Notes: generated from the sequence alone by a model not told the origin. A stretch of 50,121 nucleotides of DNA from Deltaproteobacteria bacterium (GCA_016219065.1 JACRCK010000073.1:1-50121), one strand, 5' to 3'; shown: positions 1 to 50,121, counted from the first letter of the stretch. Numbers and translations: made by a program.

Positions 1-675
1 AAGGGAATCTGGGCCGGGGCTGATTGGATTGGAGAGTGAAAGGCGTGCCGGAATCTTCAAAAACGGATCTGGATAAAAACAACCATCAGGATTGGCTGAT
101 CCTGTCCATTATTTTCTGGGTAATTTTTATACTGCTGGTAAGCATCGGGTACCTGTCCGATCCCCATTACATCCCGCCGCTAGGATTCTAGTTTCAAAAT
201 TGGTTCCGAGAAGTTATCTCGCCCCGTCAAAATAACGATATTTTAAATTCGAAATTCGAAGCACTAAATTCGAAACAAAGGGCAATGTTCAAAATTCAAA
301 TGACCGAAACAACAACTCCGGCTAGATCTAAAGGGTTTCGGAGTCACAATACCTCCGGCAAAGCCGAAGGCTTGAAATATACTGCCCCTCATTTGAATTT
401 GTTTCGAATTTCGGGCTTCGAATTTCGAATTTAAAGATGTCTTATTTGACGGGGCGAGGTAAATTCTCGGAATTGACTTTGAATCTAAAATCCTAGCGGC
501 GGAGTATAATGGGGATCGGACAGGTACCCGATACTCACCAGCAGTATAAAAATTACCCAGAAAATAATGGACAGGATCAGCCAATCCTGATGGTTGTTTT
601 TATCCAAATCCGTTTTTAAGGTTTCCGGCATGCCTTTCACTCTCCAATCCAACCAGCCCCGGCCCAGATTCTCTT
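1..675. repeat. Long imperfect inverted repeat (arms ~1-262 and ~415-675) around a REP-like core
   Basis: The reverse complement of 1-262 aligns to 415-675 with scattered, mostly transition, mismatches and a ~70-bp identical block (accagcagtataaaaattacccag...gtttttatcca). The left arm may extend beyond the window edge. Confidence 0.9.
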
Positions 676-795
676 TTCCAACCCGATCTTAAGGTCATTG
701 CATTATAATCCAAAATAAGGTAAAGACAACAGTTTAAATCCTTACCGGCGCAGCAAACGGCAAGGTCAGCATAAAGCCCAAGGAGACGACTTATC

Positions 796-3588
796 ATGAC
801 CCGTAAAAAATACATCTATGATTTTACCGAAGGCGACGGCAAGAACAAAAAACTGCTCGGCGGAAAAGGCGCCAATCTGTGCGAAATGACCCAGATCGGC
901 CTGCCCGTTCCCCCGGGTTTCGTCATTACCACCGAAGCCTGTCTCAAGTATTTCGACGAAGGGCAAAAGCTCCCTAAGGGCTTGATGGAGGAAGTGCGGC
1001 ACCATCTGGAGGCCCTGGAGAAAAAGACCGGCAAGGGCTTCGGATCCGGCACCAACCCCCTGCTGGTTTCCGTACGGTCCGGTTCGGCCCTCTCCATGCC
1101 GGGCATGATGGACACTATCCTGAACCTGGGGCTCAATGACGAGACGGCCCAGGCCCTGGCCCGCCAGACCAATAACGAACGATTCGTCTATGACGCCTAC
1201 CGCCGCTTTCTGCAGCTTTACGGGAAGATCGCCCTGGGCGTGGAAGACAGCCATTTTGATGCCGTCATGCATCTTTGCAAGAAGAAAGCCGGCGTCCAAC
1301 TGGATACGGAACTACAGGTCGAGCACTTGAAAGTGTTGGCTGAAGATTTCAAGGACGTGATCCAGCGTAAAACCGGCCAGGAATTTTCCGCCGACGTCTA
1401 CCAGCAGTTGGAACTGGCCATCGAGGCCGTCTTTGGCTCCTGGATGGGCAAGCGGGCCATCGATTACCGGCGCGAATTCAACATCACCCCGGAGCTGGCC
1501 AACGGGACGGCGGTCAATATCGTTTCCATGGTTTTCGGCAACATGGGCGAGACCAGCGCCACCGGTGTCGGGTTTACCCGGGACCCCGGGACCGGCGAGA
1601 ATCGTATTTACGGAGAATACCTGATCAATGCCCAGGGCGAAGATGTCGTGGCCGGGATCCGCACCCCCAAACCCATCCATGAACTCCGGAAGGACATGCC
1701 CAAAGTTTACCGGGAACTGGTCAACCTGCGCTTGACCCTGGAGGACCATTACCGGGAAGTCCAGGATTTCGAGTTTACCATCGAAAACGGAGAATTATAT
1801 TGTCTGCAGACCCGTAACGGAAAGATGAACGCCTGGGCCCTGGTGCGGACCTCGATGGAGATGCAGAACCAGGGGTTGATCACCGAGGAGCAGGCCCTGC
1901 TGCGCATCAAGCCGGAAGACCTGGAGCAGCTCCTCCATCCCCAGATCGATCCCAATGTCAAACTCCAAGCCCTGGCCGTCGGCATTCCCGCCTCCCCCGG
2001 CGCCGCCACCGGCAAGATCGTGTTGGATGCTGATCGGGCCGAAGTGCAGGGACGGGAGGGGGAAAAGATCCTGCTGGTCCGGGAGGAAACCAAACCGGAA
2101 GATATCCACGGTTTTTTTGCCGCCCAGGGAATACTGACCAGCCGGGGCGGGAAAACCTCCCATGCCGCCGTGGTGGCCCGGGGCATCGGCAAACCCTGCG
2201 TGGCCGGCTGCGAGGCCTTAAAAATCAACCTGGCCAAAAGAACGATCACCATCGGCGATACCCTCTTCCGAGAAGGGGATACCCTGACCATCGACGGGTC
2301 CAACGGTACCATTTATCCCGGAGACGTCCCGCTGGTGGAGCCGGAATTCATGTCGGATCTGCTCAAGGTCCTGGATGAGGCCGATCATATGAGCCGTCTT
2401 AAGGTCATGGCCAATACCGACACCCCGGACGGCGCCCGCAAGGCCCGGAAATACGGGGCCCAGGGCATCGGCCTCTGCCGCACCGAACGGATGTTCAACG
2501 CGACGGACCGGCTGCCGATCATGCAGCGCCTGATCATGGCCGAAAACCCGGAAGACCGCCGAACCGCCATCGAGGAATTGCTCCCTTTTCAGAAAGAGGA
2601 TTTCAAGGAAATCTTTCGGGCCATGGAAGGACTGCCGGTGACTATCCGCCTGCTGGACCCGCCCATTCATGAATTTCTGCCCCGGGCCGAAGAAGTGGTT
2701 CAGGAGATCGACCAGTTGAAGGAATTCTCTCGGGACCTGCAGGGCATCATGGCCCTGCCGGAAACCATCAAACTCCTGGATCCCGACCTGCACAAGTATA
2801 TCAGCCTGATCGAACTCATGAATAAGGGCATTGTCGAGATCCAGGAAAAAGGCATGATCGAGCAACTCCTGGGTCAAAAAATCAAACTGTTGGGGAAAAT
2901 CCGGGCCCTCTCGGAAATCAACCCCATGCTGGGACACCGCGGGATCCGCCTGGGCATCTCCTATCCGGAAATTTACGAGATGCAGATCCGGGCCATCCTC
3001 GAAGCGGCGGTCGAGGTGACCGCCGAAGGGCTAGCGGTGCTGCCGGAGATTATGATCCCCCAGGTCTGCGCCCTCAATGAATTAAAATGGGCCAAGGTCC
3101 TGGTCGATGAGGTCCACCGGAAAGTAGCGGCCCAATACCAGCAAGCGGTCCCCTACAAGTTCGGGACCATGATCGAAGTGGTTCGGGCCTGCATGCGGGC
3201 CGGGCGTCTGGCCGAAATCGCCGACTTCTTTTCCTTCGGGACCAACGACCTGACCCAATCCACTTTTTCCTTCTCCCGGGAGGATGCCGAAAACCGCTTC
3301 CTGCCCCTGTACGAAAGACACAAGATCCTGGAGCATAATCCCTTTGAAGAATTGGACGAAAAGAGCGTCGGCCGCTTGATGGAGATGACCATTGAATGGG
3401 GAAGAAAAACCAAGACCGATCTTAAAATCGGCATCTGCGGGGAGCACGGCGGCCAGCCCCAGGCCATCTACTTTTGCAATAAAATCGGGGTGAACTACGT
3501 TTCCTGTTCACCGCTCCGGATCCCCATTGCCCGTTTGGCGGCCGCCCACGCCGTCTTAGCCGATAAGCCGGTGGATAAGGCCCTCTAA
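796..3588 (+). CDS. ppdK: Pyruvate, phosphate dikinase
   Basis: 930 aa. Motifs LLGGKGANL, SVRSG..SMPGMMDTILNLG, phospho-His motif GGKTSHAAVVARG, GIGLCRTE, FSFGTNDLTQ, GICGEHGG. AGGAG RBS upstream. Confidence 0.97.
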   Translation: MTRKKYIYDFTEGDGKNKKLLGGKGANLCEMTQIGLPVPPGFVITTEACLKYFDEGQKLPKGLMEEVRHHLEALEKKTGKGFGSGTNPLLVSVRSGSALSMPGMMDTILNLGLNDETAQALARQTNNERFVYDAYRRFLQLYGKIALGVEDSHFDAVMHLCKKKAGVQLDTELQVEHLKVLAEDFKDVIQRKTGQEFSADVYQQLELAIEAVFGSWMGKRAIDYRREFNITPELANGTAVNIVSMVFGNMGETSATGVGFTRDPGTGENRIYGEYLINAQGEDVVAGIRTPKPIHELRKDMPKVYRELVNLRLTLEDHYREVQDFEFTIENGELYCLQTRNGKMNAWALVRTSMEMQNQGLITEEQALLRIKPEDLEQLLHPQIDPNVKLQALAVGIPASPGAATGKIVLDADRAEVQGREGEKILLVREETKPEDIHGFFAAQGILTSRGGKTSHAAVVARGIGKPCVAGCEALKINLAKRTITIGDTLFREGDTLTIDGSNGTIYPGDVPLVEPEFMSDLLKVLDEADHMSRLKVMANTDTPDGARKARKYGAQGIGLCRTERMFNATDRLPIMQRLIMAENPEDRRTAIEELLPFQKEDFKEIFRAMEGLPVTIRLLDPPIHEFLPRAEEVVQEIDQLKEFSRDLQGIMALPETIKLLDPDLHKYISLIELMNKGIVEIQEKGMIEQLLGQKIKLLGKIRALSEINPMLGHRGIRLGISYPEIYEMQIRAILEAAVEVTAEGLAVLPEIMIPQVCALNELKWAKVLVDEVHRKVAAQYQQAVPYKFGTMIEVVRACMRAGRLAEIADFFSFGTNDLTQSTFSFSREDAENRFLPLYERHKILEHNPFEELDEKSVGRLMEMTIEWGRKTKTDLKIGICGEHGGQPQAIYFCNKIGVNYVSCSPLRIPIARLAAAHAVLADKPVDKAL

Positions 3589-3860
3589 GATCAGAGATCA
3601 GAGGGCAGAGGGCAGAGAACAGAGGTCAGAGGTCAGACCGGAGGGTTAATCGGTAGGGCGCGATCGCCGAGCGCGCCGCCCCTCTAATAGACGAACGTCC
3701 AACATCGAACGTTCAACATCGAACATCGAATGGAAAAAGACAGAGAGCAAAGACAGGGGATCAGGGATCAGCGTTGTAGGATGGGTAGAGTGAAACGAAA
3801 CCCAACACACCAAGTTCCGTCATTCCCGTTGAGTTTCGAGTTGCTCCACCCAACCTGCAT
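3588..3860. repeat. Mosaic of REP-like repeats between convergent ppdK and rmlD
   Basis: Period-7 NNNCAGA run (3588-3637); GGTAGGGCGCGATCGCCGAGCGCGCCGCC (3652-3680, also at 8251 and 8356); AACATCG run (3692-3731); GTAG-headed inverted pair gtaggatgggtagag...ctccacccaacctgc (3776-3858). Confidence 0.8.
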
Positions 3861-3911
3861 TTTTATAGACAAAAGAGAAAGTGGGAGGGAACGAGCGGAT
3901 GCTTCTTCCCT

Positions 3912-4763
3912 TTATCCTTGTTTGAGCGTGGCGATGAACTGCTTCAAAGCTTCCTGCCAGTCGAGGGGTTCGTATCCGGTACCCATGGTCAGATAGCTGG
4001 TATCCAGCACCGAATAGGCTGGCCGCCTGGCTGGCCTCTTTATTTCGGCGGCGGAGGCGGGCCGCACTTCCAGATCCGAACCCACGGCCTTTAAAATAGC
4101 CTGAGTGAAATCAAACCAACTGATCCCGCCTTTGGTTTGGTCGGTCAGGTGGTATAAACCGTACAATCCGGTTTCCAGCAACGCGGAAAGACCTCGGGAA
4201 AAGTTGACCGTCCAGGTGGGTGACATGATCTGATCGGCCACCACCGACAGGGACTGCCCTTCTTGGACCTTCTGCAGGATGGTGGCGACGAAATTGGGAC
4301 CGGATTTGCCGTAGAGGGAGCTAGTCCGGACGATATAAAAATTTCGCAGCAGCGTTTGAATCAGACACTCCCCGGCCCACTTGGAGGCCCCGTAGGCATT
4401 GACCGGGCCGGGGACATCCCAGGGCAGGTAGGGCTTGTGCGCGCGGCCGTCGAACACGTAGTCGGTACTGATCTGGCACAGGGCCGCCCCGGTCTCCCGA
4501 CAGGCCAGGGCCAGGTAATGGACCCCCAGGGCATTGACCCTGAAGGCCTCTTCCCGGCTGGTTTCGGCGCCGTCCACGTTGGTATAACCCGCACAGTTGA
4601 CGACCACTTCCGGCCGGCAAGACCTGAGCCGCTCGGTCACGGCGGCCCGATCGGTGATGTCCAGATCATTGATCGAGCAAGGAACCACCTCGTGTCGCTC
4701 CATCAGGATGGGGATCAAATCAGCGGTCAAGAGACCGGGGACTCCGGTTACCAGCAGCCGCAT
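3912..4763 (-). CDS. rmlD: dTDP-4-dehydrorhamnose reductase
   Basis: NCAGYTNVDGAE, ISTDYVFDG, YGASK (YxxxK), RPARRPAYSVLD; adjacent to rmlB. Confidence 0.93.
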   Translation of the reverse strand: MRLLVTGVPGLLTADLIPILMERHEVVPCSINDLDITDRAAVTERLRSCRPEVVVNCAGYTNVDGAETSREEAFRVNALGVHYLALACRETGAALCQISTDYVFDGRAHKPYLPWDVPGPVNAYGASKWAGECLIQTLLRNFYIVRTSSLYGKSGPNFVATILQKVQEGQSLSVVADQIMSPTWTVNFSRGLSALLETGLYGLYHLTDQTKGGISWFDFTQAILKAVGSDLEVRPASAAEIKRPARRPAYSVLDTSYLTMGTGYEPLDWQEALKQFIATLKQG

Positions 4764-5797
4764 TACTTACTCCAGAAGCCCTGGCTTTCCCGGGCCAACC
4801 GGGCCTTCAGGGGCTGCCACCAGTCCGGATGCTCCTGGTACCAGCGGACGGTCCGGGCCAGCCCGTTGGAAAAACAGGTCTGCGGTTCCCAGCCGAGCTC
4901 GCTTTTGATCTTGCGGTTGCTGAGGGCGTAGCGCAGGTCGTGACCGGGGCGGTCGGTTACGTTACGGAGCCATTCTTCCCCTTTTCCCAGTAGGGTCAGC
5001 ACTTCCCGGGCCAGGTCGATATTCCTTTTTTCCGACTCCCCGCCCACGTTGAAGGCTTCCCCGATTTTACCGAGTGAAAGGACCCGGTCGATGGCCCGGC
5101 AGGCGTCTTCCACGAACAGCCAGTCTCGGACGTTTTCCCCTTGTCCATATACCGGTACCTGCTGTCCTTCCAGAAGATTGGTGATCATCATAGGGATGAA
5201 CTTCTCCGTGAATTGGTAGGGACCGGAATTGTTGGAGGGGCGCACGGTCAGGGTCGGAAAACGAAAGGTTTCGAAATAAGACCGGACCAGGAGATCTCCG
5301 CTGGCCTTGCTGGCCGAATAGGGCGAGTTGGGACGAAAAGGGGTCTCTTCGGTGAAAATCCCCTCCAGACCCAAGGTGCCGTAGACCTCGTCGGTCGAGA
5401 CATGGAGAAAGCGGAAGGCCGGCGATTGCCCGAACTGGTTCAGCCAGGCATCCTTGAAGACCTCGAGCAGGGTGTGCGTGCCCAGAACGTTGGTCCGGAT
5501 GAATTCCTTGGATCCGTGAATGGAGCGGTCCACATGAGATTCGGCCGCGAAATGGACCACGGCCTGAAAGGGAAACCGGTAAATCAGGTCCTTAAGCAGC
5601 GCCTCGTCGAGGATATCGCCTTCCTGAAAATGGTACCAGGGATCGAAGGCCAGATCCCGGAGGTTTTCCGGATTGGCCGAGTAGGTCAATTTATCCAGAT
5701 TGACGATCTCCACCTCCGGATGGGCCTGGTGATAATAACGGATGAAATTGGACCCGATAAACCCCAGACCGCCGGTAACTAAGATGGTTTTCCCCAT
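4763..5797 (-). CDS. rmlB: dTDP-glucose 4,6-dehydratase
   Basis: VTGGLGFIGSNF, HFAAESHVDRSI, HVSTDEVYG, PYSASKA, DRPGHDLRY. Confidence 0.96.
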   Translation of the reverse strand: MGKTILVTGGLGFIGSNFIRYYHQAHPEVEIVNLDKLTYSANPENLRDLAFDPWYHFQEGDILDEALLKDLIYRFPFQAVVHFAAESHVDRSIHGSKEFIRTNVLGTHTLLEVFKDAWLNQFGQSPAFRFLHVSTDEVYGTLGLEGIFTEETPFRPNSPYSASKASGDLLVRSYFETFRFPTLTVRPSNNSGPYQFTEKFIPMMITNLLEGQQVPVYGQGENVRDWLFVEDACRAIDRVLSLGKIGEAFNVGGESEKRNIDLAREVLTLLGKGEEWLRNVTDRPGHDLRYALSNRKIKSELGWEPQTCFSNGLARTVRWYQEHPDWWQPLKARLARESQGFWSK

Positions 5798-5822
5798 AGC
5801 TATTTTTTCCTAATTTAAGGTT

Positions 5823-5960
5823 AAATCCGAAATTCGAAGCACGAAATCCGAAACAAGCACGAAGGTCAAAAATTCAAATGACCAAAACAAAGAACGTTTC
5901 GAAATTTTAATTTTGATCATTTGAATTTGTTTCGAATTTCGGATTTCGGATTTCGAATTT
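5823..5960. repeat. Heptamer-periodic inverted repeat (AAAT[C/T]CG family)
   Basis: aaatccgaaattcgaagcacgaaatccgaaacaa...aaattcaaatgacc / ...tttcgaatttcggatttcggatttcgaattt. Related copies at ~245-435, ~9865-9900, ~11100-11205 and ~11962-12090. Confidence 0.85.
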
Positions 5961-7026
5961 ATACTTCAACGACTCCATTGTCCCCAATCAGCAGCCGTAA
6001 AGCCTTGGACTGCTTCTGGCCCAAGATCACCCGGGATTCCCGGCCGATCAAACTGTCCTCCAGCCGGGGGATGTTTTCGATCAGGCAATGGTTCAAGATA
6101 ACGGAATGCTCCACCACCGAATGGAAGACCCGGGTATGGGGACCGATGGTAGTATAAGGGCCGATGAAAGAATCGATGATCTCGGCTTCTTCCCCGATGA
6201 CCACGGGTCCCCGGATCGTGCTGTTGACCACCTTGACCCCGGTGCCCAGACTGACCCGGCCGATGATCTGGCTCTGGGCATCGCACTGGCCGCAGACGTT
6301 ACGTTTGACATAATCGTCCAGCACGATGGTATTGGCCGCTAGAAAATCGTCCTTTTTCCCGGTATCCAGCCACCAGCCTTCCAGTTTATGTCCCTTCACC
6401 TGGCCCTTCATGTTCATCAGTTCCTGAATGGCGTCGGTAATCTCCAGTTCTCCCCGGGCCGAGGGCTTGATGCGGTCGATGGCCTCATGAATGCGGGGTG
6501 AAAAAAAATAGATCCCCACCAGGGCCAGATTGGAGGGCGGATTCTTCGGCTTTTCGATCAGCTTGGTGATCCGTCCCTTTTTATCCAGCACCGCCACCCC
6601 GAAGGAACTGGGGTTATCCACCTCTTTGAGGAATAGAAAGGCATCCAGCTTCTCTTCCAGGAATCGCTCCCGGTACCCCTTGATCCCCTCGGCCAGCAGG
6701 TTGTCCCCCAGGTACATGACAAAGGGTGAGTCGCCCAGAAAGGGCTTGGCCGTCTTCACCGCGTGGGCCAGCCCCAGGGGTTGATCCTGAAGGATATAGG
6801 TCACCTTCAGTTTCCAGCGTTTTCCTTCTTTTAAAAAGGCTCGAACGTCCTCCTGGGTCTCCGGAGCTACGATCACCCCCACCTCTTTGATCCCGGCGTC
6901 TTCCAGATGCTGAAATACGTAACCCAATATAGGCTCGTTGGCCACGGGAACCAGTTGCTTAGCCATCGTATGGGTGATGGGCCTTAGGCGGGTTCCTTTC
7001 CCTCCGGAGAGTACTAAAGCCTTCAT
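5959..7026 (-). CDS. rmlA: Glucose-1-phosphate thymidylyltransferase (long form)
   Basis: LSGGKGTRLRPITHTMAKQLVPVAN, QPLGLAHAV, LGDN, SARGELEITDA, WWLDTGK, plus a C-terminal beta-helix-like tail. Confidence 0.93.
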   Translation of the reverse strand: MKALVLSGGKGTRLRPITHTMAKQLVPVANEPILGYVFQHLEDAGIKEVGVIVAPETQEDVRAFLKEGKRWKLKVTYILQDQPLGLAHAVKTAKPFLGDSPFVMYLGDNLLAEGIKGYRERFLEEKLDAFLFLKEVDNPSSFGVAVLDKKGRITKLIEKPKNPPSNLALVGIYFFSPRIHEAIDRIKPSARGELEITDAIQELMNMKGQVKGHKLEGWWLDTGKKDDFLAANTIVLDDYVKRNVCGQCDAQSQIIGRVSLGTGVKVVNSTIRGPVVIGEEAEIIDSFIGPYTTIGPHTRVFHSVVEHSVILNHCLIENIPRLEDSLIGRESRVILGQKQSKALRLLIGDNGVVEV

Positions 7027-7173
7027 AGGCTTCCTTTCTTACAGTGGAAAATTATTTTCTCGTTCAACTATCTAAGCGAAATTCCGTCCAAAAGTCAAGG
7101 ATTCCAACCCAATTTCATTATTTTTTTAGGGCCCACTATCCAACTTGACAGACGAAGTGGGATCATTTAAAAC

Positions 7174-7203
7174 TGTTAACTTGAAATTTAAACCAAGTTG
7201 ACA
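7174..7203 (+). promoter_or_regulatory. BirA-type biotin operator overlapping the bio promoter region
   Basis: TGTTAAC-N16-GTTGACA palindrome 13 nt upstream of the bioB start, matching the known BirA box (TGTtAAC-N14-16-GTTaACA). A TTGACA -35 hexamer lies at 7145-7150. Confidence 0.85.
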
Positions 7204-7216
7204 GAGGGAAGAAACA

Positions 7217-8284
7217 GTGCATTGGCAGGAAATAGAACTATACGCGAAAAAAACAGTGGCCGGCGGATCCTTGACCCGCCAAGAGATCAACCGGCTGGCG
7301 AAAAACGATACACCGGAAGAGATCATGGCGCTGATTTTCTGGGCCGACAAGATCCGCCGGCAATTCAAAGGAGACGAAATCGACCTGTGCTCCATCATCA
7401 ACGCCAAATCCGGACGCTGCACCGAGGATTGCCGCTTCTGTGCCCAGTCGGCTCACCACCCGACCCGAATAGCGAGATATCCCCTGCTGCCGGAAAAGGA
7501 ATTGCTGGCGGCCGCCGCAGGGGCCGCCGCCTCGGGGGCCGGGCGGTTCAGCCTGGTCACCAGCGGGCGCTCGCTCCTTAAACCCGGCGAATTGGAACGG
7601 ATCTGCCGGGTCATTGCCCGGTTACGGGAACAAAAGGCCCTTAGCCCCTGCGCTTCCCTGGGTTTGTTGACCCCGGACCAGGCCCGAGCCCTCCAGGAAG
7701 CCGGACTGGTCCGTTATCACCACAACCTGGAGACCGGACCGGCATTTTACGGCTCCATTTGCAGCACCCATACCTTCGCCGACCGGGTCAAAACCTTGGA
7801 AATCGCCCGGGCCCAGGGGTTCAGCCTCTGTTCCGGAGGAATCTTCGGCTTGGGCGAAACGCTTAAAGATCGCCTTGACCTGGCCCTGACCTTAAAAAAA
7901 CTGCAGGTGGATTCGGTGCCCCTCAACTTCCTGAATCCCATTCCCAAAACCCCGCTGGAACACCAGCCCCCTTTGTCTCCCCTGGAAATATTGAAATCCA
8001 TCGCCCTTTTCCGCTTTATCCTTCCGCAGGCCGATATCCGCTCCTGCGGCGGCCGGGAAAAGGCCCTGCGGACCCTGCAGCCCCTGATGTACCTGGCCGG
8101 GTGCAACGGAACCATGATCGGCAATTACCTGACCACGGACGGGCGGGCGCCGGGGGAAGATATACAGGAGATTATCGATTTGGGGCTGATTCCAAAAACG
8201 CAAAGGGCAACGGACAAAGAACACAGAGGGATGAAGGAAACGAAAAAGGCGGTAGGGCGCGATCGCCGAGCGGGCCGCCTCTAG
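7217..8284 (+). CDS. bioB: Biotin synthase
   Basis: Radical SAM CTEDCRFC motif, YHHNLET, CSGGIFGLGE, VPLNFLNPI, GNYLTT; GTG start. The last ~30 aa run into repeat DNA. Confidence 0.96.
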   Translation: MHWQEIELYAKKTVAGGSLTRQEINRLAKNDTPEEIMALIFWADKIRRQFKGDEIDLCSIINAKSGRCTEDCRFCAQSAHHPTRIARYPLLPEKELLAAAAGAAASGAGRFSLVTSGRSLLKPGELERICRVIARLREQKALSPCASLGLLTPDQARALQEAGLVRYHHNLETGPAFYGSICSTHTFADRVKTLEIARAQGFSLCSGGIFGLGETLKDRLDLALTLKKLQVDSVPLNFLNPIPKTPLEHQPPLSPLEILKSIALFRFILPQADIRSCGGREKALRTLQPLMYLAGCNGTMIGNYLTTDGRAPGEDIQEIIDLGLIPKTQRATDKEHRGMKETKKAVGRDRRAGRL

Positions 8285-8425
8285 CAACCTAAGGACAGAG
8301 GGAAGCGGGAAGATGGGAGATGGAAGATGGGAGCAAAACACAGAAATCGAAAACAGGTAGGGCGCGATCGCCGAGCGCGCCGCCTCGTCTAGCCCTGAGA
8401 AAAGAGAGACGATGGAAGAGGGAAG

Positions 8426-9865
8426 ATGGAAGCGAAAAACAAAATCAAAAATCAAAAATCAAAAAACATCAGGACGCGATCGCCGAGGATGAATAGAACT
8501 CAATCCCTGAACGCTAAAAACTTATCCCGCTGGGATCATCACTACCTGTGGCATCCTTTTACCCCCCAGCAATATTGGGAGCAGGAAAAACCGTTGATCA
8601 TCGAGCGCGGCCGGGGCTGTTACCTGTACGACGACGCCGGAAACCGCTATATCGATGGCGTTTCTTCCCTCTGGGTTACGGTTCACGGGCATACCCACCC
8701 GGCCCTGAACCGGGCCATCCGCCGCCAGTTGAACCGGATAGCCCACTCCACGCTGCTGGGCCTTTCCCACGAACCGGCGATTGTCCTGGCCCGGGACCTG
8801 GTCCGGGTGGCCCCTCCCGGACTGCAGCGCGTTTTTTATTCGGACTCCGGGTCCACGGCTGTGGAAATCGCCCTCAAGATGGCCTACCAGTACTGGGCCA
8901 ACCAGGGACAACCCCGGAAGCATTCCTTTATCCGGATGGAGAACGCCTATCACGGGGATACGGTCGGAGCCGTCAGCGTGGGGGGGATCACGCTTTTCCA
9001 TCAAGTCTATAAGCCCCTGCTGTTTAAAACCTATCCGGCCCCTTCCCCGTATTGTTACCGCTGCCCCCTGGGGAAAAAACCCGACCATTGCCGCCAGGCC
9101 TGCCTGGACCGTCTGGAACAGCTCATGGTCCGGCGCAGCGCATCGACGGCCGCCTTTATCCTGGAACCCCTGGTCCAGGGGGCGGCGGGGATGATCACCT
9201 TTCCGCCCGGATATCTCAAGCGGGCCCGAGAGTTGTGCCAACGGCACCAAATCCTGATGATCGCCGATGAGGTGGCCGTCGGCTTCGGCCGCACGGGCGC
9301 CCTCTTCGCCTGTGAACAGGAAGAAGTGACCCCCGATCTGCTGTGCGTCGGCAAGGGAATTACCGGGGGCTACCTGCCCCTGGCCGCCACCCTGACCACG
9401 GAAGGGGTGTATCAGGCCTTCCTGGGCCGGGTGGAGGAAATGAAAACTTTTTATCACGGCCATACCTATACCGGAAACCCCCTGGCCTGTGCCGCCGCCG
9501 TGGAAAACCTCCGGTTGCTGGCGGATAAAGATTTTTTCCGGAAACTGCGAAAAAAAATCGTGCGACTGGAACGCCTTCTGGTACCTTTCCGGGACCTGGC
9601 CCACGTGGGGGAAGTACGGCAGAAAGGGTTCATGGTGGGCCTTGAACTGGTCCGGGATCGGGATAAAAAAACGCCCTACCCCCCGGACCTCCGTCTGGGG
9701 CATCGGGTGATCTTGGAAGCCCGGAAATACGGGATCATCATCCGACCACTGGGAGACGTGATCGTCCTTATGCCCCCCCTGACGATACCGGAAAAGGCCT
9801 TGAAGTCCCTGGTGGATGGGACTTTCCGGGCCGTCCGGGACGTCACCGAAGCCCAGCCAAAATAA
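8426..9865 (+). CDS. bioA: Adenosylmethionine-8-amino-7-oxononanoate aminotransferase (true start possibly ATG 8489)
   Basis: LWHPFT, DGVSSLWVTVHGH, SDSGSTAVEIALK, AYHGDT, IADEVAVGFGRTG, GKGITGGYLP, HGHTYTGNP. Confidence 0.96.
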   Translation: MEAKNKIKNQKSKNIRTRSPRMNRTQSLNAKNLSRWDHHYLWHPFTPQQYWEQEKPLIIERGRGCYLYDDAGNRYIDGVSSLWVTVHGHTHPALNRAIRRQLNRIAHSTLLGLSHEPAIVLARDLVRVAPPGLQRVFYSDSGSTAVEIALKMAYQYWANQGQPRKHSFIRMENAYHGDTVGAVSVGGITLFHQVYKPLLFKTYPAPSPYCYRCPLGKKPDHCRQACLDRLEQLMVRRSASTAAFILEPLVQGAAGMITFPPGYLKRARELCQRHQILMIADEVAVGFGRTGALFACEQEEVTPDLLCVGKGITGGYLPLAATLTTEGVYQAFLGRVEEMKTFYHGHTYTGNPLACAAAVENLRLLADKDFFRKLRKKIVRLERLLVPFRDLAHVGEVRQKGFMVGLELVRDRDKKTPYPPDLRLGHRVILEARKYGIIIRPLGDVIVLMPPLTIPEKALKSLVDGTFRAVRDVTEAQPK

Positions 9866-9915
9866 TTTGAATTTTTAGGCTTAAATCCGAAATTCGAAAG
9901 TAAGCCTTTAAAATT

Positions 9916-11094
9916 ATGGCCATGACCCCCTCCCCTTTTCGGAACGTCTTTCAAGCCGAACTGGACCGTTTAAAAAAAGCGGGCCGCTACCGGTCTTTGC
10001 GGACCTTGGACAGCGGCACTGCTCCGGTTATTTCCGTGGACGGTCATTCCCGGCTGTTGTTCGCTTCCAACGACTATCTGGGACTGGCCGCCCATCCCCG
10101 GATGATTCGGGAAACCGCCCAGGCCCTGGAAAGATATGGAACCGGTATGGGAGCCTCCCGCCTGGTGGCAGGGCACCACCGGCTCCATGAACAAGTAGAA
10201 AATAAAGTGGCCGCCCTTAAAAAAACCGAAGGTGCCCTGCTGTTTTCCTCGGGGTACCTGACCCATATCGGGGTCATTCCCAGTCTGGTCGGCCCCGGGG
10301 ATCTCATCTTCAGCGACAACCTTAATCACGCCAGCCTGGTGGACGCCTGTCGTTTGTCCCGGGCCGAAATCGTGATTTATCCCCACCGGCAGGGGGATTT
10401 TATTTCCGACCGCCTGCGGCGCATCCCACCCCGGCCGGACACCCGGATTCTGATCGTTACCGACGGCGTCTTCAGTATGGACGGCGACCTGGCGCCGTTG
10501 CCGGACCTGCAGGCCCTGGCCAAAACATACGAGGCCCTGGTCCTGGTCGATGACGCCCATGCCACCGGCGTTCTGGGACCGCACGGGGAGGGCTCCACCG
10601 GTCACTGGAGAATCGATTCCAAAAATCTGCTCACCATGGGGACTTTCAGTAAGGCTTTGGGCGCCCTGGGCGGGTTTGTCGCCGGTTCGGAAATCACGAT
10701 GGATTACCTGCGCAACCAGGCCCGCACCCTTTTTTATTCCACAGCCCTGCCGCCGGCGGTCTGCGCCTCGGTCGGCTGCGCCCTGGAACTCCTGCGGGAA
10801 GAACCCGGGCTGCTCGAAGGTCTGCGCCGCAACTGCGCTTATTTCCAAAACGGCTTGCAGGCCCTGGGGATGCCGGTTCCGCCGGAGGGCATCCCCATAT
10901 TTCCGATCATCGTCGGTTCGGAAGAGCGGGCCCTGGGACTGGCTCAGGCCCTGTGGGAGCGGGACATTTATATCCCGGCCATCCGGCCCCCGACCGTCCC
11001 GCCCCACCAGTGCCGCCTGCGGATCAGCCTGATGGCCACCCATACCCGAGAACAGTTGGATATCCTCTTGACGGTTTTGCAGGGATTATTATAG
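9916..11094 (+). CDS. bioF: 8-amino-7-oxononanoate synthase
   Basis: FASNDYLGLA, NHASLVD, DGVFSMDGD, DDAHATG, TFSKALG, AIRPPTVP. Confidence 0.95.
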   Translation: MAMTPSPFRNVFQAELDRLKKAGRYRSLRTLDSGTAPVISVDGHSRLLFASNDYLGLAAHPRMIRETAQALERYGTGMGASRLVAGHHRLHEQVENKVAALKKTEGALLFSSGYLTHIGVIPSLVGPGDLIFSDNLNHASLVDACRLSRAEIVIYPHRQGDFISDRLRRIPPRPDTRILIVTDGVFSMDGDLAPLPDLQALAKTYEALVLVDDAHATGVLGPHGEGSTGHWRIDSKNLLTMGTFSKALGALGGFVAGSEITMDYLRNQARTLFYSTALPPAVCASVGCALELLREEPGLLEGLRRNCAYFQNGLQALGMPVPPEGIPIFPIIVGSEERALGLAQALWERDIYIPAIRPPTVPPHQCRLRISLMATHTREQLDILLTVLQGLL

Positions 11095-11229
11095 TCAATG
11101 GAATCCTTAAATTCGAAATCCGGAACAAAAAACGATGTTTTGAATTTTGAATTTCGGTCATTTGGATTTGTTTCGAATTTCGAATTTCGAATTTCGGATT
11201 TAGCTTAGAATTTTTCAGCTTGAGGTATC

Positions 11230-12069
11230 ATGATCAACACCCTTAGAAACACCCCGGGTCTCTTCATCACCGGCACCGACACCGATGTTGGGAAAACCAT
11301 CATCGCCGCCGGTCTGGTCATCGCCCTGAGGAAACAGGGCCTGGACTGCGGCTATTTTAAGCCGGTGGCCAGCGGTGCCGTCAAAACCGGGGCCGGATTG
11401 ATGTCCCCGGATCTCCGGCTGATCCTGAACACTACCGGACTGATGGACCCCCCGCCGCTGATGAACCCCATCTGCCTGGTTCCACCCCTGGCCCCGCTGC
11501 CGGCCGCGGAAATGACCGGAGTCAAGTGGGGCTGGCCGGAAATCGCCCGGCCCTATGCTTTGCTTCAAAGCTATCACGATTTTCTGGTCGTGGAGGGCGT
11601 CGGCGGCGTGCTGGTGCCCCTGAAGAAAAAATTCCTGGTGATCGATCTGATCAAAAGGTTGGACCTGCCCGTGCTGGTGGTGGCCCGCCCCAATCTGGGG
11701 ACCATCAACCACACCCTGCTGACCCTGACTGTTCTGAAACAACATAATGTCGAAGTCCTGGGGTTCCTCTTCAACGGCCAGAAAGACCGACCCGGCTTGG
11801 CCGAGAAAACCGCCCCGGACATCATCCGGTCCTTTTCCGGTGTCCCCTACTGGGGATCGATCCCCTGGGATAATAAAGTCTCGGAAGAACAGTTCCGTTT
11901 GGGCTCTATCCCCGCCCGATCTGGTAAATTGTTAGCCGATAATTTCAGAAACTTTTTGGGTCAAATTCGAAATCCGAAATCGACTCGGCTGAGCCTTTTC
12001 GACGAGCTCAAGGCCCTGAGTGTGTCGAAGGGCTCGTCGCAGGCCGAAATTCGAAACAAATTCAAATGA
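11230..12069 (+). CDS. bioD: Dethiobiotin synthetase
   Basis: FITGTDTDVGKT, KPVASG, VEGVGG, LGTINHTLLT. The C-terminal ~35 aa are read from repeat DNA. Confidence 0.94.
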   Translation: MINTLRNTPGLFITGTDTDVGKTIIAAGLVIALRKQGLDCGYFKPVASGAVKTGAGLMSPDLRLILNTTGLMDPPPLMNPICLVPPLAPLPAAEMTGVKWGWPEIARPYALLQSYHDFLVVEGVGGVLVPLKKKFLVIDLIKRLDLPVLVVARPNLGTINHTLLTLTVLKQHNVEVLGFLFNGQKDRPGLAEKTAPDIIRSFSGVPYWGSIPWDNKVSEEQFRLGSIPARSGKLLADNFRNFLGQIRNPKSTRLSLFDELKALSVSKGSSQAEIRNKFK

Positions 12070-12193
12070 CCGAAATTCCAATCACCGAAACCTCTCCCCC
12101 TCCCACGCCTAAGGCATGGCTCCGGGGGCCGGGGGTGGGTGAAACCCCGAGATCTTTGACCATGCCGGCTTCACCACCTTCTATTGCACGTCT

Positions 12194-12463
12194 ATGAAGA
12201 TATACCTCACATTTTTGGAAGGAACCGCAATCTGTGCCCGCCAGGGCCTGAAAAAGATCGAGCTGGAATTCGAAGGAAGCACTCTAGGTGAACTGCTGGC
12301 CGCTCTTCCCGCCATGTTGGGCATGGAGGTGGGGAAGGATTTGAGCGAGCCGGCCCTGCAGTTGGTCATCAACGGCCGTATCCTCACCGCGCCTTTTGAC
12401 CCGGAGCAGCCGTTACATCCGGGTGACCGGCTATCCTTCCTGACTGCCCTGGACGGAGGATGA
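12194..12463 (+). CDS. MoaD/ThiS family sulfur-carrier (ubiquitin-like) protein
   Basis: 89 aa, LVING, GDRLSF, C-terminal Gly-Gly. Confidence 0.8.
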   Translation: MKIYLTFLEGTAICARQGLKKIELEFEGSTLGELLAALPAMLGMEVGKDLSEPALQLVINGRILTAPFDPEQPLHPGDRLSFLTALDGG

Positions 12464-12539
12464 ACCGGTAGAATAATCTTGACAATCTTTTGTTGCTTTT
12501 TGGATACTTAAGGAAACTCAAATCTAAAAAGAGGATGCC

Positions 12540-13118
12540 ATGGCTTCCCCCGCCGAGAAAAATCGGAAATTTACCTACCAGGACTACCTGGGATGGGACG
12601 ATAATGAACGTTGGGAACTTATTGACGGCGAGGTCTATAACATGACTCCCGCCCCATCCAGAGCTCACCAAGAAATACTCGGGGCTTTGTTTAATACCTT
12701 TTATAACTACTTATCCGATCGATCCTGTAAAGTCTACGTGGCCCCCTTTGATGTCAGGCTCCCCGAAAGTGATCAAACCGAAATGGACGTCATCAACGTG
12801 GTCCAACCCGATCTGACCGTTGTCTGCGATCCTTCCAAATTGGACGAAAAAGGCTGCCAAGGCAGCCCGGACCTGATTGTAGAAATCATTTCTCCCTCCA
12901 CCGCAGCTCACGACTACATTAAAAAGCTTGCTCTCTATGAACGCCGGCAGGTCCCAGAATACTGGGTTGTCCATCCTGTCGACAAAACGGTGATGGTTTT
13001 CCTGTTAACGGATAATCGGGAATATGGAAAGCCGCGTATTTACGCCGGCGAGGATCCAGTTCCGGTAACACTGTTCCCGGACCTGGTCATCGAATTGAAA
13101 AAGATTTTCGCGGAATGA
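12540..13118 (+). CDS. Uma2 family (DUF820) endonuclease-like protein
   Basis: ELIDGEVYNMTPAP..HQ, VQPDLTVVCD, PDLIVEIISPST..D...K..LY, VPEYWVV. A TTGACA lies at 12479 upstream. Confidence 0.9.
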   Translation: MASPAEKNRKFTYQDYLGWDDNERWELIDGEVYNMTPAPSRAHQEILGALFNTFYNYLSDRSCKVYVAPFDVRLPESDQTEMDVINVVQPDLTVVCDPSKLDEKGCQGSPDLIVEIISPSTAAHDYIKKLALYERRQVPEYWVVHPVDKTVMVFLLTDNREYGKPRIYAGEDPVPVTLFPDLVIELKKIFAE

Positions 13119-13148
13119 TTTTTTGCCGCAGGCTGAAGGGGACCCAAA

Positions 13149-13688
13149 ATGGACATTAATCAACTCCCGCCGGATTTGCAGGAAACCGTCCGCTTCCACG
13201 GGCACCTCTGCCCGGGCCTGCTCATCGGCTACCGGGCCGCGCAGGCGGCCCTGGAAAAACTGGGGGCGACCCGCTCGGAAGACGAGGAACTGGTGGCCGT
13301 GGTGGAAAACCAGAGCTGCAGCGTCGACGCCGTACAGGTCCTCTCCGGCTGCACCTTCGGCAAAGGCAATCTCTTTTTCCTGGATTATGGAAAACAGGTT
13401 TTTACGATCGGATCGCGCAAATCCGGGAAAGCGGTCAGGGTCGCCCTGCGGGGAGACCTGATCAAGCCGACCGGTCCCGACGGCCGGACCGACCGGGGAA
13501 AATTCATCGCGCAGCTTTTGAACGATCCCCTGGAGGCACTCTACAGGGTTTCGGAACCCCAATTCGAATTCCCCGCCGAGGCGCAGATTTTTCCCACCCT
13601 CGTCTGCAGCCGCTGCGGCGAAGGAGTCATGGAAACCCGCACCGTCACCCGCGACGGCCGCCTCTACTGCCTACCCTGCAGCCGTTGA
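13149..13688 (+). CDS. FmdE family protein with C-terminal C4 zinc finger
   Basis: FHGHLCPGLLIG, SCSVDAVQVLSGCTFGKGN, CSRCGE...YCLPC. Confidence 0.88.
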   Translation: MDINQLPPDLQETVRFHGHLCPGLLIGYRAAQAALEKLGATRSEDEELVAVVENQSCSVDAVQVLSGCTFGKGNLFFLDYGKQVFTIGSRKSGKAVRVALRGDLIKPTGPDGRTDRGKFIAQLLNDPLEALYRVSEPQFEFPAEAQIFPTLVCSRCGEGVMETRTVTRDGRLYCLPCSR

Positions 13689-13837
13689 CGATGCGGATCG
13701 GGTGATCCAGTCAGAGCTACTGACCCCTCAAAGGGGGCGAAAAAATACGAATATTTTATTGGGCTGAACTTTTAGGATAATTAATCTATCCGGCAATCTC
13801 TTATTAACGGTCTCATATTAGAATAGACCTGAGAGGT

Positions 13838-14005
13838 CTGGATTCCGGCCTTCGCCGGAATGACGGAAATAGCATAAAACCTATACGAATTGGTCATTTC
13901 GATGGAGTCGGAAAGAGCCACGGAAGGTGAAATCTTCCACTGGACAAATTTCCCTTTCTCCCCCTTTAGTAAAGGGGGGCGGGGGGGATTTAAAAAGATT
14001 CCCAA
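13838..14005. repeat. Cluster of REP-like palindromes at the distal end of the cassette array
   Basis: ctggattccggccttcgccggaatgacg (dRS3-like, 13838-13865), gtcatttcga...gaaatct, and cccctttagtaaagggggg...gattt (related copy at ~22932-22967). Confidence 0.7.
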
Positions 14006-14010
14006 CCCAT

Positions 14011-14550
14011 TTAGTGAACTTTTTTTCTAAAACATTCAAGTTTACTTTCCCCCGCGACAACATCCCGCATCGAAACTTTCACGGCCTCGCGCCCCTGCAC
14101 GTCGTAACAACTGCACGTTGCCGCTCCCGCATCCCTGGGCGGCCTGCCGCTGCCGGTAAATCCCTGGTCCCGGCAGAACTCGGAGCACAACACATCATCG
14201 GACTTTGTTCCTATGTTCCCCACCAACCACTGCTGCGAAACGACAAGCAGCACCAGCAGCGCCGTTGCACCCGCCGAAGCCATCACGTGCTTGACGTTCA
14301 GGGCCGCCTGCTCTTCTTGCTTTTTGCCGAAAACATACGCAGCGGACATGAAGGCCACCGACAGCGTCACGGAGGTAAAAACCAGCATAACCGTCAGCAT
14401 GTTGCCGGCAGACGGGGGCCAAGGACTGTCCCCAAAAACAAAAATCCAGAGAATACCAGCCGCCGCTCCGGACAGTAGCAAGGAAATAATGGTGGAGGCG
14501 AGCAAGGCGGGTACACCGAACAGCAAGACGTACAAATACCTTCTTTTCAT
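14011..14550 (-). CDS. Hypothetical membrane protein (gene cassette)
   Basis: Start MKRRYLYVLLFG at ATG 14550, after a GTTAGGC core site. Three to four hydrophobic segments and a Cys-rich C-terminus. Confidence 0.7.
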   Translation of the reverse strand: MKRRYLYVLLFGVPALLASTIISLLLSGAAAGILWIFVFGDSPWPPSAGNMLTVMLVFTSVTLSVAFMSAAYVFGKKQEEQAALNVKHVMASAGATALLVLLVVSQQWLVGNIGTKSDDVLCSEFCRDQGFTGSGRPPRDAGAATCSCYDVQGREAVKVSMRDVVAGESKLECFRKKVH

Positions 14551-14606
14551 CGCGGTCTTCTGATTTAGGGTTAGATTCGGCATCGTAAGTAACCACCGGT
14601 TGTATG

Positions 14607-14669
14607 GCCTAACGAAAAAATCCCCCTCTTGAGGCCCGAGGTCCGAAGGAGTTGCTTTTTTCATTGGGA
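14607..14669 (-). other. Degenerate attC-like site
   Basis: Minus strand: TCCCAAT gaaaaaa...ttttttc GTTAGGC. R'' is mutated, R' is canonical, and the ends pair. Confidence 0.55.
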
Positions 14670-14739
14670 GTGTCTTTTTTAATGGCGCGCCGATTTGTTT
14701 CCGCTGTTGTCGAGGACTTACCCTTTTGTCTTACCGTGA

Positions 14740-15216
14740 CTACTGCTTTACCCGCTTCCAGGTGTGCCAGATATGTCCGGATCCCGCTTTGGTGCCGAAC
14801 TTCTTGGGCACCGTCGAGCCCGCAGGATCGAAGCAAATCTTGTACTGGTCGGGCCCCTCGAACTCATAGATCGCGATCGTGGTGGTGCCGGCGTTCGGAC
14901 CGGCGGTACGAACCCAGTGCATTTCCTTAGGATGCTTCGTTATGTCCAGTTTCGCGATCGTCGCCACGATGGTGTCCTTATGCTGGTGCGGAGTGATCAC
15001 CTCGACCTTTTCACCAACAAAGGTGATCCGACTTCGTTTGACATGGGTGTCCTGCACTTTTTTTCCGTCCATCTCCGCTGAGATCATCACCCAGGTCCCC
15101 TGAAACTTCTTCAGTTCCGCATCGGCACTCTGTCCTTGGGCCTGTGCGGCAGCAATCGTCCAGACCGACCACACCAGCGAAATAACGGTTACCATTACGA
15201 AATTTCTTGAACGCAT
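14740..15216 (-). CDS. Secreted TIGR03067-domain protein
   Basis: Signal peptide, then AELKKFQGTW...DGK...KLD...PKEM...AIYEFEG...KICF. AAGGAG RBS. Confidence 0.8.
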   Translation of the reverse strand: MRSRNFVMVTVISLVWSVWTIAAAQAQGQSADAELKKFQGTWVMISAEMDGKKVQDTHVKRSRITFVGEKVEVITPHQHKDTIVATIAKLDITKHPKEMHWVRTAGPNAGTTTIAIYEFEGPDQYKICFDPAGSTVPKKFGTKAGSGHIWHTWKRVKQ

Positions 15217-15251
15217 AACTCTCTCCTTTTCTTTGAATTGGTTCAGCGAGG

Positions 15252-15983
15252 TTATTTCTCGGCCTTATCCAAATCCTGTTTCGTGTCCCGGTGAAAGTCC
15301 CAGGTCAAATAGTCCAGGCTCATGGGTAAAGCCAGTTCTAAAGTCGATATCAGTTGCACGCCTACCCGCACCTTGCTTGGCCGACATTCCAGTAAATGGC
15401 CGCCCCGTTGCCGGTCGGCCGACAAAAAATGGAGATGCAATCCCGGCACATTCAGCGAACCCATAAAGGCCGGTGTGAAGAAGCCCACCAGACTGCCCTC
15501 AATATCCGTAAACGTGAAGACCGATTGCTCTTTCGCGACTTCCACCAGCGGTCGGTAATTTTCTTGCTTCGGCACCGAACGGACGCGCAGCGCTGCAAAT
15601 CGTCCCTCCACCCGAAGCGCATAAAAGATGTTGGGCGACGGCAGCAATCCTTCCAGCCATTGCTGAAAAACCGGATACGACAGTTCGGTGTCCAACGCAT
15701 CATGGCTAAAGGGCTGATAAAACGTAACACAGACAAACGGGGTCAAGGCCTGTTCGTCCACTTCCTGGACACGCCCCTCGGCGGTGATGCGATAGATTTG
15801 CCCGTCGAGCATGACCATCTCGCCGTCCAAATTATCAAAGGTGCCCAGCCCAAAGTCCCCATGTTGTTTGACCTGGGTGAAGGGGATCTTTTCCTCGTAA
15901 ATGCCCTCCACCAGGGCATTGACCGGAGCGCACAGATAGACCCGACCCGGGTTCAAAAGTGCAGGCTTTTTTTTAGGTTTCAT
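15252..15983 (-). CDS. budA: Alpha-acetolactate decarboxylase
   Basis: HGDFGLGTFDNLDGEMVMLDG, RVRSVPKQ, NVPGLHLHF, GGHLL. Start moved to ATG 15983 (243 aa) because the upstream part overlaps the GNAT gene. Confidence 0.9.
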   Translation of the reverse strand: MKPKKKPALLNPGRVYLCAPVNALVEGIYEEKIPFTQVKQHGDFGLGTFDNLDGEMVMLDGQIYRITAEGRVQEVDEQALTPFVCVTFYQPFSHDALDTELSYPVFQQWLEGLLPSPNIFYALRVEGRFAALRVRSVPKQENYRPLVEVAKEQSVFTFTDIEGSLVGFFTPAFMGSLNVPGLHLHFLSADRQRGGHLLECRPSKVRVGVQLISTLELALPMSLDYLTWDFHRDTKQDLDKAEK

Positions 15984-15990
15984 AAGGCTG

Positions 15991-16527
15991 TTAAGCGTCG
16001 TCTGCACCCTCTTGTCGGCCATCCGCTTTGAACCCTTCATGGAAAGCGACCATGCCCTGCGGAGGTTGCCCGTCGAAAGGTAGAGCAAAGAAGAACTCTG
16101 GTGGCGCTCCCTCATACCCAAGGTCAGACGGGTTTGTGAACCCGAATTTCCTGTAGTAATCCGGATGCCCTACGAGACAACATCCTTGAGCTTTCATGGC
16201 TTTCAGACGGGACAACCCCTCCTGTATCAGCGCTTTACCGATACCCTGCCGCTGATATGCCGGCAGCACCGAAACCGGTCCAAGTCCATACCAGTTCGAG
16301 GTGCCATCGGAAATGGTCAGGGGAGAAAAAGCAATATGTCCTATCACTCGGCCATCCATTGCTGCAACCAGCGATACCGTAAGCGCTTTGGCGGCCCGCA
16401 GCGCCTCGATGATGAACTGCTCCGTGTGGTTGCTAAGTTCCAAGGTCTTGAACGCTGCGATAGTCACCTCGGTTATCGCGCAAACATCGTTAGGCGTCTC
16501 GTTCCTGATAACATTCTTTGAATTCAT
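15991..16527 (-). CDS. GNAT N-acetyltransferase (YhbS-like)
   Basis: VIGHIAFSP, GLGPVSVLPAYQRQGIGKALI, LVGHPDYYRKFGF. Start ATG 16527 after a GAGGA RBS. Confidence 0.9.
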   Translation of the reverse strand: MNSKNVIRNETPNDVCAITEVTIAAFKTLELSNHTEQFIIEALRAAKALTVSLVAAMDGRVIGHIAFSPLTISDGTSNWYGLGPVSVLPAYQRQGIGKALIQEGLSRLKAMKAQGCCLVGHPDYYRKFGFTNPSDLGYEGAPPEFFFALPFDGQPPQGMVAFHEGFKADGRQEGADDA

Positions 16528-16551
16528 AGTTTCCCATTCCTCTTTCTTGCA

Positions 16552-16607
16552 GGCCAACGGCAAGTTCACCGGGAGCGAAACAAATCCGGTGAAACGACCG
16601 GTTGGGC
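16552..16607 (-). other. attC site (integron cassette recombination site)
   Basis: Minus strand: R'' GCCCAAC - cggtcgt - L'' TTCACCGG - loop - L' CCGGTGAA - cttgcc - R' GTTGGCC. 56 bp, just after a stop codon and before the next RBS. Confidence 0.85.
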
Positions 16608-16623
16608 AATACAGTAAGCCGGC

Positions 16624-17163
16624 CTAGTGCTGTTTCCCCAGTATGTCTTTATTCTTGGATATCCCTCTCTTTCCTGTCATCTGCTCAATTTCGATTTTCA
16701 TGAGGGTCGTCTTTTTCATTGATCTTTCTACATATCTGATTCCATCCGTTTCATACTGGCGGCATTGACTTATATCTAGAAACTTCTTCAAGAAAGCAAT
16801 TAATACTTCCGATTTCTCCTTGCCGACTACTTCCATAGCTTTTCCAAATATTACTACACTATTGAAATTTGTATCGAAGCCGTCAAATCCGATATCATTG
16901 TCGGAAATTATTGGAACAACCCTTACATCCGTCACAATGTTAAATGACACGTTTTTGCAGTTCGCTATATTATCGAGTTTATGGCCTACTAATGCACAAT
17001 GAAAATAGATACTACCATTATAAAAAATATAGTTCACAGCAACTGCATATGGGTAGCCATCAGATCCCATTGTGGCCAAAGTTCCATACTCGGCCTTTGT
17101 TAAAATCTTGTTGCATTCTTCAATAGTTAACTGCTTTTCCTTTCTTCGGATTTCCCTGAACAT
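16624..17163 (-). CDS. Pyridoxamine 5'-phosphate oxidase-like / NimA-family flavin-binding protein
   Basis: MFREIRRKEKQL, YGTLA..DGYPYAV, IYFHCALVGHKLDNI, SVVIFGKA, MTGK. Markedly AT-rich. Confidence 0.88.
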   Translation of the reverse strand: MFREIRRKEKQLTIEECNKILTKAEYGTLATMGSDGYPYAVAVNYIFYNGSIYFHCALVGHKLDNIANCKNVSFNIVTDVRVVPIISDNDIGFDGFDTNFNSVVIFGKAMEVVGKEKSEVLIAFLKKFLDISQCRQYETDGIRYVERSMKKTTLMKIEIEQMTGKRGISKNKDILGKQH

Positions 17164-17196
17164 GAATTCTCCTCATTTGATGTTGGGGCTTTCCCT

Positions 17197-17433
17197 TCAT
17201 TCTTTCCGCGTTGTTCGACGCGTGAATGGCCACTCCAGTGGGCGTCCCCGCGCAGCACCAATTCCAAAGAGTACGCCCACCCCGAGTGCGCCGGACACGA
17301 CAAGCCCAAGACGCCAGTGCATCTGCGCCCCGGCGATCACGAGACCGATTGCTCCGCCAATGGTCCACAAGGTGGCAAGACCCCACGCCGCCACCTTGTC
17401 CACTTTGCTGAATGTTCCTCTTCTTATCACCAC
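17197..17433 (-). CDS. Small hypothetical membrane protein (cassette)
   Basis: 78 aa with two hydrophobic helices; lies between a GTTGGGG core site and a GCCCCAAC box. Confidence 0.6.
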   Translation of the reverse strand: MVIRRGTFSKVDKVAAWGLATLWTIGGAIGLVIAGAQMHWRLGLVVSGALGVGVLFGIGAARGRPLEWPFTRRTTRKE

Positions 17434-17443
17434 ACCATTCCAT

Positions 17444-17491
17444 CCCCAACGCTCCGAATCTCGGGCGGCAAAGCCTTGCCGGGCGGTTTAC
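17444..17491 (-). other. Partial attC (right half)
   Basis: Minus strand: cggcaaggctttgccg hairpin, then gagattcggagc GTTGGGG. No clear R''/L''. Confidence 0.5.
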
Positions 17492-17767
17492 TCATTTCTG
17501 AATCTGGTCTGACTCTGATCTCAGCCCTTGGCCTCGTGGGGTCTTGACTGCCAGGGCCAGGGCGAGAACTCCAAGCACGCCGAGCAGCGCCGCCCCCATG
17601 GTCGAGAGGATGCCGGAAAAGGCGGCAATGGCAAGCAGAAAAACACCGGCAACGACGCGAACGGCCCTGCTGCGAACGAGACAGGCAGCCACAAAGGCCA
17701 CAACCCCGGTGCCGACGAGGAGGGCAGCGAGAAGCGAAAGCTGGAAGGCAATGCCAGAGTCACCCAT
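17492..17767 (-). CDS. Small hypothetical membrane protein (cassette)
   Basis: 91 aa with three hydrophobic segments; GAGGA RBS directly after an attC. Confidence 0.65.
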   Translation of the reverse strand: MGDSGIAFQLSLLAALLVGTGVVAFVAACLVRSRAVRVVAGVFLLAIAAFSGILSTMGAALLGVLGVLALALAVKTPRGQGLRSESDQIQK

Positions 17768-17793
17768 GGCTATTCCTCTCTTTCATTTCGCGG

Positions 17794-17862
17794 CCCCAAT
17801 GCGGCGTTGACCCGGGAGGCAAGCGTTTTTTATTGCCGATCCGGTGTAGTGCTTGGTTCGGC
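17794..17862 (-). other. attC site (R' mutated)
   Basis: Minus strand: GCCGAAC caagca ctacaccgg...ggcaa-loop-ttgcc...ccgggtcaa cgccgc ATTGGGG. Overlaps the 3' end of the upstream gene. Confidence 0.7.
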
Positions 17863-18405
17863 ATTCTCTTTGTATTTCAATGGGTTTTCGGTTCTGTCCC
17901 GTTCTAAATATTCCAGATAGTCAGCGCAGATTCTCCGGACGAGCTTTTCCAGTGGTGCTGTGCCGGCGAAGAGTTCGATGTGTATCTTCTCCTTCTCCAC
18001 TCTCTCGGCTTCTACCTGGCTTTCATACTCTTCTTCGTCAAAGGGACCAAACCTCTCTTCCAAGTCCTGCTTTACTTGTTCGAACGGGATTCCCTCAACC
18101 TCACCGGTTTCCATTTCCTTGATTCTCTTATCAAGAACAGACGCCACCGGGTCTTCTTTTCTCTCGTAGCCAGGTTCCGGAATGCTCTCAAAATCAACAA
18201 TCGGCAGGCCAAATGCCGCTGCCATCATCACCCAGGAGTGGCGCAATTCTTCCATGTTTTCTCCAAACGGCGCTATGGAGTCCTGGGTGACTGCTCCCAC
18301 ATGCCCATTATTGTCGTAATACGCTTCGTGAATGGCATAAGTGTAGCTTACCCTTTCCGTATCGGGGTCGACGTATCTTTTCCGAACCACTCTAAAGTTC
18401 CACAT
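17830..18405 (-). CDS. Hypothetical protein (cassette)
   Basis: 191 aa acidic ORF beginning MWNFRVV...YAIHEAYYD; flanked by attC sites. Confidence 0.75.
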   Translation of the reverse strand: MWNFRVVRKRYVDPDTERVSYTYAIHEAYYDNNGHVGAVTQDSIAPFGENMEELRHSWVMMAAAFGLPIVDFESIPEPGYERKEDPVASVLDKRIKEMETGEVEGIPFEQVKQDLEERFGPFDEEEYESQVEAERVEKEKIHIELFAGTAPLEKLVRRICADYLEYLERDRTENPLKYKENAEPSTTPDRQ

Positions 18406-18456
18406 GCTTCACCCTCAGCACGCCGTCTGCGCGCAAATGCACTCGTTATCCTTCAT

Positions 18457-18611
18457 GCCTAACTGCAAATTCACAAGCGCCGGCAGTTTGGCGCCCCATA
18501 AGTTAACGGCATTGGGTCCGACCCAATGCCGGAGATATAAATAATAAAGAATTGACCCAGTCTGGTGCGGGGAAAGCCGCCAGGCTTTACCCGCCAATGG
18601 CGTTGTTATGC
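18457..18611 (-). other. attC split by inserted palindromic DNA
   Basis: Minus strand: R'' GCATAAC aacgcc att | ~105-bp insert containing ggcattgggtcggacccaatgcc | ggcgcc..ggcgc ttgtgaat ttgca R' GTTAGGC. Confidence 0.7.
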
Positions 18612-18618
18612 AGTAGTT

Positions 18619-18924
18619 TCATTTCGGGTGGCTGGATACTCGCTTCTTTGCCGGAATGATCTCGATTAGCGACCTGAGGGCCTTGTTGACGGCATCGGAA
18701 GTGGGGAAATACTTCCTTACGTCCGGCTCCAACATGACCGCGCCGTCTTCAAGTTTGAAGTACTGAACGGAGTCGGTACCATCTTCTTTGTGAATGATGA
18801 CCTTATGGCCCGCCCTATATGCCTCGTAGTACTTGCCACGCACACCGCCCTTCATATCGGTGAAGTCGTATTCCTCTCTCATGTCATTTACCTTTGGCGG
18901 CGCTATAGTCTTAGCCTTCTTCAT
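18619..18924 (-). CDS. BrnA-like antitoxin (orphan)
   Basis: DMREEYDF..GGVRGKY...VMLEPDV.K.FPTSDAVNKALR. AAGGAG RBS; the start overlaps the BrnT-like tail PATASERRHYEEG*. Confidence 0.75.
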   Translation of the reverse strand: MKKAKTIAPPKVNDMREEYDFTDMKGGVRGKYYEAYRAGHKVIIHKEDGTDSVQYFKLEDGAVMLEPDVRKYFPTSDAVNKALRSLIEIIPAKKRVSSHPK

Positions 18925-18944
18925 AGTGTCTCCTTTCAGACGCC

Positions 18945-19240
18945 GTTGCCGGAGTTGACCAAATAATCCAATATGGTCAACCCGAATCGCTTCCTGGCTT
19001 CGAAGAGACAGACTAGCCAGCTCTGACGGTCTTTGGCAAATTTCAGTAAAAATTCCCTCTTGTGGCACCGGTGGGTGATGTGCCGGATCTGACCGGGGGT
19101 GAAATATCGATTGGCTCTGGGCATGGGTTGCCGGGTTAGAAACCTCTTTTTGGGGGGAGAAAGTGCACTTTAAGACTTTAATTGCCATCCGGATTCATCA
19201 TAATTCACGAAAATTCAATTAATTTGTTTGGTCCGACCCC
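18945..19240 (-). mobile_element. 5' fragment of an HUH/Y1 (RAYT-like) transposase element with its left end
   Basis: MPRANRYFTPGQIRHITHRCHKREFLLKFAKDRQ...ILDYLVNS, broken just before the HUH motif. The upstream leader ends in tggtccgacccc (19229-19240) and matches 21085-21201. Confidence 0.85.
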
Positions 19241-19307
19241 GATTCAAAAAACAGGCTCTTTCTGTTAAGTTAACGGCGGTGGGTCCGATCCCGATTCGAA
19301 AACGCAA

Positions 19308-19937
19308 TTACTTCCCAACAAAGTAATTTGCCAGATCCAAATCCACCTGAGAAAACTCGAATTTAGATCGTATTTCTGGCGGAGATTTACCTTGCGCAAT
19401 CCAGATTGCAACCTGTGCGGCCTTGGTTACGTCCTTATTTGGATATTTATCATGGTACGATGAGATTCTTCCGAGTACAGCCGTCATGTCTTGTGGAGGC
19501 AGACTTATCACAAAGGACTCTCCGGGGCTTGGGTTATCTTTATCAAAGTCAGCGCAGTAAGACAAAAAATTAACCGCAATTTTTTTCTTTGGAGGTAGTT
19601 TGATAAATGATTTTTTCCCAGAGCGGTAAAACTTGCCAGATCTCCCTAATACACCTAGCACATACATATTTTGTCCGCGCCCTTGATTTAGCAATTGAAT
19701 AGCGTCCTTTAAAAAAACATCTAAATTAATCTCCTTATTTGTGTTATTTACTAAATACCCGTCAACAACTGTTCCAGACGAGCCTCCTGTGCCCTCTATG
19801 CTATCTACAGATATATTACCCGATTGAATTTCGTTTACTAGATTTTTCGTCAATACATCTGCATCAGCGCAAGTGACGAAAAGTATTGTAAACATTGTCA
19901 ATATTGTGGCCAAATATCTATAATTAGATGATAGCAT
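19308..19937 (-). CDS. Secreted hypothetical protein (AT-rich cassette)
   Basis: 209 aa, signal peptide, SYCADFDKDNP and AAQVAIW motifs. Preceded by a GTTGAAA R'-like remnant. Confidence 0.75.
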   Translation of the reverse strand: MLSSNYRYLATILTMFTILFVTCADADVLTKNLVNEIQSGNISVDSIEGTGGSSGTVVDGYLVNNTNKEINLDVFLKDAIQLLNQGRGQNMYVLGVLGRSGKFYRSGKKSFIKLPPKKKIAVNFLSYCADFDKDNPSPGESFVISLPPQDMTAVLGRISSYHDKYPNKDVTKAAQVAIWIAQGKSPPEIRSKFEFSQVDLDLANYFVGK

Positions 19938-19994
19938 TTTTTGACCCCCATAATGAATAAAGTTTTTTCAACGTTTCAGCCCAAAGCGGCATTG

Positions 19995-20200
19995 ACCAGC
20001 GGCCTACGGGCCGGGCTGGAGTGGTGGTTCCGGTTTTACAACCAGGAACGCCCCCACCAAACGTTTGATATCCTAACTCCGGATGAGGTATATATGGGCT
20101 TAACTGCTCCAGTGATTCAGGCCGCCTGAGGCCTCTACTAAAAACGAGACTCAGAGCTTAGACCCATGCTCAGGCTGTCCAAGTACTGGGGTCCACCACC
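19995..20200 (+). mobile_element. IS3-family remnant (transposase C-terminus and right end)
   Basis: GLEWWFRFYNQERPHQTF..LTPDEVY...AA*, followed by ctgtccaagtactggggtccacca. Confidence 0.8.
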
Positions 20201-20202
20201 CC

Positions 20203-20275
20203 TTAACACTTAAAATGCCTGTCTGATTCAACATAATTCATGAAAATTCAACCGGTTTGTCTGGTCCGACCCCGA
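20203..20275 (-). mobile_element. Isolated left end of the RAYT-like element, truncated by the IS3 remnant
   Basis: aaatgcctgtctgattcaacataattcatgaaaattcaaccggtttgtctggtccgacccc matches 19180-19240 and 21140-21201. Confidence 0.8.
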
Positions 20276-20290
20276 TTCCTTGCCTTGCCC

Positions 20291-20587
20291 TTATTTAAAA
20301 AGACTGATGATGCCAATAATAAAACCCGCGACGGTAGCAGTTCCGAGAACAATATTAAGCCAGAAAATTTTAGTACCAAGAGAGTTGCTTGCCGTTGTAG
20401 CGTCATCAATCGACTTTGTGGTTTTATCGATTGATTCTATCAGGGAGGTTACATTGAGTTCCAAGAGTCTCATGACAATTCTATCCCGATGCAGAACCCC
20501 GGCCTCTTCATAGCCAAGAGCATTAAGGAGTTTTGTTTTGTCCGTCTCGGTAGAATATTTTGGTAGATTGTTATTTTCTTGGTCCAT
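20291..20587 (-). CDS. Hypothetical protein with C-terminal TM helix (cassette)
   Basis: 98 aa; GGGAG RBS directly after the R' GTTATAA. Confidence 0.7.
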   Translation of the reverse strand: MDQENNNLPKYSTETDKTKLLNALGYEEAGVLHRDRIVMRLLELNVTSLIESIDKTTKSIDDATTASNSLGTKIFWLNIVLGTATVAGFIIGIISLFK

Positions 20588-20599
20588 AAATTATCTCCC

Positions 20600-20635
20600 T
20601 TATAACGTAAAGCTCAGCCGCGCCGTCATGGCGCA
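20600..20635 (-). other. attC right half abutting the RAYT-like right end
   Basis: Minus strand: gcgccatgacggcgc hairpin, L' gctgagc, tttac, R' GTTATAA. Confidence 0.65.
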
Positions 20636-20644
20636 GGCAAATTA

Positions 20645-21201
20645 GGGTCGGACCAGACCAACACTTTAAATAGCACGATAAATGTTCCATTCCAGCCAAT
20701 ATTTTGGCTTAAACAGCTCTTTTCGAGGTCAAAAAGGGCGTTGTAAGGCTGTTGAAGGTCCCGAAGCTGTTGCTGTTCACCATCTTCGATGATCGAACGA
20801 CCGATGGCCCTGACCCCTAAAGCCTCCCAAATTTCTTTTACGAAGGCCTCTCCTCCCACCGCCAGGCTTTCCGTCCACCAGTCATCCCGGAAGGGATTCG
20901 TCTTTGCCAATCCTTCATCAATCCAGTCCAATATGGACAATCCAAATCGCTTTCTGGCTTCGAAAAGCCAGCCCAGCCAGCGCTGACGGTCTTTGGGAAA
21001 TTTCAGCAAAAATTCTCGCTTGTGGTAGCGGTGGGTGATGTGCCAGATCTGGCCGGGGGTGAAATAGCGATTGGCTCTGGGCATGGGTTTGTCTGCTTAG
21101 AAGTCTCTTTTTGAGGGTAAAAAAAGCGCTTTAAGACTTCAAATGCCTTCCGGATTCAACATAATTCACGAAAATTCAATTGGTTTGTTTGGTCCGACCC
21201 C
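20645..21201 (-). mobile_element. Internally deleted (non-autonomous) HUH/Y1 RAYT-like element with inverted ends
   Basis: ORF 20626-21084 joins the N-terminus (MPRANRYF...GLSILD) in frame to the C-terminus (WID...WTESLAVGGEAFV) with no HUH or catalytic Tyr region. Ends are GGGTCGGACCA (20645-20655) and TGGTCCGACCC (21190-21200). Confidence 0.85.
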
Positions 21202-21242
21202 GTTTTCTGCTTGTAGCGCCGCATTGGCGACGCCGCAGGCGG

Positions 21243-21352
21243 CGCCAACGCCCGCCATCACCGGCCCGAACCACACCGCCAAAGAGCTTGCAAAAAGGAC
21301 CGACCAAGTGTGCCCGGCGTGGTTCGGGTCCTGGTGCATGGCCACGTTAGGA
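21243..21352 (-). other. attC site
   Basis: Minus strand: R'' TCCTAAC gtggcca tgcacc..cccgaaccacgcc...ggtgtggttcggg ccggtga tggcgggc R' GTTGGCG; 110-bp imperfect hairpin. Confidence 0.85.
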
Positions 21353-21389
21353 TTCTTATGGTCTCGTCCCTGTAAGAGAGTCCAACAAC

Positions 21390-21599
21390 TCAGGCGGCTC
21401 GTTCTTTAAGCTCGCTTGGATGAATCGAAAGGTACTCCCTCACTTCAAGATTCATCCGGTCGATCTCCGCGAGATAGCCTCCAGCCGATAATCGATAATT
21501 CTGCGGATTGGTTTCCACCTGTCGAAGTCTTTCCACTTGCTGCTGGAAATACCTGATACGTTCTTTGGTTGCCTCAAGTTCCTGATCGTTTTGGATCAT
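21390..21599 (-). CDS. Small helical hypothetical protein (partner of the upstream DUF6932-like gene)
   Basis: 69 aa MIQNDQELEATKERI...; GAGGTG RBS, overlaps the upstream stop region. Confidence 0.75.
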   Translation of the reverse strand: MIQNDQELEATKERIRYFQQQVERLRQVETNPQNYRLSAGGYLAEIDRMNLEVREYLSIHPSELKERAA

Positions 21600-21815
21600 C
21601 GCTAATCACCTCTACTATGCCACGGCGTACGTTGCCGCGTTTGATCTGCCAGTGCTGAAGTGCTTCAGACTCTCCGCCAATTGCAGCGAGCCTCCTGATC
21701 CAGAAGACACTGACCCCCAGAACATCTTGCGCTGCTTGATGGTCAAAAATGATGACTGCCTCACCACGCACAGGGCTGGAGTCAAACGAATCCTCCATCA
21801 GCATGAAGATAGTGT
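21574..21815 (-). pseudogene. C-terminal fragment of a DUF6932-like (putative nucleotidyltransferase-fold) gene
   Basis: IFMLMEDSFD...SVFWIRRLAA..WQIKR...RGIVEV recalled from that family. The 5' part is replaced by a GTAG-type REP (21827-21855). Confidence 0.55.
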
Positions 21816-22275
21816 CGGTCCAGCAAGGGCGGGTGGGAGTGAATCCCAACCCTACGTCAACAAGTTCGAAATTCGATATTCAGCGTTCGATATTCGACGT
21901 TCGTTTTTATTTTCGGATTAAACCGCTATGCCCGGGGCGAGCACCCGCAAAGCATGAAAATCGCGGGCGTGGGGTGCGGGCGACCGGCCGGTCGCCCCTA
22001 CACCAGAGGTCCTGGCCTTTATCCCGAGAAAAGGCGGCTCCCATGCCGCCGGACTGACTTTATAACCCCCGCCCTAGCCAACATGGTTGAACCAAAGGCG
22101 GGAGGAGATTAACGGCTCGACTGGGCCTTTCGACCGGCTGAAGGCCCTGAGCACGCCGAAGGGCTCGCCGAAGTCCCCTCCCCAACAACGAACTGCGACA
22201 TTTTGGCTTTGTATTGGTATTAAACTATTACGCCGAACGCCCAACGCCGAACGGTATTTCGTATTAAGTCCCCCG

Positions 22276-22401
22276 CTACAACTGCTCGAACCAACCCGAT
22301 CATCTCCCTTACCGCCTGGTCCATTCCCATGTAGATCGCCCTGGCCATGATGCTGTGGCCGATGCTGTATTCCTCAATTACCATCCCTGCGAAGCGCTTG
22401 A
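22276..22401 (-). pseudogene. Diverged duplicate of the pdxJ 3' end
   Basis: Encodes KRFAGMVIEEYSIGHSIMARAIYMGMDQAVREMIGL versus pdxJ KRFAGVAEIEEYSIGHSIMARAIYVGLDQAVREMIGL; one codon deleted and a +1 frameshift near the stop. Confidence 0.9.
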
Positions 22402-22434
22402 TAATGAATCCAAGCTTATCGTGAAGCCAGGCTT

Positions 22435-22683
22435 TCAGTCGGCCCTGGGGGAACGTCTTGCCGGGCGGGTTGATTTTCGGGCCAGGTCAATCAGCGAACT
22501 GAGCGCATTGTTTACCGCTTCTTCATTTGGAAATACTTTGGCGACTTCCGGTCTGAGGACGATGATATTCGAGGACTCCTTCAAACGTTTTGAATATTTT
22601 CCCCGCACTAATCCTCCCGGAAAATCTGACCGCCGGTATTCCGGCCGCAGTTCATCCTGGAGATCCTTTTTATCCTTCTTCAT
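22435..22683 (-). CDS. BrnA-like antitoxin (orphan)
   Basis: DELRPEY...GLVRGKY...IIVLRPEVAKVFPNEEAVNNAL; start ATG 22683. Confidence 0.75.
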   Translation of the reverse strand: MKKDKKDLQDELRPEYRRSDFPGGLVRGKYSKRLKESSNIIVLRPEVAKVFPNEEAVNNALSSLIDLARKSTRPARRSPRAD

Positions 22684-22706
22684 TGTTTTTCCCTGCCCTC
22701 TCCAGA

Positions 22707-22795
22707 GGCGGGCGGGGATTAACGGCTCGACTGAACCTTTCGACCGGCTCAAGGCCCTGAGCACGCCGAAGGGCTCGCCGTAGTCCCCGCCCCTA
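22707..22795. repeat. Nested REP-like element (3 copies)
   Basis: ggctcgactg..cctttcgaccggctcaaggccctgagcacgccgaagggctcgccg inside a gggcggggat...tccccgccctac REP. Copies at 22097-22185 and (inner part) 11980-12046. Confidence 0.8.
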
Positions 22796-22982
22796 CATCA
22801 GAGCCTTTAAGCTTCTACGCCGAACGGTATTTTCGTATTGATTCGATTTTCGATGTTGGACGTTCGATGTTGGATGTTCGTCTATTTTAGAACTAAACCC
22901 CCCATGCTCAGGTGGCATCCGCGAAGCATGGAAATCCCCCCCAACCCCCCTTTTGAAAAGGGGGGAGCCCAAGCTCCATCGG

Positions 22983-23708
22983 TTACAACTGCTCGATCAA
23001 CCCAATCATCTCCCGCACCGCCTGATCCAATCCCACGTAGATGGCCCTCGCCATGATGCTGTGGCCGATGCTGTATTCCTCGATCTCTGCTACCCCGGCA
23101 AAGCGCTTGGTATTGACGTAGTTCAACCCGTGGCCGGCGCTGACCTTGAGTCCCAGGCCGGCGGCCTGTTCGGCCCCTTCCCGGATCCGCTCGAAGAGCT
23201 TGACGGCTTCCTTTTCGCTCCGGGCGTTGGCGTAGTGGCCGGTGTGGAGCTCCACGATGTCGGCGCCCACATCCCGGGAGGCCTGGATCTGAGCGGGATC
23301 GGCGTCGATGAAGAGGCTCACGGCGATGCGGGCCCGATGAAAGCGGCTGATGACCTGGGCGAGGTTCTTTTGCTGTTTGACGATTTCCAGCCCCCCCTCG
23401 GTGGTCAGTTCCTGCCGCTTTTCCGGCACCAGCGTGACGAAATCCGGTTTGACCTTCAGGGCGATGCGGATGATCTCCTCGGCCGCGCCCATCTCCAGGT
23501 TCAGCTTGGTCTGGACCGTTTCCTTTAGTAGCCGGAGGTCCCGGTCTTGGATGTGCCGGCGGTCTTCGCGTAAATGCACGATGATGCCTTCGGCCCCGGC
23601 CAGTTCGGCCATGCCGGCGGCCAGCACCGGGTCGGGTTCGCAACCCCGGCGGGCCTGCCGCAGGGTGGCCACGTGATCCACGTTGACGGCCAAACGCGCT
23701 TTGGTCAT
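22983..23708 (-). CDS. pdxJ: Pyridoxine 5'-phosphate synthase (also the C-terminal domain of a YbeY-PdxJ in-frame ORF 22983-24158)
   Basis: LAVNVDHVATLRQAR, HLREDRRHIQDRD, VPEKRQELTTEGG, ELHTG, AGHGL, SIGHSI. Own AAGGAGG RBS before ATG 23708. Confidence 0.95.
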   Translation of the reverse strand: MTKARLAVNVDHVATLRQARRGCEPDPVLAAGMAELAGAEGIIVHLREDRRHIQDRDLRLLKETVQTKLNLEMGAAEEIIRIALKVKPDFVTLVPEKRQELTTEGGLEIVKQQKNLAQVISRFHRARIAVSLFIDADPAQIQASRDVGADIVELHTGHYANARSEKEAVKLFERIREGAEQAAGLGLKVSAGHGLNYVNTKRFAGVAEIEEYSIGHSIMARAIYVGLDQAVREMIGLIEQL

Positions 23709-24158
23709 ATAAGAATCCCTCCTTTGTTCTTTGCCCATTCGTTCCACGATCTCCCCGGTGCGCAGCTCCATGAGCCGTTCTTCTTCCGGGGACCGTTCAT
23801 GATCATAGCCCTGGAGGTGCAGCCAGCCGTGGGCGATCAGGGCGGCCACCCGATCAACCAGGGGCAGCCCCGCCTCCCGGGCCTCCCGGGCCGCTGTTTC
23901 CGTGGAAACCACGATGTCGCCCCAGAGGTGCGGATTCACTTCCCCGTAAGGGCCCTCCTGCATGGAAAAGGCCAGGACGTTGGTCGGCCCGGTGCGGTTC
24001 AAAAAGCGGCGGTTGTAGCGGCTGATTTCCCGGTCTTCCACCAGCAGCAGACTGACTTCACCGGCCTGCGGCTCCAAGGCCCGGCAGAAGGAGGTCGTCA
24101 TCCTTTCCACCTGGGCGGGACTGATCCGTTTCTGCCGGTTGTCGATCCGTATCTCCAT
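23709..24158 (-). CDS. ybeY: rRNA maturation RNase YbeY domain (no stop codon; reads into pdxJ)
   Basis: PTNVLAF, GDIVVS, HGWLHLQGYDH (H-x3-H-x5-H metal motif). Confidence 0.9.
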
Positions 24159-26475
24159 CAGTTTTCTTTCTCCCGGTAGGGGGTTTGGCGGCCGAGCCCG
24201 GGTACTCGATCCGGTGGTGAAAGATGCCGTTCAGTATTTTATTGAAACTGACGGCAATCCGGTTCAGGTCTTTCAGCGTGATTTCACATTCATCCAACTG
24301 CCCGTCGGAAAAGGTGTCATTGATGATCCGGTGCACCAGCCCCTGGATCCGGGCCGGCGTGGGATCGACCAGGGTCCGGGAGGCGGCCTCGATGGCGTCG
24401 GCCAGCATCACCAGACCGGCTTCCTTGGTCTGCGGCTTGGGGCCCGGATAGCGGAAGTCCTCCATGGAAACCGCGGCCGGATCGCCCCCTTTCAGCTCCA
24501 GGGCTTTCTGATAAAAAAAAGAGATCAGCCGGGTCCCGTGATGTTGCTGGATAATGTCGATGATCGGCTCCTCCAGCTTGGCCTGCCGGGCCATCTCCAC
24601 CCCGTCCTTGACATGGGAGATGAGGATCAGGCTGCTCATGGAGGGGGCCAGTTTTTCGTGCTTGTTCTCCCCGCCGGGCTGGTTTTCAATAAAATACTGG
24701 GGCTTCTGCGTCTTGCCGATGTCGTGATAATAGGCGCTGACCCGAGCCAGCAGGGGTTTGGCCCCGATCGCTTCGGCCGCGGCCTCCACCATATTGCCGA
24801 CAATGATGCTGTGGTGGTAGGGTCCCGGGGCCTGGACCGTCAATTCGCGCAGCAGGGGCTGATCCATGCTGGCCCGTTCCAGCAGGCCCATTTCGGTGGT
24901 GTAGCCGAAGAGCTTTTCCACCAGGGGGCTGAAGCCGGTCACCACGACGCCGGTCAAAACCCCGCCCGAAACGCCGAACACCATATCGGCCAGATTGTCC
25001 CAGTAAAAAAAATGATTCTCCATCATCCGCAGGGCGGCCAGGCTGGCCAGGTTGATCCCCCCCAGGACCAGGCCCAGTCGCAACAGGTCCCAGCGTTTGT
25101 GGGAGATGCGCTGACTCTGGGAAGTCCAGAGCCCGGCGACGGCAAAATACAGGGCCAATCCCGGACCGCCCTCCAGGAACAGGGCCACCAGAGAGGCCTG
25201 CACCAGGGTAAAGAGAATGCTGACCTGCGCCCCCAGGGCCAGACTGATCATCATGGGCGCGGCGGCCAGTGGAATGGCCAGCAGGGCGCTGCGGGGGTTG
25301 ACGGCGGGAACGCCGCTGACCAGAATCTGGGTCACCAGGTCCGCGGTGCGGATGCTCAGAAAGGAAAGGGCCAGCAGGGCGGTCAAAAAGGCCAGGTCCC
25401 GCCAGTTGTCGACCGCCATCCGGCAGCCGGAGATGATCATCCGGTAGGCCATGAAAAAAAATACGCCCAGCAGGCAGGCCAGCCCGATGGAGGTCACCAG
25501 GACCTCCAGCCCCTGTTTCCGGAGTTGCCCCTGGAGTTTTACCAGGGCGGCTTCGTCGATCCTTTGCCCTTCCCGGACAATGACCTCCCCCTTCTTGATC
25601 TGGGAAAAAACGGGCCGGGTCTGCTGGACGGCCCTTTCCCGCCGCAGCTCCGTGCCCTTCTTGTTCAAGGTCAGGTTCGGCGCAATCAATTTTTGGGCCA
25701 GAGAAATCGCCACCCGCCGGGCGTCACCCCGGATACCGGTCAGCAGGTAGGCCGATCGTTTTTCCAGGCGGTCCCGGGCTTCGTCCAGATCCGGAAACCG
25801 TTCGATCTCCCTGATCCGCAACTCCATTCCGGAGGGCAGCTTGCGGATCACGATCCCTTTCCCCTGCGCATTCATCAGGGCCAGTTTATTGCCCACCACC
25901 CCCTCGGCCAGTACGGATTGCACGATCCGATTCAAGCCTTCCTCCAGGGTCGGGGAAAAACGATTTTGAGCCAGCACGTTGAACTCGAAGGGCGTCAGTT
26001 CGATCCCCCAGACTTTTTCCAACCGCGACCGGCTGTCGGGCGCAAAAGCCGCTGCGCCGTCCCGTCCAGATTTCATATTGTCCCGCGCCGTTTGAAAAGC
26101 CTGACTGATCCGCCGCTGTAAGGCCGGGCCGGCCTCCTCGTCAAAATCGTAGACGTCCGCTACCGCCTGGGCCGCCTCCTTTTTTTTCTGTTCTGTGCCC
26201 TCCCGGTCCTCCACCAGGACGTCCTGTCTGGCTTTCAGATCAAAAGGCGCCAGTTCCCCGAGGTGATACGACCGGGGCGGGATGATCAGGCTGGGGGCAT
26301 CGACCACCATGATCAGCAGGCAGAGCAGCACCAGCAGGGACGACTTCCCCCGCAGCAGCCCCCCAAATTTTTCCCCCAACTGCCGGAGGCGTTCTTTCCA
26401 GGGCCGGGCTTCGCTTTCCTCTTTCCGGGTTATCCGGAAAGGCTTATGCTTCCGTTCGCGTTCGGAGCGTTCCAC
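24058..26475 (-). CDS. 7TM-HD (HDIG) membrane phosphohydrolase, PgpH-like
   Basis: Large extracellular domain, ~7 TM helices, APGPYHHS, YYHDIGK, QHHGT, YPGPKPQTKEAGLVMLAD; classic phoH-HD-ybeY context. Confidence 0.92.
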   Translation of the reverse strand: MERSERERKHKPFRITRKEESEARPWKERLRQLGEKFGGLLRGKSSLLVLLCLLIMVVDAPSLIIPPRSYHLGELAPFDLKARQDVLVEDREGTEQKKKEAAQAVADVYDFDEEAGPALQRRISQAFQTARDNMKSGRDGAAAFAPDSRSRLEKVWGIELTPFEFNVLAQNRFSPTLEEGLNRIVQSVLAEGVVGNKLALMNAQGKGIVIRKLPSGMELRIREIERFPDLDEARDRLEKRSAYLLTGIRGDARRVAISLAQKLIAPNLTLNKKGTELRRERAVQQTRPVFSQIKKGEVIVREGQRIDEAALVKLQGQLRKQGLEVLVTSIGLACLLGVFFFMAYRMIISGCRMAVDNWRDLAFLTALLALSFLSIRTADLVTQILVSGVPAVNPRSALLAIPLAAAPMMISLALGAQVSILFTLVQASLVALFLEGGPGLALYFAVAGLWTSQSQRISHKRWDLLRLGLVLGGINLASLAALRMMENHFFYWDNLADMVFGVSGGVLTGVVVTGFSPLVEKLFGYTTEMGLLERASMDQPLLRELTVQAPGPYHHSIIVGNMVEAAAEAIGAKPLLARVSAYYHDIGKTQKPQYFIENQPGGENKHEKLAPSMSSLILISHVKDGVEMARQAKLEEPIIDIIQQHHGTRLISFFYQKALELKGGDPAAVSMEDFRYPGPKPQTKEAGLVMLADAIEAASRTLVDPTPARIQGLVHRIINDTFSDGQLDECEITLKDLNRIAVSFNKILNGIFHHRIEYPGSAAKPPTGRKKTDGDTDRQPAETDQSRPGGKDDDLLLPGLGAAGR

Positions 26476-26484
26476 GGGGCGGGC

Positions 26485-27462
26485 TTAACCTGGGGGGAAC
26501 CGGGACCCGGGTCCCCGCTGTTCCAGTTCTTCGTAGGCCTGAATGATCTCCTGGACCAGCGGGTGCCGGATGACGTCTTTCTTGGAAAAATACACGAAGC
26601 CGATGCCCTTGATCCCTTCCAGGATGCGCCGGGCCTCCACCAATCCGGACACCTTTCCTTCCGGCAGGTCGATCTGGGTCACGTCGCCCGTAATCACCGC
26701 CTTGGAACTGAAACCCAAACGGGTCAGGAACATCTTCATCTGTTCCGAGGTGGTATTCTGGGCTTCGTCCAGAACGACGAAGGAATCATTGAGGGTCCGC
26801 CCCCGCATGAAGGCCAGCGGCGCCACTTCGATCACCCCCCGTTGGACCAGCTTGCTGGCCTTCTCGAAATTCATCATGTCGTGCAGGGCGTCATAGAGGG
26901 GCCGGAGATAGGGGTTGACCTTCTCGTAGAGGTCACCCGGAAGAAAGCCGAGTTTTTCACCCGCTTCCACGGCCGGGCGGGCCAGCACGATGCGGATCAC
27001 CTCGTTTTTCATCAGGGCCGCCACGGCCATGGACATGGCCAGATAAGTCTTGCCGGTTCCGGCCGGGCCGATGCCGAAAACGATGTCGTGGCGACGGATG
27101 GCCTCGATATATTCTTTCTGACTTTGCGTTTTCGGAGTAATGATCCTTTTCTGCGAGGTAATGTAAACGGCGTCCAGAAACACTTCCTGGAGGCTGCCTC
27201 GGGGATTTTCCTGGAGGAAGCGAATGGCGAATTCAATGTCGTTGGCGTAGAGGGGGTACCCCTTCTTGAGCATCTCGTACAGCTCGAGGAAGAGCTTTTC
27301 CCCCACCAGGAGATCCGCCGGTTCTCCCCGCAACTGGACGGTATTGCCCCGGGTGGAAATCTTCAAACCGAGACGCTGTTCGATGATTTTTACGTTTTGG
27401 TTGTGTTCGCCGAACAGGGTTTGGGCCAGTTGGTTATCCTCAAACCCGAGGCGGCGGCTCAG
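26485..27462 (-). CDS. phoH: PhoH-family ATPase (start uncertain; homology extends upstream of TTG 27366)
   Basis: [56 protein letters not shown]. In-frame upstream [13 protein letters not shown]. Confidence 0.9.
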
Positions 27463-27726
27463 GTCCCCGGCGGCGGTTTCTGGTTCTAACGGTTCCGTGT
27501 CTTTTCCCCTTCCCCGCGGATGTATTCGGCCTGCATCATAACATTTTTTGGAAATTCCAGATATTTATTTATGACGCGGCTCCCTATCCGTGGGGAGAAA
27601 GGGGACCAGAGAATTTTCTTGACTATCGCCCCCCCCTTTGGTACCAAACAGGAGGACGGCAACTCGTGGGGGCCGGGACTCCCGGAGCAAAATGAACAAT
27701 CCGATTGCCAGAGCCGAGGGTTATTT

Positions 27727-28305
27727 ATGAACCTATTGGATATCGCTATTCTGATTGTCGTGATACTGATCACGGTTCGGGGTTTTTTTCGCGGGATCAT
27801 CCAGGAGGCGGCTACCCTGGTCGGGGTGATCGTCAGTTTTTTTATGGCCTGCTATTACTACGGTAATCTGGCCCGCACCCTGCAGCGCTTCCTGCCGGGA
27901 AGTCCCGCCCTGTTCAGTATCCTGGCCTTTATCATTCTTTTCGGATTAAGCCTGTTCCTGTTTCACGTCTTCGGGCTGCTCCTCAAAAAGGTGGTCCACT
28001 TCAGCCTGCTGGGTTGGGCCGATCGCGTGCTGGGCGGCTTTTTCGGGTTACTCAAAGCCGGGGTGCTCGTATTTATACTGGTCACCCTGCTGACCCTGGT
28101 CCTGCCCAAGACCAACAGTCTGCTCAATAACTCCCGCCTGTTCCCCTGGGCCATTTCCCTAACCGACCACCTGACCCTGCTCATCCCCACTAAAATTAAA
28201 GATGATTTTTACCAAAAGAAACAGGACTTCCTCGACTTCTGGTCGACCCGGGAGAAAAAGATAAAAGGCCTGCAGCGTTACCCCGACCGTGAAACCAAAC
28301 GCTAA
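27727..28305 (+). CDS. cvpA: CvpA family membrane protein
   Basis: MNLLDIAIL...RGFFRGIIQE, DRVLGGFFG; ATG 27727 after a GAGGG RBS. Confidence 0.88.
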   Translation: MNLLDIAILIVVILITVRGFFRGIIQEAATLVGVIVSFFMACYYYGNLARTLQRFLPGSPALFSILAFIILFGLSLFLFHVFGLLLKKVVHFSLLGWADRVLGGFFGLLKAGVLVFILVTLLTLVLPKTNSLLNNSRLFPWAISLTDHLTLLIPTKIKDDFYQKKQDFLDFWSTREKKIKGLQRYPDRETKR

Positions 28306-29077
28306 GGGCGCGGTCTCCTTCGACGATCTCCGGCAACTCCTGATCCGCCTGCGCAGCCCCGGGGGTTGCCCCTGGGACCGCCAGCAGACCCCGGAAAGCC
28401 TGAAAACCTATCTGCTGGAAGAGACCTACGAACTGGCCGAGGCCCTGGACCGGCAGTCCCCCGCGGAGATCCAGGAGGAACTGGGGGACCTGTTGTTCAT
28501 CCTGCTCTTTATCAGCCGAGTCTATGAAGAACGGGGGGCTTTCGATCTGGACCGGGTCCTTACGACCATCCATCAAAAAATGGTCCGCCGCCATCCCCAT
28601 GTCTTCGGGGAGGCCGATTGGAAAAAAGCCGAAGAAGTCGTCAAGGGGTGGCAGACCATCAAGGCCGAAGAAAACCCGGAGAAAAATCCCTTTGACTCCA
28701 TCCCCGCCGCCCTGCCCAGCCTGCTCAAGGCCCATCGCCTCTCCCAGCGGGCCGCCGGCCTGGGGTTCGAATGGCCGGACTTGGCGGCGGTGGTCAAAAA
28801 AGCGCATGAAGAAATGGCCGAACTGGAAGAGGCGCTCCGGGAAAGCGATCCGGAGGCCGCCCGGGAGGAACTGGGCGATCTCTTGTTTGTGCTGGTCAAT
28901 CTGGGCCGGTTATTGGGAACCACGGCGGAAAATATTCTCCGGCAGACGAACCTGAAATTTCAAAAACGGTTTTTGCGGCTCCTGGCGGACCCGGATTTCC
29001 AGGGCGCCGGCACCGCGGCCCGGACGGCCGAGGAGTGGACCGCCCGGTGGAACCGGACCAAAACGGATCCGGACTAA
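28289..29077 (+). CDS. mazG: Nucleoside triphosphate pyrophosphohydrolase
   Basis: [27 protein letters not shown] twice, RRHPHVF. Confidence 0.95.
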
Positions 29078-30042
29078 TCCGGCCCCGGCCTTTCCCCGTC
29101 TTTTTTTTCCAGATCGATCTTCCGCAGGCGATAAACCACCTCTTCCAGGATCTTGCGGTTGGACCCGATCAGGTCGGCCAGGAGGCCGATCAGCAGGACC
29201 TGAAAACCCACAATCAAAAAGACCGCCGCCAGGATCACCGATTGGACGTGGCCGCTCCCCTGTCCGGTCAGAAATAAATAGAGATACCGGAGGGCCAGCA
29301 AGCCTCCCCCGGCCGTCAACAGGGCCCCGCTGATGGTGAAGACCCGTAAAGGCCGGTAGGTGGTATAGGCCCGGATGATAGTCGCGGTCGAATGGCCGAG
29401 ATAATGTTTCAGGCTGCGCATCAGGCGGGACTTACGGGTGGGCGGATTGACACCTACGGCCACGGTCCCCACCGTTATCTTGCGGGCTCCGGCCTGGATC
29501 ATCGTCTCCAGCGTATAGGAATAATCGCTCAAGACCAGGGTCCGCAGTGCCGCCTCGCGGCTTAAGGCCCGAAAACCGCTGGTGGCGTCGGGAACGACCA
29601 ACCCCGCCGCCTGCCCCACCACCCAGCTTCCCAATTGCTGCAGGCGCCGCTTGTAAAAGGGGAAGCTCGCGAGTTTCCCCACGCCGCGGTCGCCGACGAT
29701 CAGGTCCGCCTTCCCCTCCAAAATAGGCTGCACCAGCCGAGACAAGTCCGCGCCTCGATACTGGTTATCCCCGTCGGTATTGACGATGATATCGGCCCCG
29801 CGGCGGAGGGCTTCCTCCAGGCCGGCCCAGTAGGCCTTGGCCAAGCCCTTATGCCCTTTCAGGGTCAACACCCGGTGGACCCCCAGGGACCTGGCCACTT
29901 CCGCGGTCCGGTCGCTGCTCCCGTCGTCGATGACCAGGAATTCAATCACCTGGATTCCGGGGATCTCCCGGGGCAGGTCCCGCAAGGTCTGGGGGAGTGT
30001 TTCCTCCTCATTGTAACAGGGAATTTGAATGATGAGCTTCAT
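29074..30042 (-). CDS. GT2 glycosyltransferase (polyprenol-phosphate sugar synthase-like)
   Basis: [32 protein letters not shown], two C-terminal TM helices. Confidence 0.9.
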
Positions 30043-30113
30043 GGATCGCTTTTTTCCGGTCCTGGGAACGGGGTTGAACCGCTGGCTATAGTAAAACCTT
30101 CTGTATTAAAATG

Positions 30114-31955
30114 TCAAGGAAGCTTAAAAAGATACACCGGGCCCTGGCGGTAGACCAGCGTTAGACCCGGGCAAGCGGCCAGGGTTCGGGGGGCAAGCGC
30201 CCCTTCCCCCTCCCGGGTGTAGACATGGGTCAGGCCCTGGCTCCGCACCAGGTCCCAGAAGGCCGGGTCGCAGCCTGCCATTTGGAGGGTTGGCTTCACC
30301 CTTTGATTGATTTGGTCGATCAGTTCCGGGCCGCCGAACCCATATAAAAGGGGAGGCAGGGACGACCAGCGGCCGGTTAAGGGGGTGATCCAGAAGCCGC
30401 CGTCCAACCCTCTGTAAATCCCCCATTGCCAGGGGGCCGCCCTGATCAGGAAACGGGCCCGGGCCGAGGTGTTGTCAGCTAGCCAGCGGATGGCCTGCCG
30501 ATCGTCCGGTCCGGCCAGGATCGTCTCGGGTTTGATGATGAACCGGGTTTCCTGGAGTCCCCAGATCACCAGGGCCAAGAGCAGGGTCAGGGCTATTTTA
30601 TCGGCATAGGGCGCAAGTCTCCTGCGTTTCAGCCGGACGAAGGCTTCCCAGGCAAAGTGAGCGGCCAGCAGGCAGACCGGCAAAAACAGGACGATGGCCA
30701 GGTGGTCCGGCCGAAAGGGTGAAATACGGAACCCCCAGGGGATGACGCCCAGCCCCAGGAGTAAACCCCACCCCGCCAGGGGACGGAGCCGGGGCTCCCG
30801 CCAGGCCCAGACCAGTCCCGGCAAGGCCAGCAGGATCAGGAAGTAGTTTCGCAGGGGACCCAGGAGATAGACCAAATAAGGCCCGTACCCGCTGAAATAA
30901 GTCTGGTCCAGGGGCCGGACCGGAGAGTTGAACTGAACCGCAAAATAGGGTTTGGCCGGACCCCACAACCAGAGCAGCCAGGGCAGGAGGATTACCGCGC
31001 CGGCTAAAAAGCCGGCCAGGGGTCTCAGGATCGTTTCCCGCCCTTTTATTTTTCCCCACACCGCCGTCCAGGCCCCTGCACCCAGGAGCGCTAGGGCAAA
31101 AATTCCCAGCAGGCCCGCGGCAAAATAATGGGCCAGACCGGTTCCCGCCGTCAGCAGCGCCTGTTGAACGAAAGGAAAGACGGACCGGCCGGGCCGTCGG
31201 GCCCCCAAGGCCGCCCCCATGGCCAGCGGCAGCAGCACCAGCCCGCAGAGCAGGGAATAGCGGCCCCCGGTGGCATAGTAGGCCGGCATCTGTGAAACGA
31301 CCCCGGAAAGCAGCGCGGCCAGACCGGCCCGGGCCGGTTCCGGCCAGACCTTCCGCCCTAAATAGTACAGCGACAAGGAAATCAAGGCGTTTAAAAGCTG
31401 CCCCATCCAGAGGGCGGCCTGTTCCAGCGCCGCCCCGGAAAGAGCGGCGAACAGGGCCGTCAACACGTGGAACCCGAAGTGATAAAAAAAAGGAACCGGC
31501 AGATAAGGGTTCAGGTCGGCGGGCAGCCCCCCCACCTCCAGGATCTTGCGGACGATGAGGACGTGGTGCGGGGCGTCCACCCAGGGTGGAAAAGCCAGAC
31601 CTCGAACCTGATAAAAACGCCAGCCGATCAAAGCGAGCAGGAGGAAAAGAAAAAGCCAGCGCCCGGGGCCGAAAAGCCGGGTTCTCCGGTGGAGCATTTT
31701 ACCGGTCAGACCGAACAAGGCCAACCCGGCATAGAGGCCTAGGAGACCGCCGCCGGTAACCGGCCGCTGCACCAGCCAGAAAAACAGGGCGGCCAGGGCG
31801 GTGAGGGCGATACTCAAGCCGACGGCTTCGGCCAGCCATTCCGGAAAATCCCGGTCCGGTGCCGGCCGCCAGGCCAGGAAGGCCCCGCCCGGGAGCAAGA
31901 GGATGACCAGGGCGGCTAAACCAGATTTTAAGAAAAGCAGGACCGGAAAATCCAC
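30114..31955 (-). CDS. Polytopic membrane protein, possible GT-C-type glycosyltransferase
   Basis: More than 10 hydrophobic segments, loop PPWVDAPHH and YHFGFH; adjacent to the GT2 gene. Confidence 0.6.
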   Translation of the reverse strand: MDFPVLLFLKSGLAALVILLLPGGAFLAWRPAPDRDFPEWLAEAVGLSIALTALAALFFWLVQRPVTGGGLLGLYAGLALFGLTGKMLHRRTRLFGPGRWLFLFLLLALIGWRFYQVRGLAFPPWVDAPHHVLIVRKILEVGGLPADLNPYLPVPFFYHFGFHVLTALFAALSGAALEQAALWMGQLLNALISLSLYYLGRKVWPEPARAGLAALLSGVVSQMPAYYATGGRYSLLCGLVLLPLAMGAALGARRPGRSVFPFVQQALLTAGTGLAHYFAAGLLGIFALALLGAGAWTAVWGKIKGRETILRPLAGFLAGAVILLPWLLWLWGPAKPYFAVQFNSPVRPLDQTYFSGYGPYLVYLLGPLRNYFLILLALPGLVWAWREPRLRPLAGWGLLLGLGVIPWGFRISPFRPDHLAIVLFLPVCLLAAHFAWEAFVRLKRRRLAPYADKIALTLLLALVIWGLQETRFIIKPETILAGPDDRQAIRWLADNTSARARFLIRAAPWQWGIYRGLDGGFWITPLTGRWSSLPPLLYGFGGPELIDQINQRVKPTLQMAGCDPAFWDLVRSQGLTHVYTREGEGALAPRTLAACPGLTLVYRQGPVYLFKLP

Positions 31956-31976
31956 GCAAGTCCCCGTGAGGTCCGG

Positions 31977-32831
31977 CTAGTGCTGAGCGGCTTTTTGGAT
32001 GAAGGTCAGAATGTCCTGGTTCACGGCAGCGGGATCCTCCATGAGGAACAGGTGGCCCAGCCCCGCATAAAACTTCAGCTCCGCTCCGGGAATCCGTTCC
32101 CGCAACCGCTCGGCATTTACGGGAGGCAGCAGCCGGTCCGCGCCCCCGTGCAGGATCAAAGTCGGGCAGCGGATCTGCCGGATTTCGGCGCAGCGGTTGA
32201 AGCCCTGCAGGGCCCGGCTATGGCGTTCGAAGGTAGTGGGCGGCGGCCGCTGCTCCAGACTGCGCCGGACGTATTCATCGATCAGCGCCCGCTCGGCCAG
32301 CGTGGCGGAGGAAAAAAAGATCGGCAGGGAGCGGCGGACGTTTTCTTCCGCGCTGAGTTCGGGTTGGGTTGCGAACCCTTTCAGGATTTCCGGATCGGTG
32401 GTCAGGCCCCGGTCGGAATCGCAGGCCGTGCCGGCCAGCAGCAGGGTCTGAACCAGGTCGGGGCGACGTACGGTCACTTCCTGGGCGATCATTCCCCCCA
32501 GGGAAAGACCCAGCAGGTGCACGGGGCCGGCGTTCAGGAATTCGAGGAGGCTCACGGTGTCTTCGGCCAGGTCCGCAATCGTGTAGGGCCCGTCCACGCG
32601 GTCGCTGTTGCCGGTATCCCGGTTGTCGAAGGTGACCACCCGAAAATGGCGGCTTAAGAACGGTACCTGGGAATACCACATGGAGGCGGCATTGGCATAG
32701 CCCCGGATGAGGACCAGGGTCTGGCCCTGCCCGTGGCTATAGTAGGCCAGCCGGATCCCCTGCCGGGTGATGTGCAGTCCGGGTGCGGATTCTTCTGTCG
32801 AAAAAGGCAGCACCTGCCGCTCTCTCTCCAA
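31977..32831 (-). CDS. Alpha/beta hydrolase
   Basis: FDNRDTGNS, GLSLGG nucleophile elbow, HGGAD, GH. Confidence 0.88.
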   Translation of the reverse strand: MERERQVLPFSTEESAPGLHITRQGIRLAYYSHGQGQTLVLIRGYANAASMWYSQVPFLSRHFRVVTFDNRDTGNSDRVDGPYTIADLAEDTVSLLEFLNAGPVHLLGLSLGGMIAQEVTVRRPDLVQTLLLAGTACDSDRGLTTDPEILKGFATQPELSAEENVRRSLPIFFSSATLAERALIDEYVRRSLEQRPPPTTFERHSRALQGFNRCAEIRQIRCPTLILHGGADRLLPPVNAERLRERIPGAELKFYAGLGHLFLMEDPAAVNQDILTFIQKAAQH

Positions 32832-32842
32832 TCAGGCCATGA

Positions 32843-33907
32843 CTACCCGAACAGGCCCCGCTCCATGGCGATGCGGGTGAAGGTCTCCACGATGTTGTCC
32901 GGAGGCTGATAACGGTCCGGTTCCGCCTTCTGGAGCAGATCGATCGCTACGCCGGCGCAGGTGGGTACGCAGAGACCGCAGCCGATGCAGCGGTCCGGAT
33001 CGATCTCCGCCTGCCCGTCCTTCATCCGGATGGCCTCCATCTGGCAGCGGTCCAGGCAGGCCTCACAGCCGAGGCAATCGTCGGTCCGGACCTGGGCGTA
33101 ATAATTGGAATGGACGATTTCAGCGGGTTTGGGATGGCGCCGCAGATTCTTCAGAATCTGGCAGCAGTCTCCGCAACAGAGACAGATGTTGATTATTTTC
33201 TTGGCGTTGGTGGGCTGCAGCACCAGCCCTTCTTCTTCGGCCTGCTTTAAAATTCCGAGGGCCTCCTCCTGGGTGATGACCCGGCCGATCCCGTTTTTTT
33301 CATAATAATGGGCCCCGCCCGAGAAAACCAGGCAGGTATCCACGGATTTGCCACAGCCCCCTCCGACCAGGGTGTGCTCTTTCCGGCAGATGCAGGGGGC
33401 GACCAGGATCTTGTTCTGGGCTTCGATCAGGCGCCGGGCTTCCTCATAGGGCAGGATCGCCCCCTCCCCGTTCAAACTGGAGCCGATGGGGATCGTGCGC
33501 AACTGCTGGGTCTTCAGGTGGGACATGGACTGGAATAAAACCGGGCTGTACTCGTCCATGTAACGGACCAGTTCTTCATCCAGATCGTTGACGTGGTATT
33601 CCCAGATGCCGATGACGTACTGGGCCGCCATGTACAGCGGACCTTCCGGCCGATCGGCCCGCAGGATCAGGCCCTTGCGGGACATGGCTTCCAGTTTTTC
33701 GGCCAGTTCCTCCACCGGCAACCCACTCCGGGCCGCGATCCCTTCGGGCGTTTCCGGCATCATCTGCAGTTTGACGGCCAGCTCCGCTTCTTCCGGAGAA
33801 AAGAATTTCTTCAGGATCCGCAGTTCCACCCCCGATTCCGTCCGGGGAAATCCGGCGGGCAACCGGTCCAGATGACGGGCCAGCTTTTCATAGATCTCTT
33901 CGGCCAT
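32843..33907 (-). CDS. 4Fe-4S binding protein with N-terminal HTH-like region
   Basis: PCICR, ICLCCGDCC, CLGCEACLDRC, CIGCGLCVPTC. Confidence 0.88.
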   Translation of the reverse strand: MAEEIYEKLARHLDRLPAGFPRTESGVELRILKKFFSPEEAELAVKLQMMPETPEGIAARSGLPVEELAEKLEAMSRKGLILRADRPEGPLYMAAQYVIGIWEYHVNDLDEELVRYMDEYSPVLFQSMSHLKTQQLRTIPIGSSLNGEGAILPYEEARRLIEAQNKILVAPCICRKEHTLVGGGCGKSVDTCLVFSGGAHYYEKNGIGRVITQEEALGILKQAEEEGLVLQPTNAKKIINICLCCGDCCQILKNLRRHPKPAEIVHSNYYAQVRTDDCLGCEACLDRCQMEAIRMKDGQAEIDPDRCIGCGLCVPTCAGVAIDLLQKAEPDRYQPPDNIVETFTRIAMERGLFG

Positions 33908-34049
33908 CTCGCACTCCTTTAAACCAAAAATGGGAAAACGACGATCATGGCAACACCACTACCTTCTTTGGCAAGGTCCGTCAAGAGGATTTTGAGGGCC
34001 GTGGTTCAGCAAGGCCTCCGGAAAAGGTGTTGGGTTCTCCAGGGTAAAT

Positions 34050-34058
34050 TGCTATAAT
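34050..34058 (+). promoter_or_regulatory. Extended -10 promoter candidate for pgk
   Basis: TGcTATAAT ~120 nt upstream of the pgk ATG. Confidence 0.5.
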
Positions 34059-34074
34059 TAAATACTAAAAAAAA

Positions 34075-34146
34075 CGGAGTGCTGGAGTGCTGGAGTAATG
34101 CTTTTCAAGCCAATACTCCAATACTCCATTACTCCAATACTCCATT
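34075..34146. repeat. Octamer-periodic inverted repeat (GGAGTA[T/A]T / AATACTCC family)
   Basis: ggagtgctggagtgctggagtaatg...caatactccaatactccattactccaatactcca. Further copies at 35500-35576 and 47645-47726. Confidence 0.85.
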
Positions 34147-34180
34147 CCTCTATCACTGCTTATTCGAAAAGGAGATTGCC

Positions 34181-35494
34181 ATGGAACAGCAAGCCTTGGA
34201 TCCGCGCTTACCCCTCATGCAGCAGGCCGATCTTCAGGACAAAATCGTCCTGCTCCGCGTCGATCACAATGTCGTCAAAAAAGGGGCGGTTCGCGACCCC
34301 TACCGGATCGAGCAGACCTTCGGGACCCTTTATAATATCGTCGAGCGCGGCGGCCGCCCCATCCTGATGACCCATCAGGGCCGCCCCAAAGACAAGAAGA
34401 GCGGTGCGATCACCTGTTCCCCGGAAAGCGCCGTGGATCCGGTCGTCCGTTACCTGGAACAAAAACTCCACACCCGTTTTTATATCCCCTCTTTCGCCAG
34501 CGCCGGGGACCGGGGGATCCCCCATATCGACACCTCGGTCAATCTGGCCATCAAGGATCTGCGGCGCCGGTGCATCGGCGGGATTTATCTGCCCAACTCC
34601 CGCTGGTTTCAGGGGGAAGAGGGTCAGGGCGCGGAACGGGAAACCTTTGCCCGGGAACTGGCCGGCCTGGCGGACGTATTTATCAATGACGCCTTCGGCT
34701 CCTGGCAGCCCCACGCCTCCACCTTCGATATCACCCGCTACCTCCCCTCCTATGCCGGTTTTCTCATGCAGAAGGAACTGGGCAACCTGGAACGGGTGCT
34801 TAACCCGGAGCGGCCTTTCTTGGCCGTGGTGGCCGGCGCCAAATACGATACCAAAATCGGCCCCTTGACCAAAATCTACGAGCAAGTGGATCACCTCATC
34901 CTGGGCGGGGTCATCTACAACGCATATCTGGCCGCCAAGCTGGGCCTGACCATTGCCGGGGTGAGCGAAAAAGACGTGGCCGCGGCCAAGTCCCTGGTGG
35001 CCCTGGATGCCCGGGAGAAAAAGATCGTGGAACTGCCGCTGGTGGTGGAATCCGACACCATGGAGGGCCGTTTGGAGGGCCGCTTCCGGACCCTCGACCT
35101 GCGCACCCTGCCGGCCGGGCGGCCACTGGGTTTCCTGCTGGACGTCGCCGCCGATTCCTTCGAAGATCCCCGGGTGCAGGAAGTCCTTTCCCAGGCCCGG
35201 ACGATTTTCGTCAATGCCGTCATGGGGTTCACACCCCATTTCACCGAAGGCTCCAAGGCCCTGGACCAGGCCATCGATAAGAACCAGGCGGCCCACAAGA
35301 TGTACGGCGGCGGGGACACCCTGCAGGAATTCAAGGACCTCAATCCGGGTCTCTATCTGAACGTGATCGACAACGCCCAGTATTATTTCTTTACCGGGGG
35401 CGGTACGGTCTTAACCGCCATCGAAGCCGGCACCCCCTACGGTCTCAAGCCCATCCAGGCCCTGATCGAAAACGGGGGCCGGGAACCAAAATAA
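34181..35494 (+). CDS. pgk: Phosphoglycerate kinase (divergent)
   Basis: LRVDHNV, MTHQGRP, INDAFG, AGFLMQKEL, AGAKYDTKI, GGGDT, TGGG. AAGGAG RBS before ATG 34181. Confidence 0.88.
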   Translation: MEQQALDPRLPLMQQADLQDKIVLLRVDHNVVKKGAVRDPYRIEQTFGTLYNIVERGGRPILMTHQGRPKDKKSGAITCSPESAVDPVVRYLEQKLHTRFYIPSFASAGDRGIPHIDTSVNLAIKDLRRRCIGGIYLPNSRWFQGEEGQGAERETFARELAGLADVFINDAFGSWQPHASTFDITRYLPSYAGFLMQKELGNLERVLNPERPFLAVVAGAKYDTKIGPLTKIYEQVDHLILGGVIYNAYLAAKLGLTIAGVSEKDVAAAKSLVALDAREKKIVELPLVVESDTMEGRLEGRFRTLDLRTLPAGRPLGFLLDVAADSFEDPRVQEVLSQARTIFVNAVMGFTPHFTEGSKALDQAIDKNQAAHKMYGGGDTLQEFKDLNPGLYLNVIDNAQYYFFTGGGTVLTAIEAGTPYGLKPIQALIENGGREPK

Positions 35495-35623
35495 AGGTGA
35501 GGAGTATTGGAGTAAAGGAGTGCTGGAGTAATGGGTTTCGATACAATACTCCAATACTCCACTACTCCATTACTCCACCTTGCACGTTCGCTGAGGTTTT
35601 ACCTCTAGAAAAGGAGATCGCTC

Positions 35624-36202
35624 ATGAAAGTCCTGGTCGTTTACGCCCATCCCTATCCGGAATCTTTTAACCACGCCGTGCTGGATAAATTCATCCAGGG
35701 GCTGCAGTCCAAGGGACACGAAGTGGAAATCCTGGATCTCTATGCCCTGGGCTTCAATCCCGTGCTCTCGGCCGCCGACCTGGCTGCGCTGCAACAGGGG
35801 CAAGTCCCGGCCGATATCGCGGCCCATCAGGAACGGGTGACCCGGGCCGAAGGGCTGGCCTTCATCTTTCCCATCTGGTGGTCTTCCATGCCGGCCCTGT
35901 TAAAAGGCTGGATCGATCGGGTTTTTTCGCTGGGGTTCGCTTATGCCTTCCGGGAGGAAGGCCCGGTGGGCCTGCTGAAACACCGGAAGGCCGTCCTGAT
36001 CACCACCTGCGGCGGGGACCAGGTCTTCTTTGATCAAAGCGGCATTCAGAAGGCCATCCAGCTCACCGTGGACCTGGGGGTGTTGGCCTTCACCGGCATC
36101 GCCAAGGTCCACCATGAATTTTTTTACAACGTGGTCCAGACCGATCCGGCGACCCGGGAAAAATATCTCGAGCAGGCTTTTTCCCTGGGAGTCCATTTTT
36201 AG
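35624..36202 (+). CDS. Flavodoxin-fold NAD(P)H:quinone oxidoreductase (MdaB/KefF family)
   Basis: YAHPYPESFN, DLYALGFNPVL, FPIWWSSMPALLKGWIDRVF. Confidence 0.9.
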   Translation: MKVLVVYAHPYPESFNHAVLDKFIQGLQSKGHEVEILDLYALGFNPVLSAADLAALQQGQVPADIAAHQERVTRAEGLAFIFPIWWSSMPALLKGWIDRVFSLGFAYAFREEGPVGLLKHRKAVLITTCGGDQVFFDQSGIQKAIQLTVDLGVLAFTGIAKVHHEFFYNVVQTDPATREKYLEQAFSLGVHF

Positions 36203-36241
36203 GACCGGTCCGGGGGCGACGGGCAAATGCGGCGGCGACCC

Positions 36242-39139
36242 CTAGCCCCCTAACAAGCGCCCCACTACCCGGCTCAATTCCTCCATCGTATAGGGCTTGG
36301 CGATGACCCCCTGGAAACCGTAGGCCTGATAGTTCGACATGACCGGGTCGGAAGAATAGCCGCTGGAGGCCAGGGCCTTTATCTGGGGATCGATGACCAG
36401 GAGCTTTTGCAACGCTTCTTTCCCGCCCATCCCCCCGGCCACGGTCAGGTCCATGATCACCAGGTCGAAAGGTTGATCGATTTTTTGGGCCACCTGATAA
36501 ATCTTAACGGCTTCAGCGCCGTCTACGGCGAATTCAACGCTGTACCCCAGACGCTTAAGCATTTCCCCCAGGATATCCCGGATCAGGGCCTCGTCATCCA
36601 TAATCAGGATCCGCCCCTGGCCCGGTAATACCGTCGGCGGGCGGTTATCCGGCAGGGTTTCCTTTTTAGCGGAAGTCGGCAGCCAGACGATGAAGGTCGT
36701 TCCCCGGCCCAACTCGGACTCCGCCGTAATCAGGCCGTCGTGCCTTTTGATGATGGAGTAGGCGGTGGCCAATCCCAGGCCGCTGGCTTTTTCCCGGGTG
36801 GTAAAAAAAGGATCGAAAATTTTAGGCAGGTCCTCCGGGGAAATCCCGCTCCCTTGATCGATGAAGCGGATCCGGACGTAATCCCCCGGGGGCAGGGGGA
36901 CCCCGTCGTCCGCGGTGAGGCGCTGATTTTGAAATTCGACCTTCAGGATCCCCCCCTGGGGCATGGCCTGCTCGGCATTGATGGCCAGGTTGTTGACCAC
37001 CTGCTGGATCTGCCCCTGATCGAAGTCCACCGAGCCGATATCGGGCGGAATCAGGAATTCGCTTTTCAGCCGGGACCCCCGCAAGGCAAAGGTCACCGAA
37101 TCCCGGATACACTCGGTGATGGCGGCGGTGGTCTTGACCGGCGCCCCGCCCCGGGAAAAGGTCAGCAATTGGTGGGTCAATTCCTTGGCCAGGTAGGAAG
37201 CCTTCTCCGCTTCATCCAGGCGGCGGACCACTTTGTCCGGATCCCGGGCCATCATTTTGGCCAGGGAGATGTTGCCCATGATGCCGGTCAGGATGTTATT
37301 GAAATCATGGGCGATGCCGCCGGCGAGGACGCCGATGGATTTCAGCTTTTCGTATTTCAGCAACTCCTCCGAAATGCGGTGCTGCTCTGTAATGTCCCGA
37401 AAAACCAGGACCACCCCGATGATCTTACCCGCCAGATCGCGAATGGGCGCCCCGCTGTCGGCGATGATCCGTTCCTGCCCATCCCGGCGAATCAGGACGG
37501 TCCAGTCCTCCAGGTTTTCCACCCGGCCGCTCTCGATCACCCGCTCCACCGGGCTTTGACAGCGCTTCCGGTTTCTTCCTTCCACGATGCAAAACACCTC
37601 CGCCAGCGGTTTCCCCTGCGCTTCCTCCTGGCTCCAGCCGGTCTGGTTTTCGGCAACCTGGTTGAGCAGGACCACCCGGCCCTCGGTATCGGTCGTGATC
37701 ACCCCATCGCCGATGGATCGCAAAGTGACCGCCAGGCGCTCCTTTTCCGCGGCCAGGGCTTCTTCGGTCCGTTTCCGTTCACTGATATCGACCATGGAGG
37801 AAACGCTTTTGCCGGTTCCCGGAATGAGGGCCACCCGGTTGTGAACGATTTTCTCCTGCCCCTGGCGGTCGATCAGCCTGAATTCATAAGCACTAGGCAC
37901 TCCCGCGGCTTCCTTCCGGCGGAGATTATGATATTGAAACAGCCGGTCCAGGTCCTCCTCGGACACCAGAGACTTCCAGCTCATGATCTTTTCCAGGTGC
38001 GCTTTGGGATATCCGGACAGCCTTTCAAATTCGGCATTGGCCAGCTCAATGGTGGTATCTTCATTGATGATGATGGTGGCCGCGCCCGTGTTTTCAAATA
38101 TGGTCCGGTAGCGATTTTCCGATTCCCGCAGGGTTTCTTCGGCTTTTTTCCTTTCGGTGATATCCTCGACGATCCCGACCCCGCCCTTCACCTGTCCGTC
38201 CCGGTCGAAGAGGGGGGCGGTGTGCATAGAAACCCAGACCTGGGCCTCGCTGGTGGTGGCGGCATAGATCCCTTCGTAGTGGCCGGTCTCCCCTTCCAGG
38301 GCGTCTTGGATGGCCGGCAGGACCCCCCGGTCTTTCAGCGCCGTCAAATCCAGATCGATCAGACGCTCCCGGCTCGATTGCAGCAGGTGGATGAAACGGT
38401 CGTTGCATTCCGTCAATTTCAACCGGGGATCGTAATGAAAAACGCCGAGCGGCGACTGTTCGAAGAGCAGCCGGTACCGTTCCTCCTTCTCCTGGAGTTC
38501 ATCCTTGGTCTTCCGGTATTCAGCGATCAGGCCGGTTAGCGTGTCGGCCTCCTTATTGATCAGGGCCCCCAGTTTCGAGATCAGTTCATTGGCGGACTGT
38601 TCGCTGGCCTTGGCCGAAAAGTCACCGGCGGCGATCCGGTTCAGGGTGTCGTAATGCTGGCAGAGACCGATGGCCATTTCATGGGCCTCCTCCACCATCT
38701 CCTCCAGGCCGCCGGCCAGCCGGTTGAGTTCGCTTTCCAGTTTGAGCAGCAAGGGATTGTGGGTGTTCATTTTAAGACGGGTCCCGGGATCGCCCAGGTA
38801 GAGCTTCCGCACCATCTCGAAACTCTGGGAAAGCCCGATGGCCAGATCCAGGTTGGTCTCTTCCAGCTCCCGGTCCCGTTCCCGGACGACCCCGGTCATC
38901 TCCTGGAATTGCCGGTTGATCAGGCTTAGGGTGGGCGGCAGGGCATCGACGTCCAGGCCCTGCAGGAACACCGGACATTCCAGGCACAGCTCCATCTTTT
39001 CCAGAAACCGCCCCTGGGTCTGTTCCCGGCAATGGGTTCCGGAAACCAGCCAGCAGTGACTTTCTTTGGTTACGTAAACCGGGCAGCTTTTCTCTTGGCA
39101 GTTTAATAAATCCCAGCACTGAATCCGGTCGGCCATCAA
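36242..39139 (-). CDS. Cytoplasmic multi-PAS hybrid histidine kinase with N-terminal Cys-rich (two-CW-like) domain
   Basis: CWDLLNC..CPVY..CWLVSGTHC..CLECP, three PAS/PAC repeats, GGIAHDFNNILT H-box, DQGSGI/FDPFFTT/GLGL, C-terminal receiver domain. Confidence 0.93.
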   Translation of the reverse strand: MMADRIQCWDLLNCQEKSCPVYVTKESHCWLVSGTHCREQTQGRFLEKMELCLECPVFLQGLDVDALPPTLSLINRQFQEMTGVVRERDRELEETNLDLAIGLSQSFEMVRKLYLGDPGTRLKMNTHNPLLLKLESELNRLAGGLEEMVEEAHEMAIGLCQHYDTLNRIAAGDFSAKASEQSANELISKLGALINKEADTLTGLIAEYRKTKDELQEKEERYRLLFEQSPLGVFHYDPRLKLTECNDRFIHLLQSSRERLIDLDLTALKDRGVLPAIQDALEGETGHYEGIYAATTSEAQVWVSMHTAPLFDRDGQVKGGVGIVEDITERKKAEETLRESENRYRTIFENTGAATIIINEDTTIELANAEFERLSGYPKAHLEKIMSWKSLVSEEDLDRLFQYHNLRRKEAAGVPSAYEFRLIDRQGQEKIVHNRVALIPGTGKSVSSMVDISERKRTEEALAAEKERLAVTLRSIGDGVITTDTEGRVVLLNQVAENQTGWSQEEAQGKPLAEVFCIVEGRNRKRCQSPVERVIESGRVENLEDWTVLIRRDGQERIIADSGAPIRDLAGKIIGVVLVFRDITEQHRISEELLKYEKLKSIGVLAGGIAHDFNNILTGIMGNISLAKMMARDPDKVVRRLDEAEKASYLAKELTHQLLTFSRGGAPVKTTAAITECIRDSVTFALRGSRLKSEFLIPPDIGSVDFDQGQIQQVVNNLAINAEQAMPQGGILKVEFQNQRLTADDGVPLPPGDYVRIRFIDQGSGISPEDLPKIFDPFFTTREKASGLGLATAYSIIKRHDGLITAESELGRGTTFIVWLPTSAKKETLPDNRPPTVLPGQGRILIMDDEALIRDILGEMLKRLGYSVEFAVDGAEAVKIYQVAQKIDQPFDLVIMDLTVAGGMGGKEALQKLLVIDPQIKALASSGYSSDPVMSNYQAYGFQGVIAKPYTMEELSRVVGRLLGG

Positions 39140-39166
39140 CAGACTCCTGTTCCCCGCATTCGATAA

Positions 39167-39391
39167 TTAAAACTGAATTTGGATCCTTTTCCGATACCCG
39201 CCCTCTTCCCGGACGGAAAGCAGGGTTTTCCCCAACCGTTCGCACCAAACCCGCACATCCCGTTCAAAAGTTGGACAGTCACCGATCACTTCCAGAATAT
39301 CCCCGGCCTTCATATCCGGGGACAGTACCGCAATTTTCATGACCGGCTGCGGGCATTTCAAACCCACTGTTTCCAGCAACACTATTTCCAT
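39167..39391 (-). CDS. TusA/SirA family sulfurtransferase-like protein
   Basis: LETVGLKCPQPV (CPxP), GDILEVIGDCP. Confidence 0.88.
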   Translation of the reverse strand: MEIVLLETVGLKCPQPVMKIAVLSPDMKAGDILEVIGDCPTFERDVRVWCERLGKTLLSVREEGGYRKRIQIQF

Positions 39392-39529
39392 GTTTCTCCC
39401 TTTATTTCCATATTATCAATTCCCTGCAAAGCCCGGCGCGGTTTGATCTCCGCGCAGCCTGAAAATTTTTTCCGCATTCGATGTTGGACGTTCGATGTTC
39501 GATGTTGAATGTTCGTTTTATTTTCCCGG

Positions 39530-40915
39530 TCAATGGGTGGAACAACCCAGGCAGGGATCAAAGGCCCGATAGACCGTTTCAATCCGGTTTAAAAGTCCTT
39601 CAGAAACCCGGCCCCCGTGGATGAAGGCCCGGGCGGCCTGATCTACGGCCAGGCACAGGGCGGCCATATTGTTTTGAGTGGCTACCACCAGGTTCATCTG
39701 CCGGACCAGACCCCGGGAATCCGTCCGGTAGTGGTGGATCAGGGTTCCCCGCGGGGCTTCGCAAATCCCGATCCCTTCCCGGGGTTCCTCCACCGGCAGA
39801 TTACGGACGTGGACGTCGGTCAATTCCGGATCGGCGGCCAACTCCACCAGGCGCTCGGCGGCATACACGGCTTCGATCAGACGAGCCCAGTGATAAGCCA
39901 GGGTCTGGTGGACCGGTTTACCTCCCAAGGTGTCGAACAGCCGTTGGTACTCCCGCTGGGCCTCCGGCGTGGCCATCCCGGCGGCCGCGTTCAACCGCCC
40001 TAAAGGCCCCACCCGGTAGATTCCGCTTTCCGGGCCGTCCCGCCATCCCGACCAGCCCACCTGTTTCAAGTAGGGGAACCGGGAATACGTCCAGGGTTCG
40101 ACCCGTTCCTCCAGGTGCTGCGGATATTCGGGCGGCGCAAAAGAGGTAAATTCTTTCCCTGCGGGGTCCACGACCCGCAACCGGCCTTCATAAAAATTGA
40201 CCCGTTGATCGGCATCCGCCAGCCCCAGATAATAAGTGGTCTGTTGATAGGCCGGGTCGAAAAACCATTCCCGGACTTTTTCGTCTTCCAGCACCCGACA
40301 TTGAAAAAGGTCCAGGCTTTCCCGACCCAGGTCCAGGGCCAGCCCGGCGACCCGGATCGCCTCCTGCCGGTCAGCGTTCGTCAGCGGTTTGGCTAGTCCT
40401 CCCGGCAAACCGGTGACCGGGAAAAGAGGGCTGCCACCGATACGCCCCACCAGGCCCCGGACTTCCTGCCGGACCCGGATTACCTTTTCCCCCAGGGCCG
40501 GCCCCAGCCGCTCCAGCACCCCGAAAATATTCCTTTTTTCAGCCGGGGCCTGCAGACCCAGCAGGGTATCCCCTCCCCCGAGAAAGTAAAAGTGCAGCAG
40601 GTGGTCCTCGAAGATAAAGGCATTGAGCATCAATTCCCTGATCTTGCGGGCGGCCGGCGGGGGTTCCACCTTAAAGAGGTCGTCCAGGGCCTTGCTGGAA
40701 GCGATATGGTGGGCCGTGGGACAAACGCCGCAGACCTTGGCGGTCAACAGCGGCAGGTCTTCGGCCGGTCGGCCTTCGCAGAATTTTTCGAAGCCCCGCA
40801 TATCGGTGCTCTGGAAGAAGGCCCGCTCCACTTCCCCGGCTTCATCCAAAAGGATGACGATCTTCCCCTCTCCTTCCAGGCGGGTCAACGGGTCGATGGT
40901 GATTCGTCTAGCCAT
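39530..40915 (-). CDS. mvhA: [NiFe]-hydrogenase large subunit, group 3c (MvhA-like)
   Basis: TRLEG, L1 KVCGVCPTAHH, EAPRGTLIHHY, ATQNN, L2 DPCLGCSTH* (stop immediately after His). Confidence 0.88.
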   Translation of the reverse strand: MARRITIDPLTRLEGEGKIVILLDEAGEVERAFFQSTDMRGFEKFCEGRPAEDLPLLTAKVCGVCPTAHHIASSKALDDLFKVEPPPAARKIRELMLNAFIFEDHLLHFYFLGGGDTLLGLQAPAEKRNIFGVLERLGPALGEKVIRVRQEVRGLVGRIGGSPLFPVTGLPGGLAKPLTNADRQEAIRVAGLALDLGRESLDLFQCRVLEDEKVREWFFDPAYQQTTYYLGLADADQRVNFYEGRLRVVDPAGKEFTSFAPPEYPQHLEERVEPWTYSRFPYLKQVGWSGWRDGPESGIYRVGPLGRLNAAAGMATPEAQREYQRLFDTLGGKPVHQTLAYHWARLIEAVYAAERLVELAADPELTDVHVRNLPVEEPREGIGICEAPRGTLIHHYRTDSRGLVRQMNLVVATQNNMAALCLAVDQAARAFIHGGRVSEGLLNRIETVYRAFDPCLGCSTH

Positions 40916-41879
40916 CGTCTTCTTCCGGCGCCTCTGGAAACAGGGGACAGGCGGCCAGTGAATACAGGTAGGCCAGGCCGGTCGGGTCGGGAATGGTTTT
41001 CATCAAGGCCTCCACGTCCTCGCCCGCAGCGGGTTCCAGCAGCGAGGCCAAGAAGGCAATAATCCGGGCCCCCTGATCTCCCGCCTTTTCCACGGGTCCG
41101 AAACAGCCCCGGCAGGGCATATTGGCCTGAAGGCAGCGGCTGCCGCAATCCCCCCGGGTAGCCGGGCCCAGGCAAGGGATCTCCGCAGCCAGGAAACAGA
41201 TGGCCGGATCCCAGATTTTCTGATGGACCCGGGCCGGACGGCGCCACTTAAAGCGCTCCGGCCGGCTGTCTTTTCGCGGGCAATAGGCACATAAAGCTTT
41301 CTCCGCGGCCAGCACCGCCCCCTGGAGGGGAAGCGTTCCGTCCAGCAGGGCCGAGAAAGCCCGGAGGCTCAAGGCCGGAGGCGGAGGGCAGCCCGGAATG
41401 ACGGCATCCACCGGGATAATCCGATTTAACGGCTGCACCCGATTTTTTAAAGGGGGCAGCGGAGGGCTCTCTCCACCGGTTGTCCGGTCCCCCGGTCGAA
41501 TCCCGGCGGGATTGTTCACCAGGAGGCCGGTTTGGAAGACGGCGGCGAGCAATTCCTCCTTCCGGAAGAGGTTGGCCAGGCCGGCGATCCCCCCCAGATG
41601 GGCACAGGTTCCCTGGGCGATGACCCGGCGGGCCTTTCTCCGGACCAGGCGGACCCGATCCTCCTGTTCTGCGGTGCGGACGGTCCCGTTGATCCAGACA
41701 GCTTCCAGCTCGCCTTCGGCCAGATTTTCGAGACGCTCCTTTTTATAATCCAGGGCCAGCGGCCAGTAAACGATGTCCGCCCGGGCGGCGAGTTCCGTCA
41801 GTTCCGCTCCCAGGTCGAGGAGCGCGGCCTCACAGCCGCCACAGCCGGAGAGCCCGATGAAAGCGATCTTGGGTTTCAT
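40908..41879 (-). CDS. mvhG: [NiFe]-hydrogenase small subunit (MvhG-like)
   Basis: Start MKPKIAF (ATG 41879); GCGGCE, GTCAHLGG, IPGCPP, CAYCP, CF..CLGP..C...C...MPCRGCFGP. Confidence 0.88.
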   Translation of the reverse strand: MKPKIAFIGLSGCGGCEAALLDLGAELTELAARADIVYWPLALDYKKERLENLAEGELEAVWINGTVRTAEQEDRVRLVRRKARRVIAQGTCAHLGGIAGLANLFRKEELLAAVFQTGLLVNNPAGIRPGDRTTGGESPPLPPLKNRVQPLNRIIPVDAVIPGCPPPPALSLRAFSALLDGTLPLQGAVLAAEKALCAYCPRKDSRPERFKWRRPARVHQKIWDPAICFLAAEIPCLGPATRGDCGSRCLQANMPCRGCFGPVEKAGDQGARIIAFLASLLEPAAGEDVEALMKTIPDPTGLAYLYSLAACPLFPEAPEEDDG

Positions 41880-42289
41880 CGACCGGCCCCCCGGGGCCCC
41901 AGGACCTGGATTTCCTCCGCCCAGTCGGTGACCCGTCGGGCAAAGGTTTCCCCTTCCCGGGCTGAAATCCAGAGCACCCGTAAACGGGCCTCCGCCAACC
42001 CCAACTGCACCAGCACCCGCCGCAACAGGGTGATCGACTTCAGCATGCCCTGGTTGCCTTCCCGGTAATGGCAATCGCCCGGGTGACAGCCGGCCACCAG
42101 CACCCCGTCCGCTCCTTCCCGAAAGGCCAGCAGGACCCATTGCGGATCCAGGCGGCCGCTGCAGGGCAGCCGGACGATTTTGAAGGAAGCCGGATAGGCT
42201 TTCCCCGCCCGGCCGGCCTCGTCCGCCCCGGCATAGGCGCAATGGTCGCATAAGAACCCGATCAAACGAAGATCAGCCGTTTTCGGCAT
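41876..42289 (-). CDS. mvhD: [2Fe-2S] subunit MvhD
   Basis: FLCDHCAYAGAD, PCSGRLDP, GADGVLVAGCHPGDCHYREGN, WISAREG. Confidence 0.93.
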   Translation of the reverse strand: MPKTADLRLIGFLCDHCAYAGADEAGRAGKAYPASFKIVRLPCSGRLDPQWVLLAFREGADGVLVAGCHPGDCHYREGNQGMLKSITLLRRVLVQLGLAEARLRVLWISAREGETFARRVTDWAEEIQVLGPRGAGR

Positions 42290-44240
42290 GGAGCAAGCCC
42301 CTGATTTCGGCCGTCAGCTGTCGATCCCCATAATGGCGGGCCTGAAGGGCGCCGCTGGGGCAGGCGGCCGCGCATAGTCCGCAGCCCCGGCACAATACCT
42401 CGTTGACGCGGATCGACTCCGGTTCCGGCGCCCACTCCAGCGCCAGAAAGGGGCAGGTTTCCAGGCAGATCCGGCAGCCCGAACAATATTCCTCCAGCAC
42501 CTGGACGGTCATCGGTTCCAGGGCGATCCGTTGCCCGGGGACCAGACGACGGAGGATCTGCCCCGCGGCGGCCTGGCCATCCAGAATGGCCCCGGGAATA
42601 TCCCGCGGCCCTCTGGCGCAGCCGACCGCATAGATGCCCTCAACCCGAGTATTCACCGGCTCCAGTTGTTCCGCCCGGGTTTTCCAAAATCCGGCTTCAT
42701 CCAAAGGGAGACGCAGTTTTTTAGCCAGCCCGGGCGCGTCCGCCGAACCGGCGCCTTCTTCCGCGACAATCAACAGATCGAAGGCCTCGTTCCGCCGGTT
42801 TCCCGATCGTTCCCGGTATTCCATCCGGTACCGCCCTCCGGAGCGGCTGATCCGCAGGGCTTGCCCCGGATCGAGGCGTTTGAAATAAATCCCCGCCTCC
42901 CGGGACAATTCCTGAAAAAAGCGGACGGCTTCCGGGCTCGGCAGGTTCAGTTCCCGGTAATAAAAGCGGATGGCCGCCTCCGGCCGCTGTTCTTTAATCT
43001 GGCGGGCCAGTTTCAAGTAGGGACCCAGGAGAGGGTTCAACTGATAGGATTCGGGGTGGCCTTCCTCCCAGTCTTGACAGGCGATAATCCCCACTGCCCC
43101 CGGTTCCACACCTTCCGGCCAGGGGAGACGACCGCCGGTGGGTCCGCTGCTGTTGAACAGGATCTCCGCTTCCAGACCTGAAATAAACCCGGATCGGCCG
43201 GTACGGATTCCAGCCCCGGACGTTTTCCCGGGCACGGTTTCAAAACCGGTGGCCAGGACAATGGCCCCGACCTCGATTTCCCGGATTTGATCTTCCTGAT
43301 CCAGCGCCACCGCCCCCAGGGGGCAGGCTTCTTGACAGGCCCGGCAACCCTCCCCCTGGTGATAAAGACAGCGGTCCCGGTCCAGGATCGCCACAGCGGG
43401 CAGGGCCCCGGGAAAGGGGAGATAAATCGCCGGGCGATCGGCCAGGCCCAGGAAGTGCTCGTTGGGCGCCCGCACCGGGCAAACCCCCTGGCAGGCCCCG
43501 CACCCCAGGCATTTTTCGGCATCCACTCCCCGGGCCCGTTGCCGGAGACCGACCTGGAAATTTCCGAACGACCCCTTTACCTGCTCTATTTCGCTGGTCA
43601 GGTAGACCTGAATCGATTCTTCATGCAAAACCCGGTCGATCCAGGGACTCAACAAGCAGGCGCCGCACTCCAGGCCGGGAAAGACCTTTTCGTAGAGGAC
43701 CGTTTTACCTCCTAGAAAGGGGGCCCGCTCGACCAGATGAACCCGTCTCCCCGGACCGGAACAATTCAGGGCGGCGGTGATACCGGCCACCCCGGCGCCG
43801 ATTACCAGCACGTCGGGGTTCACTTCTTTTTCTTTTTTGGGAATCGGCTGATGTTCCCGGACCCGCCCGACTGCCGCCCGCAGCAGCTCCCGGGCCTTTT
43901 GGGCGGCCTGCTCCGGGTCGGTAGTTACCCAGACGCATTGTTCCCGCAGGTTGGCCATCTGCAGTTGAAAGGGATTGAGTCCGGCTTTTTCCAGAACACT
44001 CCTGAAGGTCAGTTCATGTTCGCGGGGAGAACAGCCGGCCACCACAATCTTTTCCACTGCGGAGGCCTGAATTTCTTGGGCCAGAAACGACTGCCCCGCA
44101 GCCGAACAAAGCAGGCCGTGGGTCCAGACCCCCGCTACCCCGGGCAGGGCCCGGGCAAAGACCGCCAGGTCGGCCGTCGATAGCTTACCCTCCAGGTTCG
44201 GCCCGCAGCCACAAATAAAAACTCCCAGCTTATCGGCCAT
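42273..44240 (-). CDS. hdrA: Heterodisulfide reductase subunit A-like flavoprotein (atypical)
   Basis: GVFICGCG, AGCSP, NLREQC, IGAGVAG FAD motif, ECGAC, inserted and C-terminal 2x[4Fe-4S] ferredoxins, GPTGG, GCARGPRDI. Confidence 0.9.
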   Translation of the reverse strand: MADKLGVFICGCGPNLEGKLSTADLAVFARALPGVAGVWTHGLLCSAAGQSFLAQEIQASAVEKIVVAGCSPREHELTFRSVLEKAGLNPFQLQMANLREQCVWVTTDPEQAAQKARELLRAAVGRVREHQPIPKKEKEVNPDVLVIGAGVAGITAALNCSGPGRRVHLVERAPFLGGKTVLYEKVFPGLECGACLLSPWIDRVLHEESIQVYLTSEIEQVKGSFGNFQVGLRQRARGVDAEKCLGCGACQGVCPVRAPNEHFLGLADRPAIYLPFPGALPAVAILDRDRCLYHQGEGCRACQEACPLGAVALDQEDQIREIEVGAIVLATGFETVPGKTSGAGIRTGRSGFISGLEAEILFNSSGPTGGRLPWPEGVEPGAVGIIACQDWEEGHPESYQLNPLLGPYLKLARQIKEQRPEAAIRFYYRELNLPSPEAVRFFQELSREAGIYFKRLDPGQALRISRSGGRYRMEYRERSGNRRNEAFDLLIVAEEGAGSADAPGLAKKLRLPLDEAGFWKTRAEQLEPVNTRVEGIYAVGCARGPRDIPGAILDGQAAAGQILRRLVPGQRIALEPMTVQVLEEYCSGCRICLETCPFLALEWAPEPESIRVNEVLCRGCGLCAAACPSGALQARHYGDRQLTAEIRGLLHAENG

Positions 44241-44327
44241 TTACAATTACTTCGGCGTTTTGAAACGCTTTCTTTAAATCCAATCGGTTGAATACTATTT
44301 AATGGATCGATCTTTTGCGAACATTTA

Positions 44328-44356
44328 ATTATGCGGGGTGAATCTGGGAAAGTCAA
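44328..44356 (-). promoter_or_regulatory. Sigma70 promoter candidate for the hdrA-mvhDGA operon
   Basis: Minus strand TTGACT-N17-CATAAT. Confidence 0.65.
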
Positions 44357-44390
44357 TCCAGTTTACGCAGGCCCTGGCCCATTTTTAAAA

Positions 44391-44419
44391 TTGACCGGAG
44401 TACTAATTTTAATTATGTT
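44391..44419 (+). promoter_or_regulatory. Sigma70 promoter candidate for the molybdopterin oxidoreductase
   Basis: TTGACC-N17-TATGTT, back-to-back with the hdrA promoter. Confidence 0.5.
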
Positions 44420-44458
44420 AAATTGTTAAAATAATTTTAATAAAGAGCAAACAAACTT

Positions 44459-46540
44459 ATGGTTCCCGCCAAAAATTCGAAGACCATTAAAACTTATTGT
44501 GCCCGGATGGACCATGGCGGCTGCGGCCTGCTGGTCACCACGGAAAACGGAAAAATCACCCGGATCCAGGGCGATCCGGAATCGCCGCTCAGCCACGGCT
44601 ATATCTGCCCCAAAGGACTGGCCGGCGCCGCCCGCCACACCCATCCCGACCGATTGAAGACCCCGCTCCTGCGAGACGGAGCCCGGGGGGCAGGCCGCTG
44701 GCGGGCCGTTTCCTGGGAGGAGGCCCTGGGACTGGTGGCCGACCGATTGCATAAAATCCGTCAGGAATCCGGCCCCCAGTCGGTTGTGTTCGCCCAGGGG
44801 GCTCCCAAAGGGTTGGAACATTTCGTGCTGATCCGCCTGGCCAATGCCTTCGGCTCCCCCAATGTCTGCGGTCCCCAGCACGTCTGCCACATGCCCCGGG
44901 AACTGTCCGGAGTGCTGACCGGCGGCTTTTTCCCCGTGCCCGATTACGATTCCCATACCTGTTTGATCCTCAACTGGGGCAGCAACCTCCTGCGGACCAA
45001 TGAAGAGGGGATCATCTCCTCCCGGCTGAACCGGTCCTTGAAAAGCGGCGCCGATCTGATCGTCATCGACCCCCGCAAAAATCACCTGGCCGACATTGCC
45101 CAGAGCCATCTGCAGATCAGACCCGGAAGCGACGGGGCGCTGGCCCTGGGCCTCCTGCGGGTCATCATCGAGGAAGGGCTCTATGATAAAGCCTTCGTCG
45201 AGCAGTGGACCCTGGGCTTTGCAGAACTCCGGGAAAGGGTGCAGCCCTACACCCCGGAGCTGGTGGCCGAACTGACCTGGCTGACGCCTCAGGAGATCGT
45301 CCACACGGCCTGGTCCTACGCCGTTTCCAAACCGGCCCTGATCCAGTGGGGCAACGCCCTCGAACATACGCCCAATAGTTTCCAGACCTGCCGGGCCCTG
45401 CTCTGCCTGATGGCCATAACCGGAAACCTGGACGTCCCCGGAGGCAATATCATGCCCGAAATGCCCCCGGTGGCCCGCCTGGCCGATTTCGTCAAGGCCG
45501 CCCTGCTTCCCGATAAGGCCCGGAAGATGATCTCGCAGGCGCACCGGCTGCTCCCCAATTTCATGGTGGTCCCGCCGCCCCTGGTGCTCCGGGCCATCCG
45601 ATCCGGCGAGCCCTACCCGGTCCGGGCCCTATACGTGCAGGTGTCCAATCCCCTGCTGACCTACAGCCAGTCCCGGGAAACGGCCGAGGCCCTGAAGTCG
45701 CTGGACTTTCTGGTGGCGGCCGATATCTTCATGACTCCCACAGCCGCCCTGGCCGATGTGGTGCTGCCGGCGGCCACCAGCTTTGAGTTTGACGATCTGG
45801 GCCACTTCGGTCTGGCCCACGGCTGGATCTCGGCCCGCCCCCAGATCGTCGATCCCCCCGGGGAGGCCTGGCCCGACATCCGCATCCTGAACGCGCTGGG
45901 GCGGGCCCTGGGGCACGGCGAGCATTTCTGGGAAGATTATCGCCAGGCCCTGGAGGAAGTGCTGCAGCCTTCCGGGCTGACCTATGGGCAGTTCCAAGAA
46001 AAGGGGCTCTTGACGGGAGGCAAAAATTATTCCAAGTATCTGGAAAACGGCTTTAAAACTCCTTCGGGGAAAATAGAGTTTTTTTCCGCCCGCCTGGAAA
46101 AATGGGGCTTCGATCCGCTGCCCGCTTTCACCGCTCCCCCGGAGATCAGCCTGGATTATCCTCTGGTAGCTACCAGTCGAAAAAATCCTTATTATTTCCA
46201 TTCGGCCTATCGGCAGTTGGAAGCCCTGCGCAAGAAACACCCGGATCCGATCGTGGAGCTGCATCCCCGGACCGCCCAAATCCTTAAGATCGCTGCGGGG
46301 GAGGAAGTGGCCATTGTAACCAAGGCCGGTCGCATCCGTCAAAAGGTCCGGTTGACCGAGAACATCGACCCCCGGGTGGTCTATATCGATTACGGCTGGT
46401 GGTTTCCCGAAATCGGGATCGAACGACTTTTTGATTGGGACCGGTCCAATATCAACATCCTGACCGCCGACGAACCTTTAGGTCGGGAAATGGGCACCCC
46501 TAATCTCCGGGCCTTCCCCTGCCGGGTGGAGAAAATATAA
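44459..46540 (+). CDS. Cytoplasmic Mo/W-bisPGD oxidoreductase (acetylene-hydratase-like clade)
   Basis: CARMDHGGC...YICPKG, HPDRLKTPL, QHVCH, IRPGSDGALALG, TGNLDVPGG, ADVVLPAA, TPSGKIE, FHS. No Tat signal. Confidence 0.85.
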   Translation: MVPAKNSKTIKTYCARMDHGGCGLLVTTENGKITRIQGDPESPLSHGYICPKGLAGAARHTHPDRLKTPLLRDGARGAGRWRAVSWEEALGLVADRLHKIRQESGPQSVVFAQGAPKGLEHFVLIRLANAFGSPNVCGPQHVCHMPRELSGVLTGGFFPVPDYDSHTCLILNWGSNLLRTNEEGIISSRLNRSLKSGADLIVIDPRKNHLADIAQSHLQIRPGSDGALALGLLRVIIEEGLYDKAFVEQWTLGFAELRERVQPYTPELVAELTWLTPQEIVHTAWSYAVSKPALIQWGNALEHTPNSFQTCRALLCLMAITGNLDVPGGNIMPEMPPVARLADFVKAALLPDKARKMISQAHRLLPNFMVVPPPLVLRAIRSGEPYPVRALYVQVSNPLLTYSQSRETAEALKSLDFLVAADIFMTPTAALADVVLPAATSFEFDDLGHFGLAHGWISARPQIVDPPGEAWPDIRILNALGRALGHGEHFWEDYRQALEEVLQPSGLTYGQFQEKGLLTGGKNYSKYLENGFKTPSGKIEFFSARLEKWGFDPLPAFTAPPEISLDYPLVATSRKNPYYFHSAYRQLEALRKKHPDPIVELHPRTAQILKIAAGEEVAIVTKAGRIRQKVRLTENIDPRVVYIDYGWWFPEIGIERLFDWDRSNINILTADEPLGREMGTPNLRAFPCRVEKI

Positions 46541-46549
46541 GGAATCCTT

Positions 46550-47614
46550 ATGGCGCAAACGCTCAAAAAACGTTCCGAGAAAGTGGGCTTACCTCCGGGG
46601 ACCCTGATCCATGTAGGGGAGCGTAAAAGCGAACGGACCCGCGTGGACCTGCTGGAATATGACGGGGACCACTACGAGGAACGGGAGATCGAACGGATCG
46701 CCGAATGCCTCGTTTACAAAGACCGGCCTTCCGTCACCTGGATCAATGTTCGGGGTCTCCACCAAGTGGAACGGATCGAACAATTGAACGAATGCTTTGG
46801 GCTCCACCCCCTGGTGATGGAAGATATTCTCAATACCGACCAGCGCCCGAAGATGGAAGACTTTGGAGATTATATCTACATTGTGCTCAAAATGATCTAT
46901 CCGGCCAACCCCGGACCGGGGTTTATTACCGAGCAGGTCAGCCTGATCCTGGGCGCCAATTATCTGATCTCCTTTCAGGAAAGCGACGAAGATGTCTTTG
47001 AACCGATCCGGGAAAGGATCCGCAACGGCAAAGGCCGCCTCCGGAAACTGGGGGCCGATTACCTGGCCCATGCCCTGCTGGACACCATCGTGGATCACTA
47101 TTTTATTATCCTGGAGAAGCTGGGCGAAGAAGAGGAAGACCTGGAGGAAATCCTGATCAAGAATCCGACCACCCGAACCCTGCAGGCCATTCATCAACTG
47201 AAACGGGAATTGATTTTTCTCCGGAAATCGGTCTGGCCCCTGCGGGAGGTCGTCAGCAATCTCGAACGGGCCGAATCCCCGCTGATCCAGGCCACCACCG
47301 GCATCTACCTCCGCGACATCTATGACCACACCATCCAGGTCATCGACAACCTGGAGACCTTTCGGGACATGCTCTCCGGCATGCTCGACATCTACCTGTC
47401 GAGCATCAGCAACCGCATGAACGAGATCATGAAGGTGCTGACCATCATCGCCACCATCTTCATTCCCCTGACTTTTATTGTCGGCCTATACGGCATGAAC
47501 TTCAAATACATGCCGGAGTTGGAATCGCCCTGGGGCTACCCGGCGGTCCTGTTGTTGATGCTGGCCGTTTCGGTCTTTATGCTGCTGTACTTCAAGCGCA
47601 AGAAGTGGCTTTAG
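46550..47614 (+). CDS. corA: Magnesium/cobalt transporter
   Basis: GLPPGTLIHVG, LHPLVMEDI..QRPK, GLYGMNF signature, MPEL, two TM helices. Confidence 0.96.
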   Translation: MAQTLKKRSEKVGLPPGTLIHVGERKSERTRVDLLEYDGDHYEEREIERIAECLVYKDRPSVTWINVRGLHQVERIEQLNECFGLHPLVMEDILNTDQRPKMEDFGDYIYIVLKMIYPANPGPGFITEQVSLILGANYLISFQESDEDVFEPIRERIRNGKGRLRKLGADYLAHALLDTIVDHYFIILEKLGEEEEDLEEILIKNPTTRTLQAIHQLKRELIFLRKSVWPLREVVSNLERAESPLIQATTGIYLRDIYDHTIQVIDNLETFRDMLSGMLDIYLSSISNRMNEIMKVLTIIATIFIPLTFIVGLYGMNFKYMPELESPWGYPAVLLLMLAVSVFMLLYFKRKKWL

Positions 47615-47751
47615 ATCCCTGTCAAAGAACAGATACGTGCGGACCGGAGTAATGGAGTATTGGAGTGCTGGAGTAATGTTACTGCTGCGAACCAACACTC
47701 CAATGCTCCACTACTCCATCACTCCTGTACTTTAATAGTTGCGGCTTTTAC

Positions 47752-48909
47752 GTGAAATTCTTTAAGATCATCTTCAAAAACGCCCTGCGCCACAAGCTGC
47801 GCACTGGTCTGACCATCCTGGGGATCGCTGTGGCCCTGCTGGCCTTTTGCCTGCTGCGGACGGTGATCGCAGCCTGGTATGCGGGTGTGGAGGCCTCGGC
47901 GGCCAACCGCATGATCACCCGCAACGCCGTTTCCCTGATCTTCCCCCTGCCCCTGTCCTACCTGCCCAAGATCCGGCAGATCCCGGAAGTGAACAACGTT
48001 TCCTACGCCAACTGGTTCGGGGGCATTTATATCGATGAAAAAAATTTCTTCCCCCAGTTCGCCGTCGAGGCCCGGAATTTTTTCAACCTCTATCCCGAGA
48101 TCAATGTTCCGGACGACCAGCTGGCGGTCTTTTTAAGGGAGCGCAACTCCTGCCTGGCAGGCCGCAAACTGGCCGCCAAATACCAATGGAAAATCGGGGA
48201 GGTCATTCCGCTGCGGGGCGTCATTTTTCCCGGCAACTGGGAATTCGTTTTGCGGGGCATCTACCGGGGAGCGCAGAAAAACGTGGATGAAACCCAATTT
48301 TTCTTCCATTGGGATTATCTGAATGAGCAGGTCAAAAAGGTCTCTTCCGTTCGGGCCAACCAGGTGGGCTGGTATGTCATCCAGTTGAAGGACCCCTTCA
48401 AGGCCCCGGAGGTGACTCGGATCGTGGACCAGGGCTTCAAAAACTCCCTGGCCGAGACCCTCACGGAAACGGAAAAGGCCTTTCAACTGGGTTTCGTGGC
48501 CATGACCGAGGCCATCGTGGTCTCCATAAAGGTGATCTCCATCGTAGTGATCTTCATTATTATGATCGTCCTGGCCAATACCATGGCCATGACCGCCCGG
48601 GAGCGGATCGGCGAATACGCCATTTTGAAGACCCTTGGCTTTGGCCCCCGGTACATCCTGTTGCTGATCGCCGGGGAATCGCTGTTGATCGCCCTGGCCG
48701 GCGGGGCCTTGGGCATCATCCTGACCTTTCCAACGGTTCGGGTGGTGGGCCAGCCTTTGGCCACCTTTTTCCCGGTTTTTATCGTCACCCCCAGAACCCT
48801 ATGGCTGGCCCTGGGGGCCTCGGTGTCGGTCGGGATGGCGGCGGCCATCTTTCCGGCCTGGCGGGCCGTCACCATCCGCATCGCCGACGGGTTGCGGGGG
48901 ATCGGGTAG
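47752..48909 (+). CDS. ABC transporter permease (MacB/FtsX-like)
   Basis: LRTGLTILGI, periplasmic domain, NTMAMTARERIGEYAILKTLGF, FPAWRA. Confidence 0.9.
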   Translation: MKFFKIIFKNALRHKLRTGLTILGIAVALLAFCLLRTVIAAWYAGVEASAANRMITRNAVSLIFPLPLSYLPKIRQIPEVNNVSYANWFGGIYIDEKNFFPQFAVEARNFFNLYPEINVPDDQLAVFLRERNSCLAGRKLAAKYQWKIGEVIPLRGVIFPGNWEFVLRGIYRGAQKNVDETQFFFHWDYLNEQVKKVSSVRANQVGWYVIQLKDPFKAPEVTRIVDQGFKNSLAETLTETEKAFQLGFVAMTEAIVVSIKVISIVVIFIIMIVLANTMAMTARERIGEYAILKTLGFGPRYILLLIAGESLLIALAGGALGIILTFPTVRVVGQPLATFFPVFIVTPRTLWLALGASVSVGMAAAIFPAWRAVTIRIADGLRGIG

Positions 48910-48915
48910 GCTTAA

Positions 48916-49010
48916 ATTAACAATTAGTAATTGACAATTGATTATTGATTATTGGTCCGTCCCAGGCTTTGATACTCAATAATCAATTGTCAATTCTCAA
49001 TTATCAATGC
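48916..49010. repeat. AT-rich heptamer-periodic inverted repeat
   Basis: aattgacaattgattattgattattg ... caataatcaattgtcaattctcaattatcaat. Confidence 0.75.
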
Positions 49011-49072
49011 TTAATTCTTAATCGGCGATGATAAAGAAAACTTATATTATCTTTTAATAAAAAGGAGCTTTC

Positions 49073-49879
49073 ATGACCAACGCCTCCCCTTTTTCTCGGG
49101 TTGATTTTTCTCTGATCGACCGGCGGATATTTTATCCGCGCCGCGATCCCTTCTCCCCGGTTCCGGCCGGAGCGGAAGATCATTCCTTTCCGGTGGAACC
49201 CGGTATTGAAATCGGCGGCCGGTTCTATCCGGCCGATTCGGCCGGCCCCCTGCTGCTGTTCTTTCACGGCAACGGGGAAATCGCCTCCGACTACGACGAG
49301 ATCGGTCCCGCGTACAACCGACTGGGCATCAGCCTGCTGGTAGCGGATTACCGGGGCTACGGCCGGAGCCAGGGAAACCCCTCCGTCAGCACCCTGCTCT
49401 CGGATGCTTTGACGGTCTTTGATCAGGTCGAGGACTGGCGCCAAAATCAAGGGCGCACCGGCCCCCTGCTGATCATGGGGCGATCCCTGGGCAGCGCCCC
49501 GGCCATCGAGATCGCTTGGCGGCGAAAAGAACGGATTGCCGCCCTGATCCTGGACAGCGCCTTCGCTTATACACTACCGCTGTTAAAGGTGTTGGGGATC
49601 CCGGTGGACACCTGGGGGCTGCACGAGGAAGACGGGTTCAGGAACCATGAAAAAATCAGTTCCATCTCCAAACCGACCCTGCTGATCGCCGGCCGGCGTG
49701 ATGACCTGATCCCCTACACCGAATCCGAGACCCTCCTGCAACTTTCCAGCGCCCAGCGGAAGGAACTGGTCCTGGTCCCGGGCGCCGGACATAACGACAT
49801 CTTCGCCCGTTGCGGAGCGGGCTACTTCGAGCTGGTGTCCCGGTTTATCAAACCGTTGCTGAGGAAACAAAAACGATAA
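49073..49879 (+). CDS. Alpha/beta hydrolase (ABHD17-like)
   Basis: FFHGNGE, DYRGYGRS, GRSLG, GAGHND. Confidence 0.88.
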   Translation: MTNASPFSRVDFSLIDRRIFYPRRDPFSPVPAGAEDHSFPVEPGIEIGGRFYPADSAGPLLLFFHGNGEIASDYDEIGPAYNRLGISLLVADYRGYGRSQGNPSVSTLLSDALTVFDQVEDWRQNQGRTGPLLIMGRSLGSAPAIEIAWRRKERIAALILDSAFAYTLPLLKVLGIPVDTWGLHEEDGFRNHEKISSISKPTLLIAGRRDDLIPYTESETLLQLSSAQRKELVLVPGAGHNDIFARCGAGYFELVSRFIKPLLRKQKR

Positions 49880-49921
49880 ATTCCGAAAACCCCTTTACGT
49901 ATAAGAAAGGAGCCTGCCAAC

Positions 49922-50121
49922 ATGACCGGGAACGATAACCACCGAAAGCTCCTGACCCCTTTTGATCTCAGGGGCCTGCAGCTCAAGAACCGCATCGTGA
50001 TGGCCCCCATGACCCGGGGCCGGGCCGGAGAGGAACGGCTCGCCAATCCCTTGATGGCGGAATATTACCGTCAAAGGGTCTCCGCCGGGCTGCTCATCAC
50101 CGAAGGGGTCTTTATTTCCCG
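49922..50121 (+). CDS. Old Yellow Enzyme / alkene reductase, N-terminus (runs off the window)
   Basis: MTGNDNHRKLLTPFDLRGLQLKNRIVMAPMTRGRAG...AEYYRQRVSAGLLITEG; AAGGAG RBS. Confidence 0.88.
   Translation, partial: MTGNDNHRKLLTPFDLRGLQLKNRIVMAPMTRGRAGEERLANPLMAEYYRQRVSAGLLITEGVFIS

Follow-up and report, generated by a model that had tools for sequence, protein, structure and literature searches.

Decayed copies of a TIR-flanked Y1 transposon in what looks like an integrase-less cassette array of a deltaproteobacterium

In a contig of a deltaproteobacterium (GCA_016219065.1, JACRCK010000073.1:1-50121), a short motif recurs in both orientations across 2.7 kb of small genes, around the remains of a transposase gene and close to sites that resemble attC. 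The whole stretch of 50,121 nt that was analysed is referred to here as the window. What kind of element left these traces, and did it arrive by recognising attC? A first-pass annotation had proposed an under-described family of HUH transposases that targets attC hairpins and remodels cassette arrays. The reading we prefer, and hold at a probability of roughly 70%, is a graveyard of TIRtrons, a lineage whose live members move as single strands and which is over-represented in cassette arrays without recognising attC.

An exact search for GGRTCGGACC places all six matches within 18515-21200 and none elsewhere in the 50-kb window (Table 1), as the first-pass annotation had described. With one mismatch allowed, 15 matches are found in the window and 13.6 are expected, so that the exact cluster is the only non-random signal. 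Across the genome the exact 10-mer occurs 30 times and a reversed control 32 times; the motif is therefore not the genome-wide repeat that the annotation had named as counting against its proposal, and the local cluster consists of element copies. The terminal inverted repeats (TIRs), ~27 nt long and with the consensus (G)GGGTCGGACCAAGnTAAC...TTGA, have GGRTCGGACC at their tips. The tip GGTCGGACC is itself palindromic, which suggested that the element might enter a palindromic target at its middle; this was dropped because tip position +1 is T in 54/54 elements while its pairing partner, +5, varies between A and G, and because the genome shows no enrichment of the 10-mer.

Table 1. Coordinates of the tip motifs, element copies and attC or attC-like sites in the window.
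Feature	Position	Strand	Remarks
Exact GGRTCGGACC, 6 matches	18515-18524, 19230-19239, 19282-19291, 20263-20272, 20645-20654, 21191-21200	-, -, -, -, +, -	
Copy 1, internally deleted TIRtron with both TIRs	20645..21200	-	556 bp instead of ~940
Y1 transposase remnant ORF, 152 aa	20626..21084	-	aligned with 267-aa homologues
Copy 2, left end, ~115-nt leader and first ~55 codons	18967..19244	-	87% identity to copy 1 over 279 nt
Copy 3, left-end stump, 78 nt	20203..20280	-	86% identity to copy 1 over 78 nt
Lone terminus of related MITE (tip + CAATGCCGTTAACTTA)	18499..18531	-	direct repeat family D3
Second lone MITE-type terminus	19266..19291	-	17 nt past stop of ORF 19308..19937
IS3-family transposase fragment (rve_3 tail)	19941..20129	+	Pfam PF13683, 28.6 bits
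attC, 56 nt	16552..16607	-	R2 26.9 bits, E=4e-4; after PNPOx-like gene 16624..17163
attC-like site, 110 nt	21243..21352	-	R2 16.4 bits, E=0.15, full model length
Candidate disrupted attC	18455..18612	-	R''/L'' start and R' end like the attC of contig C74 (alignment by eye)
Candidate attC 3' part L'-R', ending GTTATAA	20590..20640	-	alignment by eye

The window holds three decayed copies of one ~0.94-kb element family and two lone termini of a related MITE. In copy 1, inverted arms of 27 nt (20645-20671 and 21174-21200, 78% complementary) bound an internally deleted Y1 gene, as had been proposed; the TIR-to-TIR length in full-length relatives is 926-950 bp. Its remnant ORF retains the first ~55 and last ~90 residues of the 267-aa transposases, and the ~126 residues that carry the HUH (NH[IV]H) and tyrosine (Y[IV]D[LM]NM) motifs of the full-length homologues have been lost in frame; the remnant has no Pfam match. 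Two further left ends had been claimed, and they align with that of copy 1 at 84-89% (copy 2) and 86% identity (copy 3). Copy 2 matches copy 1 in two parts (19125-19244 with 21086-21205, 84%; 18967-19129 with 20927-21089, 89%), contains ORF 18936..19124 and breaks off ~40 nt upstream of the next gene start (18923). Copy 3 starts 10-19 nt past the stop of ORF 20291..20587 and adjoins the IS3-family fragment, which lies on the opposite strand.

Of the six motif copies, those at 18515 and 19282 need a correction: they are not ends of the Y1 element itself but single termini of the related MITE type. The first of these is the centre of a perfect 25-nt palindrome (18507-18531). The second is followed 52 nt later by the left end of copy 2, its flank and tip (TTTTYGAATCGGGRTCGGACC) being repeated at that spacing. 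Termini of this MITE type delimit ~190-bp copies on four further contigs (C89, C215, C230, C364). The motifs at 19282 and 20263 do lie just past stop codons, at 17 and 19 nt from those of ORFs 19308..19937 and 20291..20587, both on the minus strand. Element copies in this genome are all fragments or carry stops, and since the local copies all lack the catalytic core, nothing is moving here now.

The intact element can be described from its homologues, which number 1709 representative proteins at E<=1e-3, with more than 551 relatives in genomes. PF01797 is carried by 57 of the 59 long homologues. Full-length members score 40-47 bits on this model (Y1_Tnp, cut-off 23), 64-77 bits on NCBIfam REP_Tyr_transpos (NF047646, below the equivalog cut-off of 80) and 23-26 bits on NF033573 (cut-off 55), and the closest PDB relative is TnpA-REP 4er8 (E=0.08). 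The C-terminal tail of 125 aa contains neither a DnaA_C nor an HTH domain by Pfam. Conserved inverted ends, which the annotation had suggested looking for, are present: of 80 homologue loci, spread over many phyla, 56 have both TIRs (54 of these went into the TIR profile), and whatever the phylum no locus has an ORF other than the Y1 gene between them. A near-complete copy from a sister genus (L017) has these ends too. Within the window's order, matches occur in 14 of 21 genomes, the single near-full-length copy carrying a premature stop. Large genomes hold multiple copies and many decayed ones, with 6 to 19 matches each.

TIR-flanked Y1 genes have been named TIRtrons or TIRYTs, TIR-associated tyrosine transposases (Di Nocera, De Gregorio and Rocco 2013, PMC3733652), and the element is a TIRtron/TIRYT, an already described kind. 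The proposal of an under-described HUH family thus holds for the Y1/HUH enzyme with conserved inverted ends, and fails on novelty, the name dating from 2013. The likeness to TIRtrons includes a RAYT-like Y1/HUH gene as the sole ORF, TIRs instead of REP hairpins, a G-rich TIR start, and lone and doubled TIR copies nearby. Most published TIRs carry GGGGWSAS, the remaining ones being unrelated (PMC3733652), so that the motif is not obligatory; the element TIR GGGGTCGG fits at 7/8 positions, the exception being a G in place of the consensus A. Quentin et al. 2018 largely equate TIRtrons with TnpA-Y1 subclass 2.1 (PMC6006769). Class 2/2.1 is described there by the tyrosine motif Y---NP, the HUH motif NHVH or NH[YF]H and a C-terminal HTH (Bac_DnaA_C, HTH_23/28) (PMC6006769). 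The HUH motif NH[IV]H of the element fits, whereas the tyrosine motif ends in NM, not NP, and HTH and DnaA_C are absent by Pfam. Class 2/2.1 is the closest class, of which the element is not a clean member.

With IS200/IS605 elements (IS608, ISDra2) the element shares the PF01797 Y1/HUH fold family and the absence of target duplication. Their transposase is ~150 aa long, in contrast to 267 aa here and a score under the NF033573 cut-off, their ends are two different subterminal hairpins rather than ~27-nt inverted repeats, and the element has no tnpB. A conserved tetra- or pentanucleotide target beside the left end, another IS200/IS605 trait, was absent from the 54 elements profiled. REP/RAYT systems (REPtrons) provide the nearest protein relatives by NCBIfam and PDB, and their gene is likewise flanked by inverted repeats, but the score of 64-77 stays below 80, there is no high-copy REP population here (30 vs 32), and a domesticated RAYT is a single gene whereas this family is multi-copy with IS-like decay. 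It is scarcely credible that the TIRs belong to a MITE-like element moved by an unrelated DDE enzyme, or are the REPs of a domesticated RAYT, with the Y1 gene as a passenger or host gene. TIRs are the hallmark of DDE elements and the nearest NCBIfam model is that of a REP-associated tyrosine transposase, but target duplication is absent in 54 elements, the Y1 gene is everywhere the only ORF between the TIRs, the 6 to 19 matches in large genomes are unlike single-copy domesticated RAYTs, and the tip 10-mer is not amplified.

The insertions carry a signature of their own. In the 54 elements no target duplication is seen, flanking 2- to 10-mers agreeing no more often than by chance at any offset tried, and tandem one-sided flank duplications of at least 12 nt occur at 29/108 ends vs 6/1361 control 70-mers; such duplications were also found in L017, L036 and C74. 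The GC skew of the transposase strand, measured in 4-8 kb of flank and thus a noisy proxy of replication direction, is positive at 57, negative at 17 and zero at 1 of 75 loci (33 positive vs 7 negative where |skew|>0.03). Neighbouring long ORFs are mostly co-oriented with the transposase in 60/75 loci. This orientation bias matches the behaviour described in PMC5027513 for IS608, whose targets are stalled forks and the template of the lagging strand.

From the protein family, the absent target duplication and the orientation bias we infer a single-strand mechanism, in which live members probably move by the 'peel and paste' route of Y1 transposases. The two TIRs would pair on one strand, joining both cut sites. 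The excised strand would then enter single-stranded DNA of replication forks, with a single orientation and no duplication of the target. The one-sided flank duplications and the 3'-side deletions of the local copies may be by-products of end processing and decay.

The surroundings of the copies were searched with an attC covariance model (R2) of 19 pairs, built from real attC sites in arrays of the phylum's complete genomes. The IntI-adjacent arrays of the window's own family all lie at contig ends, with 0.6-2.3 kb left, and were not used; an earlier model from an RNAalifold consensus (R1) had 5 pairs only and was replaced. Beyond its training sites, R2 detects 15 further attCs in IntI-adjacent arrays, each of them on the cassette strand. 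In the window it finds just two sites (Table 1), and the element interrupts neither. The weaker of them, directly after the small gene pair 21390..21849, forms the strongest single hairpin of the island (-57 kcal/mol). The left end of copy 1 follows 42 nt downstream of it, in agreement with the claim that this end is found ~40 bp past an attC R' (E=0.15 for the site); in the relative L036, which has the same layout, the distance is 41 nt. A strict hairpin scan for attC returned coding-region noise and the centre of 21243-21352, relaxed scans picked out the two intergenic sites that R2 also finds, and Rfam gave no match over the window.

The first-pass annotation had also seen an attC split at 18457-18611 and an attC right half at 20600-20635 abutting the right end of the element. 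Aligned by eye, the first candidate has ~100 nt of extra DNA, palindrome included, between R''/L'' and R'; the second is followed by a Shine-Dalgarno sequence and the ATG of a 98-aa ORF, and lies 6 nt from the right end of copy 1. Neither candidate is matched by R2, run over the whole window, or by half-site HMMs, whose power is low (the true site 16552-16607 scores only 2.6 bits), and we do not uphold either claim.

No IntI was found in the window or in the genome (best TIGR02249 score 83.8 bits, cut-off 265), and Pfam gave no integrase among the 23 long ORFs scanned between 796 and 28305. The IntegronFinder rule asks either for IntI or for two or more attCs spaced by 4 kb at most. As an integron or CALIN the window falls outside this rule, having no IntI and two R2 hits 4.6 kb apart, R2 being a different model from IntegronFinder's. 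This accessory island of small genes in one orientation resembles a cassette array that has decayed and has no integrase, a label that goes beyond the data, as the two attC hits are 4.6 kb apart, one of them is weak and there is no IntI.

Among the homologues, an association with attC was expected from the first-pass annotation, and it is seen. attC lies within 4 kb at 15/80 loci, with 23 R2 hits (E<=1) that have canonical attC sequences and are all co-oriented with the transposase gene. In the window's order 2/20 element loci lie within 1.6 kb of a strong attC, against ~0.025 loci expected by arithmetic from attC density (37 strong attCs in 97 Mb, a lower bound because 150 first-look candidates were scored per genome). 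The yardstick of this enrichment is attC density, not other IS families or random sites in the same 80 genomes. On contig C74 of the window's own genome, an attC lies ~590 nt upstream of the element copy. The family is strongly over-represented in cassette arrays, always in cassette orientation, and has no fixed place relative to attC, the distances being 7, 41, 42, 134, 177, 209, 258 and up to ~1400 nt.

This spread bears on the claim that the element inserts at the attC hairpin, that is, recognises folded attC and enters it site-specifically in the manner of IS1111-attC and group IIC-attC, splitting and remodelling attCs. We regard this as improbable. A left end 7 nt past an attC in L095, 41 nt in L036 and 42 nt in the window would fit, as would the by-eye 3' part 6 nt from copy 1, the attC-like ends around 18455-18612 and the co-orientation of all attC hits. 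However, most array copies lie 134-1400 nt from the nearest attC, within cassettes, no attC is found within 4 kb at 65/80 loci, and in L017 the element directly follows the stop of a CoA-binding-domain gene, where there is no attC. Removal of the element in silico leaves an attC-like hairpin at 5/46 junctions vs 12/138 control windows. The flanks beyond the TIR hold no conserved GTTRRRY or other motif, and the putative split sites are without model support. IS1111-attC elements and group IIC-attC introns resemble the family in lying inside cassette arrays in one orientation relative to attC, but they insert at a defined attC position, whereas this family does not and is mostly found outside arrays (65/80 loci); IS1111-attC has a DEDD transposase and group IIC-attC a reverse transcriptase/ribozyme, in contrast to the Y1 enzyme here. 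The suggestion that cassettes are moved or deleted without IntI finds nothing that shows it, and the local copies are catalytically dead.

Over-representation could also arise by pure retention, with insertion anywhere and longer survival in arrays or islands where insertions cost nothing, which we consider rather unlikely. In favour of it, the copies in the window are dead and old, with 84-89% mutual identity, and have an IS3 fragment beside them, and cassette arrays are reported to hold transposases of several IS families, e.g. IS5, IS3 and IS110 (PMC11089894). By crude criteria, 7/15 copies in arrays are intact vs 43/65 elsewhere; array copies are thus not more, and if anything less, often intact, and on this count preference and mere retention are indistinguishable. 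Retention does not readily explain why 2/20 loci lie within 1.6 kb of a strong attC when arrays are a tiny share of neutral DNA (37 strong attCs/97 Mb), nor the at least 7 intact copies in arrays, and it does not predict 23/23 co-orientation unless insertion is already orientation-specific.

Entry as cargo of a cassette moved by IntI, with arrays as the port of entry, seems highly improbable. IntI is common, exceeding the cut-off in 136/401 genomes of the phylum and 6/13 of the family, and in the window and L036 little besides the element lies between two cassette boundaries. Against this, the DNA between attC and element is unrelated among loci and the distances differ, 65/80 loci are outside arrays, and cassette cargo needs no fixed orientation. 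In a tblastn search with the IntI of L121, the homologue loci and the window gave one partial match only, at L081. Capture by IntI through CTAAC...GTTAG inside the TIRs was also considered and rejected, as array copies retain both complete TIR tips.

On the preferred reading, the place of live TIRtrons in arrays would reflect attraction to, or survival in, regions that tolerate insertions and abound in stalled forks or folded single-stranded DNA, and not recognition of attC. Tentatively, the lineage is possibly a third invader of arrays beside IS1111-attC and group IIC-attC: a Y1 transposon drawn by the folded or stalled single-stranded DNA that attCs make, inserting in cassette orientation only, whose end processing would leave flank duplications and deletions that erase attCs and cassettes without an integrase, with MITEs (10-nt tip and attC-like L'-R') as relics. 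If the preference for arrays is true, these elements would be an overlooked force that breaks attCs and turns live arrays into integrase-less relics such as this island, and their transposase would offer a natural probe of DNA that is stalled or single-stranded within arrays; if it is untrue, what lies here is an ordinary transposon graveyard. Y1 transposons with TIR ends are widespread. In the portions of the TIRtron literature covered, no mention was found of array association, strict co-orientation or one-sided flank duplications. By crude ORF calls, which were not used as evidence, the left end lies at most 60 nt past an upstream stop codon in 17/49 cases.

The element in the window is a member of a known, barely studied kind. 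Y1 genes flanked by terminal inverted repeats (TIRs) were named TIRtrons or TIRYTs in 2013, with the TIR motif GGGGWSAS (PMC3733652), and most of them are equated by Quentin et al. (2018) with TnpA-Y1 subclass 2.1 (PMC6006769). The first-pass annotation had taken the family to be under-described, a view not supported in light of this earlier naming. The TIR motif of the element differs from that of published TIRtrons at one position, and its protein departs from subclass 2.1 in having NM, not NP, after the catalytic tyrosine and in having no recognisable HTH tail. Full-length members score 40–47 bits on Y1_Tnp (cut-off 23), and fall under the cut-offs of both the NCBIfam REP-associated tyrosine transposase (64–77 bits, cut-off 80) and the IS200 model (23–26 bits, cut-off 55). 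PF01797 is carried by 57 of the 59 listed homologues of ~267 aa, and among solved structures the IS608 transposase and TnpA-REP come closest (E about 0.06–0.08). By these matches the protein is a Y1 enzyme of RAYT-like type, carrying a 125-aa tail in which Pfam detects no DnaA_C or HTH domain.

The family comprises 1709 representative proteins at E≤1e-3, and more than 551 genomic relatives were found among species genomes, in Desulfobacterota, Nitrospirota, anammox Planctomycetota, Gamma-, Beta- and Zetaproteobacteria, Binatia and others. A de novo inverted-repeat search around the ORF in the best 80 of the more than 551 loci recovered the same ends, and a core-motif search found both ends in 56 of these 80, bearing out the expectation that homologues carry conserved inverted ends. 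The TIR profile from 54 loci reads (G)GGGTCGGACCAAGnTAAC...TTGA and is conserved over about 27 nt, the conservation beginning two to three G's ahead of GTCGG; element length is 926–950 bp. There is no target duplication: whichever boundary offset is used, the 2- to 10-mers on the two sides of the element match no more often than by chance. In a sister genus (locus L017) the stop codon of a CoA-binding-domain gene is followed at once by a nearly complete copy with the same ends, and the transposase gene of this copy has a premature stop.

In the window the exact motif GGRTCGGACC is confined to one cluster of six occurrences (18515, 19230, 19282, 20263, 20645 on the opposite strand, and 21191), as had been noticed on first reading; with one mismatch it occurs 15 times in the window, against 13.6 by chance. 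In the whole genome the exact motif is found 30 times and its reversed control 32 times, so the motif is not scattered genome-wide beyond chance and the cluster stands for copies of a local sequence rather than for a repeat family of the genome. The proposal that the motif bounds an internally deleted Y1 transposase gene as TIRs is upheld by the inverted arms of copy 1. Pfam gave no match for the remnant ORFs of the window's copies, and the assignment of copy 1 comes from its homologues: the first ~55 residues are 64–78% identical to the N-terminus of the ~267-aa proteins and the last ~90 match their C-terminus (protein P0001), ~126 residues having been lost, among them the HUH motif NH[IV]H and the tyrosine motif Y[IV]D[LM]NM. 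Many database homologues (P0061–P0158) are likewise independent in-frame internal deletions without the HUH and tyrosine motifs, retaining the N-terminal ~30–90 and C-terminal ~100 residues, with the caveat that the search favours ORFs keeping both termini and does not establish their frequency. Copy 2 ends after ~55 codons and copy 3 is a left end alone. The two further left ends first reported are those of copies 2 and 3; the motifs at 18515 and 19282 belong to a MITE.

Features of the cassette-like island and related copies (window coordinates unless a contig is named)
Feature	Position	Strand	Remarks
attC	16552–16607	−	R2 26.9 bits, E=4e-4
attC-like site	21243–21352	−	R2 16.4 bits, E=0.15
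Copy 1, layout	20645–21200	−	left TIR, ~115-nt leader, 152-aa ORF (21084..20626), right TIR
Copy 1, inverted arms	20645–20671 / 21174–21200		27 nt, 78% complementary
Copy 2	18967–19244	−	
Copy 3	20203–20280	−	
120-nt repeated segment (three times)	21086–21205; 19125–19244; 20158–20277		repeat analysis; second 84% identical; well-matching part of third 20203–20280
163-nt repeated segment (twice)	20927–21089; 18967–19129		repeat analysis; 89% identical
IS3-family transposase tail	19941–20129	+	opposite strand; rve_3, 28.6 bits; adjoins left-end stump of copy 3
Lone MITE termini	18499–18531; 19266–19291		
MITE copies, own genome	C89 (~3454); C215 (~1893); C230 (~6174); C364 (~11812)		
Fused ORF, 391 aa	22983–24158	−	YbeY endoribonuclease and PdxJ domains in single ORF

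The motifs at 18515 and 19282 run into CAATGCCGTTAACTTA and are not ends of the Y1 element; the 26-nt unit of tip plus CAATGCCGTTAACTTA is the inverted terminus of a separate MITE of ~190 bp. The MITE is probably moved by an enzyme related to the Y1 transposase, since its terminus and the Y1 TIR have in common the 10-nt tip and a TAACTTA stretch. One lone terminus includes a perfect 25-nt palindrome with the tip at its centre (18507–18531), and at 19244–19300 flank and tip (TTTTYGAATCGGGRTCGGACC) recur together at a 52-nt period. The inner part of the MITE terminus is similar to the L'-R' end of the attC type found locally, and the copy on contig C230 has a 9-nt direct repeat on both sides.

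Rfam identified no RNA family in the window, and we therefore built our own covariance model for attC sites (R2), trained on 19 sites from seven arrays adjacent to integron integrase (IntI) genes in six complete genomes of the phylum. Its consensus structure, taken from per-sequence folds, has 62 positions and 19 pairs and includes two bulged bases typical of attC; it finds 15 further attCs in IntI-adjacent arrays, all 15 on the cassette strand. Run on the window with filters off, R2 gave three matches. The two good ones are intergenic, directly 3' of ORFs and in the same orientation as the genes and the element copies, and neither is interrupted by an element; the left end of copy 1 is 42 nt beyond the attC-like site. 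The third, a partial match within the ybeY-pdxJ ORF, was taken as false. The sites described earlier as a split attC (18457–18611) and an attC right half (20600–20635) have no R2 match and resemble attC by eye only: in the former, the R''/L'' start and the R' end closely resemble those of an attC on contig C74 of the same genome and are separated by ~100 nt of extra DNA, and the latter is L'-R'-like, followed by the ribosome-binding site and ATG of a 98-aa ORF. Half-site HMMs were without power to judge such sites. A hairpin scan also picked out a 136-nt near-perfect intergenic palindrome with TACTCCA-like units at 35467–35602 (−54 kcal/mol).

Pfam detected no integrase among the 23 scanned long ORFs of the window (796–28305), and an IntI profile gave no match above cut-off in the whole genome (best 83.8 bits vs 265), a 399-contig assembly that is 94% complete; IntI is nevertheless common in the lineage, with 136 of the phylum's 401 genomes and six of 13 in the family scoring over the cut-off. 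The description that fits the region best is a cassette-like island, decayed and integrase-less. It holds at most two intact attCs against about six cassette boundaries expected, together with three element copies, each shortened on its 3' side, the IS3 fragment and the lone MITE ends. The local copies are dead, and this picture fits decay in a cassette-like island; it does not bear out the idea that the element moves cassettes without IntI. At the pdxJ end a ~707-bp unit with a small gene (22435..22764, −) is duplicated: the ybeY-pdxJ ORF ends in ~130 nt (22984–23116) that recur at 22277–22407 (85–90% identical) and a 96-nt segment (22702–22797) at 22092–22187 (91%). This looks like the boundary of an accessory island with a repeated attachment region.

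Across the family there is a strong, co-oriented presence in cassette arrays, which is real in these samples. R2 gave 23 matches at E≤1 in 15 of the 80 homologue loci (552 kb), nine of them at E≤0.01 in eight loci; the matched sequences are textbook attCs, and all 23 lie on the strand of the transposase gene, both strands having been searched. Within the window's order there were five matches among 22 loci with element fragments, co-oriented in the three whose orientation was checked (L026, L034, L036). Genome-wide counts are lower bounds, since 150 first-look candidates were scored per genome, and cassette arrays often break assemblies. On this basis, 21 genomes of the order (97 Mb) hold at least 37 attCs at E≤0.003, three of them within 1.6 kb of two of 20 element loci (G020:C54, G020:C174), against an arithmetical expectation of ~0.025 loci, used in place of a matched set from another IS family. 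Five large genomes (34 Mb) hold at least 31 attCs at E≤0.01, and four of about 30 element sites there lie within 8 kb of an attC on the same strand. The anticipated association of homologues with attC was thus found, and we found no report of it in the main texts of the literature searched. In the 80 loci the sole IntI match is a partial IntI-like gene in L081 (1115–1792), ~2.1 kb upstream of an element copy, which shares 45% identity with L121 IntI across residues 169–396.

The family is not an attC-specific parasite, and the claim that it colonises attC sites themselves is not supported. Distances from attC to the nearest element end vary: 7 (L095), 41 (L036), 42 (window), 134, 177, 209, 258 and 346 nt, then 700–1400. 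AttC-like hairpins form at five of 46 junctions with the element removed, no excess over 12 of 138 control windows, and 65 of the 80 loci have no attC nearby. Arrays are not richer in intact copies (7/15 vs 43/65 elsewhere, by crude criteria).

The shared orientation with attC belongs to a broader orientation bias. GC skew on the transposase strand is positive at 57 loci, negative at 17 and zero at one (n=75), or 33 against seven where |skew|>0.03, and neighbouring long ORFs lie mostly on the transposase strand in 60 of 75 loci (strong bias, 32 vs 3). The same is described for IS200/IS605 elements in PMC5027513: both their excision and their insertion use the lagging-strand template, and stalled forks attract them. 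Together with the missing target duplication, the bias supports a single-strand 'peel and paste' route, which the element may follow. The two TIRs of one strand could pair, bringing both cut sites close to each other. A pull towards stalled forks or folded single strands, without recognition of attC itself, could also account for the excess in attC arrays.

Just outside both element ends (L041–L120), short pieces of flank frequently stand twice in tandem, the repeat usually taking in the first 0–7 nt of the TIR, rarely 11–14 nt. Repeats of at least 12 nt abut 29 of 108 element ends, compared with six of 1361 70-mers drawn at random from these loci, and those of at least 14 nt abut 18 ends vs three controls. 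The repeats at the two ends of one element are unrelated, so this is not target duplication. No description of one-sided flank duplications was found in the literature examined. Candidate causes are a polymerase that stalls and slips at the base of the paired TIRs, and nicking by the transposase with limited extension before the nick is resealed. Flank duplications are also seen at L017 (16 nt), L036 (14 nt) and contig C74 (15 nt), and with a spacer at 19244–19300 in the window.
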